From positions 339-64,338 of the forward strand of contig CALWPG010000003.1 of the NCBI GenBank assembly GCA_944383375.1: a DNA stretch of 64,000 nt, read 5' to 3'. This stretch comes from an uncultured Clostridia bacterium. Its GTDB lineage: Bacteria; Bacillota; Clostridia; Christensenellales; UBA1242. The notes under the pieces were generated by a model. That model was not told the origin of the DNA. It searched no databases and worked only from the letters and a program-made list of their open reading frames with translations. Below are positions 1 through 64,000 of the stretch, in pieces; positions within the stretch are counted from its first letter, which is position 1; each line of letters begins with the position of its first letter. The translations under genes were made by a program, and so were the position numbers.

Positions 1-1461
1 TGCAACATTGGTCTGATCAACTTGAGTCGTGCTTTGAGGTGGGATAAACTGAACGGTATTTTCTGGCAAAGTTATGCCTTCCGTCACCTCTTCGATTCCT
101 TCGATAATTATGCCCTCTTGTGCTTGATAGGTTTCATCACGAATAAGAACGCTTTCCACCAGTGTGTCCCCGATGTATCTATCCATATATCCCTTTGCCC
201 TGTAACCTTCACGAGGGTATTTCAGGCGAAGGTATTCACCTTTGTAGGTCACTTTGTTTTTATAGTCACCATTTGTATCTGGAACAATTCTGTCACCAGG
301 GTGAGGTATTGCTCCCAAAAATTCAACACGACGTTCAAGTCTTTCGCCCTCTGCGAATGGCTTGCCATACACCTCAACGTAGACGTTATCGTTGTCTGAG
401 TATGTCTTTATATACATACTTTTATCTGTTGTGTTTTTAAATCTTAAATCACTGTAGCCTTCGCTGACCATGGCATCAAAAGCCAACCAAACATATGACG
501 ATGGCAAGGTGTGTTTGTTGACTTCCAAAATCTCAACATCTGCAAGCAGTAATGCGTTGTATAGAGTTGTTGAAGACTGACAAACTCCACCGCCCGTACC
601 CTCAACATAAACGCCGTTTAAAATTATGTTGGCTTTTTTGTATCCATTTTCAGACGTTCTTGAACCCGTCGTTTCATTAAATGACACCTCTTGATCAGGC
701 AATATTTCCATTCCGTTGAAAGCTTCCAAAGCATGCCTTACATTATGTTTTCTATCTTCTTTTGAAGTTTTATAGGACGTTGAGAAAGTTGATCTTTTGA
801 CAACAGTGTTTTGAATATCTTCAAGTTTCACTTGTGGCTCTACCTGTTGGGTTGGAACATCCAATTCCACCTCGCTTGAGTCCATCAACGCCTCATCTAT
901 ATTTTGTTTTAAGCTTTCTGTGTCAACCTTAACGCCAAAGACTTCTTCATTATATTCAACAGGATTTTGTTTGGATGCATCAAAGGAAACAAAGGCATCT
1001 TGTGCTGGCGTGTCTATTTCGCTCACCACCTCATCTATTTTTGCATTTAAGCCCGTGAAGACGTCCGTATAGGAGATTTCAAAACTTTTATTTCCATTTA
1101 GTTTTTCAATTTTGTTTTTCTTTTGAAACAGGTTTCCAGAGTTGAAATATTCAAAAACATTTTCAACATAAGGCACGATATGGTTATCTATTTCAAAGTC
1201 AGAGCCTGAAAATGTCCATGTTTTATCTTGATACACAAGTGTTATTTTTATGTCTCCTCTCATTGTGTCCAAATGAGTTTGAACAACATTTGTCGCCTGC
1301 TCCTTGTCAAGTCCTGACACATCTATTCCGTTTATTGTTGTTCCATCTTGAAATTTGTTGTCCATGAACAAAACATCTTTGAACACGAAAAATCCGTAAC
1401 CTAGCACCCCTACTGCCACAACAAATATTACACTCACCAAAATAAAAATCTTACTTTTCAT
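1..1461 (-). CDS. VanW/YoaR-like cell-wall associated protein with N-terminal membrane anchor; C-terminus lies beyond the left window edge (partial)
   Basis: Not in the ORF track because there is no stop in the window. Hand translation of the minus strand from ATG 1461-1459 stays open for 487 codons to nt 1 (MKSKIFILVSVIFVVAVGVLGYGFF...). VanW-type core GTGGGVCQSSTTLYNALLLADVEILEVNKH at about 600-510. Confidence 0.85.
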   Translation of the reverse strand, partial: MKSKIFILVSVIFVVAVGVLGYGFFVFKDVLFMDNKFQDGTTINGIDVSGLDKEQATNVVQTHLDTMRGDIKITLVYQDKTWTFSGSDFEIDNHIVPYVENVFEYFNSGNLFQKKNKIEKLNGNKSFEISYTDVFTGLNAKIDEVVSEIDTPAQDAFVSFDASKQNPVEYNEEVFGVKVDTESLKQNIDEALMDSSEVELDVPTQQVEPQVKLEDIQNTVVKRSTFSTSYKTSKEDRKHNVRHALEAFNGMEILPDQEVSFNETTGSRTSENGYKKANIILNGVYVEGTGGGVCQSSTTLYNALLLADVEILEVNKHTLPSSYVWLAFDAMVSEGYSDLRFKNTTDKSMYIKTYSDNDNVYVEVYGKPFAEGERLERRVEFLGAIPHPGDRIVPDTNGDYKNKVTYKGEYLRLKYPREGYRAKGYMDRYIGDTLVESVLIRDETYQAQEGIIIEGIEEVTEGITLPENTVQFIPPQSTTQVDQTNVA

Positions 1462-1510
1462 AGTTTTTCCTTTTTTTCTTTATTATTTGTACTTAAAAAA
1501 AATATATTCA

Positions 1511-1540
1511 TTGTCAAGTGCTTGCAAAAAACTATATAAT
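1511..1540 (+). promoter_or_regulatory. Candidate sigma-A promoter of the metK leader (TTGTCA-18 nt-TATAAT)
   Basis: TTGTCA at 1511-1516 and TATAAT at 1535-1540, just upstream of the riboswitch. Confidence 0.5.
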
Positions 1541-1554
1541 GAATTAGAATAAAA

Positions 1555-1680
1555 TAGCCATAGAGAGTGTGCGAGGGACAGCCCCTGTGACCACACAGCA
1601 ACCCAAAGTTTTATGGGTGCTAAAGGCTGAACGATGGTGAAAATATTTAAAGGCCTCCATCGTTATGGTGGATTTTTTTA
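1555..1680 (+). promoter_or_regulatory. SAM-I superfamily (S-box) riboswitch with intrinsic terminator, controlling metK
   Basis: Conserved core read by eye: CCAT-AGAGAG-TGTGCGAGGGAC-AGCCCC-TGTGA-CCACACA-GCAACC-...-GGGTGCTAA-...-GAACGATGG. Terminator TCCATC-GTTAT-GGTGGA plus T7 at 1656-1679. GAACGATGG (1629-1637) can instead pair with CCATCGTT (1657-1664) as antiterminator. Confidence 0.8.
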
Positions 1681-1698
1681 TATAAGGAGTATGTATAT

Positions 1699-2790
1699 AT
1701 GGAACAAATATTAACAAGTGAAAGCGTAAACATTGGCCATCCAGACAAAACCTGTGATTATATTGCAGATTGTTTTTTGGATGAAGCGCTTTCTCAAGAC
1801 AAAAATAGCCAAATGGCAGTGGAGTGTGCGATAAAGTCCAATCACCTATTCATTTACGGCGAGGCAACCACTTCGGCAAAAATCAATTACAGTAAAATCG
1901 CTCGCGACGCACTGAAAAAGATAGGTTATAAACAAAAATTTAAGATTACCAAAGTTATCACCAAACAAAGTCCCGACATAACAAATGCAGTTCAAAAAAA
2001 GAAATTGTGTGCAAATGATCAAGGAGTTGTCTTTGGCTATGCCACTGACGAAAGCGCTTCCTTTTTGCCACTTACCATAGAAATTGCCAACAAAATCATG
2101 AGGGTGTATGATGATTTTAGACAGACAAATCCTATATTTTTCCCCGATGCAAAAAGTCAAGTTTGGATAAAATATGTAGATGGTCAACCAAAAAACATAA
2201 CCACTTTACTTATAAGTGTTTCACATGATGAAAAGTTGCCATTTGAAGAACTTCAAAAAATCATCAAAGAAAAAGCCGTATCCTTGATACTAAATCAGTA
2301 TTCAAAATATGTCGACGACAACACCAAGATACTCATCAACCCAAGTGGAAAGTTTACTGTTTGGGGTAGTTATGGCGACAGCGGATGTGTTGGAAGAAAA
2401 ATTGTTGTTGACGGCTATGGTTCAATCGCCCATGTTGGTGGTGGTTGCTTTTCATCAAAAAATGCAACCAAAGTGGACAGATCAGGTGCATACTATGCCC
2501 GATATGTTGCCAAAAATTTGGTTGCAAACAAGCTTTGCAAAAAATGTGAGATTTCTGCTTCCTATGCCATAGGTATTGAAAATGCTATAGCCCTAAATAT
2601 TGATTGTTTTGGCACTAACACCATTTCTATGGAGGAAATTTATGACATTGTCAATAAAAATTTTAATTTCAGTGTTCAAAATATTATTGACGAACTGGAT
2701 TTAAACAGATCAATTTACAAACAAACAGCTTGTTTTGGCCATTTTTCAGACCCAACCTTCCCTTGGGAGAAGATAATTATCTTGAAATAA
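1699..2790 (+). CDS. metK: S-adenosylmethionine synthetase
   Basis: N-terminal SESVNIGHPDKTCDYIAD motif, GGGCFSSKNATKVDRSGAY, RBS AAGGAG upstream and an S-box leader. Confidence 0.93.
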   Translation: MEQILTSESVNIGHPDKTCDYIADCFLDEALSQDKNSQMAVECAIKSNHLFIYGEATTSAKINYSKIARDALKKIGYKQKFKITKVITKQSPDITNAVQKKKLCANDQGVVFGYATDESASFLPLTIEIANKIMRVYDDFRQTNPIFFPDAKSQVWIKYVDGQPKNITTLLISVSHDEKLPFEELQKIIKEKAVSLILNQYSKYVDDNTKILINPSGKFTVWGSYGDSGCVGRKIVVDGYGSIAHVGGGCFSSKNATKVDRSGAYYARYVAKNLVANKLCKKCEISASYAIGIENAIALNIDCFGTNTISMEEIYDIVNKNFNFSVQNIIDELDLNRSIYKQTACFGHFSDPTFPWEKIIILK

Positions 2791-2805
2791 TGACAAAAGA
2801 AAAAT

Positions 2806-2933
2806 GTCATTTCGAGCGATAGCGAGAAATCTCAAGCGCTTCGCACTTCGGAATGACATTAATGGTATGTGTCATGTCGAACGAAGTGAGACATCTAAGA
2901 GATTCCTCGTGGCATAGCTGCTCGGAATGACAC
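2806..2933. repeat. Two head-to-head pairs of the dispersed GTCATTYCGAGCG-N3-GCGAGRAATCTC repeat unit
   Basis: Forward units at 2806-2833 and 2871-2898; reverse units at 2834-2857 and 2899-2933. The 29-mer 2805-2833 recurs exactly, reverse-complemented, at 53210-53238 and 53435-53463. Confidence 0.85.
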
Positions 2934-2942
2934 ATAATGATG

Positions 2943-3635
2943 TTATGCGTTGGCTTTTAATTTTTCATAATTGACTCTGTTTAACAAATATGTTGCCATC
3001 TCTTTAACTGTAGGTGGCTTTTTGGTTTTTGAAATATCATAAAACAATTGTTTGTCCTCGCAGTTCTCAAATGCACGAAGAATGGAAAACCTTATCGCCC
3101 TTTCAACACTGCTTGTGTTGGTATCATATTTTTGTGCCAATAGCGGGAAGATAGCGACGCATTTACTTGTCCTAATCCTTGATCTAAACTGTTCGTAAAC
3201 CAGATCTGCAAGATATTTAGCGCCGATCAATTTTGCTCTAAAAGATAACTTGTCAAGTTCATAATTGATAACTTCATAACAAAGCATCTTATCTTGCTCA
3301 ATCTCCTTTTGCGTTTCAATATTGTCCTTTTTGATTTTTTCTATAGTCTTGTCCACATTTCCCGTCACGATAATGTTTTTGCTTAAAGCTTTGTAATCCT
3401 CATTCATATAATACACCTTTTTCACTCTCGAAATTTCCTCCAATTGTTCATTATTTATATCTGCGTCCTTGTCAATGACGATGAAGCACGATCTTGCACC
3501 CTCAAGTATGTACATAAGTTGGTCCATCGATTCACATTCAAAAAAATACATGTCAGTTTTTGTACAAAAGTCACCCAGTTTTTTATAATTTTCCCCCTTA
3601 TCTTTATAGCAATAGATGACCGAGCTGTCCTTCAT
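2943..3635 (-). CDS. Spo0A C-terminal-domain DNA-binding regulator with a degenerate receiver-like N-terminus
   Basis: C-terminal IGAKYLADLVYEQ...FPLLAQKYDTNTSSVERAIRFSILRAFE...TKKPPTVKEMATYLLNRV matches the Spo0A_C pattern (..[29 protein letters not shown]). Start moved to ATG 3635 (RBS GGAG 3647-3644, 8-nt spacing) instead of the TTG at 3659 in the track. Confidence 0.8.
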   Translation of the reverse strand: MKDSSVIYCYKDKGENYKKLGDFCTKTDMYFFECESMDQLMYILEGARSCFIVIDKDADINNEQLEEISRVKKVYYMNEDYKALSKNIIVTGNVDKTIEKIKKDNIETQKEIEQDKMLCYEVINYELDKLSFRAKLIGAKYLADLVYEQFRSRIRTSKCVAIFPLLAQKYDTNTSSVERAIRFSILRAFENCEDKQLFYDISKTKKPPTVKEMATYLLNRVNYEKLKANA

Positions 3636-3651
3636 TCCTACTTCTCCTTTT

Positions 3652-3658
3652 TTCGACA
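3652..3658 (-). promoter_or_regulatory. Consensus 0A box (TGTCGAA on minus strand) in the 5' UTR of the Spo0A_C gene
   Basis: Plus strand reads TTCGACA, 17 nt upstream of ATG 3635. A single 7-mer could occur by chance. Confidence 0.35.
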
Positions 3659-3822
3659 AATAATAACATATTTTTTGTCATAGGTCAACAAAAATTTAAA
3701 AGTTTTTTAATTTTTTACAAAAAATTTTCTTTTTGTAAAAATGTCTCGTTACTATTGTTTTTCGTATTTTTAGTGTGTATAATATTACATAATTTGCCAT
3801 AGTTTGACAGTTTTTTGCATCT

Positions 3823-3839
3823 TTCGACAAATTTCGACA
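3823..3839 (-). promoter_or_regulatory. Two consensus 0A boxes phased exactly 10 bp apart, upstream of the Spo0A_C gene
   Basis: cTTTCGACAaaTTTCGACAc: TTCGACA at 3823-3829 and 3833-3839 (TGTCGAA on the gene strand), in the divergent region shared with the XRE gene. Confidence 0.5.
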
Positions 3840-3900
3840 CCAAAATAATTGTAGCTTATTTTCCTTTTACTGTCAACTTGCATGTTTATACTCGGGGCAT

Positions 3901-4098
3901 ATGGAATTTGGTCACAACTTTAGACACTATAGAATGCATTGCAATTTGACCCAAAGACAAGTGGCCAAAATTTTAGGCATAGCACAAACAAACATTTCAA
4001 ATTGGGAGAATAATCACACGCGACCAGAATATGAACATCTTGTTAGGTTAGCTCGCATCTATGATGTTTCAATTGATAAGCTTTTGGGAATTGTCTAA
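3901..4098 (+). CDS. XRE-family helix-turn-helix transcriptional regulator (65 aa)
   Basis: LTQRQVAKILGIAQTNISNWENNHTRP is the HTH_3 pattern. Confidence 0.8.
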   Translation: MEFGHNFRHYRMHCNLTQRQVAKILGIAQTNISNWENNHTRPEYEHLVRLARIYDVSIDKLLGIV

Positions 4099-4409
4099 TT
4101 ATTATTTTTTTTGTCTTCTATTTGGGCTTTAAACTTTTTCATTTTTTTATCAAGTATCCCATCTATGTCATAGTCTTTGAAAAAGTATTTCATCTGCTCA
4201 ATACACATACTCACATCGGCAATCTCTTCAACGAGATTGTCTATTATTTTTTTATCATCCTTATATTCACCATGCAAAACTTTCCTCTTATACTTATTAA
4301 TTGCAACAATAAGCTCTGCCATTTCTTCCACACATTGGTCATACTGAGCAACCACGCCCCAAAGCTTGGTTGCCTCATCATACACCTTTAATCTCTCTTC
4401 ATATGTCAT
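4095..4409 (-). CDS. MazG-like all-alpha nucleotide pyrophosphohydrolase (small)
   Basis: EEMAEL ... EEIADV acidic motif pair (EExxE / ExxD) in a 104-aa helical protein. Overlaps the XRE gene 3' end by 4 nt, convergent. Confidence 0.6.
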   Translation of the reverse strand: MTYEERLKVYDEATKLWGVVAQYDQCVEEMAELIVAINKYKRKVLHGEYKDDKKIIDNLVEEIADVSMCIEQMKYFFKDYDIDGILDKKMKKFKAQIEDKKNNN

Positions 4410-4621
4410 ATATTATATCTCCTAATACATAAAGTACATACACTTTACCAAAAAAGAAGAAATAACACAACTTTTTGCTTGTTAAAAAATTGTTGTTCCC
4501 TTTTTATAACCTCTTTGCCAAACAATTAAAGGAGTGCGCAAATTTGCCAAAAAAATATTAATTTTTTTACTGAAAATCGTTTGTGTTTTTATTTTCTGGT
4601 ATGCTATGATTTTGATAAGTT

Positions 4622-4668
4622 TTCCAATATATTGTGTATAAAAATTCAAAAACCACAATATATTGTAA
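4622..4668 (+). promoter_or_regulatory. Tandem NrdR boxes upstream of nrdD
   Basis: ttCCAATATATTGTGT (4622-4637) and cCACAATATATTGTaa (4653-4668) against consensus acaCwAtATaTwGtgt. Centre-to-centre distance is 31 bp. Confidence 0.75.
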
Positions 4669-4690
4669 TTACAAAAGGAGAATTCAATAT

Positions 4691-6811
4691 ATGGTACAAG
4701 TTATTAAAAAAGATGGAAGTTTGGAAGATTATGACATCAACAAGGTTATAAAAGCGGTTTCAAAAAGTGCCGAACGTGTGCTTTACACCTTTACTGACGA
4801 CGATCTCAAAAAACTTTGTGACAGGGTCAATTACAATGTAAAAAAACTTGGAGTGGACAAGGTTCCTATTCTTTCCATGCACTCAATTGTGGAAGAAGCT
4901 CTTGAGACATATTTTCCAAAAGTTGCAAAAAGTTACAAGGACTATAGAGACTACAAGCAGGACTTTGTGGCAATGCTTGATGATGTCTACAAAAAAAGTC
5001 AATCAATAATGTATATTGGAGACAAAGAAAACGCAAACTGTGACTCCACACTTGTATCAACAAAGCGAAGTTTGATATTCAACCAGTTGAATAAAGAACT
5101 ATACAAAAAGTTTTTCCTAAATAGTGAGGAAATTCAAGCAATAAATGACGGTTACATATACATTCACGACATGTCGGCACGTCGGGACACCATGAACTGC
5201 TGTCTTTTCAATGTTGAAGAGGTTTTAACCGGTGGTTTTGAAATGGGAAATGTTTGGTACAATGAACCAAAGACGCTTGATGTGGCATTTGATGTCATTG
5301 GAGATATTGTCCTCTCGGCAGCAAGTCAGCAGTATGGTGGATTTACCATTCCAGAGTGTGACAAACTACTCGTCAAATATGCAAAAAAATCCTATGATAA
5401 ATGGTATAACAAATACAAAGACTTGGGTCTTAGTGACGATGTCTGCCACTCGGAAGCAATGAAAGATGTTCAGTATGAATTCAAACAAGGTTTCCAGGGC
5501 TGGGAATACAAATTTAACACCGTGGCATCATCAAGAGGAGATTATCCTTTCATCGCAACGACCTGCGGACTTGCCACAGACGAATTTGGCAAAATGGCAG
5601 CAAAAACACTCCTTGAAGTTAGGAAAAATGGTCAAGGAAAAGCTGAGTGCAAAAAACCTGTCCTCTTCCCTAAGATTATATTCCTATATGATAAAAATCT
5701 GCATGCTGAGGGCAAACCTTGTCACGATGTATTCCTTGCTGGAATTGAATGTTCTTCAAAAACCATGTATCCAGATTGGCTTAGTCTTACTGGCGAAGGC
5801 TATGTTGCAAGCATGTATAAAAAATATGGTCTCCCAATAAGCCCAATGGGCTGTCGTGCATTTTTGTCACCTTGGTATGAGCGTGGCGGAATGGAGCCGG
5901 CTGATGAAAATGACAAACCTGTGTTTGTTGGAAGGTTCAATGTTGGCGCAATAAGTTTGCATTTGCCTATGATCTTGGCAAAGGCAAGAAAAGAAAACAG
6001 AGACTTTTATGAGGTATTGGATTATTATCTTGAGATGATAAGAAAACTCCACAAAAGGACATATGAATATTTGGGAGAGATGAGGGCTTCCGTCAATCCT
6101 CTTGCCTACTGTGAAGGTGGATTTTATGGCGGACACTTAAAGTACAATGAAAAGATTAAACCTTTGCTTAAAAGTGCAACCTCCTCTTTTGGCATAACGG
6201 CACTGAATGAGCTTCAAATGCTTTACAACCACAAGTCTCTAAAAGAAGACGGCGAATTTGCGCTTGAAGTTATGAGATATATAAACGACAAAGTTGCACA
6301 GTTTAAAAAGGAGGACGGAAATCTTTACGCAATATATGGCACTCCTGCAGAAAATTTGTGTGGTCTTCAAATACAGCAGTTTAGAAGACTTTATGGCATA
6401 GTTGAAGGAGTTTCAGACAAGCCATATGTTTCAAACAGTTTCCACTGCCATGTAACTGAAGATATTTCACCTATTGAAAAACAGGACAAAGAAAATAGAT
6501 TTTGGAATTTATTCAATGGTGGAAAAATTCAATATGTAAGATACCCTATCGACTACAATAAACAGGCATTTGAAACTCTTGTAGAGCGCGCTATGGATAT
6601 GGGCTTTTATGAAGGTGTGAATTTATCACTTTCATACTGTGATGATTGTGGACACTCTGAACTAGATATGGATGTTTGTCCAAAATGCGGAAGCAGAAAT
6701 TTGACTAAGATTGATAGAATGAATGGTTACCTTGCCTACTCGCGCGTTAAAGGTGATTCAAGGCTTAATGATGCTAAGATGGCAGAAATAAAAGATAGAC
6801 GGAGTATGTAA
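4691..6811 (+). CDS. nrdD: Anaerobic ribonucleoside-triphosphate reductase (class III) with N-terminal ATP-cone
   Basis: ATP-cone MVQVIKKDGSLEDYD, C-terminal Zn ribbon CDDCGH..CPKCGS and glycyl-radical region RMNGYLAYSR. Start moved to ATG 4691 (RBS AAAGGAG); the track start at 4634 lies inside the NrdR box. Confidence 0.93.
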   Translation: MVQVIKKDGSLEDYDINKVIKAVSKSAERVLYTFTDDDLKKLCDRVNYNVKKLGVDKVPILSMHSIVEEALETYFPKVAKSYKDYRDYKQDFVAMLDDVYKKSQSIMYIGDKENANCDSTLVSTKRSLIFNQLNKELYKKFFLNSEEIQAINDGYIYIHDMSARRDTMNCCLFNVEEVLTGGFEMGNVWYNEPKTLDVAFDVIGDIVLSAASQQYGGFTIPECDKLLVKYAKKSYDKWYNKYKDLGLSDDVCHSEAMKDVQYEFKQGFQGWEYKFNTVASSRGDYPFIATTCGLATDEFGKMAAKTLLEVRKNGQGKAECKKPVLFPKIIFLYDKNLHAEGKPCHDVFLAGIECSSKTMYPDWLSLTGEGYVASMYKKYGLPISPMGCRAFLSPWYERGGMEPADENDKPVFVGRFNVGAISLHLPMILAKARKENRDFYEVLDYYLEMIRKLHKRTYEYLGEMRASVNPLAYCEGGFYGGHLKYNEKIKPLLKSATSSFGITALNELQMLYNHKSLKEDGEFALEVMRYINDKVAQFKKEDGNLYAIYGTPAENLCGLQIQQFRRLYGIVEGVSDKPYVSNSFHCHVTEDISPIEKQDKENRFWNLFNGGKIQYVRYPIDYNKQAFETLVERAMDMGFYEGVNLSLSYCDDCGHSELDMDVCPKCGSRNLTKIDRMNGYLAYSRVKGDSRLNDAKMAEIKDRRSM

Positions 6812-7309
6812 ATGAATTATCATAATATTACAAAAGACGATATGTTAAATGGAGACGGCCTTCGAGTTGTCCTTTGGGTGGCTGGTTGTTCGCACCACTG
6901 CAAAGGTTGTCATAATCCTGAAACTTGGGCTCCTGATAGCGGCATACCATTTGATGATGATGCAAAACAGGAGATTTTTGATGAACTAGAAAAAAGCTAT
7001 GTCAGTGGAATAACTTTTTCTGGTGGTGATCCACTATTTAAAGGAAATATTGACACTATAACCTCTTTGGCCAAAGAAATTAGGCAAAAATATCCACAAA
7101 AAACAATTTGGCTCTACACCGGTTACAACTTTGAAGATATAAAAGACCTTGAAATACTAAAATATGTAGATGTCTTGTGTGACGGCAAGTTTGTTCTAGA
7201 AAAACGCGATACCCAAGCTCACTGGGTGGGCTCGACCAACCAAAGGGTGATTGATGTGCAAAAATCACTAAAATCTGGCAACGTCGTATTACACAAAAAA
7301 AGCGAATAG
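6812..7309 (+). CDS. nrdG: Anaerobic ribonucleotide reductase activating protein (radical SAM)
   Basis: CSHHCKGCHN cluster; ATG abuts the nrdD stop. Confidence 0.9.
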   Translation: MNYHNITKDDMLNGDGLRVVLWVAGCSHHCKGCHNPETWAPDSGIPFDDDAKQEIFDELEKSYVSGITFSGGDPLFKGNIDTITSLAKEIRQKYPQKTIWLYTGYNFEDIKDLEILKYVDVLCDGKFVLEKRDTQAHWVGSTNQRVIDVQKSLKSGNVVLHKKSE

Positions 7310-7367
7310 GAAACATGCATCGGGTTCTTTAAAAAGTATTTCCTGAGGGTACATATTAAAAAAAAAA

Positions 7368-7394
7368 GACCTTTAAAAGTAAGGCCTTTTTTTT
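7368..7394 (+). terminator. Weak intrinsic terminator after nrdG
   Basis: GACCTTT-loop-AAGGCC followed by T8, with one mismatch in the stem. Confidence 0.45.
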
Positions 7395-7444
7395 GACAAA
7401 AATTGCACACAATACTAAAATAAAAGAGTACAAAGGGAGAAATT

Positions 7445-8443
7445 ATGAATTTATTACTTATTGACTGGGATGCTATTGGACAAGAGGCACTCAATATCTT
7501 AAAAACAGTTGGCATAAACATTCTTCAAGTGCTGGGTGTTTTTATTTTAGGTTATATCCTCATAAAACTTGTAATGAAGGTATTAAAAAAGATATTTGCA
7601 AAAACAAAGATGCCTTCAGTCACTTCAAAATTTTTATTGACTTTGATTAAGTTTTCGCTATATCTGTTACTACTCATCGCAATATGTCAAATTATTGGAA
7701 TACCAATCACTGGATTTGTCGCCGTCATATCTGCAGCAGGATTAGCACTTTCTCTTGCAATGCAGGACAGTCTTTCAAACCTAGCCAATGGCGTTGTCAT
7801 CATAAGTACTCGCCCTTTTAACGAAGGCGACTACATCAAAATTGAAGATGTTGAGGGTACGGTTAGAGAAATCAAGATGCTCCACACCATAATTGACACT
7901 TCGGACAACAAGACGATAAGCATACCAAACAGCATTGTTGTTGGAAGTGAGTTGATAAACTTCAGCCACAACCCAACACGTAAAGTATCTTTCAACTTCA
8001 AGGTGGATTACTCCACTGATGTCGACAAGGCAAAAGAGATAATTTTTAGCGTCATGAAAAGTTGTAATAAAGCACTTTTGGATCCAGAACCTTTTTGTGC
8101 TCTGGATGCGCTTGGCGAAAGCAGTATAACAATTTATGCAAACTGTTGGTGTTATAAGGATGATTATTATGACGTTTACTACTTTGTTATGGAAAATGTA
8201 TTCAATGAATTCAAACGAAATGGCATAATCATGCCATACAATCAGCTTGAAGTAAGGCTTAGAAATGACAAAGTCAAACTACCTATAAATGAAACTCCTT
8301 TAAAAGAAAGAGATGAGGAAATCGCCGTCAAACCTCCTCAAAAGGAAGAGGATTTGGATTCCTTTGAAAAGTTTGTGAAAAACTACAAAGTTAAGAAAAA
8401 AGAAAAATCACGCAAAAAGAAAAACAAAAAGCAGTCTGTTTGA
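7445..8443 (+). CDS. mscS: MscS-family mechanosensitive channel
   Basis: LSNLANGVVIISTRPFNEGDYIKIEDVEGTVREIKMLHTII.. is the MscS beta-domain pattern; three N-terminal TM helices. Confidence 0.85.
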   Translation: MNLLLIDWDAIGQEALNILKTVGINILQVLGVFILGYILIKLVMKVLKKIFAKTKMPSVTSKFLLTLIKFSLYLLLLIAICQIIGIPITGFVAVISAAGLALSLAMQDSLSNLANGVVIISTRPFNEGDYIKIEDVEGTVREIKMLHTIIDTSDNKTISIPNSIVVGSELINFSHNPTRKVSFNFKVDYSTDVDKAKEIIFSVMKSCNKALLDPEPFCALDALGESSITIYANCWCYKDDYYDVYYFVMENVFNEFKRNGIIMPYNQLEVRLRNDKVKLPINETPLKERDEEIAVKPPQKEEDLDSFEKFVKNYKVKKKEKSRKKKNKKQSV

Positions 8444-8468
8444 CTTTTTGGTTATTGTGATATATAAT
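8440..8468 (+). promoter_or_regulatory. Near-consensus sigma-A promoter of dnaA (TTGACT-17-TATAAT)
   Basis: TTGACT at 8440-8445 (overlaps the mscS stop), TATAAT at 8463-8468, RBS GGAGA at 8476-8480, ATG at 8486. No DnaA boxes in this 42-bp spacer. Confidence 0.6.
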
Positions 8469-8485
8469 GATCTTCGGAGAACAAA

Positions 8486-9844
8486 ATGCAAGACATAAAA
8501 CAGATGTGGGAAAAAGTTCTATCTAAACTTGAGAGTATGGTCAGTTTTGTATCCTATGAGCTTTGGATAGAAACTTTGGAAGTTCTTGATTACACAGATA
8601 AACTTGTTCTTGTTGCTTCATCACAGAGCGCAAAACGTCAACTTCAAAAAAATCACTCAAAAGAGCTTGTAGAAGCTATTGAAAGTGTTTTTGGCGAAGG
8701 CACAAACTTTGAGGTTTTGGATCCGCAAGAAAAAGAAGAGTATTTAAAGAAGAACAACCCTGAAAAAAAGCCAATTCAAAATGATGAATTAAAAAGGATG
8801 ATGTTTAATCCAAAATACACTTTTGACAACTTTATTGTTGGAAAGAGCAATCAGTTTTGTTACGCAGCAGCACGTGCAGTGGCTGAAAATCCAGGACACA
8901 AACTTAATCCCCTATTTATATATGGTGGAGTTGGACTTGGAAAAACTCACCTACTTCATGCCATTGGAAATTACCTTAAGCAATCAAACCCAAAACTCAA
9001 AATTGAGTATGTGACCTGCGATCAATTCACCAACGACTACATAGAATCACTTGGCACAAACAAGGAAAAGGGTTCAGTTAAAGGCACGGCGCAATTTCGC
9101 GAGAAGTACAGAAATCTTGATGTTTTGATGGTGGACGACATTCAGTTCATCGCAGGTAGGACAAGCACACAGGAAGAATTCTTCCACACCTTTAATGACC
9201 TTTACCAACAAAACAAACAAATAATCATTTCCTCGGATAGACCTCCAAAAGAAATTGAAACTTTGGCTGACAGGCTTGTAAGCAGACTTAGTAGTGGACT
9301 CATTCAAGATATGCAAATGCCCGATTTTGAAACAAGAGTGGCAATCTTAAGAAAAAAAGCTCAACTTGAAAGGTACTTTATAGATGATGATGTCATTGAA
9401 TTCATCGCTGAAAAGGTTGATACAAACATTCGTGAAATGGAAGGGCTTTTGAGTAAAGTATATTTCTTTGCGACCTTGCTTGGGAAAAAATCTGCTTCCA
9501 TTGAAGAGGCAAAAGAGGCCTTTAAAGAACAAATAGATGTCAAAAAAGAAAAACTCACTCCAGAGGTTATCATCCAAACGGTTTGCGACTACTATGGCAT
9601 AGGCTACAATGAAATCACTGGAAAGAAAAAATCCAAAGAAATTGTTGAACCTAGAATGATGGCTATATATCTTATAAGTGACATGCTCGACATACCTTTG
9701 GTTACCATTGGGAAATTGTTTGGTGGAAGAGATCATACAACAATCATACACTCTCGTGATAAGATAACTGAACTAATGAAAAAAGACCATAAAACGAGAA
9801 CTATTGCCAACGACATAAAGTCCCAAATTGGTGAAAAATGTTGA
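8486..9844 (+). CDS. dnaA: Chromosomal replication initiator protein DnaA
   Basis: Walker A GGVGLGKTHLLHAIGN and C-terminal DNA-binding GGRDHTTIIHSRDKI. Confidence 0.97.
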   Translation: MQDIKQMWEKVLSKLESMVSFVSYELWIETLEVLDYTDKLVLVASSQSAKRQLQKNHSKELVEAIESVFGEGTNFEVLDPQEKEEYLKKNNPEKKPIQNDELKRMMFNPKYTFDNFIVGKSNQFCYAAARAVAENPGHKLNPLFIYGGVGLGKTHLLHAIGNYLKQSNPKLKIEYVTCDQFTNDYIESLGTNKEKGSVKGTAQFREKYRNLDVLMVDDIQFIAGRTSTQEEFFHTFNDLYQQNKQIIISSDRPPKEIETLADRLVSRLSSGLIQDMQMPDFETRVAILRKKAQLERYFIDDDVIEFIAEKVDTNIREMEGLLSKVYFFATLLGKKSASIEEAKEAFKEQIDVKKEKLTPEVIIQTVCDYYGIGYNEITGKKKSKEIVEPRMMAIYLISDMLDIPLVTIGKLFGGRDHTTIIHSRDKITELMKKDHKTRTIANDIKSQIGEKC

Positions 9845-9865
9845 TATGTTTACAAAAAAAATTTT

Positions 9866-10030
9866 TTATCAACAACTTATGCACATAACCTTTTTACAAT
9901 ATAAAGTGCAAAAATTACAGAATTTATTGTTTCAACACAATTTGTAGTGTGACAAAAAGTTAGTTCACATATCCACATCGACTAATATAACAATAACAAT
10001 TAAAAAATAAAAAAATAAAATTAAAAGGAA
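9866..10030. promoter_or_regulatory. dnaA-dnaN spacer with three 1-mismatch DnaA boxes and an AT-rich tract (candidate DUE/incC-like part of oriC)
   Basis: TTATCaACA at 9866-9874, TTATgCACA at 9877-9885, aTATCCACA at 9969-9977; almost pure A/T from about 9985 to 10030. Confidence 0.5.
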
Positions 10031-10039
10031 ATCAAAAAA

Positions 10040-11152
10040 ATGCAAATTTTATGCGAAGGACTTGATCTTGCTGATGCTGTGCTTAAAGTAAGCAAAGCCA
10101 TTGCAGCCAAGACAACAAACCCAGTTTTGGAAGGGATTAAACTTGTGGCAGAGGATGACACATTGACTTTATTTGCCACGGACTTGGAACTCTCCATTGA
10201 AAAGAAAATTCGTGCACAGGTTAAAGAAGAAGGTTCATGTGTTGTGCCTGGTAAGTTCTTTTCTGAATATGTTAAGAAACTCACAAATGACAAGATAGAA
10301 CTAACTTTGGAACAAAACAACGGACTTAAAATAAAATACCTCGACAGCGAAGGATATATTCAATGTTTTGCCGAGAATGAATATCCTGATATAAATTTGA
10401 CTGAATTTAAAGATTATTTTGGCATAAGCAAAAACAACTTAAGAGAACTTATAAACAAAGTAATATTTTCTGTTGCCATAGATGATTCACGTCCAATTCT
10501 TAGAGGATGCTTAATTGAAGTTACAAAAGACGTCGTCAAGGCTGTAACAAGCGATGGATATAGATTGAGTTTGACGAGAAAGGCACTCACCTATTCCAAC
10601 ATGGAAACTTCGTTTATTGTGCCTGACAAGAGTTTAAGAGAAATATCCAAACTTCTTGATGATTCTGATGAACAAGTTAATGTGTATGTAAGCTCCAATT
10701 TCTTAATGGTTGACCAAGGCGACATAAAGATATTTACAAGATTGCTTGAAGGAGAATTTTTAAACTACAAGCAGATCATAATGGCATCAAACAAAGACAC
10801 TGTAATCACCGTGAACAAGGCTCAACTTGTAGACTCACTGGAGAGAGCATCACTGCTTTCAAAGATTGGACAAAACAATTTGGTCAAATTTGATATAAAA
10901 GAAGATACAATGCTTTTAACATCAAATTCTGAGATAGGAAACATAAGAGAAAAAATAAACATTGTGCTTGAAGGAAAAGATTTACTCATCGCCTTTAATG
11001 CAAGGTATTTTCTGGAAGCTTTTAGAGTCATCGATGATGAGTTTGTGAAAATAAATTTCCAAGGGCCAACAAATCCTTGCACAATAACTCCTGTTGACGG
11101 CGAAAAAGAAGAGTATTTGTACCTCATCTTACCTGTTCGAATGATAAATTGA
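10040..11152 (+). CDS. dnaN: DNA polymerase III beta sliding clamp
   Basis: 370 aa immediately after dnaA; typical PVLEGIKL.. N-terminus and ..LILPVRM C-terminus. Confidence 0.95.
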   Translation: MQILCEGLDLADAVLKVSKAIAAKTTNPVLEGIKLVAEDDTLTLFATDLELSIEKKIRAQVKEEGSCVVPGKFFSEYVKKLTNDKIELTLEQNNGLKIKYLDSEGYIQCFAENEYPDINLTEFKDYFGISKNNLRELINKVIFSVAIDDSRPILRGCLIEVTKDVVKAVTSDGYRLSLTRKALTYSNMETSFIVPDKSLREISKLLDDSDEQVNVYVSSNFLMVDQGDIKIFTRLLEGEFLNYKQIIMASNKDTVITVNKAQLVDSLERASLLSKIGQNNLVKFDIKEDTMLLTSNSEIGNIREKINIVLEGKDLLIAFNARYFLEAFRVIDDEFVKINFQGPTNPCTITPVDGEKEEYLYLILPVRMIN

Positions 11153-11181
11153 TTGACAAATAAACATTTGTTATATATACT

Positions 11182-11215
11182 AGAATAGTTTTGCAAAAGA
11201 CTATTCTTGTTTTTT
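11182..11215 (+). terminator. Intrinsic terminator after dnaN
   Basis: AGAATAGT-10 nt loop-ACTATTCT followed by TGTTTTTT. Confidence 0.6.
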
Positions 11216-11261
11216 ATCGTCGGTCTACTTGTGAAACCAAAAAGAATAGGAGGAAATTTTT

Positions 11262-11402
11262 ATGGCAATGAAGAGAACATATCAACCAAAAAAGAGAAGA
11301 AGACAAAAAGTTCATGGCTTTAGGCAAAGAATGCGCACCCAAGGCGGCAGAAACGTTCTCAAAAGAAGAAGAAACAGAGGCAGAAAAGTATTGGCAGCAT
11401 AA
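11262..11402 (+). CDS. rpmH: 50S ribosomal protein L34
   Basis: Below the ORF-track size cutoff. Hand translation [46 protein letters not shown]; RBS AGGAGG. Confidence 0.95.
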
Positions 11403-11405
11403 GCT

Positions 11406-11753
11406 ATGATTAAAAGTGAAAACAGGTTAAGAAAAAACAAGCATTTCAAGTATATCTATCACCGAGGAGAAACAAATAGTTTGGGATATATAGCCATGTC
11501 ATATATCTCGACAAAATTTGATGTAATGAAAGTAGGTTTTTCCGTGTCAAAAAAGATAGGCAAAAGTGTGGTTCGAAACAAAGTTAAAAGAAGATTAAGG
11601 GAGTGCTTTTGTGCACTTAAAAAAAATATTAATCCACACTACAACTACATTTTTGGTGCAAAGGTGGGAATTGAAAATTTGTCCTTTGAACAGATGAAAA
11701 ATAATATGATGGAATTACTCAAAAAAAATGGACTTTATGTCGAAAGTAATTAG
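11406..11753 (+). CDS. rnpA: Ribonuclease P protein component
   Basis: Follows rpmH; basic 115-aa protein with KKIGKSVVRNKVKRRLRE. Confidence 0.9.
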   Translation: MIKSENRLRKNKHFKYIYHRGETNSLGYIAMSYISTKFDVMKVGFSVSKKIGKSVVRNKVKRRLRECFCALKKNINPHYNYIFGAKVGIENLSFEQMKNNMMELLKKNGLYVESN

Positions 11754-12012
11754 TGTTATTACCTACCCTTTTAAACTTATTTTCATTTTTTTTATAAAGG
11801 TGTACAAATGGTGCATTTCACCTTTGCTTCCTCACACGTGTAGATATATCCCCTCTTGCTCAACTTATGCCATTTTGGCTATAAAAAGTTTTGGAATTTT
11901 TAAGGGCAGCGCACTTGCGATGAAACGTATTTTAAGATGCACACCAAACAATAAGGCAGGGTTTGACCTTTTGCCACAAAACATCAAGGGAGACAGCAAA
12001 TGGATAATTTAA
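11728..12012 (+). CDS. yidD: Membrane protein insertion efficiency factor YidD
   Basis: YKWCISPLLPHTCRYIPSCSTYA..ILRCTP motif. The start is uncertain (ATG 11728 or 11737). Confidence 0.85.
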   Translation: MDFMSKVISVITYPFKLIFIFFIKVYKWCISPLLPHTCRYIPSCSTYAILAIKSFGIFKGSALAMKRILRCTPNNKAGFDLLPQNIKGDSKWII

Positions 12013-13079
12013 TTTCTTCGTTGTTGGCAACTCAGCCAACGGGGATGTGGGAGACTATATTAACTTTTTTTGAAAGTGGAATTGGCAATTTTGCAATATC
12101 CATAATATTACTAACTCTGATAATCAAATTGGTAATGTCCCCACTGGACTTTTTCAATAGAAGAATGTCCAACAACATGTCAAAAATGCAAGCCAAAATC
12201 CAACCACAGATGGAAGCTATAAACAAAAAATATGCAAATGATCCCAACATGAAAAACCAAAAGCTTTCCGAACTTTACAAGCGCGAGAAAGTCAATCCTA
12301 TGGGGTCTTGCTGGTTTATGCTACTAAACTTGGGTTTGACACTTGCAATTTTCATCACCTTACTAAACGGCATGAACGCTATGGCAAGTTACAAAATTCA
12401 GTCACAATACGAACAACTGATGGTGGCTTATGTTCAAGACTATGCTGGTGACAGATTGGTTTTGGAGCAAGAAGATGCCAGCGTGTTTGAAATTTGCTTG
12501 CCATTTATTGAAGAAATGAACGCAATAAGCGATGAACAACAAAAACAACAGGTTTTTGAAGTTGCTGACCAAAATGTTGTGACTGTTTATGAACAGACTA
12601 AAGAAAGCTTTTTGTGGATAGATAATATTTGGATAGCGGACAATCCTTTCAAGAACTCTATCCCTTCGTATAGTGAGTATGCTTCAGTTGCAAGGTTAAG
12701 CGAAGAAGAAAAAAACAACGAGAATTTCCAAGTTGTGTACGATCAGATCATGGATCCTTTGAGAAATAGCTATGGAAAAACAAACGGGTATTTTATCTTG
12801 CTTGTGATCTGTGCGGGTGTGACATTTTTAAATCAGTGGCTCATAATTCGCAAAAACAAACAAAAGGGAGCACAAAAAGCAGGATATGGAACTGCAATAT
12901 TCATGACTATTTTTATGGCATTCTTTACTCTACTTTACACCACAATGTTTTCACTTTACATGATAACAGGACAAATTGTTGGACTTGTTATGACCCCAAT
13001 ATTTGATGCTATCAACAAAGCGATTGACAAACGCAAAGAAAAGAAAAATGAACCAAAGGATAGGCTCAAAAGAATTTAA
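12000..13079 (+). CDS. yidC: Membrane protein insertase YidC/SpoIIIJ family
   Basis: Position in the rnpA-yidD-yidC-jag operon; multi-TM; ..KMQAKIQPQMEAINKKYANDP..LSELYKREKVNPMGSC. Confidence 0.9.
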   Translation: MDNLISSLLATQPTGMWETILTFFESGIGNFAISIILLTLIIKLVMSPLDFFNRRMSNNMSKMQAKIQPQMEAINKKYANDPNMKNQKLSELYKREKVNPMGSCWFMLLNLGLTLAIFITLLNGMNAMASYKIQSQYEQLMVAYVQDYAGDRLVLEQEDASVFEICLPFIEEMNAISDEQQKQQVFEVADQNVVTVYEQTKESFLWIDNIWIADNPFKNSIPSYSEYASVARLSEEEKNNENFQVVYDQIMDPLRNSYGKTNGYFILLVICAGVTFLNQWLIIRKNKQKGAQKAGYGTAIFMTIFMAFFTLLYTTMFSLYMITGQIVGLVMTPIFDAINKAIDKRKEKKNEPKDRLKRI

Positions 13080-13101
13080 ATAAATTTAAGGAGGAAAACA
13101 T

Positions 13102-13896
13102 ATGCTCGAAGTGGAAGCTACTGGAAAAAATTTGGAGCAAGCGATAGAGAATGCACTTTTTGAACTAAAAGCTCCAAGAGAAGATGTCGATATAAAAATT
13201 TTAGATGAAGGTGGATTTTTTAGAAAAGCAAAAGTACGCGTTAGTATCTCCCCTGACGAAATTGAAAAATATCAAAAGAGAGAGAAAAGGCTAGAAGACG
13301 AACAAAGTTTACAAGACAATGAACAAGAGGACGTAGGCGACGTTGAAGAAAACAATCCCTCAAATGAAGAAATTGAAGATGAAAAGCAGAATGAAGAAAC
13401 AAGGACTGAAGAATTAAGCCAGCTAAACACTGTAAAAAAACAAACCAACAAAAGTGAACTAAGTGTGGCAAAAGATTTCTTGGACGGATTAATCAAAATG
13501 GCAAGTTTAAACGGAAGTGTGGAACTATACGAAGAGGACGATGCCATCTATGCCAACATTGCAGGATTTAGCGATGTAATTGGCTACCGTGGAGAAGGAC
13601 TCAACGCGCTACAGTACCTTAGCACCGTTGTTGCAAGTAAGCACAACAGGCATGCGAAACCAATCAGGATTGACTGTGATGGATACAGAAAGCGCAGAGA
13701 AAGTTCACTTGTTGCACTTGCGCAAAGAATGGCAAGAAAAGTTGAACGTACCCATTCCAGTGTAAAGCTTGAACCTATGACACCTCAGGAAAGAAGAATA
13801 ATCCATATGGCTTTGGCAGATAATGAGAATATAGAGACGTTGTCCAAAGGCGAAGAACCTCATAGATATTTGATTATAAGGTCAAAAAATGATTAA
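13102..13896 (+). CDS. jag: Jag/KhpB RNA-binding protein (Jag_N, KH, R3H)
   Basis: N-terminal GKNLEQAIENALFELK and C-terminal R3H LEPMTPQERRIIHMAL. Confidence 0.9.
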   Translation: MLEVEATGKNLEQAIENALFELKAPREDVDIKILDEGGFFRKAKVRVSISPDEIEKYQKREKRLEDEQSLQDNEQEDVGDVEENNPSNEEIEDEKQNEETRTEELSQLNTVKKQTNKSELSVAKDFLDGLIKMASLNGSVELYEEDDAIYANIAGFSDVIGYRGEGLNALQYLSTVVASKHNRHAKPIRIDCDGYRKRRESSLVALAQRMARKVERTHSSVKLEPMTPQERRIIHMALADNENIETLSKGEEPHRYLIIRSKND

Positions 13897-13898
13897 AG

Positions 13899-13925
13899 AA
13901 CTGCAAAATATTGCAGTTTTTTTAT
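13899..13925 (+). terminator. Intrinsic terminator after jag
   Basis: AACTGCAA-AATA-TTGCAGTT followed by T7. Confidence 0.75.
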
Positions 13926-13961
13926 CTTGAAAATAAATGTGATATATGGTAAGATTAAAAT

Positions 13962-14912
13962 ATGTTAAAAAACATTGAAAAGTATATCAAGTTAAAATGT
14001 GTCAACTTAAAAAACGTTGAAACAATAGATAGCAACATTGAAAGAGGTGTCTCATCGGAAGAATTTGGAAATGTTTGGTTTTTGCTTCCAAAGGGCAATG
14101 CAATTTTTAAAACCTATGCAAATAGATTTTTAAATAATGTTAAAGATGAAAGGTTTGTAAATGAACTTTTATGTTGTGAGCTAGCGAAGATGGTTGGAGT
14201 TGATTGTGCAGAGTATGAAGTCGCCACCAAAAACGGACGTGTTGGAATCTTAAGTTATAACATACTACGCAAAGATGAAACATTAAGAACACTAGCCCAG
14301 GTTTATCTTTATAACGACCTAACACTATCTGATATATATCAAGGAGTCAAAGAAGATTGTGAAAAGCGAGCAATTACACTTGACAAGGATTTTGCTTTTG
14401 ACCTTTACAAGATGATGGTGTTCGATATTTTGACTCTACAACAAGATAGGCATGCCAGCAATATTCATATAGTTCATAATGAAAAATTTAATTTTAGAAA
14501 ACTTTCACCCTTGATAGATAACGAATTTGCCTTCTGCACCAAATCCTTAGGATTTACCAAAGCCAAATATGAAGATTTTCAAAACTTTTTGTTTACAAGC
14601 ATGAACGATGGATATAAAACTAGAATGTACAATTACTTGAAAATAAAAAGAAATGAGTCATATGAAGAAAATTTAAGCCGGCTTGTCGATTATGCAAGAA
14701 TTGATAAGAGAAGATACGATTTTTTGAAAAATGCAATAAAGAATTTTGACGTTGATAAAGCTTTTGACATAATAGAAAATAAATATTCAGTATTTTTACC
14801 GAATTACAAAAAATATGTAAAAAATGTATCAAACATTATAAAAAATGAATTAGTAAAAAGAATTAATATGGTTGAGAAAAATACTTCAAAGGAAAATGAA
14901 CTTACCTATTAA
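13962..14912 (+). CDS. HipA_C / PI3-PI4-kinase-like protein kinase-fold protein
   Basis: Catalytic-loop-like LQQDRHASNIHIV (DRHxxN) and metal-binding-like SPLIDNEFAF. No HipA N-domain and no HipB-like neighbour. Confidence 0.65.
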   Translation: MLKNIEKYIKLKCVNLKNVETIDSNIERGVSSEEFGNVWFLLPKGNAIFKTYANRFLNNVKDERFVNELLCCELAKMVGVDCAEYEVATKNGRVGILSYNILRKDETLRTLAQVYLYNDLTLSDIYQGVKEDCEKRAITLDKDFAFDLYKMMVFDILTLQQDRHASNIHIVHNEKFNFRKLSPLIDNEFAFCTKSLGFTKAKYEDFQNFLFTSMNDGYKTRMYNYLKIKRNESYEENLSRLVDYARIDKRRYDFLKNAIKNFDVDKAFDIIENKYSVFLPNYKKYVKNVSNIIKNELVKRINMVEKNTSKENELTY

Positions 14913-14953
14913 TAAAAGATTGTTATTTTTTTACGTTGTGTTATAATACTTGT

Positions 14954-16282
14954 ATGAGTACCATAGCACAAATTTCTACACCACTGGGAAGTGGAGGTAT
15001 TGCAATCGTAAGAATCAGTGGAGAAAGTGCGCTTGAGATAGGGCGCAGCCTTTTTTATTGCAAAAAATTACAAAATTCAGATATTTTGCCAAGAATGTTG
15101 TACCTTGGTGATTTTGAGTTAGATGACGCAACAGAAAAGTGTATGATGGTGTACTTTAAGGCACCCTATTCTTTTACCGGCGAAGATGTTGTGGAATTCC
15201 AAATTCATGGTGGAGAATATTTGGCCGCAAAAGTACTTGACAAAATTTTGGAAAAAGGTGCAGTTTTGGCTGAAAATGGAGAATTTTCAAAACGTGCTTT
15301 TTTAAATGGAAAGATGTCACTAGATGAGGCCGAGGCGACAATAGACATGATAATGTCCACAAGTGATGCACAACTCAAAGCTTCAAGTAAACTGGCACAT
15401 GGCAACTTGTACAAAACTGTAAAAGAAATTCAGGACAACATAAAGGACAGTTTGGCAAGTTTGGAAGTTACCTTGGATTATCCTGAACATGATGATGAAC
15501 AAACATCAATTGACGATGTGAAAACTGTATTAACAAATGCGCTTGATAGATTGCAAAAATTACAAGACACTTTTAGCGAGGGAGAAAAGATAAGATTTGG
15601 CATTGATGTTGCAATTGTTGGAAAGCCAAACGTTGGCAAAAGTAGTTTGCTAAATGCCCTTATTGGAGAAGATAGAGCCATAGTCACAAATATTAAAGGG
15701 ACAACAAGAGATACATTAAAAGAAACCATAAATTACCAAGGTCTAAAGATAAATTTCATAGACACAGCGGGAATAAGAGATAGCGACGATGCTGTTGAAA
15801 AGATTGGAGTTCAAAAAAGTATCCAAAGCATTGAAGAAAGCGACATAATACTTTTTGTTTTGGATTCAAGCGAAGATATGGACAAAGAGGACAAAGAACT
15901 CGAGAAATTGCTTAAAGATAAAAAAGTAATATATGTACTAAACAAAAGTGACAAAAAAAATAAGCTTCAATTACCAAATGGCCTATATGTAAGTGCAATG
16001 AATGGAGAAAACATAGAGAAAATCCTTGATGAAATTTTAAAAAGAACAAGGATGGATAAGATAGATTATAGCCAACTTTACATTACCAACAAAAGACACT
16101 ATGAAGCATTAAAAAGTGCTATCAATAGCATAAAACAAGTACTAGAAGAAAAAATCTTTACAACCGACATTATCGATATGCAAATTAAAAAAATTTGGCA
16201 AAAATTAGGAGAAATTACAGGAGAAACGGCAAATGAAGCGATAATTGACGAAATTTTTAGCAAATTTTGCTTAGGAAAATAA
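14954..16282 (+). CDS. mnmE: tRNA modification GTPase MnmE
   Basis: G1 GKPNVGKSSLLNAL, DTAG and C-terminal CLGK. Start moved to ATG 14954. Confidence 0.95.
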   Translation: MSTIAQISTPLGSGGIAIVRISGESALEIGRSLFYCKKLQNSDILPRMLYLGDFELDDATEKCMMVYFKAPYSFTGEDVVEFQIHGGEYLAAKVLDKILEKGAVLAENGEFSKRAFLNGKMSLDEAEATIDMIMSTSDAQLKASSKLAHGNLYKTVKEIQDNIKDSLASLEVTLDYPEHDDEQTSIDDVKTVLTNALDRLQKLQDTFSEGEKIRFGIDVAIVGKPNVGKSSLLNALIGEDRAIVTNIKGTTRDTLKETINYQGLKINFIDTAGIRDSDDAVEKIGVQKSIQSIEESDIILFVLDSSEDMDKEDKELEKLLKDKKVIYVLNKSDKKNKLQLPNGLYVSAMNGENIEKILDEILKRTRMDKIDYSQLYITNKRHYEALKSAINSIKQVLEEKIFTTDIIDMQIKKIWQKLGEITGETANEAIIDEIFSKFCLGK

Positions 16283-16285
16283 AAA

Positions 16286-18139
16286 ATGGATGAAATTTTT
16301 GATTGTATAGTTATTGGTGGAGGCCATGCCGGATGCGAAAGTGCATTGGCATTGGCAAGACTGAATAAAAAGACACTGCTTTTAACCATTAGTTTGGACG
16401 CTATTGGTTTTTTGCCATGCAATCCAAGTATTGGTGGAACGGCAAAAGGACATCTAGTCTGTGAGATAGATGCACTCGGTGGAGAAATGGGAGTTTGCGC
16501 AGACAAGAGCGCAATTCAAATACGAATGTTGAATCGTGGAAAGGGACCTGCAGTATATTCACTTAGAGCGCAGGTGGATAAACAAACGTATCACAATAAC
16601 ATGAAAAGGACGCTGGAAGAAAATACAAACATAACAATAAAACAAGCCGAGGTGGACGAGATACTATGTGACGGCGAAAAAGTTTGTGGAGTTGTAACCT
16701 CACAAGGCGAAAAATATTTGGCAAAAAGCATAATAATTTGCAGTGGAGTTTACCTAAAAAGCAAAATTATAATTGGAGAATACAGCAAAGAGAGTGGTCC
16801 AAACGGGTTTTTGCGCAGTGAAAAGTTGAGCGATAGTTTAAAAAATTTAGGCATTCAATTAAAACGTTTCAAAACCGGAACCCCGGCTAGAATGAATGGA
16901 CGAACCATAGATTTTTCAAAACTTGTGGTTCAACATGGCGAAGATGATATCCAGACCTTTAGTTTCATGACAGAAAACCCACCACAAAATGTGAAGGATT
17001 GTTATTTGACATATACAAATGAAAAAACACATGAAATAATTAAAAATAACCTATCAAGAGCACCAATGTACAGTGGAATAATCAAAGGAGTCGGTCCAAG
17101 GTACTGCCCTTCCATTGAAGACAAGGTCGTCAGGTTTGCAGATAAATCACGACATCAAATCTTTTTGGAGCCCGAAGGATTATACACCAATGAAGTGTAT
17201 GTTCAGGGTGTTTCCACTTCCCTGCCCGTTGATGTACAAAAGCAGATGTATAGAAGTATTGAAGGTCTGGAAAATGCACAGATTATGCGCGACGCATATG
17301 CAATTGAGTATGATCTCATTGAAAGTACCGAACTTTTGCCCTCACTCATGCACAGGAAGATAAAAGGACTTTTCTTTGCTGGACAAATCAATGGCACAAG
17401 TGGATACGAAGAGGCAGCGGCCCAAGGGCTGATGGCCGGAATAAATGCTTCAAGATACATGGACAACAAGTCGCCATTGATACTTGGACGTGACCAGGCA
17501 TACATTGGAGTATTGATTGATGACCTTGTGACAAAAGAGACTAATGAACCATATCGAATGATGACCTCTCGTGCTGAGTACAGATTACATTTAAGACAGG
17601 ATAATGCCGACGTAAGGCTTACAGGCATAGGAAGAGAAATAGGGCTTGTAAGTGACAAAAGGTGGGAAAAATTTCAAAAAAAACAGCAAGAAATTGAAAA
17701 AATTTACAATATTTTAAATACAAAAATAAAAGTTGAGCAGTTAAAAGATTTTTATATTCAACAAAATGAAAGTGTTCCAACAACTTCTCAGACATTAAAA
17801 ATGATGATTAAAAGGTCAAATATTGACATATTTGATGTCAACCAAAAATTTCACTTTTTTGATGAATTTTCAAAAAGAGCTCTTGAGTATGTAAACACTG
17901 AAGTGAAATTTGAAGGATATCTAAAACAAGAAGAAGAGGATATTCAGAATTTTAAAAAACAAGAAAATATGCTGATTCCAAAGGATTTTGACTACAAAAA
18001 ACTTAAAGGACTTAGGATTGAAGCTCAGCAAAAACTAGATAAGATTAGACCACTTTCAATTGGGCAGGCTTCAAGAATATCTGGTGTCTCACCTGCCGAT
18101 GTGACGATTCTTATGATGTATATAAAAAATACGAGGTAA
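16286..18139 (+). CDS. mnmG: tRNA uridine 5-carboxymethylaminomethyl modification enzyme MnmG
   Basis: FAD-binding IVIGGGHAGCESA, 617 aa, follows mnmE. Confidence 0.96.
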   Translation: MDEIFDCIVIGGGHAGCESALALARLNKKTLLLTISLDAIGFLPCNPSIGGTAKGHLVCEIDALGGEMGVCADKSAIQIRMLNRGKGPAVYSLRAQVDKQTYHNNMKRTLEENTNITIKQAEVDEILCDGEKVCGVVTSQGEKYLAKSIIICSGVYLKSKIIIGEYSKESGPNGFLRSEKLSDSLKNLGIQLKRFKTGTPARMNGRTIDFSKLVVQHGEDDIQTFSFMTENPPQNVKDCYLTYTNEKTHEIIKNNLSRAPMYSGIIKGVGPRYCPSIEDKVVRFADKSRHQIFLEPEGLYTNEVYVQGVSTSLPVDVQKQMYRSIEGLENAQIMRDAYAIEYDLIESTELLPSLMHRKIKGLFFAGQINGTSGYEEAAAQGLMAGINASRYMDNKSPLILGRDQAYIGVLIDDLVTKETNEPYRMMTSRAEYRLHLRQDNADVRLTGIGREIGLVSDKRWEKFQKKQQEIEKIYNILNTKIKVEQLKDFYIQQNESVPTTSQTLKMMIKRSNIDIFDVNQKFHFFDEFSKRALEYVNTEVKFEGYLKQEEEDIQNFKKQENMLIPKDFDYKKLKGLRIEAQQKLDKIRPLSIGQASRISGVSPADVTILMMYIKNTR

Positions 18140-18141
18140 AA

Positions 18142-18843
18142 ATGATTCAAATATTAAAAAATTTATTTGAAAAATATGATATAAATTACACAGATGATAT
18201 GCTCTTAAAACTACAAAAATATTATGAATTAGTTATTGAAAAAAATCAGGTCATGAATTTAACAAGAATTGTTGAAAAAAATGACTTTGCAATAAAAAAC
18301 ATACTTGACAGTGTATTGCCAATAAATATGATAACACTCAATGCAACGGTGGTTGATGTGGGAACGGGCGCAGGCTTGCCAGGTATACCACTTAAAATAT
18401 TGCGTCCAGATATAAAAATAACACTCGTAGATAGTCTTCAAAAAAGAGTTAATTTTTTAAAAAATGTATGTGAAAAATTGCAATTAAAGGATGTTATCTG
18501 CATTCATGCAAGAGTTGAGGATTTTTGTAAGATAAATAGAGAAAAATTCGATTTTTCCGTTTCCAGAGCTGTTGCAAAACTCAACACTTTATGTGAATAT
18601 TGCTTACCACTTACAAAGATTGGTGGAAAAATGATTGCATACAAGAGTTTAAAAGCTGAAGAAGAACTTGCCGATGCCAAAAATGCCATTGCTGTTTTGG
18701 GTGGAAAATTAGAAAATATTCAAAATATTATTATTAAAGAAGAAAATAGCATAAGAACCAATATTATTATTAAAAAAATAAATAAATGCCCACAAAATTA
18801 CCCAAGATCAAAAAATTTACCAAAAATAGAGCCAATATTATAA
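18142..18843 (+). CDS. rsmG: 16S rRNA (guanine527-N7)-methyltransferase RsmG
   Basis: SAM motif VVDVGTGAGLPGIPLKI; follows mnmG. Confidence 0.92.
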   Translation: MIQILKNLFEKYDINYTDDMLLKLQKYYELVIEKNQVMNLTRIVEKNDFAIKNILDSVLPINMITLNATVVDVGTGAGLPGIPLKILRPDIKITLVDSLQKRVNFLKNVCEKLQLKDVICIHARVEDFCKINREKFDFSVSRAVAKLNTLCEYCLPLTKIGGKMIAYKSLKAEEELADAKNAIAVLGGKLENIQNIIIKEENSIRTNIIIKKINKCPQNYPRSKNLPKIEPIL

Positions 18844-18961
18844 AAAAATTGCATTGTGTAATTTTTTTATACATTATTGATTTTGCAATGATTGTTTTTT
18901 TATTGATTTTTTGACAATTTATGATATAATTAATTATACAAAATACTATATTGGAGAAAAT

Positions 18962-19783
18962 ATGGGTAAAATTATTGCTTTTGCCAATCAAAAAGGTGGA
19001 GTAGGGAAAACCACAACTTGCGTAAACGTTGCTGCATATATGGCAGCAATGGACAAAAAAGTTCTTTTGATTGATATGGACCCACAGGGAAATGCTACCA
19101 GTGGCGTCGGTATAGAAAAAAATAACGAACTAAAAACCCTTTATAATGTAATTGATAAAGAGGTTATGATTGATGAGGTCATTTTGCCAACTTGCATTTA
19201 TGGTCTTGATGTTATACCTTCCACTGTCGACCTTGCAGGTGCCGAGATTGATCTCGTCCAAATCCCATCCAGAGAACATGTAGTTAAAAAAGCTATTGAT
19301 AGAATAAAAGATAAATATGATTTCATTTTGATTGATTGCCCTCCTTCTTTGGGACTTTTGACAGTCAATGCCCTAACTGCAGCTGATTCGGTTATTATTC
19401 CAATTCAATGTGAATTTTTCGCTTTGGAAGGGTTGACTCAGCTTATGAACACTATTAGGCTTATAATCCATCATTTAAATCCACAATTAAAAATTGAAGG
19501 CGTTGTTTTAACAATGAAGGATAATAGATCCAATTTGGTGGCGCAAGTTAGTGAAGAAGTACATAAATTTTTTAGTACAAAGGTATATAACACCTTTATT
19601 CCAAGAAACATTCGCCTGGCAGAGGCGCCAAGTCATGGTCTACCAATACTCTTGTACGACACATCGTCCAAAGGAGCAAATGCTTATCAAAGTTTAGCTG
19701 AAGAAATCTTAGATCGAAACAAGGTTAGTTATAAAAAAATAACTAAAAACACAAAAATCAAATTAAGGAGTGAATTACAATGA
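18962..19783 (+). CDS. parA: Chromosome partitioning ATPase ParA/Soj
   Basis: Deviant Walker A NQKGGVGKTT. Start moved to ATG 18962 (RBS GGAG). Confidence 0.93.
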   Translation: MGKIIAFANQKGGVGKTTTCVNVAAYMAAMDKKVLLIDMDPQGNATSGVGIEKNNELKTLYNVIDKEVMIDEVILPTCIYGLDVIPSTVDLAGAEIDLVQIPSREHVVKKAIDRIKDKYDFILIDCPPSLGLLTVNALTAADSVIIPIQCEFFALEGLTQLMNTIRLIIHHLNPQLKIEGVVLTMKDNRSNLVAQVSEEVHKFFSTKVYNTFIPRNIRLAEAPSHGLPILLYDTSSKGANAYQSLAEEILDRNKVSYKKITKNTKIKLRSELQ

Positions 19784-20739
19784 CACAAAAGAAAATGGGG
19801 CTAGGCAAAGGTCTTGGAGCATTGCTCTCCATATATGATGAAGAAGTTGCCGACATTGAAAACAAGGATAACTCTGGCGAAAATAAAAAAGAAACAATAA
19901 ATGTAAATGCCAATGGAGTCAATGAGATTGCACTAAACGAAATTCATGCAAATCCAAACCAACCTAGAAAGAATTTTGATGAAGAAGCTTTAAATGAACT
20001 AGCGGCTTCAATAAGAACTCACGGTGTAATTCAGCCTATTGTTGTAAATAAAGACAATGATGGTTATCTCATCATCGCGGGAGAAAGAAGATGGAGAGCG
20101 GCAAAGATAGCAGGACTTGACACCATACCTTGCATAATAAAAAATTATACAGAAAGACAGATAAAAGAAATATCAATAATCGAGAATCTACAAAGAGAGG
20201 ATTTAAATCCAATAGAGGCAGCAAGGGCGATCAGGCAACTCATGGACGAATATAACTTCACTCAAGAAACGGTGGCTGATAGAATTGGTATAAGCCGTCC
20301 CAACATTGCAAACACATTGAGATTGTTGTCGCTTTCACCTGAAGTTATAAAATTGGTTGAAGAAAACAAATTAACGGCAGGCCATGCTAGATGTTTAGTT
20401 GTGATCACTGATCCAAAGGCACAACTTAAATTTGCAATGGCGGCTTGTGGTGGGAAAATCACTGTAAGGGATCTTGAAAGACTTGTAAAACAGTATCTCA
20501 ATCCAAATGGCAGAAGTAAAAATAAACCACCAGAACAAAGCATGGAGTTAAAAGAACTTATTGATGAGATGCAAAGAGTATTCGCGACCAAGGTATCGGC
20601 AATTGGAAGCGATAGAAAAGGCAGGATTTATATAGATTATTACTCACGTGACGATTTGGATAGAATAGCAGAGCTATTGCAAATATTAAAAACCAAAACC
20701 TTAACCTTAAAGGATCTAAGAGAATTTAATAAAAAATAA
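19780..20739 (+). CDS. parB: Chromosome partitioning protein ParB/Spo0J
   Basis: ParB box IIAGERRWRAA and HTH FTQETVADRIGISRPNIANTLRLL. Confidence 0.93.
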   Translation: MTQKKMGLGKGLGALLSIYDEEVADIENKDNSGENKKETINVNANGVNEIALNEIHANPNQPRKNFDEEALNELAASIRTHGVIQPIVVNKDNDGYLIIAGERRWRAAKIAGLDTIPCIIKNYTERQIKEISIIENLQREDLNPIEAARAIRQLMDEYNFTQETVADRIGISRPNIANTLRLLSLSPEVIKLVEENKLTAGHARCLVVITDPKAQLKFAMAACGGKITVRDLERLVKQYLNPNGRSKNKPPEQSMELKELIDEMQRVFATKVSAIGSDRKGRIYIDYYSRDDLDRIAELLQILKTKTLTLKDLREFNKK

Positions 20740-20743
20740 ATAG

Positions 20744-20771
20744 AAATCCTCGGATAAATCGAGGATTTTTT
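20744..20771 (+). terminator. Intrinsic terminator after parB
   Basis: AAATCCTCG-GATAAA-TCGAGGATTT followed by a T run. Confidence 0.8.
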
Positions 20772-20779
20772 ATGTTGAG

Positions 20780-20885
20780 TTATCCACAGTGATGACTGTA
20801 AAAATGAAAAAATCAATCATTAAAACTGATGAATTCTGTTAAGATTGGATGCATTTATCCACAAAACACCATTGAATGTGGATAA
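20780..20885. promoter_or_regulatory. Cluster of three perfect DnaA boxes
   Basis: TTATCCACA at 20780-20788 and 20855-20863; TGTGGATAA at 20877-20885. Confidence 0.8.
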
Positions 20886-20902
20886 CTTTGTGTAAAACCT
20901 TA

Positions 20903-20918
20903 TGTTTCACGTGAAACA
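20903..20918. promoter_or_regulatory. parS site, perfect palindrome TGTTTCACGTGAAACA
   Basis: Matches the Firmicute parS consensus TGTTNCACGTGAAACA. Confidence 0.85.
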
Positions 20919-20981
20919 CACGGGAAACAAGCATTTTTGAAAAAGAAAAACTGAACAATCTATTTGTATTTGTCTACATGA

Positions 20982-20997
20982 GTGTTTCACGTGAAAT
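20982..20997. promoter_or_regulatory. parS site (TGTTTCACGTGAAAtA, 1 mismatch)
   Basis: Second copy, 79 bp from the first. Confidence 0.75.
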
Positions 20998-21039
20998 ATT
21001 GTAAAATAAAACAATCTACAATGGTTATGATATAGTAAA

Positions 21040-21055
21040 TTGTTTCATGTGAAAC
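21040..21055. promoter_or_regulatory. parS site (TGTTTCAtGTGAAACA, 1 mismatch)
   Basis: Third copy, 58 bp from the second. Confidence 0.7.
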
Positions 21056-21237
21056 AATTTATAATAAAACAAAAAAATGCTTTCAAAATAGCATTTTTTT
21101 GTTATGAGTAATTGCTCATAAAAAAATATAATAATCTTTCTAAACCAATTTTTTTAATAGTCCATTTTTGTTTAATAATTTATTATATTTTTGATTGATT
21201 TTGAATAAATAAAAGGGATTATTGTAATAATCAAATC
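21056..21237. other. AT-rich tract with two small hairpins next to the DnaA-box/parS cluster (possible unwinding region)
   Basis: About 180 bp of almost pure A/T, with hairpins AAAAAAATGCTTTCAAAATAGCATTTTTTT and TTATGAGTAATTGCTCATAA. Confidence 0.35.
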
Positions 21238-21861
21238 GTGTGGATTGATGTTACCATTATTTTAGTTCTATGTATTAGTTCTGCTTTTGGATTTAAACGT
21301 GGTATGTTGATATCATTATTTTCAATAATGACTTTTTTCTTATCTATTTACCTAACTTATTTAATCTTACCATATGCAACTAATTTTCTTATTGAAACAT
21401 TATCTATTGATAAATTGCAATCAACTCTGGTTGAAAATAATAGTATATTAAATTCTTTCATCAACAGTGATAACTTACTGTTGCAGTTCGTAAAAAATTT
21501 GCTTCATATCAATGAAACAACTATGATGACAACAGTTGTTGAATTTATTTGTAATACTGTAATGTTTATTCTTTTAACATTTATAATTAGAAAAATTTTA
21601 TCTTTTGCGTGCAAAAAACTTTCTCTATTTATAAAAAAAATATTTATATTAGGAAGTTTCGACAGACTATGTGGCTTATTGTTTGGATTCTTAAAAGGCA
21701 TCGTATTTATTTCAATAATATGCTTTGTTATAAACGGACTTAGTGAATTTGATGCATTTGCTCCAATATTTAACACTCAAATAGAAATGTCCAGTTTATT
21801 TCCTGTTTTTAAAAATGGAACAAGCTATATTATTAGCACATTTGTTGGTCTATTTGGTTGA
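21238..21861 (+). CDS. cvpA: CvpA-family membrane protein
   Basis: N-terminus WIDVTIILVLCISSAFGFKRGML and 4-5 TM segments; GTG start. Confidence 0.7.
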   Translation: MWIDVTIILVLCISSAFGFKRGMLISLFSIMTFFLSIYLTYLILPYATNFLIETLSIDKLQSTLVENNSILNSFINSDNLLLQFVKNLLHINETTMMTTVVEFICNTVMFILLTFIIRKILSFACKKLSLFIKKIFILGSFDRLCGLLFGFLKGIVFISIICFVINGLSEFDAFAPIFNTQIEMSSLFPVFKNGTSYIISTFVGLFG

Positions 21862-21952
21862 TCGTTTTTTCTTATTCAGAAATTTGTACGACAGATGATT
21901 GATCATTATATTATTTTCATAATATCACGTGCATAATAATTGCATAAAAAAT

Positions 21953-21974
21953 GTAGTTATATTTAAATAACTAC
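21953..21974. terminator. Bidirectional hairpin terminator between cvpA and the convergent oxidoreductase gene
   Basis: GTAGTTAT-ATTTAA-ATAACTAC flanked by A5 and T4. Confidence 0.6.
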
Positions 21975-21982
21975 TTTTATAT

Positions 21983-23050
21983 TTATTTTAAATTTATTAC
22001 ATTAGTTCTGTATTCTGGTAAATTAAATTTCTCCGTTGTTATGAATCCAGACGGAGCCTCAATAACATCTGGAATCCTATTCACAATACTAGCGCAAGTT
22101 AATTCCACGGTGCTTGGTTTGTTGACGACAATTGTTGTTGTAGGTTCGCCGACAATTGTCCATTCATTGCTATCAAATTCATCACTAGCATATACTTTAC
22201 CAATACATTGTGTTTCAAGTAAAACGCCCTCTTCGGTCTCTGATGTTACCACTGCGCTCATACCTGTAGCCATGCCCTTTTTCACATCCATACCAAGCGT
22301 GGTTGAATGCAAATCTTCTTTAGCAATCTGTGGAACGCACTTTTGAGATTGATGTGTTATATGAAGTCCAAGTTTGCTTGCAAGCCATCCGTTTACATTC
22401 CACATATAACTTGGCGCATAATCTCCATTTTCAATAATTTGTTGTCTTTCTTCATCACTAATTCTATCTGCAGAAGCAACTGTTTCATCAAATTCTTCAA
22501 GAGAAAGTCCTGCGCCATGAGCTCTTGCTAGAGCAATTCCATAATCTTCAACATTGTAGCTGCTTTTTCCCATAATTTTTGTGATTTTATGAGTAGATCC
22601 CGCAATACTTGCAATCAAATTGCCCCAGTATATGTCTTGATACCCACTTCCTGTGATTGTGCAATTAGTTTGTTTACACAGAGAGTCCAGTTTATCAAAA
22701 AGTGTAGGATTTGAGTTTTGAGGATAAAACGCTTCTTCACAGGTAGTGATTGCGTTGACTCCATATTTTGCGCAAAGATAGAGACTTTCATATACATCTT
22801 TGAACAAGCTCATTGTTGTAACAATACAAATATCCGGTTTTTTATGTAACAAAAATGATTCGAAGTCTTTGCTGTCTGAAATTTTTATACCGTATGACTT
22901 TTCAATTTCCATAATATCGGCTATGTCAATGCCAATTTTTTGTGGGTTGTTATCAAAGGCCCCCACAATTTCCCAACCTTTTTCAAGTACATACCTCATG
23001 GTGTATTTGCTCATTTTTCCAACACCATATTGTGCAACCTTAATTTTCAT
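21983..23050 (-). CDS. DapB-like NAD(P)-binding oxidoreductase (amine dehydrogenase / 2,4-diaminopentanoate dehydrogenase-like family)
   Basis: N-terminal Rossmann MKIKVAQYGVGKMSKY. Start moved to ATG 23050 (RBS AAGGAGG). Family assignment is from memory of the fold pattern only. Confidence 0.55.
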   Translation of the reverse strand: MKIKVAQYGVGKMSKYTMRYVLEKGWEIVGAFDNNPQKIGIDIADIMEIEKSYGIKISDSKDFESFLLHKKPDICIVTTMSLFKDVYESLYLCAKYGVNAITTCEEAFYPQNSNPTLFDKLDSLCKQTNCTITGSGYQDIYWGNLIASIAGSTHKITKIMGKSSYNVEDYGIALARAHGAGLSLEEFDETVASADRISDEERQQIIENGDYAPSYMWNVNGWLASKLGLHITHQSQKCVPQIAKEDLHSTTLGMDVKKGMATGMSAVVTSETEEGVLLETQCIGKVYASDEFDSNEWTIVGEPTTTIVVNKPSTVELTCASIVNRIPDVIEAPSGFITTEKFNLPEYRTNVINLK

Positions 23051-23247
23051 ATAAATTCCTCCTTCACTTATATTGTGCAATAAAACTTATAAAACTCAAA
23101 ATAATTTATAAAATTTTTTTAAAAAGAAAAAAGAAAAAACGCAAAATTTTACACCTTACATTTTTTCTTTGTTTCAAAAATTTATCAAAAAACATCAAAA
23201 AATTATGTTTTTTTTGTTAAAAATGGTATTTTTATGTATTTTTCTTA

Positions 23248-23418
23248 TTAGAACAATCTATTTTGGCAACAGCAACTTCCTAGGTTGTTATTTGTATTTC
23301 CTGCCAAGGTGAGCAGCAGCAACAACAATATATTAGTATTTGTTGCTAAATCAGTGCCGGTGGCTGATGCTAGAATTCCGATAAGCATTATCAACAATAC
23401 TTCTTGTGAAAAATTCAT
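23248..23418 (-). CDS. Unlisted 56-aa hydrophobic peptide with C-terminal GSCCCQNRLF
   Basis: Hand translation MNFSQEVLLIMLIGILASATGTDLATNTNILLLLLLTLAGNTNNNLGSCCCQNRLF. Strong RBS GAAGGAGG 8 nt upstream of the ATG. Divergent from the ArsR gene. Confidence 0.55.
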   Translation of the reverse strand: MNFSQEVLLIMLIGILASATGTDLATNTNILLLLLLTLAGNTNNNLGSCCCQNRLF

Positions 23419-23557
23419 ATAAAAACCTCCTTCAACAAAATTAGTTTTTTTTTGATGTTTTCAGTCAAAAAACACTAAAATTTTTTTATTTTCTTTTTGC
23501 ATGATTTGCTATAATTACTTCGCAAAGTTTTTTTATGAAAACATTCTGTGTTTATAT

Positions 23558-23926
23558 ATGACACAAAAAAAACAATTGTTACAATTTGGAGGTAAAGTGG
23601 AATATTTAATTTTATCACAAAAATCCAAGGCTAAAATACTCAAGTATCTACCAACAAACAAAGATATTGAAAAGTTGGCATTATATTTTCAAAACTTTTG
23701 TGATGCGACCAGACTTAAAATAATGTCATGTCTTGCTATGTGTGATATGTGTGTGAGTGATCTTTCAACAGTTCTTGGAATAAATCAAACAACTGTATCC
23801 CATCAATTAAAATATTTAAAGACGCAGGGGATAGTTTCATGCGTTCGCGATGGAAAAATAATAGTCTATTCTTTAAATGAAAAAAAGGTCAACGATATAA
23901 TGTACTTGGCAGTGTCCAACAGTTAG
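23558..23926 (+). CDS. ArsR/SmtB-family metalloregulator
   Basis: DATRLKIMSCLAMCDMCVSDLSTVLGINQTTVSHQLKYLKTQGIV (wHTH with a Cys pair in alpha-3). Start ambiguous: ATG 23558, or GTG 23597 behind GGAGG. Confidence 0.8.
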   Translation: MTQKKQLLQFGGKVEYLILSQKSKAKILKYLPTNKDIEKLALYFQNFCDATRLKIMSCLAMCDMCVSDLSTVLGINQTTVSHQLKYLKTQGIVSCVRDGKIIVYSLNEKKVNDIMYLAVSNS

Positions 23927-23971
23927 TTGACATTTCCATCATTTATAATTAAAATTAATGCCAGAGGATGT

Positions 23972-24652
23972 ATGGAAAAAGGGAAATTAATTGTAATTGA
24001 AGGAACTGATTGCTCTGGTAAACAAACTCAAAGTGACTTGCTTGTTGACGCATTGAAATCTCGAGGAATTGCTGTAAAAAAATATCAATTTCCAAACTAC
24101 GCAAGCCCAACCGGAAAAATAATTGCAGGACCATATCTTGGAAAAGAGGGCTATTGCAAAGGATATTTTAGTGAAGGAGCAACAAATGTTGACCCACGCG
24201 TCGCCAGTCTTTATTTTGCTGCAGATAGAAAGTACAACATAAAAGAAATCCAGGACATGTTAAATGCCGGAACAAATGTTGTGGTGGATAGATATGTTGA
24301 TTCTAATTTTGCTCATCAGGGCTCTAAGATATATGATGACTTTGAAAGAGAAAAATTATTTAGATTTTTGGAAGTATTAGAATATGATCTTTTGCAATTA
24401 CCAAAGCCAGATATAACTATATTTTTACATATGCCTTCAGAGGTGGCAAAAGAGTTGCAAAAGGCAAGAAAAGAAAAGCCCGACCAACATGAGATGGACG
24501 AGCAGTTCTTAAAGAATAGTGAAAAGACGTACTTGAGTTTGTGTTATAGGCATAACTATATAAAGATCTCGTGTGTTTCTGAGCAAGGACTTAAGAGTGT
24601 TGATGATATTCATCTTGAAATTTTGGATAAAATACTAAGCGAGCTTTCTTAA
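23972..24652 (+). CDS. tmk: Thymidylate kinase
   Basis: P-loop IVIEGTDCSGKQTQ. Start moved to ATG 23972. Confidence 0.88.
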   Translation: MEKGKLIVIEGTDCSGKQTQSDLLVDALKSRGIAVKKYQFPNYASPTGKIIAGPYLGKEGYCKGYFSEGATNVDPRVASLYFAADRKYNIKEIQDMLNAGTNVVVDRYVDSNFAHQGSKIYDDFEREKLFRFLEVLEYDLLQLPKPDITIFLHMPSEVAKELQKARKEKPDQHEMDEQFLKNSEKTYLSLCYRHNYIKISCVSEQGLKSVDDIHLEILDKILSELS

Positions 24653-25596
24653 TTACAATATGACGGTTTATTTGGTGCGATCTCTTGATCAATTATGTTT
24701 ACAAACAGTTCTTGATAGGCACTAACATTGAGAGACACACCTTTTTTAATGGAATAATTTTCAGTTCTTTCAACTTTTCGAATGTAAAGTGTTTCTTTTT
24801 CTATGTAATATGTTAGGCTTAAGTTATCGTAAGATAAACTATCAAGCCCACCTTCCGCTTTTGCGTTTTTAAGGTACTTATCCGGGATCATGGATACATC
24901 ATAGACAACTGAGATTATGTAATATTTTGCGTTTGTAGATCTATCAAATTTAACCAGTCTTGAGTTTGATTTATCGGCACGAATGTAAAATATATCATAT
25001 GCAAGTGCGTCGTATTTTTCTATTATTGTTTCTTTTGAAGTCACTTCTTGTTCAATTGTGTTACTCCAATTTGGAATTCTGTCACTTGAATATGATGAAG
25101 TTTTTTTGTACTCGACATTTTCACCGTTGTCATCACTGTAAAAGTATCTATAATAATTTTGTCCCATACTTGAAGTGCATGATGCGAAAGTTTCTTTAAA
25201 GTAAAAGTCACCCGACAGTGTCGCAACTTCATATACAGATTGCGTTGCACTACCCATACCGAGAATGTCGGTAATCGCCGTCATTGTACTTGTGGTTTTG
25301 TAGCCCTTACAGCTGTCAAGCAAGGCAAAAGCATCTTCAAGACACTTAAATGCATTACTGTATATTTGAACAGGTGGTTTTTCCTCGCTTGGTTCATCAC
25401 CACTCTCATCACCCGTTTCATCGCCAGGGTTTGGCTCAATTTGATCCTCGATATCATCTGCCCCAGTTGAAGGAGGTATGACCGTTTCAACTGGTGTATT
25501 TTGTTTATATATCGAATAACCTGCAGATAGGGCTATCAAGAAAATGCTAACGAGAATAAGCGAAAAAACTTGAATAAAAGTTTTGTTTTTTTTCAT
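24649..25596 (-). CDS. Membrane-anchored hypothetical protein with acidic linker
   Basis: N-terminal TM FIQVFSLILVSIFLIALSAG followed by a D/E/P/G-rich stretch. No family recognised. Confidence 0.6.
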   Translation of the reverse strand: MKKNKTFIQVFSLILVSIFLIALSAGYSIYKQNTPVETVIPPSTGADDIEDQIEPNPGDETGDESGDEPSEEKPPVQIYSNAFKCLEDAFALLDSCKGYKTTSTMTAITDILGMGSATQSVYEVATLSGDFYFKETFASCTSSMGQNYYRYFYSDDNGENVEYKKTSSYSSDRIPNWSNTIEQEVTSKETIIEKYDALAYDIFYIRADKSNSRLVKFDRSTNAKYYIISVVYDVSMIPDKYLKNAKAEGGLDSLSYDNLSLTYYIEKETLYIRKVERTENYSIKKGVSLNVSAYQELFVNIIDQEIAPNKPSYCN

Positions 25597-25758
25597 ATTT
25601 CTTTTTTCCTTTACTTTTTACCTATCAAAAATTATCATATTATATACGTTTATGTCAATAATTTAATAAAAATGAAACAAAAAAAATATAATAATTGTGT
25701 ATAATAATTGGAAAAAATCAAACTTATATGTTATAATTAAGGCAAATTAGGAGAGGAA

Positions 25759-26223
25759 ATGGATAAAAGAAAAATTCAATTGGGATTAATTTTTGCAATT
25801 ATAGTTGTGACATACAATATCGTTTTGTTTTTGGTGGCTCAAAACTTGCACACGTCTTTTTGGGTGTCATATATTTTCATTATGATTTCAATACTTTCAT
25901 GCGTTATTTCATTTTTCTTTGTATCAAACGAAAAGAGGAAAAAGCAAGTTGTTGGCATGCCAGTAACTGTGCTTTCTGTGCTGTATTTTGTTTGTGAGTT
26001 TATTATGGGAACAATATTTATGTTCTTTGATGTGTCATTTGCGGCAGTGTTTGTTCCACAGTTTGTGCTTTGTGCATTGTTCTTGATTTGTTTTATTCCA
26101 GCACTTATGAGCCCTAAAAATTATAAAACTGCAAAGCAAGAAATTCAAAAAACAAGCACACAAGATACTTTACCAAATGAAAATGATGCAAACAATCAAC
26201 AATCTAAAGATGTTGAAAAATAA
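25759..26223 (+). CDS. Small multi-pass membrane protein, unknown function
   Basis: Four hydrophobic segments; RBS AGGAGAGG. Confidence 0.6.
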   Translation: MDKRKIQLGLIFAIIVVTYNIVLFLVAQNLHTSFWVSYIFIMISILSCVISFFFVSNEKRKKQVVGMPVTVLSVLYFVCEFIMGTIFMFFDVSFAAVFVPQFVLCALFLICFIPALMSPKNYKTAKQEIQKTSTQDTLPNENDANNQQSKDVEK

Positions 26224-26248
26224 AGCCTTTTGTGCTCCAGGCTTAAAA

Positions 26249-26284
26249 TGTCTGACTTTCCGAGTGGCTTTGCCACAAGGAATT
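26249..26284 (+). repeat. Solo degenerate copy of the dispersed repeat unit, followed by T8 (terminator-like)
   Basis: tgtctgacTTTCCGAGTGGCTTTGCCACAAGGAATT with inner hairpin GTGGC-TTT-GCCAC. Compare the unit at 45516-45549. Confidence 0.55.
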
Positions 26285-26426
26285 TTTTTTGCAAAATATG
26301 TTAGTTTTTGCTTATTTGAAAGTAAATAAATTTTATTTCAATATATCGACAAAAATACATCATAAAACAAAAATTATTGCTATTTGATTTTTTCATTTTG
26401 CGTTTATGCTTGCAATGAGGTGAAAA

Positions 26427-28709
26427 ATGAAAAAGCAAAAATTTTTGTATTCCTTTTGTAAATATACATTATTCTTTGGAGTGTTTTATCTTTTGGCAAG
26501 AGCACAAATAGACAATATCTTAAATCCCTTTTCTTTTGGAATGTTCTTTGCACTCGTTTGGTGTAATCAAAATATTTTGATTTTGTCACCATTATACATT
26601 GGTGCGTCATATCTATCATATTTTTCTCTGTTTGATTTGTATGGAGCAATTGCAACTTGTCTTGTTATGATTTTGATATATGGCATACATTTAAAACTTA
26701 ACAAACGTATCATGCCAAGACTTATGATACTTTATGTTATTCTAAGTCAGGGAGTAAGTGTGTTTTTAGACTTGTACATGGGAAATAGTCCCGTCGTGGT
26801 TTTTGTCGAACTAGTGTTTGGGCTTTTGTACACATTTATTCTTATGAAATTGTTTGAAAGCATTTTAAGTGTTGGTTTTGTTAAGAAATTCACGCTGACA
26901 AAAGCCATTTGCTTTGGGGTTTTTTTGCTTTCAATTTCTTGTGCGCTGAGAAGTGTTGAAGTGTATGATTTTGATTTTGCAAAACTTTTCATACTGCTTT
27001 GCACAATGTTTTCAAGTATTGTTTTGCCACTTACGGAAGGTGGGTTTGTAGTGACAATGCTGTCTCTAGGCACACTGCTTTATGACAATAATACATACCT
27101 TGTTGCTCCAATGCTTATGATATTTTTAATAGCATCATGCTTTAGAGGGAAACATCGAATTTTTGCCATACTATCCATGCTGGTTGTGGAATGTATGAAT
27201 GTTTATTATTTTAACTTTTATTATTCTACCTCACTTGTTGTTTTTCTGCCATGTCTAATTTGTGCCGTCATGACACTTGCTCTGCCCAAAAAATACTATG
27301 CGAAACTGAGTGAGCAATACAATTCAAGTTTTGCAAATCGAAGCCTAGAAAGTGTGATAAATCGCACACAAAATGCCATACATAATAGACTTTTAAAACT
27401 CTCTCAAGTCTTTTCCGAAATGGATAAGGTATTTAGAAGCATGATAAAGGGTAGGGCAAGCGAAGAGGAACTAAAAGCGCTTATGCTAACGGAATTAAAG
27501 GGAAAAACTTGTGTTGATTGTCCTGAAAAAAACAGATGTCACAAATTGTACTATGACGAAACAGAGAAAACACTAAAGATGCTAATTGACAAGGCATTTT
27601 CAAATGGCAGAGTGACGCTTATTGACTTGCCGACCACCTTGACGGGAAGATGTTTCAAAGTAAACCAATTGGTTTATTGTGTCAATGAACTCATCGCTCA
27701 GTACAAAAGTTATGCCACGCTTGTTGGAAACATTGATGCCAGCAAAGTGCTGATAAGTGAGCAGTTATATGGTGTCAGTGATGTGCTGAAAAAGCTTTCT
27801 GAAGAGACTAAAAAAACTGTAGATTTCGATGATGGACTTGAAAAGAGCATAAGTGATGAACTTCTCTACAATGATATTGTGTGTAGCGATGTTATAGTGT
27901 ATCACAAAAATGAGAATATAGTTTCTTGCACACTTGAAGTAAAAAAAGAAGATAGTTTAAAAGCGAAGATAACACAAATAGTATCAAAAGTCTGCAAAAC
28001 AAAAATGATTGTTGACAGTGAAAACACCAGTCCTCATGCTGGTTGGCAAATTCTCACCTTAAAAAATGCACCAAAATTTGATGTAATCTTTGGAACTAGT
28101 GCATGCACAAAATCCTCTTCATCAAAAAGTGGCGACACATATTCACTCATAAGATTGGAAGAAGGAAAAATACTCATGGCACTTTGCGATGGTATGGGAA
28201 GTGGCGAAAAAGCACAAGCCACAAGCACGACTGCCATTTCCCTGGTGGAAAACTTTTACAAAGCAGGTTTTCAAAGCGATATTATTCTCTCCTGTGTCAA
28301 TAAATTTTTGTCTCTCGGTGGTCAAGATACCTTTTCATGCCTAGACATGAGCATAATAGATCTAAACAGCGGATGCGTTGACTTTGTCAAGCTTGGTGCC
28401 ACAATGGGCTTTATCAAACACAACGACACCATAAGTGCCATAGAGTGCGAAAGTCTGCCACTTGGAATTGTATCTTCTCTCACCCCAACAATAAAATCTA
28501 CAATGATAAGAAGTGGAGATATGATAGTGCTTGCAACAGATGGTGTTGCAGATAGCTTTGCAAGCGATGAAATTTACACCGACTATATAAACAACATACA
28601 CACGTTAAATCCTCAGGAACTTGCGGACAAACTTATGGATAAGGCACTTGAAAACAATCACGGAGTGGCACTTGACGACATGACAATCCTTGTGGCAAAA
28701 ATATTTTAA
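26427..28709 (+). CDS. spoIIE: Stage II sporulation protein E-like (polytopic membrane domain plus PP2C phosphatase)
   Basis: About 10 TM segments over 320 aa, a central domain, then PP2C motifs SGDTYSL..ALCDGMGSGEKA..VLATDGV..DDMTILV. Confidence 0.8.
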   Translation: MKKQKFLYSFCKYTLFFGVFYLLARAQIDNILNPFSFGMFFALVWCNQNILILSPLYIGASYLSYFSLFDLYGAIATCLVMILIYGIHLKLNKRIMPRLMILYVILSQGVSVFLDLYMGNSPVVVFVELVFGLLYTFILMKLFESILSVGFVKKFTLTKAICFGVFLLSISCALRSVEVYDFDFAKLFILLCTMFSSIVLPLTEGGFVVTMLSLGTLLYDNNTYLVAPMLMIFLIASCFRGKHRIFAILSMLVVECMNVYYFNFYYSTSLVVFLPCLICAVMTLALPKKYYAKLSEQYNSSFANRSLESVINRTQNAIHNRLLKLSQVFSEMDKVFRSMIKGRASEEELKALMLTELKGKTCVDCPEKNRCHKLYYDETEKTLKMLIDKAFSNGRVTLIDLPTTLTGRCFKVNQLVYCVNELIAQYKSYATLVGNIDASKVLISEQLYGVSDVLKKLSEETKKTVDFDDGLEKSISDELLYNDIVCSDVIVYHKNENIVSCTLEVKKEDSLKAKITQIVSKVCKTKMIVDSENTSPHAGWQILTLKNAPKFDVIFGTSACTKSSSSKSGDTYSLIRLEEGKILMALCDGMGSGEKAQATSTTAISLVENFYKAGFQSDIILSCVNKFLSLGGQDTFSCLDMSIIDLNSGCVDFVKLGATMGFIKHNDTISAIECESLPLGIVSSLTPTIKSTMIRSGDMIVLATDGVADSFASDEIYTDYINNIHTLNPQELADKLMDKALENNHGVALDDMTILVAKIF

Positions 28710-28740
28710 AAAAATACACCTAAAGTGGTGTATTTTTTTA
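28708..28740. terminator. Bidirectional terminator between spoIIE and the ABC remnant
   Basis: A6-ATACACC-TAAAGT-GGTGTAT-T6. Confidence 0.75.
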
Positions 28741-29250
28741 ATTTAAATTTTCAGCATAGAACATGTTTTTAAATTTCATATTGTTTTCAAAAAGTTCATC
28801 AAAAGTGCCAATATCCTCTATTTTTCCATTGTCTAAAAAGAAAATTTTATCAACATTTCGTATTGTAGAAAGCCTGTGAGCAACGATGACAATTGTACTT
28901 TTACCCTTGAGATTATCTATTGATTTTTTGATGTCCTCTTGTGCAAAGTTATCAAGTGAACTCGTGCTTTCGTCGAAAATTATGATTGGTGAATTTCTTA
29001 GCAAAGCTCTTGCAAACGCAAGCCTTTGTTTTTGTCCCCCAGAAAGCTTGATTCCACTTTCGCCACCTTTGGTTAAAACTCCCTTTTTTAGTGTTGAAAC
29101 AAACTCGCCAAGTGATGCTCTTTCAATTGCGTTATTTATTTCATCATCAGTGGCATCTTTTTTTGCAAGTAGTAAATTATCTTTGATCGTCATAAGACGC
29201 TTAGAAATTCCATATCTGTTGAAAGTGAAATCTTTTTCACCCTTTATATG
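28738..29250 (-). pseudogene. 5'-truncated ABC transporter ATP-binding domain remnant
   Basis: The ORF (151 aa) starts after the Q-loop (..TIKDNLL..) and keeps LSGGQKQRLAFARA and IIIFDESTSSLD, but there is no Walker A or TMD. The in-frame upstream sequence hits TAG at about 29256, and the next 170 bp are non-coding. Confidence 0.7.
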
Positions 29251-29422
29251 TGACTAAATAGAACCATTCGTATGGCTAATTTTGTTGTTAAGTTGTAAAA
29301 ATTTTGCGATTATAACCATTTTGAATAGTTCTCCTTTTTTTAAATTTTAATTTTTGAAGTATGGTTGCAACTTCATTCGACAATATAAAAATATCAGCAT
29401 TAACCAATTTTGTCAATATGTT

Positions 29423-29932
29423 TTAAAAAAATTGTTGCCCTTCAAACTTTAATAGCCACTGTTTTTTGTCCAAACCTGCAGCAAAGTCCACCAAAGCACC
29501 ATTTTTGCCAATCACCCTGTGGCAGGGCACGATGATGATAAATTTATTTCTTGCCACTACATTTGCAACGGCGCGAGCATAGCTTGTATTTTTGTTTAAT
29601 TTTTGTGAGACACGCTTTGCAACTTGTTGATATGAAAGCGTTTCTCCGTAAGGTATTTCAAGAAGAATTTCTCTCACCACATTTGCAAAGTTTGTCTTGG
29701 CAGGTTGCAACAAAAGCTGTTTTGGATGAGGTTTTTGTCCAGAAAAATAGTTGTCATACCACTCTTTTGTTTTCTCAAAGATTGGCAAATTGTCATTGCG
29801 CACGCAGTGAGATATGTCCAAACAATTTTTTTGGTTTTCAAAAAATGAGGATACCAAAACTTCGCCGTCACTCACCAAATATATTTTTCCAAGTTTGCAT
29901 GTGTATGTTGTGTAATATAATTTTGTGTTCAT
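29423..29932 (-). CDS. ogt: Methylated-DNA-protein-cysteine methyltransferase
   Basis: Active site IIVPCHRVIG. Confidence 0.9.
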   Translation of the reverse strand: MNTKLYYTTYTCKLGKIYLVSDGEVLVSSFFENQKNCLDISHCVRNDNLPIFEKTKEWYDNYFSGQKPHPKQLLLQPAKTNFANVVREILLEIPYGETLSYQQVAKRVSQKLNKNTSYARAVANVVARNKFIIIVPCHRVIGKNGALVDFAAGLDKKQWLLKFEGQQFF

Positions 29933-30026
29933 ATCTTAATTATAAACCAAACCAAATTTTTCGCAAACAATAAAAGTTGATTTGATTATTTAAAAATGTT
30001 ATAATGTATAAAAGGAGGGTGCAAAA

Positions 30027-30626
30027 GTGGAACTTAAATCAATATTAAAACAAGAAATTCAAAAGTTAAAAAGATGTGAAAGACTGCTTAAAAATGTAAA
30101 AGTTTTGTATTGGAAGAAAGAAAATGCTGTACACACCATTGACCTTTATGACAAAAATAATGAGGACATGATTACTCGCATTGAGCTTAGGCACCAAATA
30201 AGAAAAATCAACAAGCAAATAAATTTTTGTTTGATAGAAAAGTTAAAAAGTCAAAATATCGACCCAAAACCATACATGAAAAACTATTGGAATGAAATCG
30301 TGCAGGGGTTTGCACTCGCACACAACAAATACAAAACTGAAGATTCCTTTCAAAAAGCTTTTCTGTATGATAAAAACAGCAAGCTATATCGTCGATTTCA
30401 AGATTGTATAACTGCGGGCACGATGAGAAATTACATAATATATTTGAGAAACTATCTTGATTACCTTTCCACAATGAGACATGAAGAAGCGCTTAGTCAA
30501 GCAAAAAAAGAACTTGAAAAAGACAAGACAAACTATGTAAAATATCAAGAACCTGCACTGCCGCTGAATTGGGCAGATATATATGAACAAATAAAGTATT
30601 TAAAAAGTAAGGACATGCAATTATAA
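30027..30626 (+). CDS. Hypothetical protein (199 aa, helical, basic)
   Basis: GTG start behind AAGGAGGG. No family recognised. Confidence 0.5.
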   Translation: MELKSILKQEIQKLKRCERLLKNVKVLYWKKENAVHTIDLYDKNNEDMITRIELRHQIRKINKQINFCLIEKLKSQNIDPKPYMKNYWNEIVQGFALAHNKYKTEDSFQKAFLYDKNSKLYRRFQDCITAGTMRNYIIYLRNYLDYLSTMRHEEALSQAKKELEKDKTNYVKYQEPALPLNWADIYEQIKYLKSKDMQL

Positions 30627-30641
30627 ATCTTAAAGAAATAG

Positions 30642-31217
30642 TTATATAATTTCTTCAGCTTTCAATATGTCAAAAAGTTTGTGGGTTGGAAGACCTATGA
30701 TTGTGCTTAAATTGCCTTTTATCTTTTCAACAAAGACGTTGGATATCCCTTGAACTGCGTATGAACCTGCTTTGTCTTTGTATTCGTCAAAACCAAGATA
30801 CCAGTCTATGTCTTGTTGTGTAAGTCTTTTGAATTTGACTTTTGTTTTGTCACACAGGACATATTTTTTTATCTTTTCACCTTTTTGGATCAAAACAGCA
30901 AGCCCCGTATATACGGTGTGCCATCTGTTTGAAAGCAGTTTTAGCATCTCATTTGCCTCTTGTTCTGAGTGTGGCTTGCCAAGCCTCTTGTTTTTGATAG
31001 AAACCATGCAATCACTGCCAATAACAACTCTATCTCCACTAGTCTTGGAAAAAACCTCCTCTGCTTTTTGAAGTGAAAGCTTTTCACAAAGCTTGTTCAT
31101 GCACATCTTTTGTTTTGTGTCTTCATCTTTTAAAGGCACAATAATTTCAAAATCTTTAACTAGTTTTTCCATAAGATCTTTTCGCCTTGGTGAAGAGGAC
31201 GCAAGTATTATTTTCAT
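30642..31217 (-). CDS. maf: Maf-like nucleoside triphosphate pyrophosphatase
   Basis: MKIILASSSPRRKDLM..GSDCMV..GKP..KAGSYAVQG. Confidence 0.9.
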   Translation of the reverse strand: MKIILASSSPRRKDLMEKLVKDFEIIVPLKDEDTKQKMCMNKLCEKLSLQKAEEVFSKTSGDRVVIGSDCMVSIKNKRLGKPHSEQEANEMLKLLSNRWHTVYTGLAVLIQKGEKIKKYVLCDKTKVKFKRLTQQDIDWYLGFDEYKDKAGSYAVQGISNVFVEKIKGNLSTIIGLPTHKLFDILKAEEII

Positions 31218-31272
31218 TTTTTCTCCTGTTTTTTAGTATAAGATATAAAAGATAATTGTCAAGCAATAAAAA

Positions 31273-31303
31273 TTAGCACTCTCATTGTTAAAAAGTTAGC
31301 ACT
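31273..31303 (+). promoter_or_regulatory. Direct repeat of the CIRCE half-site TTAGCACT upstream of the clpB promoter
   Basis: TTAGCACTc at 31273-31281 and TTAGCACTg at 31296-31304, in direct (not inverted) orientation, just 5' of TTGACA 31310-31315. Confidence 0.4.
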
Positions 31304-31309
31304 GAACAC

Positions 31310-31338
31310 TTGACATTGCTAATATAATATGATATAAC
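31310..31338 (+). promoter_or_regulatory. Candidate clpB promoter (TTGACA-17-TATAAC)
   Basis: TTGACA at 31310-31315 and TATAAC at 31333-31338. Confidence 0.5.
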
Positions 31339-31399
31339 ATAGTTGTTTTTGAAAAAAATGGCAATAATTTGTCATGGTTTTCAATTAAGAGGAGTGATT

Positions 31400-33967
31400 A
31401 TGAATATAAACAACTACACACAAAATAGTATAAATATATTAAATTCAGCGCAAAGTTTGGCAACATCTATGCAAAACTCTCAACTTGAAATTGAGCATAT
31501 TTTGTATGAGATGCTTTCTCAGCACTCACTGATCTACGATATATTAAAAAAGATGAATGTAGATGCAAATAAACTACAAAGCGATGTCAAAGAAATTATA
31601 GACGCAATGCCAAAGGTAAGTGGACAGGGGGAAGTATATGCATCAAACACACTTGTAAAGGCATTGAATTTTGCTGAGCAGACGGCGAAGAACATGAAAG
31701 ATGAATATGTTTCGCTTGAGCATATCTTTTTGGGTATACTTGAAAATTTGTCACCAAAGCTTAAAGATATGTTTAAAAGTCACAACATAACAAAAAATGC
31801 TTTTGTGAAAGCACTCTCAAGTGTACGTGGAAACCAAAGAATAACCACAGACAATCCAGAAAGCACATTCAGTGCACTTGAAAAGTATGGAACAGAACTT
31901 GTTTCACTTGCAAGAGAACAAAAAATTGACCCAGTAATTGGCAGGGATAATGAGATAAGAAATGCAATACGAATTCTTTCAAGAAAGACAAAAAATAACC
32001 CAGTACTCATTGGTGAGGCAGGTGTCGGTAAAACTGCCATAGTGGAAGGACTCGCAATAAGAATAGCCAATGGCGATGTTCCAAATTCACTAAAAAATCG
32101 AAAGATTTTTTCACTAGACATGGGTTCACTCGTTGCAGGTGCAAAGTACAGGGGAGAGTTTGAAGAAAGACTCAAAGCTGTGCTCAACGAAATAAAGAAG
32201 TCTGAAGGTGAAATAATAATGTTCATCGATGAACTCCACACCATTGTTGGCGCTGGCAAAAGCGAGGGAGCAATGGACGCAGGCAACTTACTCAAACCAA
32301 TGCTTGCGCGTGGAGAACTTCACTGCATAGGTGCGACTACACTCGATGAGTACCATAAATATATTGAAAAAGACCCAGCACTTGAGCGACGTTTTCAGCC
32401 CGTCATGGTGGATGAGCCAACTGTTGAGGACACCATCGCCATACTTCGTGGGCTTAAAGAACGATACGAAGTTTTTCATGGTGTCAAGATAAGTGACGGT
32501 GCTCTTATATCTGCAGCAACACTTTCAAATAGATATATTAGTGATAGGTTTTTGCCAGACAAGGCGATAGACCTTGTCGATGAAGCTTGTGCCATGGTCA
32601 AGAGCGAAATAGACAGCATGCCTACAGAGATGGACGATATTCGCCACAAGCTCATCAAACTTGAGATAGAGCGTGAAGCACTGAAAAAGGAGACAGACAA
32701 ACTTTCAAAAGAACATCTAGAGGCAATAAACAAACAACATGCTCTTCTTAAGGATCAATTTGATGCTCTTTCTGCAAAATGGCAAAACGAAAAGAAAAAT
32801 ATCGACGAGATGAATAAAGTTAAAGCAGATATTGAAAAGACCAACGCTGAGATTGAAAAGGCAGAAAGAGAATACGATTTAAACAAGGCGGCAATGCTCA
32901 AGTATGATAAACTTCCAAAACTTAAACAACAACTTGAGACATTGGAGAAAAACGAAGACAACAGCATGCTAAAAAGCAAAGTTACAGAGGAAGAGATAGC
33001 ACAAATCGTCAGCCGATGGACGCAGATCCCACTCACAAAACTACTTCAAAGTGACAAAGAGAAATTGCTTAACATGGAAGTTGAACTCCACAAGCGAATC
33101 ATAGGACAAGATGAAGCAGTTAAAAAAGTCAGCGACGCAATCTTAAGGTCACGTGCAGGAATTAGTGACCCAAATCGCCCTATAGGTTCCTTTATGTTCT
33201 TGGGTCCAACAGGAGTTGGAAAAACTGAACTTTGCAAAGCACTTTGCGAGAACTTGTTTGACACAGAAAAGAACTTGATAAGAATAGATATGAGTGAGTA
33301 TATGGAAAAGTACTCGGTATCTCGTCTTCTTGGCGCACCTCCGGGATATGTTGGTTACGAAGAAGGTGGACAACTCACCGAGCAAGTGAGAAGAAAGCCT
33401 TACAGTGTCATATTGTTTGATGAAATAGAAAAGGCGCATAAAGATGTCTTCAACGTACTTCTTCAAATCCTTGATGACGGCAGAGTCACTGACGGACAGG
33501 GAAGGACAGTTGATTTTAAAAACACAATAATAATACTCACTTCCAACCTTGGCGCAGATGAGATCATGCAGGGAATTCGAGCAAATGGAACACTCAGTGA
33601 TGAATGCGTTCAAAATGTCAATGCTCTTTTAAAACAATACTTTAGACCAGAATTTTTGAACAGACTTGATGAGATAATATTCTTTAAACCACTGACAAAA
33701 GCACAAATAAAAGAGATTGTTGATCTTCAACTTGACAAACTTGCACAAAGGCTAGAAGATAGGCAATTAAAACTAGTTGTGACCGACAGTGCAAAAGAAT
33801 ATATAATTGATCAAGGCTATGACATAAGCTATGGTGCAAGACCACTAAAAAGATTTATTCAAAACAACATTGAAACACTTGTTGCAAAATATATGTTGTC
33901 TACAGATATTGGGCCAGACGCAACAATAACAGTTGATGTAAATGACGGCGAAATTGTGGTGAGATGA
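31400..33967 (+). CDS. clpB: ATP-dependent chaperone ClpB
   Basis: Two AAA modules (GEAGVGKTAIVEG; GPTGVGKTELCKAL) with a long coiled-coil middle domain. Start moved to ATG 31400 (RBS AGAGGAG). Confidence 0.95.
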   Translation: MNINNYTQNSINILNSAQSLATSMQNSQLEIEHILYEMLSQHSLIYDILKKMNVDANKLQSDVKEIIDAMPKVSGQGEVYASNTLVKALNFAEQTAKNMKDEYVSLEHIFLGILENLSPKLKDMFKSHNITKNAFVKALSSVRGNQRITTDNPESTFSALEKYGTELVSLAREQKIDPVIGRDNEIRNAIRILSRKTKNNPVLIGEAGVGKTAIVEGLAIRIANGDVPNSLKNRKIFSLDMGSLVAGAKYRGEFEERLKAVLNEIKKSEGEIIMFIDELHTIVGAGKSEGAMDAGNLLKPMLARGELHCIGATTLDEYHKYIEKDPALERRFQPVMVDEPTVEDTIAILRGLKERYEVFHGVKISDGALISAATLSNRYISDRFLPDKAIDLVDEACAMVKSEIDSMPTEMDDIRHKLIKLEIEREALKKETDKLSKEHLEAINKQHALLKDQFDALSAKWQNEKKNIDEMNKVKADIEKTNAEIEKAEREYDLNKAAMLKYDKLPKLKQQLETLEKNEDNSMLKSKVTEEEIAQIVSRWTQIPLTKLLQSDKEKLLNMEVELHKRIIGQDEAVKKVSDAILRSRAGISDPNRPIGSFMFLGPTGVGKTELCKALCENLFDTEKNLIRIDMSEYMEKYSVSRLLGAPPGYVGYEEGGQLTEQVRRKPYSVILFDEIEKAHKDVFNVLLQILDDGRVTDGQGRTVDFKNTIIILTSNLGADEIMQGIRANGTLSDECVQNVNALLKQYFRPEFLNRLDEIIFFKPLTKAQIKEIVDLQLDKLAQRLEDRQLKLVVTDSAKEYIIDQGYDISYGARPLKRFIQNNIETLVAKYMLSTDIGPDATITVDVNDGEIVVR

Positions 33968-34001
33968 TATATGACGGCGACTTGCGCAAACGTTGTTTGT
34001 A

Positions 34002-34035
34002 ATATGCGAAAGCAGATGCTTTCGCATATTTTTTT
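34002..34035 (+). terminator. Strong intrinsic terminator after clpB
   Basis: ATATGCGAAAGC-AGAT-GCTTTCGCATAT (12 bp perfect) plus T6, nested inside outer complementarity GGCGACT(33976)/AGTCGCC(34052). Confidence 0.85.
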
Positions 34036-34137
34036 GCTTTAGCAAAAAGCGAGTCGCCTATTATTTAGCCCAAATATTTTTTTTCATCACTTGAAAAAAT
34101 CTTCTATGTTATATATACTATGTTTAGTAGGATAAAG

Positions 34138-37100
34138 ATGAAAAGTATATATACATATTACAAGGAAAGACTTATTGAAATAAGTGGTAAAAACAGAAGT
34201 TTATACCTAAAATCTTTCAACAAAAAAAATGGCTATGACATCGGCAGAATTTTGACCTTTGATCAAGAGAAGTTAAATAGGCTTGTCGATATCTTTTGGG
34301 ATGGGAAAAATGTAGTATATAACCTTGTTGGCAAGGATACAAAAGAGGATATTGTAAGGGCATCTAATATTCAGTTGAGGTTCCCAGACAAAACTTTTGA
34401 AAATGAAAAGGACAAAGCAAAGTATGAGCGTCAAAAACGCGAGTACTCTAAACGAGTTGTCCAAAGTGAAGTTAATTCTCTCAAAGCTCTAAAACGCGAG
34501 ATAGATGAAATAGAGAAAGAAACGGGTAGATACGAACTATTTTTGTGCTACCCATTTGTCTATGGAACTTTAAAAAACTACACCTTTAAAGCTCCACTTG
34601 TAATGTTTCCAGTAGTCATTGATATAGTTGACGAAAGCACTGTAAACATCTACCCAAAGTCGGGCGAGAATGTGCAGTTAAACAAAGCACTTCTTCTTGC
34701 TTTTGCCGACGCACTTCATCTTAACTTAGAGGATTTAGATTTGGAGTATGATTGCCTTGGCTCGCGTTTTAAGGACATATCTTCGCTCATTGCATACCTC
34801 AAAAATTTTGGAATAAAAATTGACTATTCTCCACGCAAAAAAGTTTTTGATTTCAATCACTATGGCGAACCTGGAAATTTGGATTCTCCAGAAGTAAAGC
34901 ATACTTGCCTTTTGGCACGTTGCAGTCTTGCAAACTCCATATACTCTGACTATTCAAGCCTTGAAAAAAAACATCTTGCAAATGACAGCATAAATGAACT
35001 TTTAAACACAAAAAAAGTTAAGCACAAGCCTCAAAAATGTGAAAATTTGTATCTTATAAACAATGTCGACTATGCTCAAGAACAAGTTGTAAGAAAAGTA
35101 AACGAGCAGGGCAATATGGTAATTTATGGGCCACCAGGAACGGGCAAGAGCCAAACCATAGTCAATGTAATTTCAGATGCAATTTGCAAGGGTAAAAAGG
35201 TGCTTGTGGTATCTCAAAAGAAAGCAGCCATGGAAGTTGTGTTTAACCGTCTTGCAGCCTTAAATCAAAAGGCAATGTTTTTAACAGATGCCGAAAAAGA
35301 AAGGCGAAACTTCTATGAAAGATGTTTCAAGATGCATACAGTTTCCGAAAATATGTCATATGATGAAAATTTATTTAAAGAATATGATGATGTGACACAA
35401 AAATTAAATAATGAAATCAATAATTTAAACATCATCTCAAATGTACTGACACAAAAGACAGATTTTGGCATATCGCTTCAAACCATGTACTATAACTCCT
35501 TTAAAATTGGCAAACGCAGTGGCGAGTATCCAATCTACAAGGCCATGGTTAAAGATAAGACACTTATGAAGTTAAATTATGAAGAGCTTTCATCAGCGCT
35601 TGAAATAGTCAACGAAAAAAATAAGGCAGAGATATACTATAACTTTGTGGAGGAGAAAAAGAAAAATCCTTTCATTGATCATTTAAAAAATGAGTTAAGC
35701 GTTCATGATGTTGCAATAGCACAATCAAGGCTTAGAAGTCTTTGCTCACAGCGTATGGCACTTTTTGACCTTGCTAACCACAAGTACTCGCGTGAGGTTT
35801 TGACATATTACTCGCGTGCAAAGAGCTATCAGGACATGAAGCCACTTGCCAAAATGATAGCACGTTTTGAACAACCGAAGACATACAATCTACTTAAGAC
35901 AAGTTATGTTCTTTTGCCAATGTATCCATTTGCAAAAATTAAGATGAATAAAATTGAAAATGAAATTTATGACACTTTCAAAACCACCATATCAGCGATG
36001 GATGAGTATATTGCCGACTATGAGTTTTTAAAGAACATATTAACCGATAGTGGCTATGTAATGGCAATAGATGGCATACTCAACGGCAATAGTCAAATAC
36101 TAAGGCTGCTACTTAATGCCGTTGAAAACTATATTGAACAACGCGATGTTTTGACACTTTTAAACAGCCTTTCGAAAAATCAAAAGATAGTTCTTGACTT
36201 TGCATACAAAAATTCAAGTAACTATACAAAATATAAATTTACTCTTGAAAAACTATTGCCAATAAGAATTTATCATGAAGTAGTAAAATGTGAGGACAGT
36301 CAAAAAGAAATATTATCTAGAATGGTTGACTTTGAAAATATTCGTGCAAGAATTGTCACACTAAAACAAAAACAAAATGAAGTTAGTAAAAAGATTGCGC
36401 TCCAAAGTTTTTGTCCAGACTACCAAAAACTTATGGATGGCTCGCCAAAGAGCAAGGACTATCTATACCAAATTTCTAAAAAGCAAAACTTTTGGCCAAT
36501 AAGAAAGACAATGGATATCTATGGAGATTATCTATTCAAACTTTTCCCTTGCTGGTTACTATCTCCTGAAAATGTTTCCACAATTCTTCCACTCAAAAAG
36601 GACATGTTCGACATCGTGCTCTTTGATGAGGCTAGCCAGGTGTTTATAGAAAATACCATACCTACCATTTACCGTGGTAAGACCGTTGTTGTTGCAGGTG
36701 ACGCAAAACAGCTTAGACCAACCACAACATTTATGAAGAGGTACATGGGTAGTACTGTTGATGAGGATGTCGACTATTCAGTTCAGGCCGCATTGGAAGT
36801 TGAAAGCCTTTTGGACCTAGCAGTTTCTCGTTTTCAAAGTACAAACATAACATATCACTATCGTAGCCAAAATGAGGAATTAATCGATTTTTCAAACAGC
36901 GCATTTTATAATAGTACACTACAAATTGCGCCAAACATATCCAAAAATATAAAGCATAAACCGATAGAACGCATTTTGGTTGATGGTACATGGCGTGATA
37001 GAAAGAACATTGCTGAGGCACAAAAAGTTGTTGAACTTGTAAAAAATATACTAAAGACCAGAAAAAATGGCGAAACCATTGGAATTATAACTTTCAATGT

Positions 37101-37893
37101 CGAACAAGAAAGTGCGATAGAAGATCTCATCGACAAACAATGTTTTGCAGATGAAGAGTTTAGAAGCCTGTACCTTAAAGAAACATCGCGCGTTGAAAAT
37201 GGCGAGGATGTAAGTTTGTTCATAAAAAACCTTGAAAATGTACAAGGTGATGAAAGAGATATAATCATATTTTCAATTGCATACGCAAAAAATGAATTTG
37301 GCAAAGTGAATGCCATATTTGGGTCACTTTCTGCAGAGGGTGGAGAAAATCGCTTAAACGTTGCTATAACCCGTGCTAAAAAGAAAATATTTGTTGTCAC
37401 AAGCATTGAGCCAGAAGAATTAAAAGTAGATAACAGTAAATTCATGGGACCAAAGTTGCTACGCAGTTACCTTGCATATGTTCGTGCAGTTTCAACTGGT
37501 AATAATGACGAAGTCAAAGTGATTCTAGACAGTGTCGGTGCTGGTTCGCAAATAGTTACAAAAAAACCACTGGGGCTTCTTCCAATGGAAAATCAGATTG
37601 CAGAAAAATTAAATAAACTTGGTTACAAAACAGAAATAAATCTTGGAAATTCCAACAGTAAAATTTCGGTAGCAGTTTACGATAGAAAAAAAGATAAATA
37701 CTTGCTTGGAATTGAAACCGATCAAACGGCCATTGCATACAGTAAGTCCACACTTGAGCGCGATGTATTTAAAAATCAGTTTTTAACTCAAAAAGGTTGG
37801 AATATGGTGAGAGTTTGGAGCCGTGATTGGTGGCACAATGCGCATCAGGTTATAACTTCTATAGTAAAAATTCTGGAAAAAGCACAAAAATAA
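34138..37893 (+). CDS. DUF4011-type Upf1/DNA2-like SF1 helicase fused to a C-terminal Vsr/DUF559-like (MTES_1575-type) endonuclease domain
   Basis: N-terminus ERLIEISGKNRSLYLKS; Walker A GPPGTGKSQT; motif II LFDEASQV; GDAKQLRP; YHYRSQ; VQGDERDIIIFS; RLNVAITRAKKK. C-terminus LGYKTEINLGNS..ISVAVY....LLGIETDQ....RDVFKNQFLTQKGWNMVRVWSRDWW. Confidence 0.85.
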   Translation: MKSIYTYYKERLIEISGKNRSLYLKSFNKKNGYDIGRILTFDQEKLNRLVDIFWDGKNVVYNLVGKDTKEDIVRASNIQLRFPDKTFENEKDKAKYERQKREYSKRVVQSEVNSLKALKREIDEIEKETGRYELFLCYPFVYGTLKNYTFKAPLVMFPVVIDIVDESTVNIYPKSGENVQLNKALLLAFADALHLNLEDLDLEYDCLGSRFKDISSLIAYLKNFGIKIDYSPRKKVFDFNHYGEPGNLDSPEVKHTCLLARCSLANSIYSDYSSLEKKHLANDSINELLNTKKVKHKPQKCENLYLINNVDYAQEQVVRKVNEQGNMVIYGPPGTGKSQTIVNVISDAICKGKKVLVVSQKKAAMEVVFNRLAALNQKAMFLTDAEKERRNFYERCFKMHTVSENMSYDENLFKEYDDVTQKLNNEINNLNIISNVLTQKTDFGISLQTMYYNSFKIGKRSGEYPIYKAMVKDKTLMKLNYEELSSALEIVNEKNKAEIYYNFVEEKKKNPFIDHLKNELSVHDVAIAQSRLRSLCSQRMALFDLANHKYSREVLTYYSRAKSYQDMKPLAKMIARFEQPKTYNLLKTSYVLLPMYPFAKIKMNKIENEIYDTFKTTISAMDEYIADYEFLKNILTDSGYVMAIDGILNGNSQILRLLLNAVENYIEQRDVLTLLNSLSKNQKIVLDFAYKNSSNYTKYKFTLEKLLPIRIYHEVVKCEDSQKEILSRMVDFENIRARIVTLKQKQNEVSKKIALQSFCPDYQKLMDGSPKSKDYLYQISKKQNFWPIRKTMDIYGDYLFKLFPCWLLSPENVSTILPLKKDMFDIVLFDEASQVFIENTIPTIYRGKTVVVAGDAKQLRPTTTFMKRYMGSTVDEDVDYSVQAALEVESLLDLAVSRFQSTNITYHYRSQNEELIDFSNSAFYNSTLQIAPNISKNIKHKPIERILVDGTWRDRKNIAEAQKVVELVKNILKTRKNGETIGIITFNVEQESAIEDLIDKQCFADEEFRSLYLKETSRVENGEDVSLFIKNLENVQGDERDIIIFSIAYAKNEFGKVNAIFGSLSAEGGENRLNVAITRAKKKIFVVTSIEPEELKVDNSKFMGPKLLRSYLAYVRAVSTGNNDEVKVILDSVGAGSQIVTKKPLGLLPMENQIAEKLNKLGYKTEINLGNSNSKISVAVYDRKKDKYLLGIETDQTAIAYSKSTLERDVFKNQFLTQKGWNMVRVWSRDWWHNAHQVITSIVKILEKAQK

Positions 37894-37911
37894 TCTAGAC
37901 ATCTCATAACT

Positions 37912-39132
37912 TTAAAATTCAAAGCAGTCAAGTATTTGTTTTGATATATTTTCAAGTTCTTCACTTGGAGCATAGAGCGAAAATAATTTTTCGCCCTTTT
38001 TTATCTTTTCTCCAATTTTGTTATATGTTATTATGCCATATTTATTTGTGTTGTATCTATGGTTTAAGTTGTTTATAATTTCACCCAATTCTTTAGTTTT
38101 AAATCCCTTTATTTTTAAGTTTTCTTGTGCATATGCTATTTTTTGAGGAATAGGATATTTTGCATCAAAAAGTTCAAGCGAACCACCTTGAGATGATACC
38201 ATAGTCTTTAATTTATCAAGCGCTTTACCATTTTTCATAACCTCAATTACCTTGTTTTTGGAAACGAAGTAAGGAATATTTTTGTCAAGACTATGGCAAA
38301 TAGCGGCAAGTTTAACGCAAGCTTTTGTCAATGGGTTATTTTTATCAAATTTTTTTAAAATATCTATTGCCTCCATACATTCAAGTAATGTTCCGATGTT
38401 ATAACCCAACGGCTGTGACATATCTCCATAGACAATTTTAGCGCACTTTTTGTCGCGCTTTGCAAGCATCATCATTTTTTTGCCCAATTTTTTGGCAGAG
38501 TTTTTATTCGGCATAAAAGCTCCGTTGCCATATTTTACATCTAAAACGATGATATCTGCCCCTGTTGCTAGCTTTTTGCTCATGACAGAGGAGGCGATGA
38601 GCGAGACATTATCTACAAGATTTGTTTTGTCTCTAAGAGCATAAATTTTTTTATCGGCAGGTGCCAATTTTGCGGTGGAAGTCATCATGCATCCACCATT
38701 TTTTTTAACTAGTTCAAATGCATCACTTAAGCTAATTTCAGTTTTGTAACCTTCAAAGCATTCAAGCTTGTCGCAAGTTCCACCAGTGAAGCCGAGACTT
38801 CTTCCGCTGAGTTTGAGCATTTTTGTGCCAAGACAAGCAAGCACTGGCACAAGTACAATTGTTGTAGTGTCACTGACCCCACCTGTTGAATGTTTGTCAA
38901 CGGTTCTGCCAAGGTTCGTCAAGTCCAAAACCTCACCACTATTTTTCATGGAAAGCGTAAGGTTATATAGACTTTCATCATCGATGTCAAAATCATATAT
39001 GGTTTTCAAAAGAGGATAAAAATCTTCATCCGACAACTGACCATCTGAGTATTTTTGTATCACGTCATTTATTTCTTCATATGAAAAAGAATTATTATTT
39101 TTTATTTTTTCAATTATTTGTTCAATTTTCAT
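37912..39132 (-). CDS. pdp: Pyrimidine-nucleoside (thymidine) phosphorylase
   Basis: DKHSTGGVSDTTTIVLVPVLA..SGRSLGFTGGT. Confidence 0.9.
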   Translation of the reverse strand: MKIEQIIEKIKNNNSFSYEEINDVIQKYSDGQLSDEDFYPLLKTIYDFDIDDESLYNLTLSMKNSGEVLDLTNLGRTVDKHSTGGVSDTTTIVLVPVLACLGTKMLKLSGRSLGFTGGTCDKLECFEGYKTEISLSDAFELVKKNGGCMMTSTAKLAPADKKIYALRDKTNLVDNVSLIASSVMSKKLATGADIIVLDVKYGNGAFMPNKNSAKKLGKKMMMLAKRDKKCAKIVYGDMSQPLGYNIGTLLECMEAIDILKKFDKNNPLTKACVKLAAICHSLDKNIPYFVSKNKVIEVMKNGKALDKLKTMVSSQGGSLELFDAKYPIPQKIAYAQENLKIKGFKTKELGEIINNLNHRYNTNKYGIITYNKIGEKIKKGEKLFSLYAPSEELENISKQILDCFEF

Positions 39133-39169
39133 ATAAAAAATTTAAGATATAAAATATTTTTTGTCAAAT

Positions 39170-39202
39170 AAAAATTCACCAGCATAGCTGATGAATTTTT
39201 TT
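39170..39202 (-). terminator. Hairpin terminator between the kinase-like paralog and pdp
   Basis: ATTCACCAGC-ATA-GCTGATGAAT (one mismatch) flanked by A and T runs. Confidence 0.55.
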
Positions 39203-40013
39203 AGTAGTGTTGTTCATGCTCTTTTGTTGATGTGGCCTGTTTAATAAATTTGAGTTTACTCATTATACAATTTTTATAAACTTCCAACCACTCACGAGGA
39301 ATTTCGCTTAAATTTAAGTTGTTGAAAAAGTTGGAATAATTTTTATTTAATACAGAAACAAGGTAATCTTTCACAACAGGTTTGCTAGTTGCATATTTCA
39401 CCAGTTCCATTGCTTCATTCCAATGTTCTGCATTGGTTATTATCATGTCACGAGCACTGTTGTATACTGAAAATCTTGCTGGAATATTCAAAACTTTCAT
39501 ATAATTTTTATCGTTAGAATAGAAGCTTGGATCTTGAATATTTAGAATATTATCATATGTCAAACCAAAGCTATACTCGTTATCATACAAAGGTGCTACA
39601 ACAATTTTTGAACCATTTGTAAGAAATCCAAAACAGTGATCAAATCTAGAAGTTTGGCAGGTTAAATAATCAAATAAAGCAATTTTGAAAAGCGAAAGTT
39701 CCATTTCGTCAACGGCAAAAGAATAGCCACGTTCTTTTAGATGTTTCATAATGTCAACTACCGTGTTGCTTGCATAGGGAACCAAAGATCTACATTCTCG
39801 AAATTTTGGTGAAGTTTTAATGTCTTTATTTACAGTTCCCAAAACAGTTTTTTTGTCTGTTTTGATTTTTGTCAGATTATAGTCCAAACATGGAACTTCT
39901 AAAAATTCTGCCAGTTTGCAGCAAAATATTTGATTTAAAAGTGCCTGTTTATTTGGATATGTTTTTTGCTCCAAATTTTCAGTATTTTGTGGCTTATTTT
40001 TGCTTCTCAACAT
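39201..40013 (-). CDS. Paralog of the 13962-14912 kinase-fold protein with a degenerate catalytic loop
   Basis: Alignable blocks: QIFCCKLAEFLEVPCLDYNL vs ELLCCELAKMVGVDCAEYEV; FDYLTCQTSRFDHCFGFL vs FDILTLQQDRHASNIHIV; VAPLYDNEYSF vs LSPLIDNEFAF. Confidence 0.6.
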   Translation of the reverse strand: MLRSKNKPQNTENLEQKTYPNKQALLNQIFCCKLAEFLEVPCLDYNLTKIKTDKKTVLGTVNKDIKTSPKFRECRSLVPYASNTVVDIMKHLKERGYSFAVDEMELSLFKIALFDYLTCQTSRFDHCFGFLTNGSKIVVAPLYDNEYSFGLTYDNILNIQDPSFYSNDKNYMKVLNIPARFSVYNSARDMIITNAEHWNEAMELVKYATSKPVVKDYLVSVLNKNYSNFFNNLNLSEIPREWLEVYKNCIMSKLKFIKQATSTKEHEQHY

Positions 40014-40158
40014 ATTAATCTAACATCCTTTTATATTATAATAACCCACGAATTTTAATATGTCAATACGCGATTTTTAAATAATTATTGCACAAAAGAT
40101 TAAATAATGTTATAAAGTTTATTATAAAATTTTAATATACTATTAAACAGAGGAAATT

Positions 40159-42222
40159 ATGAAAAATTTGTCTAAATATGTTCTTACCGATGAAAAGTTA
40201 AAAAGATACATGAACAGATTAGATTACAAAAAATTTTTAAAGTTAAGACAAAACCATCAAGAGCTAGATTTTTGTATTGCTGAAAAAATTGCAAAAGCGA
40301 TAAAAAAATGGGCTTTAAAAAACAAAGTTAAATATTATACACATTGGTTTTTTCCACTAACTGGAAAATCTGCCGAAAAACAAGTTTCATTTTATGAAAT
40401 AAAAAATGGAAGATTAATCAAAGATTTCAGTGGGCATATGCTGACAAAAGGTGAAACCGATGCTTCAAGTTTTCCAAGTGAAGGGGAGAGAATGACTTTT
40501 GAAGCACGAGGCTACACATTGTGGGATATTTCAAGCCCGGTCTTTATAAAAACAGATGATAAGAATAATAAGGTTTTGTACATACCCACTGCATTTATAA
40601 GTTACAATGGCATTTCACTTGATGAGAAAACACCTTTGCTTAGAGCAAATGAAGTACTGGATAAATCTGCCACCAAACTTTTAAACTTTCTTGGTCACAA
40701 AGATGTTAAAAATGTATATGCAAACTTGGGAATAGAGCAAGAATATTTTTTGGTGAGTGACGAAGTATACAACATGCGCAAAGATATTATGCTGACTGGC
40801 AGAACGTTGGTTGGAAGCCAGCCAAGCATTCATCAAGAAACTTATCATCATTATTTTGGCAAAATAGACAGTAGAATAAGTGAATTTATGCACGATTTAG
40901 ATGCTGAATTATCTTCAAGAGGTATCGTTGTGAAAGTTCAACACAATGAAGTTGCTCCAAGCCAGCATGAAATTGTGGCCATGTTTTGTACTGCAACCAT
41001 TGCAACCGATCAAAACAGACTTTTGATGGACATAATGGAACAGGTTGCAAAACGTCATGGCCTAAGGGTGCTATTTCACGAAAAGCCATTCAAAGGAGTA
41101 AATGGAAGTGGCAAACATAACAATTGGTCAATTTCAACCAATCTCGGACAAAATATATTAGACATTAATGAAACTGACAAGGACACCTTTGTTTTATTTT
41201 TCACTGCTATACTTTCTGCCATAGATAAACATTATGATCTTCTTCGCATGAGTACGGCTGGCGCTGGAAATGATCAACGTCTTGGTGGTGATGAAGCTCC
41301 GCCGTCTGTCATTTCTGTATACATAGGAGAAGATATGGAGAATTTAATAAACTCATATCTTGGTAGTGCTGACGAAATAAAAAATTCAAAGACATTGCTC
41401 AACCTTAAAACTTCTTGTATCGCTCCACTTTACAAAGACCGATGCGATAGAAATCGCACCAGCCCTTTTGCCTATACAGGCAATAAATTTGAATTTAGAA
41501 TGCTCGGAGCAAGTCAAAGTCCGGCTCTGACAAATGTGGTTTTGTCCACAATTTTAAGTGCAGAGTTGGATGAAATATTGCATAACTTGCAAAACGGGAG
41601 GACAATAAAAGATGTTGTAAAGCAAAATTTCAAAGAGCATTCCCGCATAATTTTTAACGGCAACAGTTATGATTCAAAGTGGATACAGATGGCTAAAGAG
41701 CGAGGGCTTGTGGATATTAAAGATAGCGTGACGGCATATAAATCATTGCTAGATAAAAAGAATATTGACCTATTTGAAAAACTTGGAGTACTTAGCAAAA
41801 AAGAGATAGAGGTGAGATATGCCTCGTATCTAAAAACATACTTTGAAACCATTTTGACAGAATGCAAAGTGCTTGAAAATATGCTCAATAAACAAATTTT
41901 GCCTTCACTTTTGGATTATATGACATATTTAAGTGAAACTATTGAGCATGCTCAGAAAAACAAACTTGAAATTTCTCACTATAAAGAAAAATTGAAAAAG
42001 GTCAGCCAAGACAGTATTTTACTTTCTGACCTTGAAAAATTATTAAATGAGAAGATTAAAAGATGTCAAGATGAAGATGACATAACAAAAAAAGCCATCT
42101 ATGCACGAGATGAAATGTTGGCAACAATGCAAAAAACCCGAGATGTTTTTGACGTTATTGAGCATTCATTGCCAAACAAATTCAAACCATTTTTGACATA
42201 TGATGACATTTTGTTCAATTAA
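40159..42222 (+). CDS. glnN: Glutamine synthetase type III
   Basis: 687 aa; HNEVAPSQHEI and KPFKGVNGSGKHNNWS motifs typical of GS-III. Confidence 0.88.
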   Translation: MKNLSKYVLTDEKLKRYMNRLDYKKFLKLRQNHQELDFCIAEKIAKAIKKWALKNKVKYYTHWFFPLTGKSAEKQVSFYEIKNGRLIKDFSGHMLTKGETDASSFPSEGERMTFEARGYTLWDISSPVFIKTDDKNNKVLYIPTAFISYNGISLDEKTPLLRANEVLDKSATKLLNFLGHKDVKNVYANLGIEQEYFLVSDEVYNMRKDIMLTGRTLVGSQPSIHQETYHHYFGKIDSRISEFMHDLDAELSSRGIVVKVQHNEVAPSQHEIVAMFCTATIATDQNRLLMDIMEQVAKRHGLRVLFHEKPFKGVNGSGKHNNWSISTNLGQNILDINETDKDTFVLFFTAILSAIDKHYDLLRMSTAGAGNDQRLGGDEAPPSVISVYIGEDMENLINSYLGSADEIKNSKTLLNLKTSCIAPLYKDRCDRNRTSPFAYTGNKFEFRMLGASQSPALTNVVLSTILSAELDEILHNLQNGRTIKDVVKQNFKEHSRIIFNGNSYDSKWIQMAKERGLVDIKDSVTAYKSLLDKKNIDLFEKLGVLSKKEIEVRYASYLKTYFETILTECKVLENMLNKQILPSLLDYMTYLSETIEHAQKNKLEISHYKEKLKKVSQDSILLSDLEKLLNEKIKRCQDEDDITKKAIYARDEMLATMQKTRDVFDVIEHSLPNKFKPFLTYDDILFN

Positions 42223-43022
42223 TAATCTTTTGTTAGTTTTCTTATGAGTTTATTTCTGAGCTTTGTATATTCAGTTATGGAAATTTTTCCCTCTTTTCTC
42301 ATTTCGTCAAGTTTAGAAATACCTTCAATCACTTGTTTGGTAGTTGTACTCTCTTTAAGCTCCACTTTTGGACTTTTTTGTACTTCTTTTTGTCCTTGTG
42401 GCGATTTTTCCTCTTCGTCATCAAGCCCTGATGTGTAGATTGCAGGTCTTGCAGGCAAAGGTACTTCGTTTGGGATTTCTTGTGTTTCTTTGACTTCAAC
42501 GACTTGTTGAGTTTGTACAAAATCTTGAGCTATGCTCTTTGTATTGATCAAAGCAATCAATATTAAAATAATACTTACAAAATGTAGTCCAATCAATGTA
42601 CACAAGAGACAATTCACAACAATATCTGCTGAAAATCCACCATTTGTTTGTATATTTGATACCAATAGGTAAACATACACTCCGGTTACAATTATAAACC
42701 ATGCTAAAAATAACACGGACAAAGATTTTTTACGTGCAAATCTGTCCCTATCAAAACGACTATACTTTATATATCTTGTCGATGCACACAATGAAAAAAT
42801 CACAAGTAAAGCTATTACACAAGTTGTCACGATAATCATATCTTCGCCAAATACAAAGAAAGGAGACAAAACAGGGACAAAAAGATCATTTACAATTTGC
42901 AAACTCTCTCCCACAAAAGTGTAAACGACGCTTGCAACAATTAAAAATATAGATGCCAAAAGCATTAAAGCATAAATAAGCGTCAAAATTATCCCTGCAG
43001 TTAATGTGACTTTTCTACTCAT
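42219..43022 (-). CDS. Multi-pass membrane protein with C-terminal SHOCT domain
   Basis: Five or six TM segments; C-terminal ISKLDEMRKEGKISITEYTKLRNKLI. Confidence 0.65.
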   Translation of the reverse strand: MSRKVTLTAGIILTLIYALMLLASIFLIVASVVYTFVGESLQIVNDLFVPVLSPFFVFGEDMIIVTTCVIALLVIFSLCASTRYIKYSRFDRDRFARKKSLSVLFLAWFIIVTGVYVYLLVSNIQTNGGFSADIVVNCLLCTLIGLHFVSIILILIALINTKSIAQDFVQTQQVVEVKETQEIPNEVPLPARPAIYTSGLDDEEEKSPQGQKEVQKSPKVELKESTTTKQVIEGISKLDEMRKEGKISITEYTKLRNKLIRKLTKDY

Positions 43023-43153
43023 GTTTTCTCCTGGATTTAGTTTGCTCTATTATAGTAAATATAACACAAATTTCCGTTTGAACAAAACTAAATAAAACAA
43101 ATACTAGACATTTTTTACCAATTACTGTATTATAATAACAAAGGAAGGAAAAT

Positions 43154-43528
43154 ATGGCAAATAATTGGGGCGAGCATAGTAAGGTAACTTGGAAAGACAG
43201 GAAACGAATCCTGGGAATGCCCATAACATTTACAAGATATTTTTTGGTTGAGGATCCTGATTGGACAAAGGTGTTTGTAAAAACCGGTCTTTTGTTTACA
43301 AGAGAAGAGGAAGTAAATTTATACAGAATATACGATATAACCATGACCTCTTCACTTGGTGAAAAGATATTTGGTGTTGGCACTATAATTTTATATTCAA
43401 AAGATGAGAGCACCCCAACACTTGTCATTCGCCATGTTAAAAATCCAACCTATGTGAGAAATCTACTTGCCAATAAAATTGAAGAAGAAAAAGCAAAGCG
43501 CGGTTTTCGTATTGCAGAATTCAATTAA
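43154..43528 (+). CDS. Bacterial PH-domain (bPH_2/YdbS-like) protein
   Basis: ..EVNLYRIYDITMTSSLGEKIFGVGTIILYSKDESTPTLVIRHVKNPTYVRNLL. Confidence 0.65.
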   Translation: MANNWGEHSKVTWKDRKRILGMPITFTRYFLVEDPDWTKVFVKTGLLFTREEEVNLYRIYDITMTSSLGEKIFGVGTIILYSKDESTPTLVIRHVKNPTYVRNLLANKIEEEKAKRGFRIAEFN

Positions 43529-43542
43529 TAAATATTAAATAA

Positions 43543-43570
43543 ATCAACCGTTATTGGTTGATTTTTTTTT
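43543..43570 (+). terminator. Intrinsic terminator before the glnS promoter
   Basis: ATCAACC-6 nt-GGTTGAT plus T9. Confidence 0.8.
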
Positions 43571-43606
43571 AAAATATGGTACACTTAAAATATTCAAGGA
43601 GATACT

Positions 43607-45274
43607 ATGGAAATAGAGGCAACAAACTTTATAGAAGAAATTATAAACAACGATTTAGAAGAAGGAAGATTTGATCATGTCCAAACTCGTCATCCACCAG
43701 AACCAAGTGGATACTTGCACATAGGGCATGTTAGAAATATTGTACTAAACTATGGTTTGGCACAAAAATATGGTGGTGTTTGCAATCTCAGATATGATGA
43801 CACAAACCCACAAAAGGAAAGCCAGGAATTTGTTGATGCAATTCAGGACGATGTTCATTGGCTTGGGTATGATTGGCACGAGATTCACTACGCAACGGAA
43901 TATTTCCAAATGAATTATGAAGTTGCTGTAAAACTTATAAAAGAGGGCAAGGCATATGTTTGTGACCTAAGTCCTGAAGAGGTCACAAAATATCGTGGCA
44001 CACTCACAGAGCCCGGCAAAAACAGCCCATATCGCGATCGTAGTGTGGAAGAAAATCTTGACCTTTTTGAGCGCATGAAAAATGGCGAATTTCCTATGGG
44101 TGCAAGATGTCTTAGGGCAAAGATAGACATGTCAAGTCCAAACATGAACATGCGCGATCCTGTAATTTACCGTATACAATACCTAAATCACCAACGTATC
44201 AAAAGACAATGGAACATATATCCAACCTATGATTTTTCTCATCCACTGGACGATTGTTATGAAGGTGTAACTCACTCAATATGTGGACCAGAGTTTGAAG
44301 ACCACAGACCACTTTACAATTGGGTTGTGGAAAACAGTGGACTTAAAAATCATTCAAGGCAGGTTGAGTACGCAAACCTCTACATCAAGGGTGCAATACT
44401 TGGAAAAAGGTTTATAAAAAAACTTGTACAAGATGGCATTGTGGAAGGGTTTGATGACCCAAGACTATATAGCCTTCGCGGACTTAGACGTCGTGGTGTA
44501 CTTCCAGAAAGCCTAAAAACTTTTGTATTGGCCGCAGGTATAAGCAAAAGCAATTCTCTCATCGATCCAGAGTTTTTAAATCACTTTATTCGTGACGACC
44601 TAAACAAAATCTCAAAACGTGTGATGGCTGTGCTTCATCCAATAAAACTTGTCATAAACAATTGGGAAGAGGGAAAAGAAGAAGAAATCGAACTTGAAGA
44701 TTATCCTCAAAATGAAGAAACAACAAATAGAAAATATTACTTTGGTCGTGAATGCTATATTGAAAGTGAAGATTTTATAAAAGAGCCAAATCCAAAATTT
44801 TACCGATTGTATGTTGGTGCAAAGGTTAGACTTAAAGGTGCGTACATTATTGAATGTACAGGCTTTGACGAAGACGAAAATGGCAATGTAACCACAGTCT
44901 ACGCAAACTATCTTGAAGGAACAAAAAGTGGCAGCGACTGTCAAATCAAGGTGAAGGGTACAATTCATTGGGTAAATCCAAACCATGCAAAACAGGTTGA
45001 AGTAAGGCTTTTTGAAAACCTTGTTGATGAAGAAAGTCAAGACGAGGTGGAAGGCCAAGAGCATGCGACAGAGGGCTTCACAATCAATCCAAATTCAAAG
45101 ATGATATTAAAAAATTGCTACATCGAAGATGATGTAACCTATACTCCAGAGGAAAGATATCAATTCATTCGAAATGGATATTTCTGTTTGGATAAGGACA
45201 CAACAGAAGATAGGCTGGTATTTAACCGAACTATAACCTTAAAAGACACTAAAAAACAAAAAACAAAAAATTAG
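43607..45274 (+). CDS. glnS: Glutaminyl-tRNA synthetase
   Basis: Class I HIGH (PEPSGYLHIGHVRN), 555 aa, GlnRS-type anticodon-binding C-terminal barrels. The Lys-rich tail KKQKTKN is encoded by the arm of the downstream inverted repeat. Confidence 0.9.
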   Translation: MEIEATNFIEEIINNDLEEGRFDHVQTRHPPEPSGYLHIGHVRNIVLNYGLAQKYGGVCNLRYDDTNPQKESQEFVDAIQDDVHWLGYDWHEIHYATEYFQMNYEVAVKLIKEGKAYVCDLSPEEVTKYRGTLTEPGKNSPYRDRSVEENLDLFERMKNGEFPMGARCLRAKIDMSSPNMNMRDPVIYRIQYLNHQRIKRQWNIYPTYDFSHPLDDCYEGVTHSICGPEFEDHRPLYNWVVENSGLKNHSRQVEYANLYIKGAILGKRFIKKLVQDGIVEGFDDPRLYSLRGLRRRGVLPESLKTFVLAAGISKSNSLIDPEFLNHFIRDDLNKISKRVMAVLHPIKLVINNWEEGKEEEIELEDYPQNEETTNRKYYFGRECYIESEDFIKEPNPKFYRLYVGAKVRLKGAYIIECTGFDEDENGNVTTVYANYLEGTKSGSDCQIKVKGTIHWVNPNHAKQVEVRLFENLVDEESQDEVEGQEHATEGFTINPNSKMILKNCYIEDDVTYTPEERYQFIRNGYFCLDKDTTEDRLVFNRTITLKDTKKQKTKN

Positions 45275-45388
45275 GGGTAAATACTTTGTTTCTGGCAGGC
45301 AACCCTCACACAGTCACGTACCTGTGTACGATCCTGCGTGAGGGTACCCGCCGAGCCTCGTCTTTACCGCCTAATTTTTTGTTTTTTT
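45258..45388 (+). repeat. About 130-nt imperfect long hairpin (A/T-tailed inverted repeat) overlapping the glnS stop; a partial second copy of its 3' arm lies at 45400-45437
   Basis: ACAAAAAATTAGGGGTAAA (45263-45281) pairs with TTTACCGCCTAATTTTTTGT (45363-45382); inner CCCTCAC (45303-09)/GTGAGGG (45338-44); ACAG/CTGT apex. CGAGCCTCGT..T7GT6 repeats at 45352 and 45401. Confidence 0.6.
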
Positions 45389-45444
45389 ATAGTTGATCTG
45401 TCGAGCCTCGTTATCGGGGCTATTTTTTTGTTTTTTAACTATAT

Positions 45445-45570
45445 GTCATTCTGAGCGTAAGCGAAGAATCTCTTTCATTTCGAGCGAAGCGAGAAATCTC
45501 AAGTTCTTTTTGTAAAGATTCTCGCGATAAAGCCACTCCAAATGACACCGTTCTTTAGCTCGGAATGGTA
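45445..45570. repeat. Cluster of four units of the dispersed GTCATTYCGAGCG repeat (2 forward, 2 reverse)
   Basis: GTCATTCTGAGCGTAAGCGAAGAATCTC at 45445-45472; TCATTTCGAGCGAAGCGAGAAATCTC at 45474-45500; reverse units at 45516-45549 and 45549-45570. Confidence 0.8.
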
Positions 45571-45575
45571 TTTTT

Positions 45576-46934
45576 TTACATCTCATAAAATGCCTTATAG
45601 CACATATAACTTTCGAATATATCTACCTTTGAAGTTATTTCCCATGGTGCATGCATACTAAGCACTGGTACACCAGCATCAATAACCTCCATGCCATATC
45701 CCGCCATGATGTAGGCGATTGTACCACCACCACCAGCATCCACTTTGCCCATTTCTGTGGCCTGATAGTTTACATCATATTTATCCAAAACATCTCTAAG
45801 TTTTGCAATAAATTCTGGGTTTGCATCATTCGCACCACTTTTTCCCTTACTTCCAGTATATTTGTTAAAAGAAATGCCTCTACCAAAATGTGCTTCTGTG
45901 GCTTCATTCATAGGTGTTGGATAGTTAGGGTCATATGCTGCTGTAACATCGCTTGAGAGCATGCGTGATTTATTTAAAGTTCTTCGCATATCAAGTTCGT
46001 TATATTGTCCACAAAGGTTCATGACCTCTGCGATGCTATTTTCAAAAAATTTGCTGCTCATGCCAGTAGCGCCAACGCTTCCAATCTCTTCCTTGTCAAC
46101 AAACAGGCAAACACTTGTATGCTTTGGATTTTTTACTTCCATCATTGCTCTAAGTGAAGCATAGGCACAAACTCTGTCATCTTGGCCATAGCCCATGATC
46201 ATGCTTTTGTCAAGACCAAAATCTCTAGCCTTTCCACTTGGAACTATTTCAATTTCAGCGCTGAATAAATCTTCTTCGTCTATGTCAAATGATTTTAAAA
46301 TTTTTAAGATATTGTTCTTAACTTTGTCTTCCTTTTTTGACATATCTGGAACGGAGCCCACAAGTACATTTAAATCCTCGCCTTGGATTTCTACTTTTTT
46401 GTTTTTGTCAAGATGAGGGAGTAGATCAGAAATTCCAACCACGCCATCTTTTTCATCTTCACCGTAGACAAAGTCTATTTTTTTGCCATCTTTTTTAACA
46501 ACTGTGCCATGGATAGCGAGGGGAAGGGTTGTCCATTGATATGTTTTTATTCCACCATAATAATGCGTATCAAGTAGACATAATCCATTATTTTCATAAA
46601 CTGGATTTGCCTTTAGGTCAAGTCGTGGACTGTCTATGTGAGATCCTACAAAATTGAGTCCATAGACCATTTCATGTTCCCCAATCACCATAAGAAGCAT
46701 TGCCTTGCCCATATTCACGGCATAAACCTTATCGCCACTTTTAAGTTTTTTGTTTTGCTTAAGAGCATCGTCAAGGCTAATGTATCCATTGTCTACAGCC
46801 ATTTTTGTAATAAAGTTTATGCATTCACGTTCTGTCTTACAAGTTGATAAAAATGCCTTGTAGTCATTACAAAAATCTTCCATATTTTTTATTTTTTCTT
46901 CACTATATTTTGAAATTACATTATCTTTTTTCAT
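45576..46934 (-). CDS. M18-family aminopeptidase
   Basis: GSHIDSPRLDLKANP, ..GYGQDDRVCAY.., ..DKEEIGS.., 452 aa. Confidence 0.85.
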   Translation of the reverse strand: MKKDNVISKYSEEKIKNMEDFCNDYKAFLSTCKTERECINFITKMAVDNGYISLDDALKQNKKLKSGDKVYAVNMGKAMLLMVIGEHEMVYGLNFVGSHIDSPRLDLKANPVYENNGLCLLDTHYYGGIKTYQWTTLPLAIHGTVVKKDGKKIDFVYGEDEKDGVVGISDLLPHLDKNKKVEIQGEDLNVLVGSVPDMSKKEDKVKNNILKILKSFDIDEEDLFSAEIEIVPSGKARDFGLDKSMIMGYGQDDRVCAYASLRAMMEVKNPKHTSVCLFVDKEEIGSVGATGMSSKFFENSIAEVMNLCGQYNELDMRRTLNKSRMLSSDVTAAYDPNYPTPMNEATEAHFGRGISFNKYTGSKGKSGANDANPEFIAKLRDVLDKYDVNYQATEMGKVDAGGGGTIAYIMAGYGMEVIDAGVPVLSMHAPWEITSKVDIFESYMCYKAFYEM

Positions 46935-46975
46935 ATTTTCTCCTTTATAATTCTGTTATTATGAGACAAATGTCT

Positions 46976-47130
46976 GTCATTCAGAAATTGCATTAGGTGT
47001 CGAAAGGTCTTGAAATTTTTACTCCCACTTTTTTTTCATTCTGAGCATTGGCGAAGAATCTAGAGATTTCTCACTTCGTTCGAAATGACACCGGAAAGTC
47101 CGAAATGACACCGGAAAGTCCGAAATGACA
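46976..47130. repeat. Repeat cluster: a degenerate unit, a forward and a reverse unit, then a perfect 20-bp tandem duplication
   Basis: TCATTCTGAGCATTGGCGAAGAATCTA at 47034-47062; GAGATTTCTCACTTCGTTCGAAATGACA at 47063-47090; CCGGAAAGTCCGAAATGACA x2 at 47091-47130. Confidence 0.8.
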
Positions 47131-47174
47131 AACTTTTAAATGTATAGACTTATATATTATTTCCCAAATTTTGT

Positions 47175-47915
47175 TTAATTATCTCTTGATCTTACAAGGA
47201 AGAAAAGCACAAATCTCAAAAGTTCCAAAATTGAAACAACAAGGGCGGCAACATATGTCATGGCAGCGCTAGATAGCACTTTTTTGCAACCTTTCACTTC
47301 CATTTCGTCAACGCATCCAGTGGATACCAAAAGTTTCAAGGCGCGGTTAGATGCATTAAATTCCACAGGCAACGTGATTAAACTAAACAGTGTGCTCACT
47401 CCAAAAAATGCAACACCGACCCACAAAAAGGTTTTCCCAACAACTCCTCCAACATATGCAAAATCCAAAACTATTCCAATTATGATCAGTGGCCAAACAA
47501 ACATACTCAAAAAATTGCTTGTGTAGGCAAGAGCAGTGCGGATTTTCATTGGTTTATAACCTTTTGCAAGTTGCACGGCATGACCGGTTTCGTGTGCGGC
47601 AACACCAATGGCGGAAATGCTTGTACCCTCATACACTTTGTTTGAGAGTGTAATAACTTTTGTTTTTGGGTTAAAATTATCCACAAGTTCACTTGTGTTA
47701 CCTTTTTGAACTTGGATGTCAAAAATTCCCTCGGCATCCAAAATCTTTTGTACCACTTGTGCCCCTGTAAGCCCTTTAGATGACAGCACTTGGTCATATT
47801 TGTTAAATGTTGTCTTAACGCGTGCACTTGCCACCATAGCAAAAATAAGACCAGGGATCAATATTATTCCCATAAGTGTATATTCCAGATATTCCGGCGA
47901 AAAAAGAATCCACAT
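47175..47915 (-). CDS. YugP-like putative neutral zinc metallopeptidase (Zn_peptidase_2)
   Basis: HETGHAVQ motif with flanking TM segments. Confidence 0.8.
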   Translation of the reverse strand: MWILFSPEYLEYTLMGIILIPGLIFAMVASARVKTTFNKYDQVLSSKGLTGAQVVQKILDAEGIFDIQVQKGNTSELVDNFNPKTKVITLSNKVYEGTSISAIGVAAHETGHAVQLAKGYKPMKIRTALAYTSNFLSMFVWPLIIIGIVLDFAYVGGVVGKTFLWVGVAFFGVSTLFSLITLPVEFNASNRALKLLVSTGCVDEMEVKGCKKVLSSAAMTYVAALVVSILELLRFVLFFLVRSRDN

Positions 47916-47924
47916 AATAACCTC

Positions 47925-48635
47925 CTAATAAAAATCATATTTGTTTACAAGCATTGTCCACTTCAAAACACTTTTCAAAAACGATGCTATATATGTTAGT
48001 TTTGCCGCGGATAACACTTTTTTTGCATATTTTAATTTTTCATTGTCAAAATCTGCATATTTTTGTAATAATTTCAATCCCTTTAAAGATGCTTCTTTTT
48101 CAATCTTTATAGTTGATAGTTTTGTCAAAAGCCCAATAAAAAATGTCAAAAAGCTTAAACCACATAATACTAGTGCTGCGATGATGTTAAAAAATATACA
48201 GATGACACCAATTAAAAGTAATGGAAGTGTGAGCTTGGATAGAAATGCACTAAGTTTCAATTTTTTTGCAAATTTACGCATTTTTTCTGGTGTGTCTCTG
48301 TATTGCATGGCATGACCAAGTTCATGTGCGCAAACGGAAAATGCTGAAACATTACTTCCAAAAGCAACTCTACTTGATAAATTAATTGACCCCGCATGAT
48401 AATAATCTGTTAAAAAACCATCAATGACATTGACGACGATTTTGTTGTTGAACTCACCAGAAGAAATATTTTTTGCCAGCGTCAATGTATTGAAAAATTC
48501 TGCATTTAGTTTTTCATATCTTTCAAATATTGCAACCAGATTACTTCCAGCATAGTTGGCAATAGCAAGACAAACGACTAAACCTATCACAAATACGCCA
48601 ATCAAAACATATAGGATGATATCTAATATACCCAT
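47925..48635 (-). CDS. YugP-like putative neutral zinc metallopeptidase, tandem paralog
   Basis: HELGHAMQ motif and the same TM topology. Confidence 0.8.
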   Translation of the reverse strand: MGILDIILYVLIGVFVIGLVVCLAIANYAGSNLVAIFERYEKLNAEFFNTLTLAKNISSGEFNNKIVVNVIDGFLTDYYHAGSINLSSRVAFGSNVSAFSVCAHELGHAMQYRDTPEKMRKFAKKLKLSAFLSKLTLPLLLIGVICIFFNIIAALVLCGLSFLTFFIGLLTKLSTIKIEKEASLKGLKLLQKYADFDNEKLKYAKKVLSAAKLTYIASFLKSVLKWTMLVNKYDFY

Positions 48636-48731
48636 AAGTATATATTGTGTTAAAATAAAAAAAATGTCAAATAATTTTGACTTTAATACTTGACAACTCC
48701 TTAACTGTTATTGTAAACTTATGTCGCATTT

Positions 48732-48813
48732 GCGAGTGTGGCGGAATGGCAGACGCGCTTGTTTAAGGGGCAAGTTCGAAAGAGTGTGGGTTCAAGTCCC
48801 GCCACTCGCACCA
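48732..48813 (+). tRNA. tRNA-Leu (class II, long variable arm); anticodon AAG by hand fold; encoded CCA
   Basis: GCGAGTG/CACTCGC acceptor; D arm GCG..CGC; anticodon stem CTTGT/GCAAG with loop TTAAGGG; variable arm TTCGAAAGAGT; T arm GTGGG-TTCAAGT-CCCGC. Aligns position by position with E. coli tRNA-Leu. Confidence 0.85.
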
Positions 48814-49100
48814 TTAAAGAATTGCGTTTTTCACGGTTTCACCAAATGGTGAAACGTTAGTGTGAGGCGCTTATTTTATTTTTAAGCAAATATCATAAGT
48901 TTGCATAACAAAAGACAAGGAGATAACATGGAAGAAAACGCGAGTTCTGCTGAAATGAAATAGGGAGACTTTAAATTCCATGAAGTGATAGACTGTGCTT
49001 TTGCACAGTTTTTTACTCACTGACAAAGGAGTTGTTATTGGTTGTCTTTTTTGCTTTTTTGTGTTAGCATGTAATAGATAAAAAGTTAAGGAAAGTAAAT

Positions 49101-49829
49101 ATGAAAAAGATATTTTCTAAAATAATTTTTGCACTGCTACTCATTCCAATGATTTTCTTTGCTTCAGCTTGTGGTGATGGCGATGAAACAGTACAAGAAA
49201 ATGTAGAATACAACGTAAATGTGCAAAGTTCGGATTTTTATAATGTGTCAAATAGAACTACAAAAGCAACCGCCGGATTGTCTGCCTTTGTGGTCATAAA
49301 CCCAAAGTTTGATGCAGTTATTATTGAAAATGTCATGTGTAATGGTCAAGAATGCACTTTGGATGATAGCATTGCAAATCGATACAACTTTACAATGCCA
49401 AATGAAGATGCAAATGTGACTGTTCAAATTGGGTTTGTGGACAACACACAAGATAATTTTTTGTCTTGGAGCAATGATAATAATTATACTTTTAAAATAA
49501 CAACTGACAGTGAAGAGGAATATTATGACCCTCAGTATGACTCTGGAAGTCGATTTGAGGCAGAAGTGTCCAGTACGCCAGCATCTTCTGGTGGGTATTT
49601 TACTAGCCACAATGAAAGTGTGTTTTCACTAGATCAAAACGTTGTACCAAATAGTGCATTATCTGTAAATGTTTTGACTGCTCCACTAAGCAATTTTGCA
49701 GTTGGATTTGAAGTCATAATAGATCGTTCGCAAGTTTTTGTAGGTACAACTCAAATTGTACTTTTGGTAGAAAATCAACATCGTTTTAATGATGCTTCGT
49801 TGCTAGTTTGCACAGTTAACATTGATTAA
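49101..49829 (+). CDS. Lipoprotein, unknown function
   Basis: Signal peptide with lipobox MKKIFSKIIFALLLIPMIFFASAC|G. Confidence 0.7.
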   Translation: MKKIFSKIIFALLLIPMIFFASACGDGDETVQENVEYNVNVQSSDFYNVSNRTTKATAGLSAFVVINPKFDAVIIENVMCNGQECTLDDSIANRYNFTMPNEDANVTVQIGFVDNTQDNFLSWSNDNNYTFKITTDSEEEYYDPQYDSGSRFEAEVSSTPASSGGYFTSHNESVFSLDQNVVPNSALSVNVLTAPLSNFAVGFEVIIDRSQVFVGTTQIVLLVENQHRFNDASLLVCTVNID

Positions 49830-49887
49830 TCAATTTAAACAAGTGTATATTATTGACAAAATTTAAACAATATTTTAATATAAAACT

Positions 49888-50718
49888 ATGGAAAATGAAT
49901 TTTTGTTTGATGATTTAGAAGTTCAAAATAATGCCTTGCCAGAGGGGAAAAGTGTGGATGTTTTCAACGCACTTTCGCTTTGTGATGAAAGTCTAGGGGA
50001 ACTTTATGAAAAGCAAGGGTATAATCCATATAAAGAAAACTTTGTTTTGACAGAAGAATATGCCAATGAAATTTTAAAAAACAAAAAAAATGCACTTGAA
50101 ATTTCAGAAAACTTTTTAGAATATTCCAACAAAGAGGTGTCAAAGCACTTTACAATGGCACTTGAAAACACCCAAGACATAATTTCGGCACTTATGGACG
50201 AACTTTCCAAAACTTCTGATGAAAAGGTAAAAGGGCAAATTGAAAAGACTATTGTCATATTAAAAAATAGAAATGAACTTTTAAAACTTAACATAGGAAA
50301 ACTTAAACAAAAAGATGCAAATGCACTAAGGATGTATCAAGAGTTGTTTGGAATAGATAGTGAGCTCAGTGAACTTTTAAGAGATACATTTAATGAAAAA
50401 GCCAACGCCCAGATTGTGCTCATGCAACTTATGTCGCTGATAAGAGCGCGCGCAAGTGTGGTTTACACCAAGGCGAAGCAGCTTTTAAGACAAGAAAATG
50501 AAAACAGTGTCCAAGAGGATATCAAAAAGGCGATTGAACACTCTCAGCAACAAGCACAAAGTTTAAAACAGCAACCAAAGTCAAGTCAAAACGAAATACA
50601 AAACCAAGAGGAAGAGGCAAAAGAACAGTCCGAAACAAAATTGCAGGAAAGAGAAGAAAGTAAAAACAATCAACCAAAACAAGATTTCTATAAAAATGAT
50701 GAAGAATTTACCAGATAA
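49888..50718 (+). CDS. Hypothetical acidic coiled-coil protein
   Basis: 276 aa with a Q/E/K-rich C-terminus. No family recognised. Confidence 0.5.
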   Translation: MENEFLFDDLEVQNNALPEGKSVDVFNALSLCDESLGELYEKQGYNPYKENFVLTEEYANEILKNKKNALEISENFLEYSNKEVSKHFTMALENTQDIISALMDELSKTSDEKVKGQIEKTIVILKNRNELLKLNIGKLKQKDANALRMYQELFGIDSELSELLRDTFNEKANAQIVLMQLMSLIRARASVVYTKAKQLLRQENENSVQEDIKKAIEHSQQQAQSLKQQPKSSQNEIQNQEEEAKEQSETKLQEREESKNNQPKQDFYKNDEEFTR

Positions 50719-50824
50719 TTTAAAAAATAATTGACAACAATATTTTATTGTGATAACATAGCACTGCACCATAACGAGTGGGTGCTATTTTTTAAGTGAG
50801 AAATATTATTTAAGGAGAACAACT

Positions 50825-50986
50825 ATGGCAAATCCAAAGAGAGCATTGGTTACACTTGCTTGCACAGAATGCAAAGAGCGCAACTATTCAACAAGCAAAA
50901 ACAAGAAAAATCAAGCAGAAAGAATAGAAATGAAAAAATATTGCCCAAGATGCAATAAGCACACAATGCATAAAGAAACCAAATAA
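50825..50986 (+). CDS. rpmG: 50S ribosomal protein L33
   Basis: Below the track cutoff. [53 protein letters not shown]; RBS AAGGAG. Confidence 0.93.
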
Positions 50987-50997
50987 GGAGCAAAAAA

Positions 50998-51381
50998 GTG
51001 GCAAAGAAAAATAAAAAGAAAGGTCAAACAAAGCCAAAACAACAAGTTGATGTTAGTGTGGCTCAGGTAGAAGAACAAACCGAGCAAAACGAAGTAGTTG
51101 TTGGCACACCAAAGGAAACTGAGGCCAAACAAGCCGACAAGTCAAAGCCTGAAAAAAAGACTGACAAAAAGAAAAATAAAGTCAAAAAACCATCAAAAAC
51201 AGCTAAAAAGATCAAGGAGACAACAAGTGAACTCAAAAAAGTTACTTGGCCTAGTTTTTTAACTGTTGTCAAAAAAACAGGTGTAGTTTTGGCAGTTGTT
51301 ATAATTTTTGCAGTTGTATTGTTTGGTATAGACAGATTGCTTTCGTGGTTATTTGAACTTTTGACCACGTCTGTGGCGTAA
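50998..51381 (+). CDS. secE: Preprotein translocase subunit SecE (with long basic N-terminal extension)
   Basis: C-terminal ELKKVTWPS...TGVVLAVVIIFAVVLFGIDRLL; GTG start behind AAGGAG; between rpmG and nusG. Confidence 0.88.
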   Translation: MAKKNKKKGQTKPKQQVDVSVAQVEEQTEQNEVVVGTPKETEAKQADKSKPEKKTDKKKNKVKKPSKTAKKIKETTSELKKVTWPSFLTVVKKTGVVLAVVIIFAVVLFGIDRLLSWLFELLTTSVA

Positions 51382-51391
51382 GGAGTGATAT

Positions 51392-51940
51392 ATGGAAAAA
51401 GTAGACGTAGAAAACATAGAGCCAAAGTGGTATGTGCTCCACACCTACACAGGTTATGAAAAAATTGCCAAAGAGAATTTGGAGACCATGGCAGTAAAGT
51501 ATGGTCTTGAGGATAGAATTCTTGACATAATTATTCCAATGGAAAATGTTATCCAAGAAAAAAATGGCAAGAAAAAACTTATCCAAAGAAAGACCATGCC
51601 AGGATATATCTTTGTGAAGATGAGATATGGCGACGACATTTGGCATAATGTCACTTTAACACATGGTGTCACTGGCTTCACAGGACCAAAAGGTAGACCA
51701 CTTGCACTCACTGAGGATGATGTCAAACGCATGCACCTTGAGCGTGTTACCGTGGAAGTTGATTTGACCCCAGGCGATAAAATCGAAGTCGTTGACGGCC
51801 CACTCACTGGCCAAATTGGTACCGTAGTTGAACTCGATAAAGAGTCATCTAGATGCAAAGTAAATGTCGAAATGTTTGGAAGAGACACATTGGTTGATCT
51901 TGACTATTCACAGATAATAAAAATAAAAGATAATAATTAA
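51392..51940 (+). CDS. nusG: Transcription termination/antitermination factor NusG
   Basis: WYVLHTYTGYE NGN domain; KOW GDKIEVVDGPLTGQIGTV. Confidence 0.95.
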   Translation: MEKVDVENIEPKWYVLHTYTGYEKIAKENLETMAVKYGLEDRILDIIIPMENVIQEKNGKKKLIQRKTMPGYIFVKMRYGDDIWHNVTLTHGVTGFTGPKGRPLALTEDDVKRMHLERVTVEVDLTPGDKIEVVDGPLTGQIGTVVELDKESSRCKVNVEMFGRDTLVDLDYSQIIKIKDNN

Positions 51941-52035
51941 TTTGGTTTTTTCAAGGCTTTTGCCTTGTGAAAATAATTTAGTGGGAGAGATGTAAATTTT
52001 GCATGCATCTCAACATTACCACATAGGAGGAAAAA

Positions 52036-52464
52036 ATGGCAGCAAAAAAACTTACAGCAGTTGTAAAATTACAATTGCCAGCCGGAAAAGCAACAGCCGG
52101 CCCACCAGTTGGATCCTCACTTGGACCACACGGTGTAAATAGTGTTCAGTTTGTAAAGGAGTTTAACGATAAGACTGCAAGTCAAGCAGGACTTATCATT
52201 CCAGTGGTGATTTCTATCTACCAAGATAGGTCATATGACTTTATTTTAAAAACACCACCTGCAGCAGTGCTTATTAAAAAAGCATTGGGCATTGAATCTG
52301 GCTCCGGAAAACCAAACAAACAAAAAGTCGGAAAATTGACATTGGCTCAAGTTCGTGAAATTGCAGAAACAAAGATGCCTGATTTAAACGCATCAAGTGT
52401 TGAACAAGCAATGGAAATGATAAAGGGCACTGCACGCAGTATGGGCGTGACAGTTGAAGAGTAG
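52036..52464 (+). CDS. rplK: 50S ribosomal protein L11
   Basis: [25 protein letters not shown]. Confidence 0.97.
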
Positions 52465-52475
52465 AGGAGGCACAT

Positions 52476-53156
52476 ATGAAAAATAAGAGATATGCTCAGG
52501 GCAAAAGCCAAATCGAAAACAGACTTTATGACGTTGAAGAGGGTTTTAAACTCCTAGAAAGTTTACCAAAGGCAAAGTTTGACGAAACTGTTGAACTTCA
52601 CGTACGTTTGGGTGTAGATGGCAGAAATGCAGATCAACAAGTTCGTGGAGTGGTTGTTTTGCCAAATGGAACAGGTAAGAGTGTAAAGGTTTTAGTCATC
52701 GCCAAAGGAGATAAGGCAAACGAGGCACAACAAGCAGGTGCAGATGTCGTTGGGGCTGAAGAGATTGTTCAAAAGATACAATCTGAAAATTGGCTTGATT
52801 TTGACGTTTGTATCACAACTCCAGATATGATGGGTGTTGTTGGTAGAATCGCAAGAATTTTGGGACCTAAAGGTTTAATGCCAAATCCAAAGAGCGGAAC
52901 TGTTACAATGGATGTTAAAAAGGCTATTGAAGATGTCAAAGCCGGAAAAGTTGAATATCGTTTGGACAAAGGTAACAACGTTCACTGTGTTATAGGAAAA
53001 CTTAGTTTTGGAACAGATAAACTTATAGAGAACTACAACACATTGATTTCAGCTTTAATCAAGGCAAAACCAGCTTCTGCAAAGGGACAATATATTCGCA
53101 ATGTTGTAATTGCAAGCAGCATGGGACCTGGAATCAAACTTTCAACACGTTCATAA
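52476..53156 (+). CDS. rplA: 50S ribosomal protein L1
   Basis: [29 protein letters not shown]. Confidence 0.97.
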
Positions 53157-53162
53157 AAAAAG

Positions 53163-53199
53163 AAAAATTAGGGAATTATTTATTTTACCTAATTTTTTT
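53163..53199 (+). terminator. Intrinsic terminator after rplA
   Basis: AATTAGG (53166-72)/CCTAATT (53188-94) plus T7. It shares the AAAAATTAGG...CCTAATTTTTT arms with the element after glnS. Confidence 0.65.
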
Positions 53200-53208
53200 G
53201 TGTCAGTC

Positions 53209-53520
53209 AGAGATTTCTCGCTATCGCTCGAAATGACAAAAATAAGTCGTTCGAAATGACATGGGCGTTGTCGCTTGAAAGACACTAACTCCTGTCATTC
53301 CGAGTGACTTTGTCACGAGCAATCTCAGTTGTTGTCATTATGAAGTGCGTAGCACTGAGGAATCTTTAACTTGTCACTCCGACTTCTGTTTACATTGACG
53401 GACAAACGAGGAGTCTCGGTCAAAGGGAGCTTAAGAGATTTCTCGCTATCGCTCGAAATGACAGCAGGGTGGATTGGAAATGACACAGGGCTGTCGCTTG
53501 AACCACACGGGATGTCACTT
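53209..53520. repeat. Largest cluster (at least 8 units, both orientations) of the dispersed repeat, filling the rplA-ABC spacer
   Basis: Perfect 30-nt direct repeat AGAGATTTCTCGCTATCGCTCGAAATGACA at 53209-53238 and 53434-53463. Forward units at 53294-53326, 53334-53365 and 53373-~53400; partial reverse units ..TCGAAATGAC, ..TTGAAAGACAC, ..GGAAATGACAC. Confidence 0.85.
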
Positions 53521-53549
53521 GAAATGGAAAAACAAAAAATAAAAAAGTG

Positions 53550-53578
53550 TTGACAAAGTTTTTTTCCATTCATATACT
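53550..53578 (+). promoter_or_regulatory. Candidate promoter of the ABC exporter pair (TTGACA-17-TATACT)
   Basis: TTGACA at 53550-53555 and TATACT at 53573-53578. Confidence 0.55.
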
Positions 53579-53623
53579 ATTCATTGACACTGTGTCATAT
53601 AAATACAATTTTAGGAGAGTACT

Positions 53624-55369
53624 GTGTTAAGATTACTTAGATATTTAAAATGGTATGATTATCTTTTGTCACTGGTAGTGGTGGCATTTGTAGTTGGGCA
53701 GGTTTGGCTCAACATGGAATTAATTGAATCTATGGGAGAAATTGTTGGCTTGATTCAAGCACATGCTCAAGGCGCACCACTTACCAGTGATCAGTTGTGG
53801 ACTTTGGGCATAAAAATGCTGCTCATGGCACTTGGAATTTGCGTATGTGTTATGATAATAGTATTTTTGGCATCAATGATTTCCACCAGTTTTTCAAAGA
53901 CATTAAGAAGTAAAGTTTTTGCAAAAGTAAATTCTTTTTCAATGGAGGAAATGAATAAATTTTCAACTGCCAGTTTGATAACTCGTTCAACAAACGATAT
54001 TCGTCAGGTTGAACAGACTGTTTTCATGACACTTCGTATGGCGATCATGGCACCTGTAATGGCGGGATTTTCAATTGCCAAAATTGTTGGCAGCAGCATG
54101 GAACTTTCATGGGCAACTATAATCAGCGTCGTTCTGTTGTTGTTACTAATCATCATGCTATTTATATTTGCTGTGCCAAAATTTACAAGCATTCAGAAAA
54201 AGACAGATAAAATAAACAATGTAACGCGTGAAAACTTGACAGGAATCAGAGTTGTTCGTGCATACAATGCAGAGAAAGAGCAGGAGCAAAAGTTTGAAGA
54301 GGTGAACCAAGACCTGACAAAAACCAATTTGTTCGTCAATAGGCTCATGGCACTGCTTTCTCCAGGAATGGATATCATCATGAATGGCCTCAGTGTCGCC
54401 ATATATGTGATTGGTGCATACCTGATCAACGGTGGTTCACTTGAGTATTCAACCATGGTCACCTTTGTCTCATATGCAATGCACATACTTATGAGTTTCA
54501 TGTTCATATCCATGATGTTTGTCATGGTGCCACGTGGAGTTGTTTCTGGAAAGAGAATAAACGAGGTTTTGCTTGCAAAATCAAAAATTATTGACGGCGA
54601 AGGAGCAAATCCACAAGAAGTTGGAACTGTTGAGTTCAAAAACGTGTTTTTCAAATATCCAGATGCAGAAGAATATGTTTTGGAGGATATTTCCTTCAAG
54701 GTAAACAAAGGCGAAACTATTGCATTCATTGGTTCAACGGGCAGTGGTAAAAGTACGCTCATCAATCTTATCCCAAGATTTTTCGATGCCACGCAAGGAG
54801 AGATTTTGGTTGATGGGGTTGATGTCAAACAATATAAATTGGAGCAATTAAATGACAAAATAGGCTACGTCCCTCAAAAAGGCTATCTTTTCAGTGGAAC
54901 TATTAAATCTAACCTATTATTTGGCGATGAAAATGCAAACGAAGAAACACTTGTAAGGGCATTAAAGATAAGCCAGTCCAATTTTGTCAAACGTCTTGAT
55001 GGTGGCATTGACCATGAGATAGCGCAAGGCGGCACAAATGTGTCCGGTGGTCAAAGACAAAGACTGTCAATCGCCAGAGCCATTGTGAAAAACCCTGAAA
55101 TATACATCTTTGACGACAGCTTCTCAGCTCTTGACTACAAAACTGACAAAACGCTTAGAAAGGCATTAAAAAAGCATACGGTCTCTTCCACAAAAATCAT
55201 TGTGGCACAGCGCGTGGGCACCATTTTGGATGCTGACAAAATTGTTGTGTTAAACGAAGGTAAAATGGTTGGAATGGGCACTCACGAAGAGCTTTTAGAA
55301 AATTGTGAAGTTTATCGTGAAATTGCAGAATCACAACTAGGAAAGGAGGCAATAAATGGGACCAAATAA
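53624..55369 (+). CDS. ABC exporter half-transporter (TMD-NBD), subunit with degenerate Walker B-catalytic residue
   Basis: GSTGSGKST, VSGGQRQRLSIARA, IYIFDDSFSALD (Asp in place of the catalytic Glu). GTG start behind AGGAGAG. Confidence 0.9.
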   Translation: MLRLLRYLKWYDYLLSLVVVAFVVGQVWLNMELIESMGEIVGLIQAHAQGAPLTSDQLWTLGIKMLLMALGICVCVMIIVFLASMISTSFSKTLRSKVFAKVNSFSMEEMNKFSTASLITRSTNDIRQVEQTVFMTLRMAIMAPVMAGFSIAKIVGSSMELSWATIISVVLLLLLIIMLFIFAVPKFTSIQKKTDKINNVTRENLTGIRVVRAYNAEKEQEQKFEEVNQDLTKTNLFVNRLMALLSPGMDIIMNGLSVAIYVIGAYLINGGSLEYSTMVTFVSYAMHILMSFMFISMMFVMVPRGVVSGKRINEVLLAKSKIIDGEGANPQEVGTVEFKNVFFKYPDAEEYVLEDISFKVNKGETIAFIGSTGSGKSTLINLIPRFFDATQGEILVDGVDVKQYKLEQLNDKIGYVPQKGYLFSGTIKSNLLFGDENANEETLVRALKISQSNFVKRLDGGIDHEIAQGGTNVSGGQRQRLSIARAIVKNPEIYIFDDSFSALDYKTDKTLRKALKKHTVSSTKIIVAQRVGTILDADKIVVLNEGKMVGMGTHEELLENCEVYREIAESQLGKEAINGTK

Positions 55370-57134
55370 AAAGTCTGCTGAAAAAGCAAAGGATTTCAAA
55401 AAGAGTTTAAAAAGACTTACATTATCTTTAAAACCTCAGTATGTTTCAATTATATTTGGTCTATTGTTTGCAATTTTTGGCACGGTGCTAACCATCGCAC
55501 TTCCAAACGTGATGAAACTTATCAGTGAGGAAATATTCACAGCAGTCCAGCTCAACATAAGCATAGACCTTCAAAGGGTCATGACAGTGGCAATTTACTT
55601 GATTGCAATGTGCATACTCAGTGCACTTTTCACTTATCTTCAAGGAATTATCATGGCAAAGATAAGCGCAAAAGTTACAAAGGATATGCGTACGCAGATT
55701 TCAGAGAAGATAAACAGACTTCCACTAAAATATTTTGACAGTCAGACCTATGGAGATATCCTAAGTCGTGTGACCAATGACGTTGACACAGTTGGTCAGG
55801 CACTCAATCAGAACCTAAGCAGTATTGTCACTTGTGTAACAATGGTAATTGGTGCACTTATCATGATGTTTGTCAACTCATGGGAGCTTACACTCATCAC
55901 ATTGGCATCAACACCTATCAGCATAATTTTGGTGCTTTTGATAGTGAAATTTTCACAAAAATACTTTACTCGTCAACAAAACTCACTTGGTAAAATAAAT
56001 GGAATTATTGAAGAAAATTATTCAGCACACAACATAGTTAAAACTTTCAACTACGAAGAAAAAGCACAAAACGATTTTGAAAAGGTAAACAAAGTTCTCT
56101 ACACTTCAGGCTTCAAATCACAATTCTTTTCAGGAATACTTTATCCTGTTATGAACTTTATAACAAACATTGTCTATGTGCTCGTATGCGTTGTTGGTGG
56201 AATAATCTCCATTCAAACACCAATATTTGCAATCACCATAGTCGCATTCATAGAATACATGCGTATATTCAATCAGCAAATTGGCTCACTGGCACAGATA
56301 AGTGGTACAGTTCAAAGTGCTGTTGCGGCAAGTGAAAGAGTTTTTGAATTTTTGGATGAGGAAGAACAAGCAGATGAAAGCGAAAAAACCGGCTACATCA
56401 AAAATGTAAAAGGTCTTGTTGAATTCAAAAATGTTTGTTTTGGTTATGAAGAGGGCAAGGAAATCATCCACAACTTTAGTGCCAAGATTTTGCCGGGACA
56501 AAAGGTGGCAATCGTAGGTCCAACAGGCGCAGGAAAAACCACAATGGTCAACCTTCTCATGCGTTTTTATGATATCAACAGCGGAGACATAACCATTGAC
56601 GGCGTGTCCATCTATGATATGAAGCGCTCCACAGTTCGTGCACTGTTTGGTATGGTACTTCAAGATACTTGGATATTTGATGGAACAATAAGAGAAAATA
56701 TATCCTATGGATCCAAAGACAAGTCCAACAAAGAAATTGAAGATGCGTGCAGTTTTGCCCATATCGACCATTTCATCAGGTCACTTCCTGGAGGTTATGA
56801 TATGATGCTTGACGAGACGGCGAACATAAGCCAAGGCCAGCGCCAACTTTTGACCATCGCAAGAGCCATGGTGAACAACGCACCTATGCTCATTTTGGAT
56901 GAGGCAACGTCAAGTGTGGACACAAGAACTGAAATTCAAATTCAAAAAGCCATGGATAAACTCATGGAGGGTAGAACCAGCTTTGTAATCGCTCACAGAC
57001 TTTCCACAATCCAAAACTCCGATCAAATCTTGGTCATGAAGGATGGTAACATAGTTGAACAAGGCACACATGACGAACTGCTTAAAAAAGATGGCTTTTA
57101 TGCAGAACTATATCGCTCTGGCACACAGGAATAA
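55356..57134 (+). CDS. ABC exporter half-transporter (TMD-NBD), partner with degenerate signature motif
   Basis: GPTGAGKTT, ISQGQRQLLTIARA (degenerate LSGGQ), LILDEATSSVD. Overlaps the upstream gene by 14 nt. The asymmetry is typical of heterodimeric exporters of LmrCD/BmrCD/TM287-288 type. Confidence 0.9.
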   Translation: MGPNKKSAEKAKDFKKSLKRLTLSLKPQYVSIIFGLLFAIFGTVLTIALPNVMKLISEEIFTAVQLNISIDLQRVMTVAIYLIAMCILSALFTYLQGIIMAKISAKVTKDMRTQISEKINRLPLKYFDSQTYGDILSRVTNDVDTVGQALNQNLSSIVTCVTMVIGALIMMFVNSWELTLITLASTPISIILVLLIVKFSQKYFTRQQNSLGKINGIIEENYSAHNIVKTFNYEEKAQNDFEKVNKVLYTSGFKSQFFSGILYPVMNFITNIVYVLVCVVGGIISIQTPIFAITIVAFIEYMRIFNQQIGSLAQISGTVQSAVAASERVFEFLDEEEQADESEKTGYIKNVKGLVEFKNVCFGYEEGKEIIHNFSAKILPGQKVAIVGPTGAGKTTMVNLLMRFYDINSGDITIDGVSIYDMKRSTVRALFGMVLQDTWIFDGTIRENISYGSKDKSNKEIEDACSFAHIDHFIRSLPGGYDMMLDETANISQGQRQLLTIARAMVNNAPMLILDEATSSVDTRTEIQIQKAMDKLMEGRTSFVIAHRLSTIQNSDQILVMKDGNIVEQGTHDELLKKDGFYAELYRSGTQE

Positions 57135-57179
57135 AAATATCAAAAAATTGTTGACAAATATATAAAAATATGTTAGTTT

Positions 57180-57346
57180 TTATCTCGTAAATTAAATATA
57201 TCTTTTCCATAGACAGCAAGTGACTTGTTCGTAAACCATTTGGTGCTTGCCGAGGCAAAGTTAGAGATTGGACATTACTCCTTTCGGGTCTTTGCCTGAA
57301 AGGATTTTTAATTTTCACATACAAATCTAAAAAAGGAGGCAAATAA
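57180..57346 (+). promoter_or_regulatory. Structured rplJL leader with attenuator-type alternative hairpins (L10-leader-like)
   Basis: Terminator-like TCCTTTC (57279-85)/GAAAGGA (57298-304) plus T5. GGCAAAG (57254-60) can instead pair with CTTTGCC (57290-96). Position upstream of rplJ. Confidence 0.5.
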
Positions 57347-57832
57347 ATGAGTGCAAATTTTGAAGCAAAAAAAGCACTTGTAGAGGAAATCAAAGACAAA
57401 CTCTCTCGTGCAAAAACAGTTGTATTTGTTGATTACCGTGGCATGACTGTTGAACAAGACACAAAAATGCGCGCACAGTTTAGAAAAAGTGGTGCAGAAT
57501 ACAAAGTTTACAAAAACAGACTCATGCTAAGAGCATTAAATGAACTTGGCTACACAGATGTTGAAAAATATCTTGAAGGCACAAGTGCTGTGGCTTTTGG
57601 CTATGAAGATGAACTTGCACCTGCAAAAATCGTCAAAGATGCTGCAAATGAAAATTGTGCAATGACAGTTAAGTTTGGTATATACAACAACAAAGTAGTT
57701 GATGACGGTGTAATCAAAAGTCTTGCAAGCATTCCATCAAGAGAAACACTTCTTGGACAACTTGTTGGTTTACTTTCATCACCAATGCGAAGCCTTGCTA
57801 TTGCAATTAAGGCTGTTGCAGATAAACAATAA
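57347..57832 (+). CDS. rplJ: 50S ribosomal protein L10
   Basis: KKALVEEIKDKLSRAKTVVFVDYRGMTVEQ. Confidence 0.96.
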   Translation: MSANFEAKKALVEEIKDKLSRAKTVVFVDYRGMTVEQDTKMRAQFRKSGAEYKVYKNRLMLRALNELGYTDVEKYLEGTSAVAFGYEDELAPAKIVKDAANENCAMTVKFGIYNNKVVDDGVIKSLASIPSRETLLGQLVGLLSSPMRSLAIAIKAVADKQ

Positions 57833-57859
57833 TAAAAAAATAAAAAGGAGAATTTAAAA

Positions 57860-58228
57860 ATGGCAGATTTAAACAAATTTGTAGAAGAAATCAAAGGTCT
57901 CAGCGTTGTTGAACTTAATGACCTTGTTAAAAAAATTGAGGAAGAATTCGGTGTAAGTGCACAGGCTATGGTTGCAGCAGCTCCAGCAGCAGGTGGCGCG
58001 GCAGCAGCTGAAGAAAAATCTGAATTCACAGTAGTACTCAAAGATGCTGGCGCAAACAAAATTGCTGTTATCAAAGCAGTTAGAGAAATCACAGGACTTG
58101 GTCTTGGCGAAGCAAAAGCTTTGGTTGATGGCGCTCCAAAGAACGTTAAAGAAAATGTTGCAGCTGAAGAAGCTAAGCAAATCGAAGCAAAACTTAAAGA
58201 AGCTGGCGCTGTTGTAGAACTTGTTTAA
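57860..58228 (+). CDS. rplL: 50S ribosomal protein L7/L12
   Basis: Ala-rich hinge and [24 protein letters not shown]. Confidence 0.97.
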
Positions 58229-58250
58229 TAGTAATATGATTTGTATGTTT

Positions 58251-58284
58251 AAAAAATAGTCCAAACTTTTGGGCTATTTTTTTT
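58251..58284 (+). terminator. Intrinsic terminator after rplL
   Basis: ATAGTCCAA-loop-TTGGGCTAT (one G-T pair) flanked by A6 and T8. Confidence 0.8.
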
Positions 58285-58325
58285 GTCTTTTTCATAAAAT
58301 TTGTTATAATCGCTTTGGAGGAAAG

Positions 58326-59507
58326 ATGCAAAGACTTAAAATAGGCCTTTTTATTGACACCTTTTTCCCCATGATTGATGGTGTGATAATGGTTGTGGAC
58401 AATTATGCAAAAAGGCTAAACAAAATCGCTGATGTGACAGTATTTTGTCCAAAACCAAACGATAAAAATTATAAAGGTGATTTTTCATATAAAGTGGTTA
58501 GATGCAAAAAACTCAAAGTATACCACTATGACTATTCACTTCCTTTGCCAAAGCTTGACAAAAAATTCAAAAAAGCACTAAAAGAGGCAAATTTGGACAT
58601 TGTCCATGTCCATTCGCCGGCAACCATTGGTATGTTTGGCATAAAGTATGCAAAAAAACACAATATCCCTTGTGTCGTCACCTTGCATAGTCAGTTCAAA
58701 AAAGATATCTTGAAAATGACACACATAAAATGGCTCACAAACCTGGTGACAAAACGCATAATGAACAGGTTCAACACATGTGACGAGGCATGGGCTGTGA
58801 ATGCTGAAATAAAAAATCTTTTTGAAAGCAGCGAATATAATTTAAAAATCCCATGCAGAGTGGTTGAAAATGCCACCGATTTACAGTTTTTGCCTAATGT
58901 GGAACAAAATAGAGAAGAAATCAAAAACAAATTTGGTATTTCACAAGATGAACATATATTTTTATTCACTGGCAGGATAAATGTCATGAAAAATATTTTG
59001 TTCATCGTGGACGCACTGAAAATTGTAAAAGATAAGGGCATAAAATTCAAAATGCTGTTTGTTGGCAGTGGTCAAGATGAAAACAAACTCAAAGCATACG
59101 TGGAGCAAAATGGTTTAACAAACAATGTCGTCATGGTTGGAAGAGTTGAAGATAGGTCACTTCTTGCCAAAATATATTCTGCAAGTGAACTTTTCTTGTT
59201 CCCATCGCTTTATGACGCAAATTCGCTTGTTCAAATTGAAGCAGCCAGCCAAAAGACACCTGCCATATTTTTGGAAGGGGCAAGAACTGCTGGAAATGTG
59301 ACAAACAATGTCAATGGAATTATAAGCAAAAATGATGCATCATCATACGCAGAGGAAATTGTTTCCATTCTTTCAGACAAACAAAGATATGAAATGCTTT
59401 GTGAAAATGCGTATAGAGATCTTTACATAAACTGGGATATGGTCACCAAAGAAGTTTATGAAATGTATCAAAAATTAATAGAAAAAAACAATTTACCAAA
59501 ACAATAA
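58326..59507 (+). CDS. GT4-family glycosyltransferase (diacylglycerol glucosyltransferase-like)
   Basis: N-terminal IGLFIDTFFPMIDGV; C-terminal E-x7-E region ELFLFPSLYDANSLVQIEAAS. Start moved to ATG 58326 (RBS GGAGGAAAG). Confidence 0.8.
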   Translation: MQRLKIGLFIDTFFPMIDGVIMVVDNYAKRLNKIADVTVFCPKPNDKNYKGDFSYKVVRCKKLKVYHYDYSLPLPKLDKKFKKALKEANLDIVHVHSPATIGMFGIKYAKKHNIPCVVTLHSQFKKDILKMTHIKWLTNLVTKRIMNRFNTCDEAWAVNAEIKNLFESSEYNLKIPCRVVENATDLQFLPNVEQNREEIKNKFGISQDEHIFLFTGRINVMKNILFIVDALKIVKDKGIKFKMLFVGSGQDENKLKAYVEQNGLTNNVVMVGRVEDRSLLAKIYSASELFLFPSLYDANSLVQIEAASQKTPAIFLEGARTAGNVTNNVNGIISKNDASSYAEEIVSILSDKQRYEMLCENAYRDLYINWDMVTKEVYEMYQKLIEKNNLPKQ

Positions 59508-59538
59508 AATTGTGTATAATATCCATGTAGGAGAGAAA

Positions 59539-60636
59539 TTGTACCAAGCATTATACAGAAAGTATCGCCCACAGTCCTTTGATGATATTGTGGGGCAAAA
59601 ACATATAACAACAACACTTGTCCACCAAATTCAAAGTGGCAATATTTCTCATGCCTATCTTTTCACCGGAAGTCGTGGAACGGGCAAAACAAGCACTGCA
59701 AAAATTTTTGCCAAAGCCATCAACTGCCAGAATCCACAAAATGGTTCGCCATGTGGAGAATGTGAAGTTTGCAGGGCTCTAAGCGACCCTAACAACATGG
59801 ATATTGTGGAAATTGATGCAGCTTCAAACAACAGAGTTGATGAAGTTCGTGACATACGTGAAAAAGTCAAATTCATGCCTGTATCTGCAAAATATAAGGT
59901 GTATATAATTGACGAAGTTCATATGCTCACCGAAAGTGCATTCAATGCACTGCTAAAAACTTTGGAAGAGCCACCAAAACACATAGTTTTTATTTTAGCA
60001 ACCACAGAAGTTCAAAAACTTCCTGCAACCATCATCTCAAGGTGCATGAGATTTGATTTTCACCTGCTTGATGACAGTGTGCTAAAAACGCATCTAAAAC
60101 GCATTTTTGAACAGGAAAAAATTTCCTGTGATGAAGATTCATATTCACTCATCGTAAAATCTGCACAGGGCAGTGTTCGTGATATGCTCTCAATCGCTGA
60201 AGGTATAGTTTCCTACACCGGTGGAAACATAACCAAAGATCAAGTTATGGATGTTTTGGGAACAACAGACCATGACACCAACCTTGAAATTGTTGGTAGC
60301 TTATATCAAAAAGATGTGGGTCGTGCTATATCACTTTTGGATGGTGCCAAAAAAAGTGGCAAAAATATGAACATAGTTGCAAAAGATATTTCCCAGTGCG
60401 TGCGTGACCTCATCGTTGCAAAAACCTGCCAAGACGCAAAGGACATCTTGGGTTTCACAAATGACGTGTTTGATAAATACATCTCACTTGCAAAAGATAT
60501 TGACATAAATGCTTTGATGAAGTACATGAAAATTTTCTCATCTGTGATCACAGAACTAAAATTTGCACTTTCGCCAACAGTTTTGATTGAAACTGCAATG
60601 ATAGACTGTATACTTGATGATGAAAAAAAAAACTGA
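59539..60636 (+). CDS. dnaX: DNA polymerase III gamma/tau subunit, domains I-III only in the zero frame
   Basis: YRKYRPQSFDDIVGQ, GSRGTGKTS, Zn module CQNPQNGSPCGECEVC, IIDEVHML, ISRCMRFDF. Start proposed at TTG 59539 (RBS GGAGAG). Stop TGA at 60634-60636, directly after the A10 run. Confidence 0.9.
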   Translation: MYQALYRKYRPQSFDDIVGQKHITTTLVHQIQSGNISHAYLFTGSRGTGKTSTAKIFAKAINCQNPQNGSPCGECEVCRALSDPNNMDIVEIDAASNNRVDEVRDIREKVKFMPVSAKYKVYIIDEVHMLTESAFNALLKTLEEPPKHIVFILATTEVQKLPATIISRCMRFDFHLLDDSVLKTHLKRIFEQEKISCDEDSYSLIVKSAQGSVRDMLSIAEGIVSYTGGNITKDQVMDVLGTTDHDTNLEIVGSLYQKDVGRAISLLDGAKKSGKNMNIVAKDISQCVRDLIVAKTCQDAKDILGFTNDVFDKYISLAKDIDINALMKYMKIFSSVITELKFALSPTVLIETAMIDCILDDEKKN

Positions 60637-60980
60637 ATTTAACTAAAGTCAATGCCAAACAAAATGTGAAACTATCTGCACTTTCCATTTGGGGTAAAGT
60701 TGTTTTGTATCTTCGTGAACATAATGATAGGATTTTGCACGTTATGTGTGGTGACATACGTGATGTGGAATTTTCTGGAGATACCTTTGTGATATCATCT
60801 GAAGAAGACTCTGTCATAAATATGCTTAACGAAAAGTCAAATCAGGCAGAACTAAATAGGGCACTTGAAATGTTTGGAGTATTTGACTTTGTGGTACAAA
60901 AAAAGAAAAAATTGGCATCTGATGATGAAAATATTCAAATTTTAAATAAATTTTTTGACAATATTGTTGAAATAGAATAG
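60624..60980 (+). CDS. dnaX: DnaX/tau C-terminal domain in the -1 frame relative to dnaX (fusion by slippage, separate ORF, or sequencing frameshift)
   Basis: The frame opens at 60624 inside the A10 run (preceding in-frame TGA at 60621-23). ..LSIWGKVVLYLREHNDRILHVMCGDIRDVEFSGDTFVISSEE..LNRALEMFGVFDFVV resembles the Firmicute DnaX C-terminus. Confidence 0.65.
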   Translation, partial: KKKLNLTKVNAKQNVKLSALSIWGKVVLYLREHNDRILHVMCGDIRDVEFSGDTFVISSEEDSVINMLNEKSNQAELNRALEMFGVFDFVVQKKKKLASDDENIQILNKFFDNIVEIE

Positions 60981-60989
60981 GAGGATTAT

Positions 60990-61322
60990 ATGAATAATTT
61001 TAGAGGTGGTTTTGGTGGTGGATTCAACGGTGCAAATTTGCAAAATCTCATGCGTCAAGCACAAAAGATGCAGGAGGAGATGGAAAAGGCAAAGGTAGAA
61101 CTTGAAAGCACAGAATTCACAGGCACAAGTGGTGGGAATATGGTTGAAGTGGTACTAACCGGCGACAAAAAAGCAAAAAAGGTCACAATCAAGCCTGAAG
61201 TCGTGGATGTTGACGATATTGAAATGCTTGAAGATTTGATTGTCAGTGCAATCAACGATGCAGTTGAGAAAATTACTGTTGCAGAAAGTGAAAAATTGCC
61301 AAAACTTCCACAAGGAATGTAA
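60990..61322 (+). CDS. ybaB: Nucleoid-associated protein YbaB/EbfC
   Basis: LMRQAQKMQEEMEKAKVELE..GGNMVEVVLTGD; conserved dnaX-ybaB-recR order. Confidence 0.92.
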   Translation: MNNFRGGFGGGFNGANLQNLMRQAQKMQEEMEKAKVELESTEFTGTSGGNMVEVVLTGDKKAKKVTIKPEVVDVDDIEMLEDLIVSAINDAVEKITVAESEKLPKLPQGM

Positions 61323-61324
61323 TC

Positions 61325-61912
61325 ATGTATATAGAAAGTTTAGAAAATTTAATAAACAGTTTTCGTTCATTGCCTGGTGTTGGTTACAAAACTGCACAGA
61401 GATATGCGTATAGCATTTTAAACCGTGACATTCAAGATGCAAAACAGTTTGCACAAAACATTGTCAGTGCAAAAGAAAATATAAAATTTTGCAATGAGTG
61501 TGGGAATTTCTCTGAAAGCGAAATCTGCGAGACCTGCCGAAAGAAAAATAAAGACATCATTTGTGTGGTCAAAGAGCCAAAAGATGTTGCAACAATGGAA
61601 AAGGTAAAAAATTATGATGGTGTTTTTCATGTTCTTGGTGGAACAATAAGCCCACTTGAAAATCGTGGACCAGATGACATAAGAATAAAAGAACTTCTTT
61701 CGCGTGTACAAAAGTACAACACAAAAGAAGTCATTATGGCGCTTAATCCCGATGTTGAAGGTGACGCAACAGCAATGTATATCTCAAAGCTTTTGTCACC
61801 ACTTGGCGTTAAAGTCACGCGTCTTGCCCAAGGTATTAGCATGGGTAGCGAACTGGAATTTACCGACGAGGTAACTCTTTCAAAAGCAATGGAGTCAAGG
61901 ACAAAAATCTAA
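61325..61912 (+). CDS. recR: Recombination protein RecR
   Basis: LPGVGYKTAQRYAY, Zn finger CNECGN..CETC and a Toprim domain. Confidence 0.95.
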   Translation: MYIESLENLINSFRSLPGVGYKTAQRYAYSILNRDIQDAKQFAQNIVSAKENIKFCNECGNFSESEICETCRKKNKDIICVVKEPKDVATMEKVKNYDGVFHVLGGTISPLENRGPDDIRIKELLSRVQKYNTKEVIMALNPDVEGDATAMYISKLLSPLGVKVTRLAQGISMGSELEFTDEVTLSKAMESRTKI

Positions 61913-63255
61913 AGTTCCTTGCCTTCTTTTTTTATATCTTGCGCTTTGCGTTTTTGAGACCTTTCTCTAAGTTCTTTTCTTATTTGCATAACCCTGTCAA
62001 ATTCAAGCCTTGCCTTTGCAAACATTGCATTTTTTGCACCAACAATAAAGTTATCCATTGATTCACCTTTGGATTTTTCAAAAACTTCGTCGCAGTAGTT
62101 TTCTGCTTCTTCTTTTTTCAAGCCATCCAAAATTAAAACGTTTATAAATGCATCTTTTAAAGTCTCGTAGGGGATGACAGTGGACTTAAGTTTTATTTTT
62201 TTGCAAACGTGCTTTAAAAATCTGTTTTCAAAAATGACACTGTCAAATGGTAAATTTTGTACATACTTTGCATCTTCGGGAGTGTTTTGTGAAATGTAGT
62301 CGGCATATTGCTTTCTTTCTTCATCAATGTCCACAACTTTTTGCTGTTTTAGAACATTCAAAGTATTCAAATTTTCAACCGACATTATATACATAGAGTT
62401 GTCATTCTCATAAAAATATTTAAAGTTATTGTTTTTGTTCGCAGTAATGGTGTAATTTTTGTAGAAATTTATGTCACTTACAGGAAGCAAACAATAACTC
62501 AAAGTCATTGGGCTTTCAAGGTCGGCTCTACTGTCCCATGTGACATCTGCGTGGTACATGCCGTTTATCTTATACTTGTCATCTTTTAAAATAACCATGT
62601 TCATGGCATGCATTTCCACATCTTTTTGTTTTTTGTCATGCATAGAAACACTTTGAAAAAAGCATTTCAAGTTGTCGTTGTTTAAATTGTCCACAATTTC
62701 ACGGAGAGTTTCGGCAAAATTTTGACATACTATGTGTCCATTGTTTGACAAACTGAAAAGTGAATGGGTCATGGTTGGACTTTTCAAACTTTCGTCGTCA
62801 TTATACACATTTTGTGCCAATTTTTTGTAGGCATACAAAAATTGTTCAAGAGGTGACATGTTTTTGCTCTTTATTTCTTCCACAATGCCATGGATATAAT
62901 TGTATGTTTTTTCAACCTCAGAGATATCCCATAGTACATCATTTTCTTTAATGTAGAGCTTTGCATTTTGTGTTCTTAAAATCCTATCAAACTGTTTTAT
63001 CACTTCAAAATCTTTAAGCGGAAAAAGTTTGTCATGCATCACAATATTAAAGTTAAATGATGATGGCTGTTGTTTGCAATCATAAATATCCCTCAAAATC
63101 GCAAAGAGTGGATTTATACTATCATAGGACATTAAATCAATTGAAATGGAAATATTTTTGCCGTTGGCATTTTTGTACATACTCGAAAAATTATCAAGTT
63201 TCCAAGATGGAATTTTGATAACATAACGATTGTTTAATTCATTAAAATGTTTCAT
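61909..63255 (-). CDS. Transglutaminase-like (Cys-His-Asp core) domain protein, otherwise uncharacterised
   Basis: GHIVCQNFAETLREIV (Cys), VEMHAMNMVIL (His) and NGMYHADVTWD (Asp) in the order and spacing of the TGase-core fold. Confidence 0.6.
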   Translation of the reverse strand: MKHFNELNNRYVIKIPSWKLDNFSSMYKNANGKNISISIDLMSYDSINPLFAILRDIYDCKQQPSSFNFNIVMHDKLFPLKDFEVIKQFDRILRTQNAKLYIKENDVLWDISEVEKTYNYIHGIVEEIKSKNMSPLEQFLYAYKKLAQNVYNDDESLKSPTMTHSLFSLSNNGHIVCQNFAETLREIVDNLNNDNLKCFFQSVSMHDKKQKDVEMHAMNMVILKDDKYKINGMYHADVTWDSRADLESPMTLSYCLLPVSDINFYKNYTITANKNNNFKYFYENDNSMYIMSVENLNTLNVLKQQKVVDIDEERKQYADYISQNTPEDAKYVQNLPFDSVIFENRFLKHVCKKIKLKSTVIPYETLKDAFINVLILDGLKKEEAENYCDEVFEKSKGESMDNFIVGAKNAMFAKARLEFDRVMQIRKELRERSQKRKAQDIKKEGKEL

Positions 63256-63303
63256 ATTTTTATACTACAATATTTTATTAAAAACGTCAAGGTACTTGAA
63301 AAT

Positions 63304-63329
63304 AAAAAAACCACGACACAATGTCGCGG
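63304..63329 (-). terminator. Intrinsic terminator downstream of tRNA-Trp
   Basis: Minus strand CCGCGACA-TTG-TGTCGTGG plus T7. Confidence 0.75.
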
Positions 63330-63335
63330 CATAAT

Positions 63336-63410
63336 TGGCAGGTGGGACAGGACTCGAACCTGCAACAGACGGTTTTGGAGACCGTTACTCTACCATTGAA
63401 CTACCCACCT
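63336..63410 (-). tRNA. tRNA-Trp (anticodon CCA), encoded CCA end
   Basis: The reverse complement folds as AGGTGGG-TA-GTTC-AATGGTA-GAGT-A-ACGGT-CTCCAAA-ACCGT-CTGTT-GCAGG-TTCGAGT-CCTGT-CCCACCT-G-CCA. Confidence 0.9.
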
Positions 63411-63456
63411 TTGTAGCTCTTGTATTCTATCAAATCAAAATAACTATGTCAACTTA

Positions 63457-64000
63457 TTATTTGATGATAACTTTAAAAGTATAGTAAATTTGATACTCAC
63501 TTTCGTTAAGCGATAGTGTTATCTCCATTTCTCCATGATTAGATGTAATTATGGATACCGAGTTGCTGATATGTTCTATCTCATAGCCACCTATTGATGT
63601 GGTAACGTTTATTTTTGTCTCAATGCTTCCACTATATTCACCATTTTCACTGGTGATAGCATAAGAAAAGGCAATTTCAATATCTTTTTTGTCGCTGTCA
63701 ATTGTCAAGATGTTGTCTTCAAATGTTGCGTTGTTTAAACTCAAAAAGCTGTCACTAAACTTTATTTCATAATGATAAGGTGGTGCTTCTTCTGCTTTGG
63801 AAACTATCACAGTCAAAACATCCTTTAGTTTTGACACTTCATCTTTCACAACTATTTGATAACTTCCTTCACTAACTGCTGTCACTTTGGTGCCTTCCAC
63901 CAAAATACCTTCATCGTATTCAAGCACTATGTTGTTTAGTGCATAGCTTGGAGAAAAGGTGTAAGAAAAATCCATGCTGTCTCCCACTTCAAGTGTTATT
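63457..64000 (-). CDS. C-terminal part of a larger Ig-like (Big_2-type) repeat surface protein; N-terminus lies beyond the right window edge
   Basis: The reading frame stays open upstream of the listed GTG (..ITLEVGDSMDF..) to nt 64000. Beta-rich repeats include ..GTKVTAVSEGSYQIVVKDE..LTVIV. Confidence 0.6.
   Translation of the reverse strand, partial: ITLEVGDSMDFSYTFSPSYALNNIVLEYDEGILVEGTKVTAVSEGSYQIVVKDEVSKLKDVLTVIVSKAEEAPPYHYEIKFSDSFLSLNNATFEDNILTIDSDKKDIEIAFSYAITSENGEYSGSIETKINVTTSIGGYEIEHISNSVSIITSNHGEMEITLSLNESEYQIYYTFKVIIK

Follow-up and report, generated by a model that had tools for sequence, protein, structure and literature searches.

A conserved A-run divides dnaX of uncultured gut Clostridia into two frames and probably serves as a programmed recoding site for tau

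The closest described counterparts of the locus analyzed here are dnaX genes in which recoding is required to obtain tau, mostly at an A10 run (Antonov, Coakley, Atkins, Baranov, and Borodovsky, 2013, NAR 41:6514, PMC3711429; reviewed by Atkins et al., 2016, PMC5009743). These cases come from Chlorobi, Bacteroidetes (Flavobacterium, Cytophaga, and Capnocytophaga), and Verrucomicrobia (Coraliomargarita), and transcriptional realignment was proposed for them by analogy with Thermus (PMC3711429). The dnaX gene of Thermus thermophilus itself undergoes transcriptional slippage (Larsen et al., 2000, as described in PMC1088944), and that of Escherichia coli a −1 ribosomal frameshift on A_AAA_AAG (PMC5009743). 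The Firmicutes tested so far (B. subtilis, S. aureus, and S. pyogenes) have been reported to make tau only (PMC3290774).

We analyzed dnaX in a window of 64 kb, the whole stretch of 64,000 nucleotides to which all positions refer; all features of the dnaX locus described lie on the forward strand. The zero frame (ORF1, 59539–60636) starts at TTG 59539, its homologues beginning with MYQALYRKYRP, and is preceded by a Shine-Dalgarno sequence (AGGAGAG, 59529–59535, 3 nt 5′ of the TTG) and by a promoter-like site (TTTACC-17-TATAAT, 59492–59520) recognized by its match to the consensus only. ORF1 encodes a 365-residue gamma-like product that ends in DDEKKN and matches the Pfam families DNA_pol3_delta2, DNAX_ATPase_lid, and DNA_pol3_gamma3, corresponding to clamp-loader domains I–III, as well as the NCBIfam model dnaX_nterm (437 bits). 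Its last codons read GAT GAT GAA AAA AAA AAC TGA. The putative slip site (60623–60632) within them has the conserved core NNA AAA AAA AAC and counts ten A residues in the window because the codon before the core is GAA. The TGA that would terminate gamma (60634–60636) lies 1 nt beyond the run. In the −1 frame, another TGA (60621–60623) lies just 5′ of the run, so that this frame can be entered only at or after the run. It then stays open as ORF2 (60624–60980, 118 codons, stop codon TAG at 60978–60980), comprising a linker and a C-terminal domain that resembles domain V of tau. The third frame is closed by a TAA (60644–60646, ..KKTEFN*), at which translation would end on mRNAs short of one A or carrying two extra. 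When the window sequence is translated with one A inserted at the run, a fused protein of 480 residues results. Re-reading of the sequence thus confirmed to the base the positions given in a preliminary description of this DNA for the A10 run, the end of the zero frame, and the span of the −1 frame, and its estimates of ∼365 residues for the unshifted and ∼480 residues for the shifted product were borne out.

The run exceeds chance expectation. It is the sole A/T run of at least nine within coding sequence in the 64-kb window; the three others are all intergenic, two of them terminator-like. Counts of A/T runs in the window fall from 23 at length 8 to 2 at length 9. At nine, too, many genomes begin to show selection against runs, and the slippage site of Thermus dnaX has just this length (PMC1088944).

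The split recurs among relatives. About 110 of the 120 best DnaX homologues, drawn from ENA, Logan, NCBI, and JGI assemblies, many of them independent, end in KKN-stop at the same place with a length of 364–375 residues, at identities from 100% down to 56%, and a DnaX protein identical to that of the window is present on at least 15 contigs. To these we added 29 metagenome loci picked solely by the similarity of their downstream sequence to a five-sequence alignment of the C-domain. Of these, 28 include upstream sequence, and in all 28 informative loci a stop lies behind NNA AAA AAA AAC and the −1 frame encodes the C-domain. The same cassette, NNA AAA AAA AAC T[GA]A with a −1 C-domain, is found in L001 and L081–L088. 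Altogether, 33 of 34 distinct relatives have a two-ORF dnaX with a −1 offset; because the relatives are phylogenetically linked, such counts across loci are not independent. Both features that the preliminary description had proposed to compare in relatives, the A-run and the frame offset, are thus conserved. An unbroken dnaX without an A-run does occur in the more distant relatives L003, L122, and L002; that description had taken such relatives to speak against recoding, which proved too strict, as they do not refute a conserved cassette within the clade. Among the matches listed from a scan of genome contigs with universal DnaX motifs, most were distant unsplit dnaX genes and only L001 belonged to the clade. 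Judged by DnaX identities down to 56% and by differing gene order 5′ of dnaX, the cassette is conserved over several genera.

Conservation is concentrated on the slip site itself. The A9C core is 100% identical over 32 distinct split relatives, whereas flanking columns reach just 35–85%. The codon 5′ of the core varies (GTA, GCA, GAA, CAA, TCA, or ATA) and ends in A in every case. Lysine is encoded by AAG 29% of the time elsewhere in dnaX, but no AAG occurs at the slip site of any relative. In 30 of 32 sequences, leucine just 3′ of the run is encoded by CTG or CTA with an A behind it, a choice that keeps the zero-frame stop. The run measures A9 or A10 in the relatives, with single lineages at A11 and A6; in the latter (L119, GGA AAA AAC TAA) the −1 C-domain is intact. 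All 35 relatives have a zero-frame stop within four codons of the run, and in 31 of them it comes after a single codon. The third frame is closed within four codons in 25 of 35 relatives, as compared with 37% of background off-frame positions. Quick closure of the third frame would equally be expected under −1 ribosomal frameshifting from in-frame alleles.

The −1 frame is under protein-level constraint and looks like a working tau C terminus. It is intact at every locus (110–129 codons), whereas background off-frame positions stay open for a median of 7 codons, and its translation shows 27–64% identity among relatives with invariant W, G, E, L, and C-G-D. An AF2 model of it is confident, with a mean pLDDT of 77.7 and a core of ∼90. 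The preliminary description had assigned this frame to the C-terminal domain of a Firmicute tau. In keeping with this, hhalign aligns it with the Bacilli tau C terminus end to end over 99 columns (E = 0.0019, probability 14%), the fused DnaX aligns with full-length NCBIfam DnaX models to their ends (2–472 to 3–470 of 488), and natural in-frame homologues of 478–485 residues align along the whole fused protein. With the −1 ORF on its own, NCBIfam gave faint matches to the DnaX C terminus only (E = 0.016–0.035), Pfam no family, and a Foldseek search of the model against the PDB no match at E ≤ 0.001; its weak top matches (E of 0.01 or worse) include DnaA domain I, DciA, and the E. coli tau C-domain (5fku_E and 2aya). 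A C-domain profile run against PDB sequences hit armadillo-repeat proteins only, by chance, and a word-indexed protein search with the C-domain found 9 proteins only. The link to tau domain V is therefore suggested at modest scores.

We consider it highly probable that the A-run is a conserved programmed recoding cassette, at which standard decoding gives gamma and one extra base, probably owing to slippage of RNA polymerase, gives tau. Standard transcription and translation would yield the 365-residue gamma-like subunit with domains I–III, ending one codon past the run. In a fraction of expression events one base would be gained within the run, joining ORF1 to the −1 ORF in a tau of ∼480 residues, the C-terminal domain of which would tether the replicative polymerase. 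Most likely, the extra base is a non-templated A added by RNA polymerase as it slips on a run of at least nine A residues, and such an mRNA would then be translated normally; ribosomes shifting by −1 on A_AAA_AAA or A_AAA_AAC may also play a part. The conserved cassette and the −1 ORF support the earlier reading of gamma as the unshifted product and of tau as the result of a −1 shift or one added A. That both subunits are made, and that the slip occurs at the level of transcription, is a prediction.

This arrangement closely resembles that described by Antonov et al. In both, two adjacent dnaX ORFs are offset by −1 and meet, where domain III ends, in a poly(A) stretch (7–10 A; A10 here). The zero-frame product is gamma (domains I–III) with a stop right behind the run, the downstream ORF holds the tau-specific C-terminal region (assigned here on modest scores), and the longer tau needs the shift, its production in our case being deduced from sequence. 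The logic called inverted in the preliminary description, with full-length tau depending on the slip, is indeed present but not new, having been reported by Antonov et al. (2013, PMC3711429). Our locus differs from those cases in that the bases behind the run are C-T[GA]-A rather than G, in that the hosts are low-GC gut Clostridia-type Firmicutes (metagenome-assembled genomes labeled “Clostridia bacterium” and “Oscillospiraceae bacterium”), and in that tau is short (∼480 residues) with domain IV nearly absent. The layout in which tau needs a shift is known in other phyla and has not been described before in Firmicutes. Compared with Thermus dnaX, as it is described in PMC1088944, our locus shares a sense-strand A-run at the end of the gamma part (A9 in Thermus, at least nine A here), nearby stops in both alternative frames (here TGA 60634–60636 and TAA 60644–60646), and, as predicted, tau and gamma from one gene. 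According to the same description, however, Thermus reads tau in the zero frame and obtains gamma by slippage, the reverse of the window; only the rare A(n+1) relatives L089 and L123/L124 have that Thermus-like arrangement. E. coli dnaX is alike in the gene, the position at the end of domain III, the A-rich slippery site, and the stop directly behind the shift. It differs in its heptamer (A_AAA_AAG, as opposed to A AAA AAA AAC here, with AAG in no relative), in its upstream Shine-Dalgarno-like element and downstream stem-loop (the window has neither, and no hairpin is conserved in 34 loci), and in that its shifted product is the shorter gamma, whereas here it is the longer product. Transcriptional base insertion in a homopolymer that joins two ORFs into a longer product is likewise known from Shigella mxiE and from poly(A) indel rescue in endosymbionts, as cited in PMC1088944 and PMC5009743. 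These concern other genes, and the endosymbiont cases, going by those citations, are sporadic rescues of mutations and not a cassette conserved over a wide clade.

Several other explanations of the split have to be weighed. Homopolymers are prone to error, one Logan contig of the same species (P0002) carries A9, and an in-frame length occurs on ∼10% of contigs in two species-level clusters, all of which might suggest a true A11 in a single uninterrupted dnaX. Such an error is nevertheless extremely unlikely. Dozens of independent Illumina-type assemblies show the out-of-frame length, as do relatives at 56–100% identity, the A8 runs elsewhere in the 64-kb window break no other gene, and the biased leucine codon choice that keeps the zero-frame stop is meaningful only if translation proceeds in the zero frame. 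The homopolymer error considered in the preliminary description can thus be excluded, and on the assemblies compared the split at A10 is real. A second alternative raised there is a truly split gene, with the C-domain translated alone, for example from GTG 60666, as a separate clamp-loader or polymerase subunit, or left as a decaying remnant. In most assemblies, gene callers do annotate the −1 ORF as a small protein of its own, and ∼73 of 79 representative C-domain matches are 72–235 residues long. However, in 16 of 34 relatives the stretch from the run to the conserved WGK motif contains no ATG, GTG, or TTG, the positions of starts are not conserved, and a Shine-Dalgarno-like sequence accompanies the C-domain in only 1 of 34. 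Such signals are in use in these organisms, since among the 12 relatives inspected most have a clear Shine-Dalgarno sequence before the downstream ybaB. By these counts the −1 ORF is without initiation signals of its own in most relatives. Moreover, amino acid conservation (KKKL, LK[IL]) starts at the run itself, a tau C-domain could not act as the tether between polymerase and clamp loader if it were detached from the latter (PMC3290774), and an ORF that is intact and conserved is not decaying. We therefore regard separate translation or decay as very unlikely. Equally improbable is a phase-variable switch at the DNA level, in which slipped-strand mispairing would interconvert A(n) and A(n+1) and only cells with the in-frame allele would make tau. 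Both lengths do coexist within 90%-identity clusters (26:3 and 33:4 contigs, out-of-frame versus in-frame), and in-frame alleles lie on contigs of 48–63 kb from separate samples. Against this, nearly all assemblies and lineages have the out-of-frame length as their consensus, and because tau is essential, a population that is ∼90% “off” would not be viable without recoding.

A closer contender for the mechanism is that recoding falls mainly to ribosomes, which would shift by −1 on A_AAA_AAA or A_AAA_AAC as the adjacent zero-frame stop slows them, with RNA polymerase playing an insignificant part. Every relative has two overlapping heptamers in proper zero-frame register, a stop codon lies directly behind the site in 31 of 35, and a purine-rich GGnGA occurs ∼9 nt upstream in some. 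The A6 variant L119 keeps exactly A_AAA_AAC plus the stop and would be a poor site for transcriptional slippage, and the E. coli gene offers a precedent on A_AAA_AAG (PMC5009743). On the other hand, in E. coli both A_AAA_AAA and A_AAA_AAC are far less shift-prone than A_AAA_AAG (PMC5009743), and an essential protein would hang on an unstimulated site. Indeed, no positionally conserved downstream hairpin or upstream nascent-RNA hairpin was found among 34 loci (downstream mean z = −0.6), the 60 nt downstream of the run in the window have a folding energy of −3.7 kcal/mol (z = +0.6), and 5′ of the run the window lacks a Shine-Dalgarno-like stimulator, so that the earlier remark that neither element is obvious holds. 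In addition, all nine A residues are conserved, including the wobble A of the variable codon, which is more than one heptamer needs. A predominantly ribosomal shift is thus somewhat unlikely. Slippage of RNA polymerase is favored by the conserved run of at least nine nucleotides, where a ribosomal heptamer needs seven, by the match of this length to the Thermus site and to the onset of selection against runs, by the absence of other such coding runs from the window, by the lack of a positionally conserved downstream hairpin and of a Shine-Dalgarno-like stimulator in the window, by the quick closure of both alternative frames, and by in-frame A(n+1) alleles in which the cassette is retained.

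The in-frame A(n+1) alleles (L089 and L123/L124) are rare and keep the same cassette. Conceivably, though we hold it to be doubtful, A(n) and A(n+1) alleles in natural populations of gut Clostridia would both yield tau and gamma, since slippage would always occur; a heritable one-base change would then swap the default product and tune the tau:gamma ratio, with gamma being obligatory and selected in a Firmicute lineage. If so, the composition of the replisome would be adjustable like a rheostat, and an obligatory, selected gamma would stand against the view of this phylum as tau-only. The coexistence of the two alleles illustrates a point made by Atkins et al. (2016), namely that a change of one base can reverse which of the products depends on the shift (PMC5009743).

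A large clade of mostly uncultured gut bacteria is at present publicly represented with a shortened “DNA polymerase III subunit gamma/tau” and an unnamed protein of ∼100 residues without a Pfam domain. Recognition of the cassette would give these organisms back their essential tau, and would extend the dnaX architecture in which tau needs recoding to the Firmicutes, whose tested species produce tau alone (PMC3290774). Conservation of the zero-frame stop implies that a gamma-like product is selected for, and the long-standing question of what purpose gamma serves would thereby gain an independent lineage to consider.

Two further candidates in the window were rejected. An A-run frameshift suspected at 11721–11728 is a normal rnpA/yidD overlap. 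Reassignment of TGA is contradicted by the long ORFs that are intact under table 11 and by the TAA that serves as zero-frame stop in many relatives, and the window in any case has a TAA two codons further on. Downstream, dnaX is followed by ybaB/ebfC (60990–61322), which has a GGAGG of its own, and by recR (61325–61912), in agreement with the Pfam annotation of relatives. The sequence 5′ of dnaX differs among relatives (rplJL-GT4, DegV-HU, PGK-TIM, a sigma factor, or gidAB), and the order dnaX-ybaB-recR of this operon is common to all relatives inspected.

In the window, dnaX starts on the forward strand at TTG 59539, matching homologues that begin MYQALYRKYRP, and is preceded by the Shine-Dalgarno sequence AGGAGAG (59529–59535). 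Its zero frame encodes clamp-loader domains I–III (DNA_pol3_delta2, ATPase lid, and DNA_pol3_gamma3 in Pfam) and enters a run of ten adenines (60623–60632; GAT GAT GAA AAA AAA AAC TGA) ahead of the stop TGA at 60634–60636. The −1 frame is closed upstream by TGA 60621–60623 and then stays open for 118 codons to TAG 60978–60980 (−1 ORF). One inserted A yields a 480-aa protein. This split, with both frames and stops, had been claimed in the preliminary description, and the window sequence bears it out to the nucleotide. On the same strand follow ybaB (60990–61322) and recR (61325–61912), the usual operon. Upstream (57189–59507), an L10 leader precedes rplJ and rplL, and next come a gene for a GT4 glycosyltransferase and then dnaX instead of rpoB/rpoC, an order shared by the related locus L081. 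Convergent to recR lies a 448-aa ORF (61909–63255, reverse strand) with no Pfam match; the equivalent site of L081 holds a 455-aa ORF, likewise Pfam-negative.

We searched for homologues with the fused DnaX protein. Of the 120 best matches (100% to 56% identity), about 110 are 364–375 aa long and end at the same position in ..KKN, and assemblies of ENA, Logan, NCBI, and JGI all contribute to them; the window's own protein is present on at least 15 contigs. This recurrence of the out-of-frame end across four sources speaks against a homopolymer sequencing error, one of the alternatives raised initially. At the DNA level, nine relatives (L001 and L081–L088) read NNA AAA AAA AAC followed by TGA or TAA, with a −1-frame ORF of 114–129 codons preceding ybaB. 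To avoid selection on the A-run, a scan of metagenome contigs used aligned sequences of the downstream domain (C-domain) alone and gave 29 loci, 28 of them including upstream sequence. All 28 carry A9 then C and a zero-frame stop 1–7 nt past the run, with the C-domain offset into the −1 frame. The proposed comparison with close relatives thus found the A-run and frame offset kept in the nine relatives above and in 28/28 C-domain-selected loci.

Among 32 distinct split sequences, A9C (positions −9 to +1) is 100% identical, with flanking columns at 35–85%. Six codons for six different amino acids, all ending in A, occur immediately ahead of the Lys pair (GTA, GCA, GAA, CAA, TCA, and ATA); the A10 of the window is A9 plus the second A of its GAA codon. 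Elsewhere in these dnaX genes, 29% of Lys codons are AAG. In 30 of the 32 sequences, the Leu past the run is encoded by CTG or CTA with a following A, a bias that preserves the zero-frame stop and indicates selection on the termination of the short product as such. On sequence grounds, the dnaX split is a conserved cassette and not a sequencing error.

The −1 ORF is predicted to be a working tau C-terminal domain. Its relatives' products share 27–64% identity and keep W, G, E, L, and C-G-D invariant, and none is interrupted, whereas from background off-frame positions the median distance to a stop is 7 codons. Profile comparison with Bacilli tau C termini aligned 99 columns end to end (E = 0.0019), and the fused protein reaches the ends of full-length DnaX models (NCBIfam). 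The AlphaFold model of the C-domain (mean pLDDT 77.7, core ∼90) has a mixed helix and strand fold; Foldseek ranks DnaA domain I, DciA, and the E. coli tau C-terminal domain (5fku_E, 2aya) best for it, although these matches are weak. These three domains probably have a KH-like fold in common.

A genuinely split gene, also considered initially, would need a start for the C-domain. In 16 of 34 relatives the stretch from the run to the conserved WGK motif lacks ATG, GTG, and TTG, start-codon positions are not conserved among the 34, and an SD-like sequence occurs in one; the SD of ybaB is clear in most of 12 relatives inspected. The −1 ORF thus appears to have no start of its own, and this evidence stands against independent initiation. 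In a representative library, ∼73 of 79 C-domain matches are stand-alone ORFs (72–235 aa), so the split is widespread and unannotated.

Natural variants alter the run length. In-frame alleles occur at L089 (63-kb contig; 4092–4101), L123 (2601–2610), and L124 (2154–2163), the latter two from two JGI samples (48-kb contig). All read GTA AAA AAA AAA CTG A.., which is the cassette plus one A (A10) with both hidden stops retained, providing a natural A(n)/A(n+1) allele pair. In-frame protein homologues (478–485 aa) align over the whole length, with the junction ..VKKKL.., in keeping with a tau C-terminal domain encoded by the −1 ORF. Split and fused contigs number 26:3 and 33:4 within the 90% (species-level) clusters of proteins P0033 and P0037, and some small clusters, such as P0047 and P0053, are wholly fused. 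L120/L121 (2590–2610), identical between Logan and NCBI assemblies, have A11 directly before TAA (CAA AAA AAA AAA TAA), and here, too, the C-domain is offset by −1. At L119 (1150–1175; a single 1.8-kb contig) the run is only A6 (CAA GGA AAA AAC TAA) with an intact −1 C-domain ORF, hinting that the heptamer A_AAA_AAC may suffice or that the copy is decaying. The window's own species also has an A9 allele (P0002), on one short contig. In P0009 (74% identical; a single 22-kb contig), the adjacent zero-frame stop is lost and the zero frame continues past ..EKKN for 55 out-of-frame codons (420 aa). Distant relatives (L003, L122, L002, and others; ∼45–53% identity) have an unbroken dnaX and no A-run.

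Standard decoding would yield gamma and gain of one base tau, so that both products are expected. The conserved cassette and the constrained −1 ORF lacking its own start support this reading, made from the window alone, of gamma by default and tau by a shift. Programmed recoding, transcriptional or ribosomal, is very probable. Within it, we lean toward RNA polymerase as the main source of the extra base, because conservation extends over nine or more consecutive A, beyond a heptamer, and because nine is the length of the Thermus dnaX site and that at which selection against runs becomes visible in many genomes (PMC1088944). A positionally conserved hairpin was not found (34 loci, mean z −0.6), and the window has no SD-like element at the slip site, which likewise favors transcriptional slippage; the 60 nt downstream of the run fold at −3.7 kcal/mol (z = +0.6), in line with the lack of stimulatory elements noted earlier. 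Transcriptional slippage is further favored because the cassette tolerates both A(n) and A(n+1) and because the third frame, too, closes fast (in 4 codons or fewer for 25 of 35 relatives versus 37% of background positions). Such third-frame stops are equally compatible with a −1 ribosomal shift, a credible alternative for which the in-register heptamers A_AAA_AAA and A_AAA_AAC are available, the latter even in the A6 variant, and with which the stop directly past the site is consistent.

The dnaX feature is real and conserved, and its kind is already described. Antonov et al. (2013, PMC3711429) report 17 such dnaX genes from 12 genera, nine with A10; their supplementary Figure S3 includes Chlorobium, Prosthecochloris, Flavobacterium, Cytophaga, Capnocytophaga, and Coraliomargarita. 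Clostridia and other Firmicutes are unnamed in the relevant passages ("Clostridi" is absent from the main text), and literature searches found no later report. Given this precedent, the window represents a known kind in a new phylum-level lineage. As Atkins et al. (2016, PMC5009743) point out in their review, changing a single nucleotide can switch which of the products depends on the shift. Whereas dnaX of B. subtilis, S. aureus, and S. pyogenes yields tau only (Robinson et al. 2012, PMC3290774), the window dnaX is expected to give gamma and tau. The cassette corrects the annotation of a large gut clade and offers evidence of selection for gamma in Firmicutes.

Within this genome, the A10 run of dnaX stands out. 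A/T runs in the window decay ∼0.4–0.5-fold for each added base up to length 7, and counts are 23 at length 8 versus 2 at length 9. The remaining three runs of at least nine are all intergenic, two of them terminator-like. The sole other A10 lies between ORFs 6812–7309 and 7445–8443, where A10, a GGCCTT..AAGGCC hairpin, and T8 (7358–7394) resemble a bidirectional intrinsic terminator. Genes of the window other than dnaX are intact. An A8 run at 11721–11728, considered as a second A-run frameshift, was rejected as an ordinary rnpA/yidD/yidC gene overlap (11406–13079; Ribonuclease_P, YidD, and 60KD_IMP in Pfam). A SAM riboswitch (Rfam RF00162, 51.7 bits) is located at 1555–1640, upstream of ORF 1699–2790.
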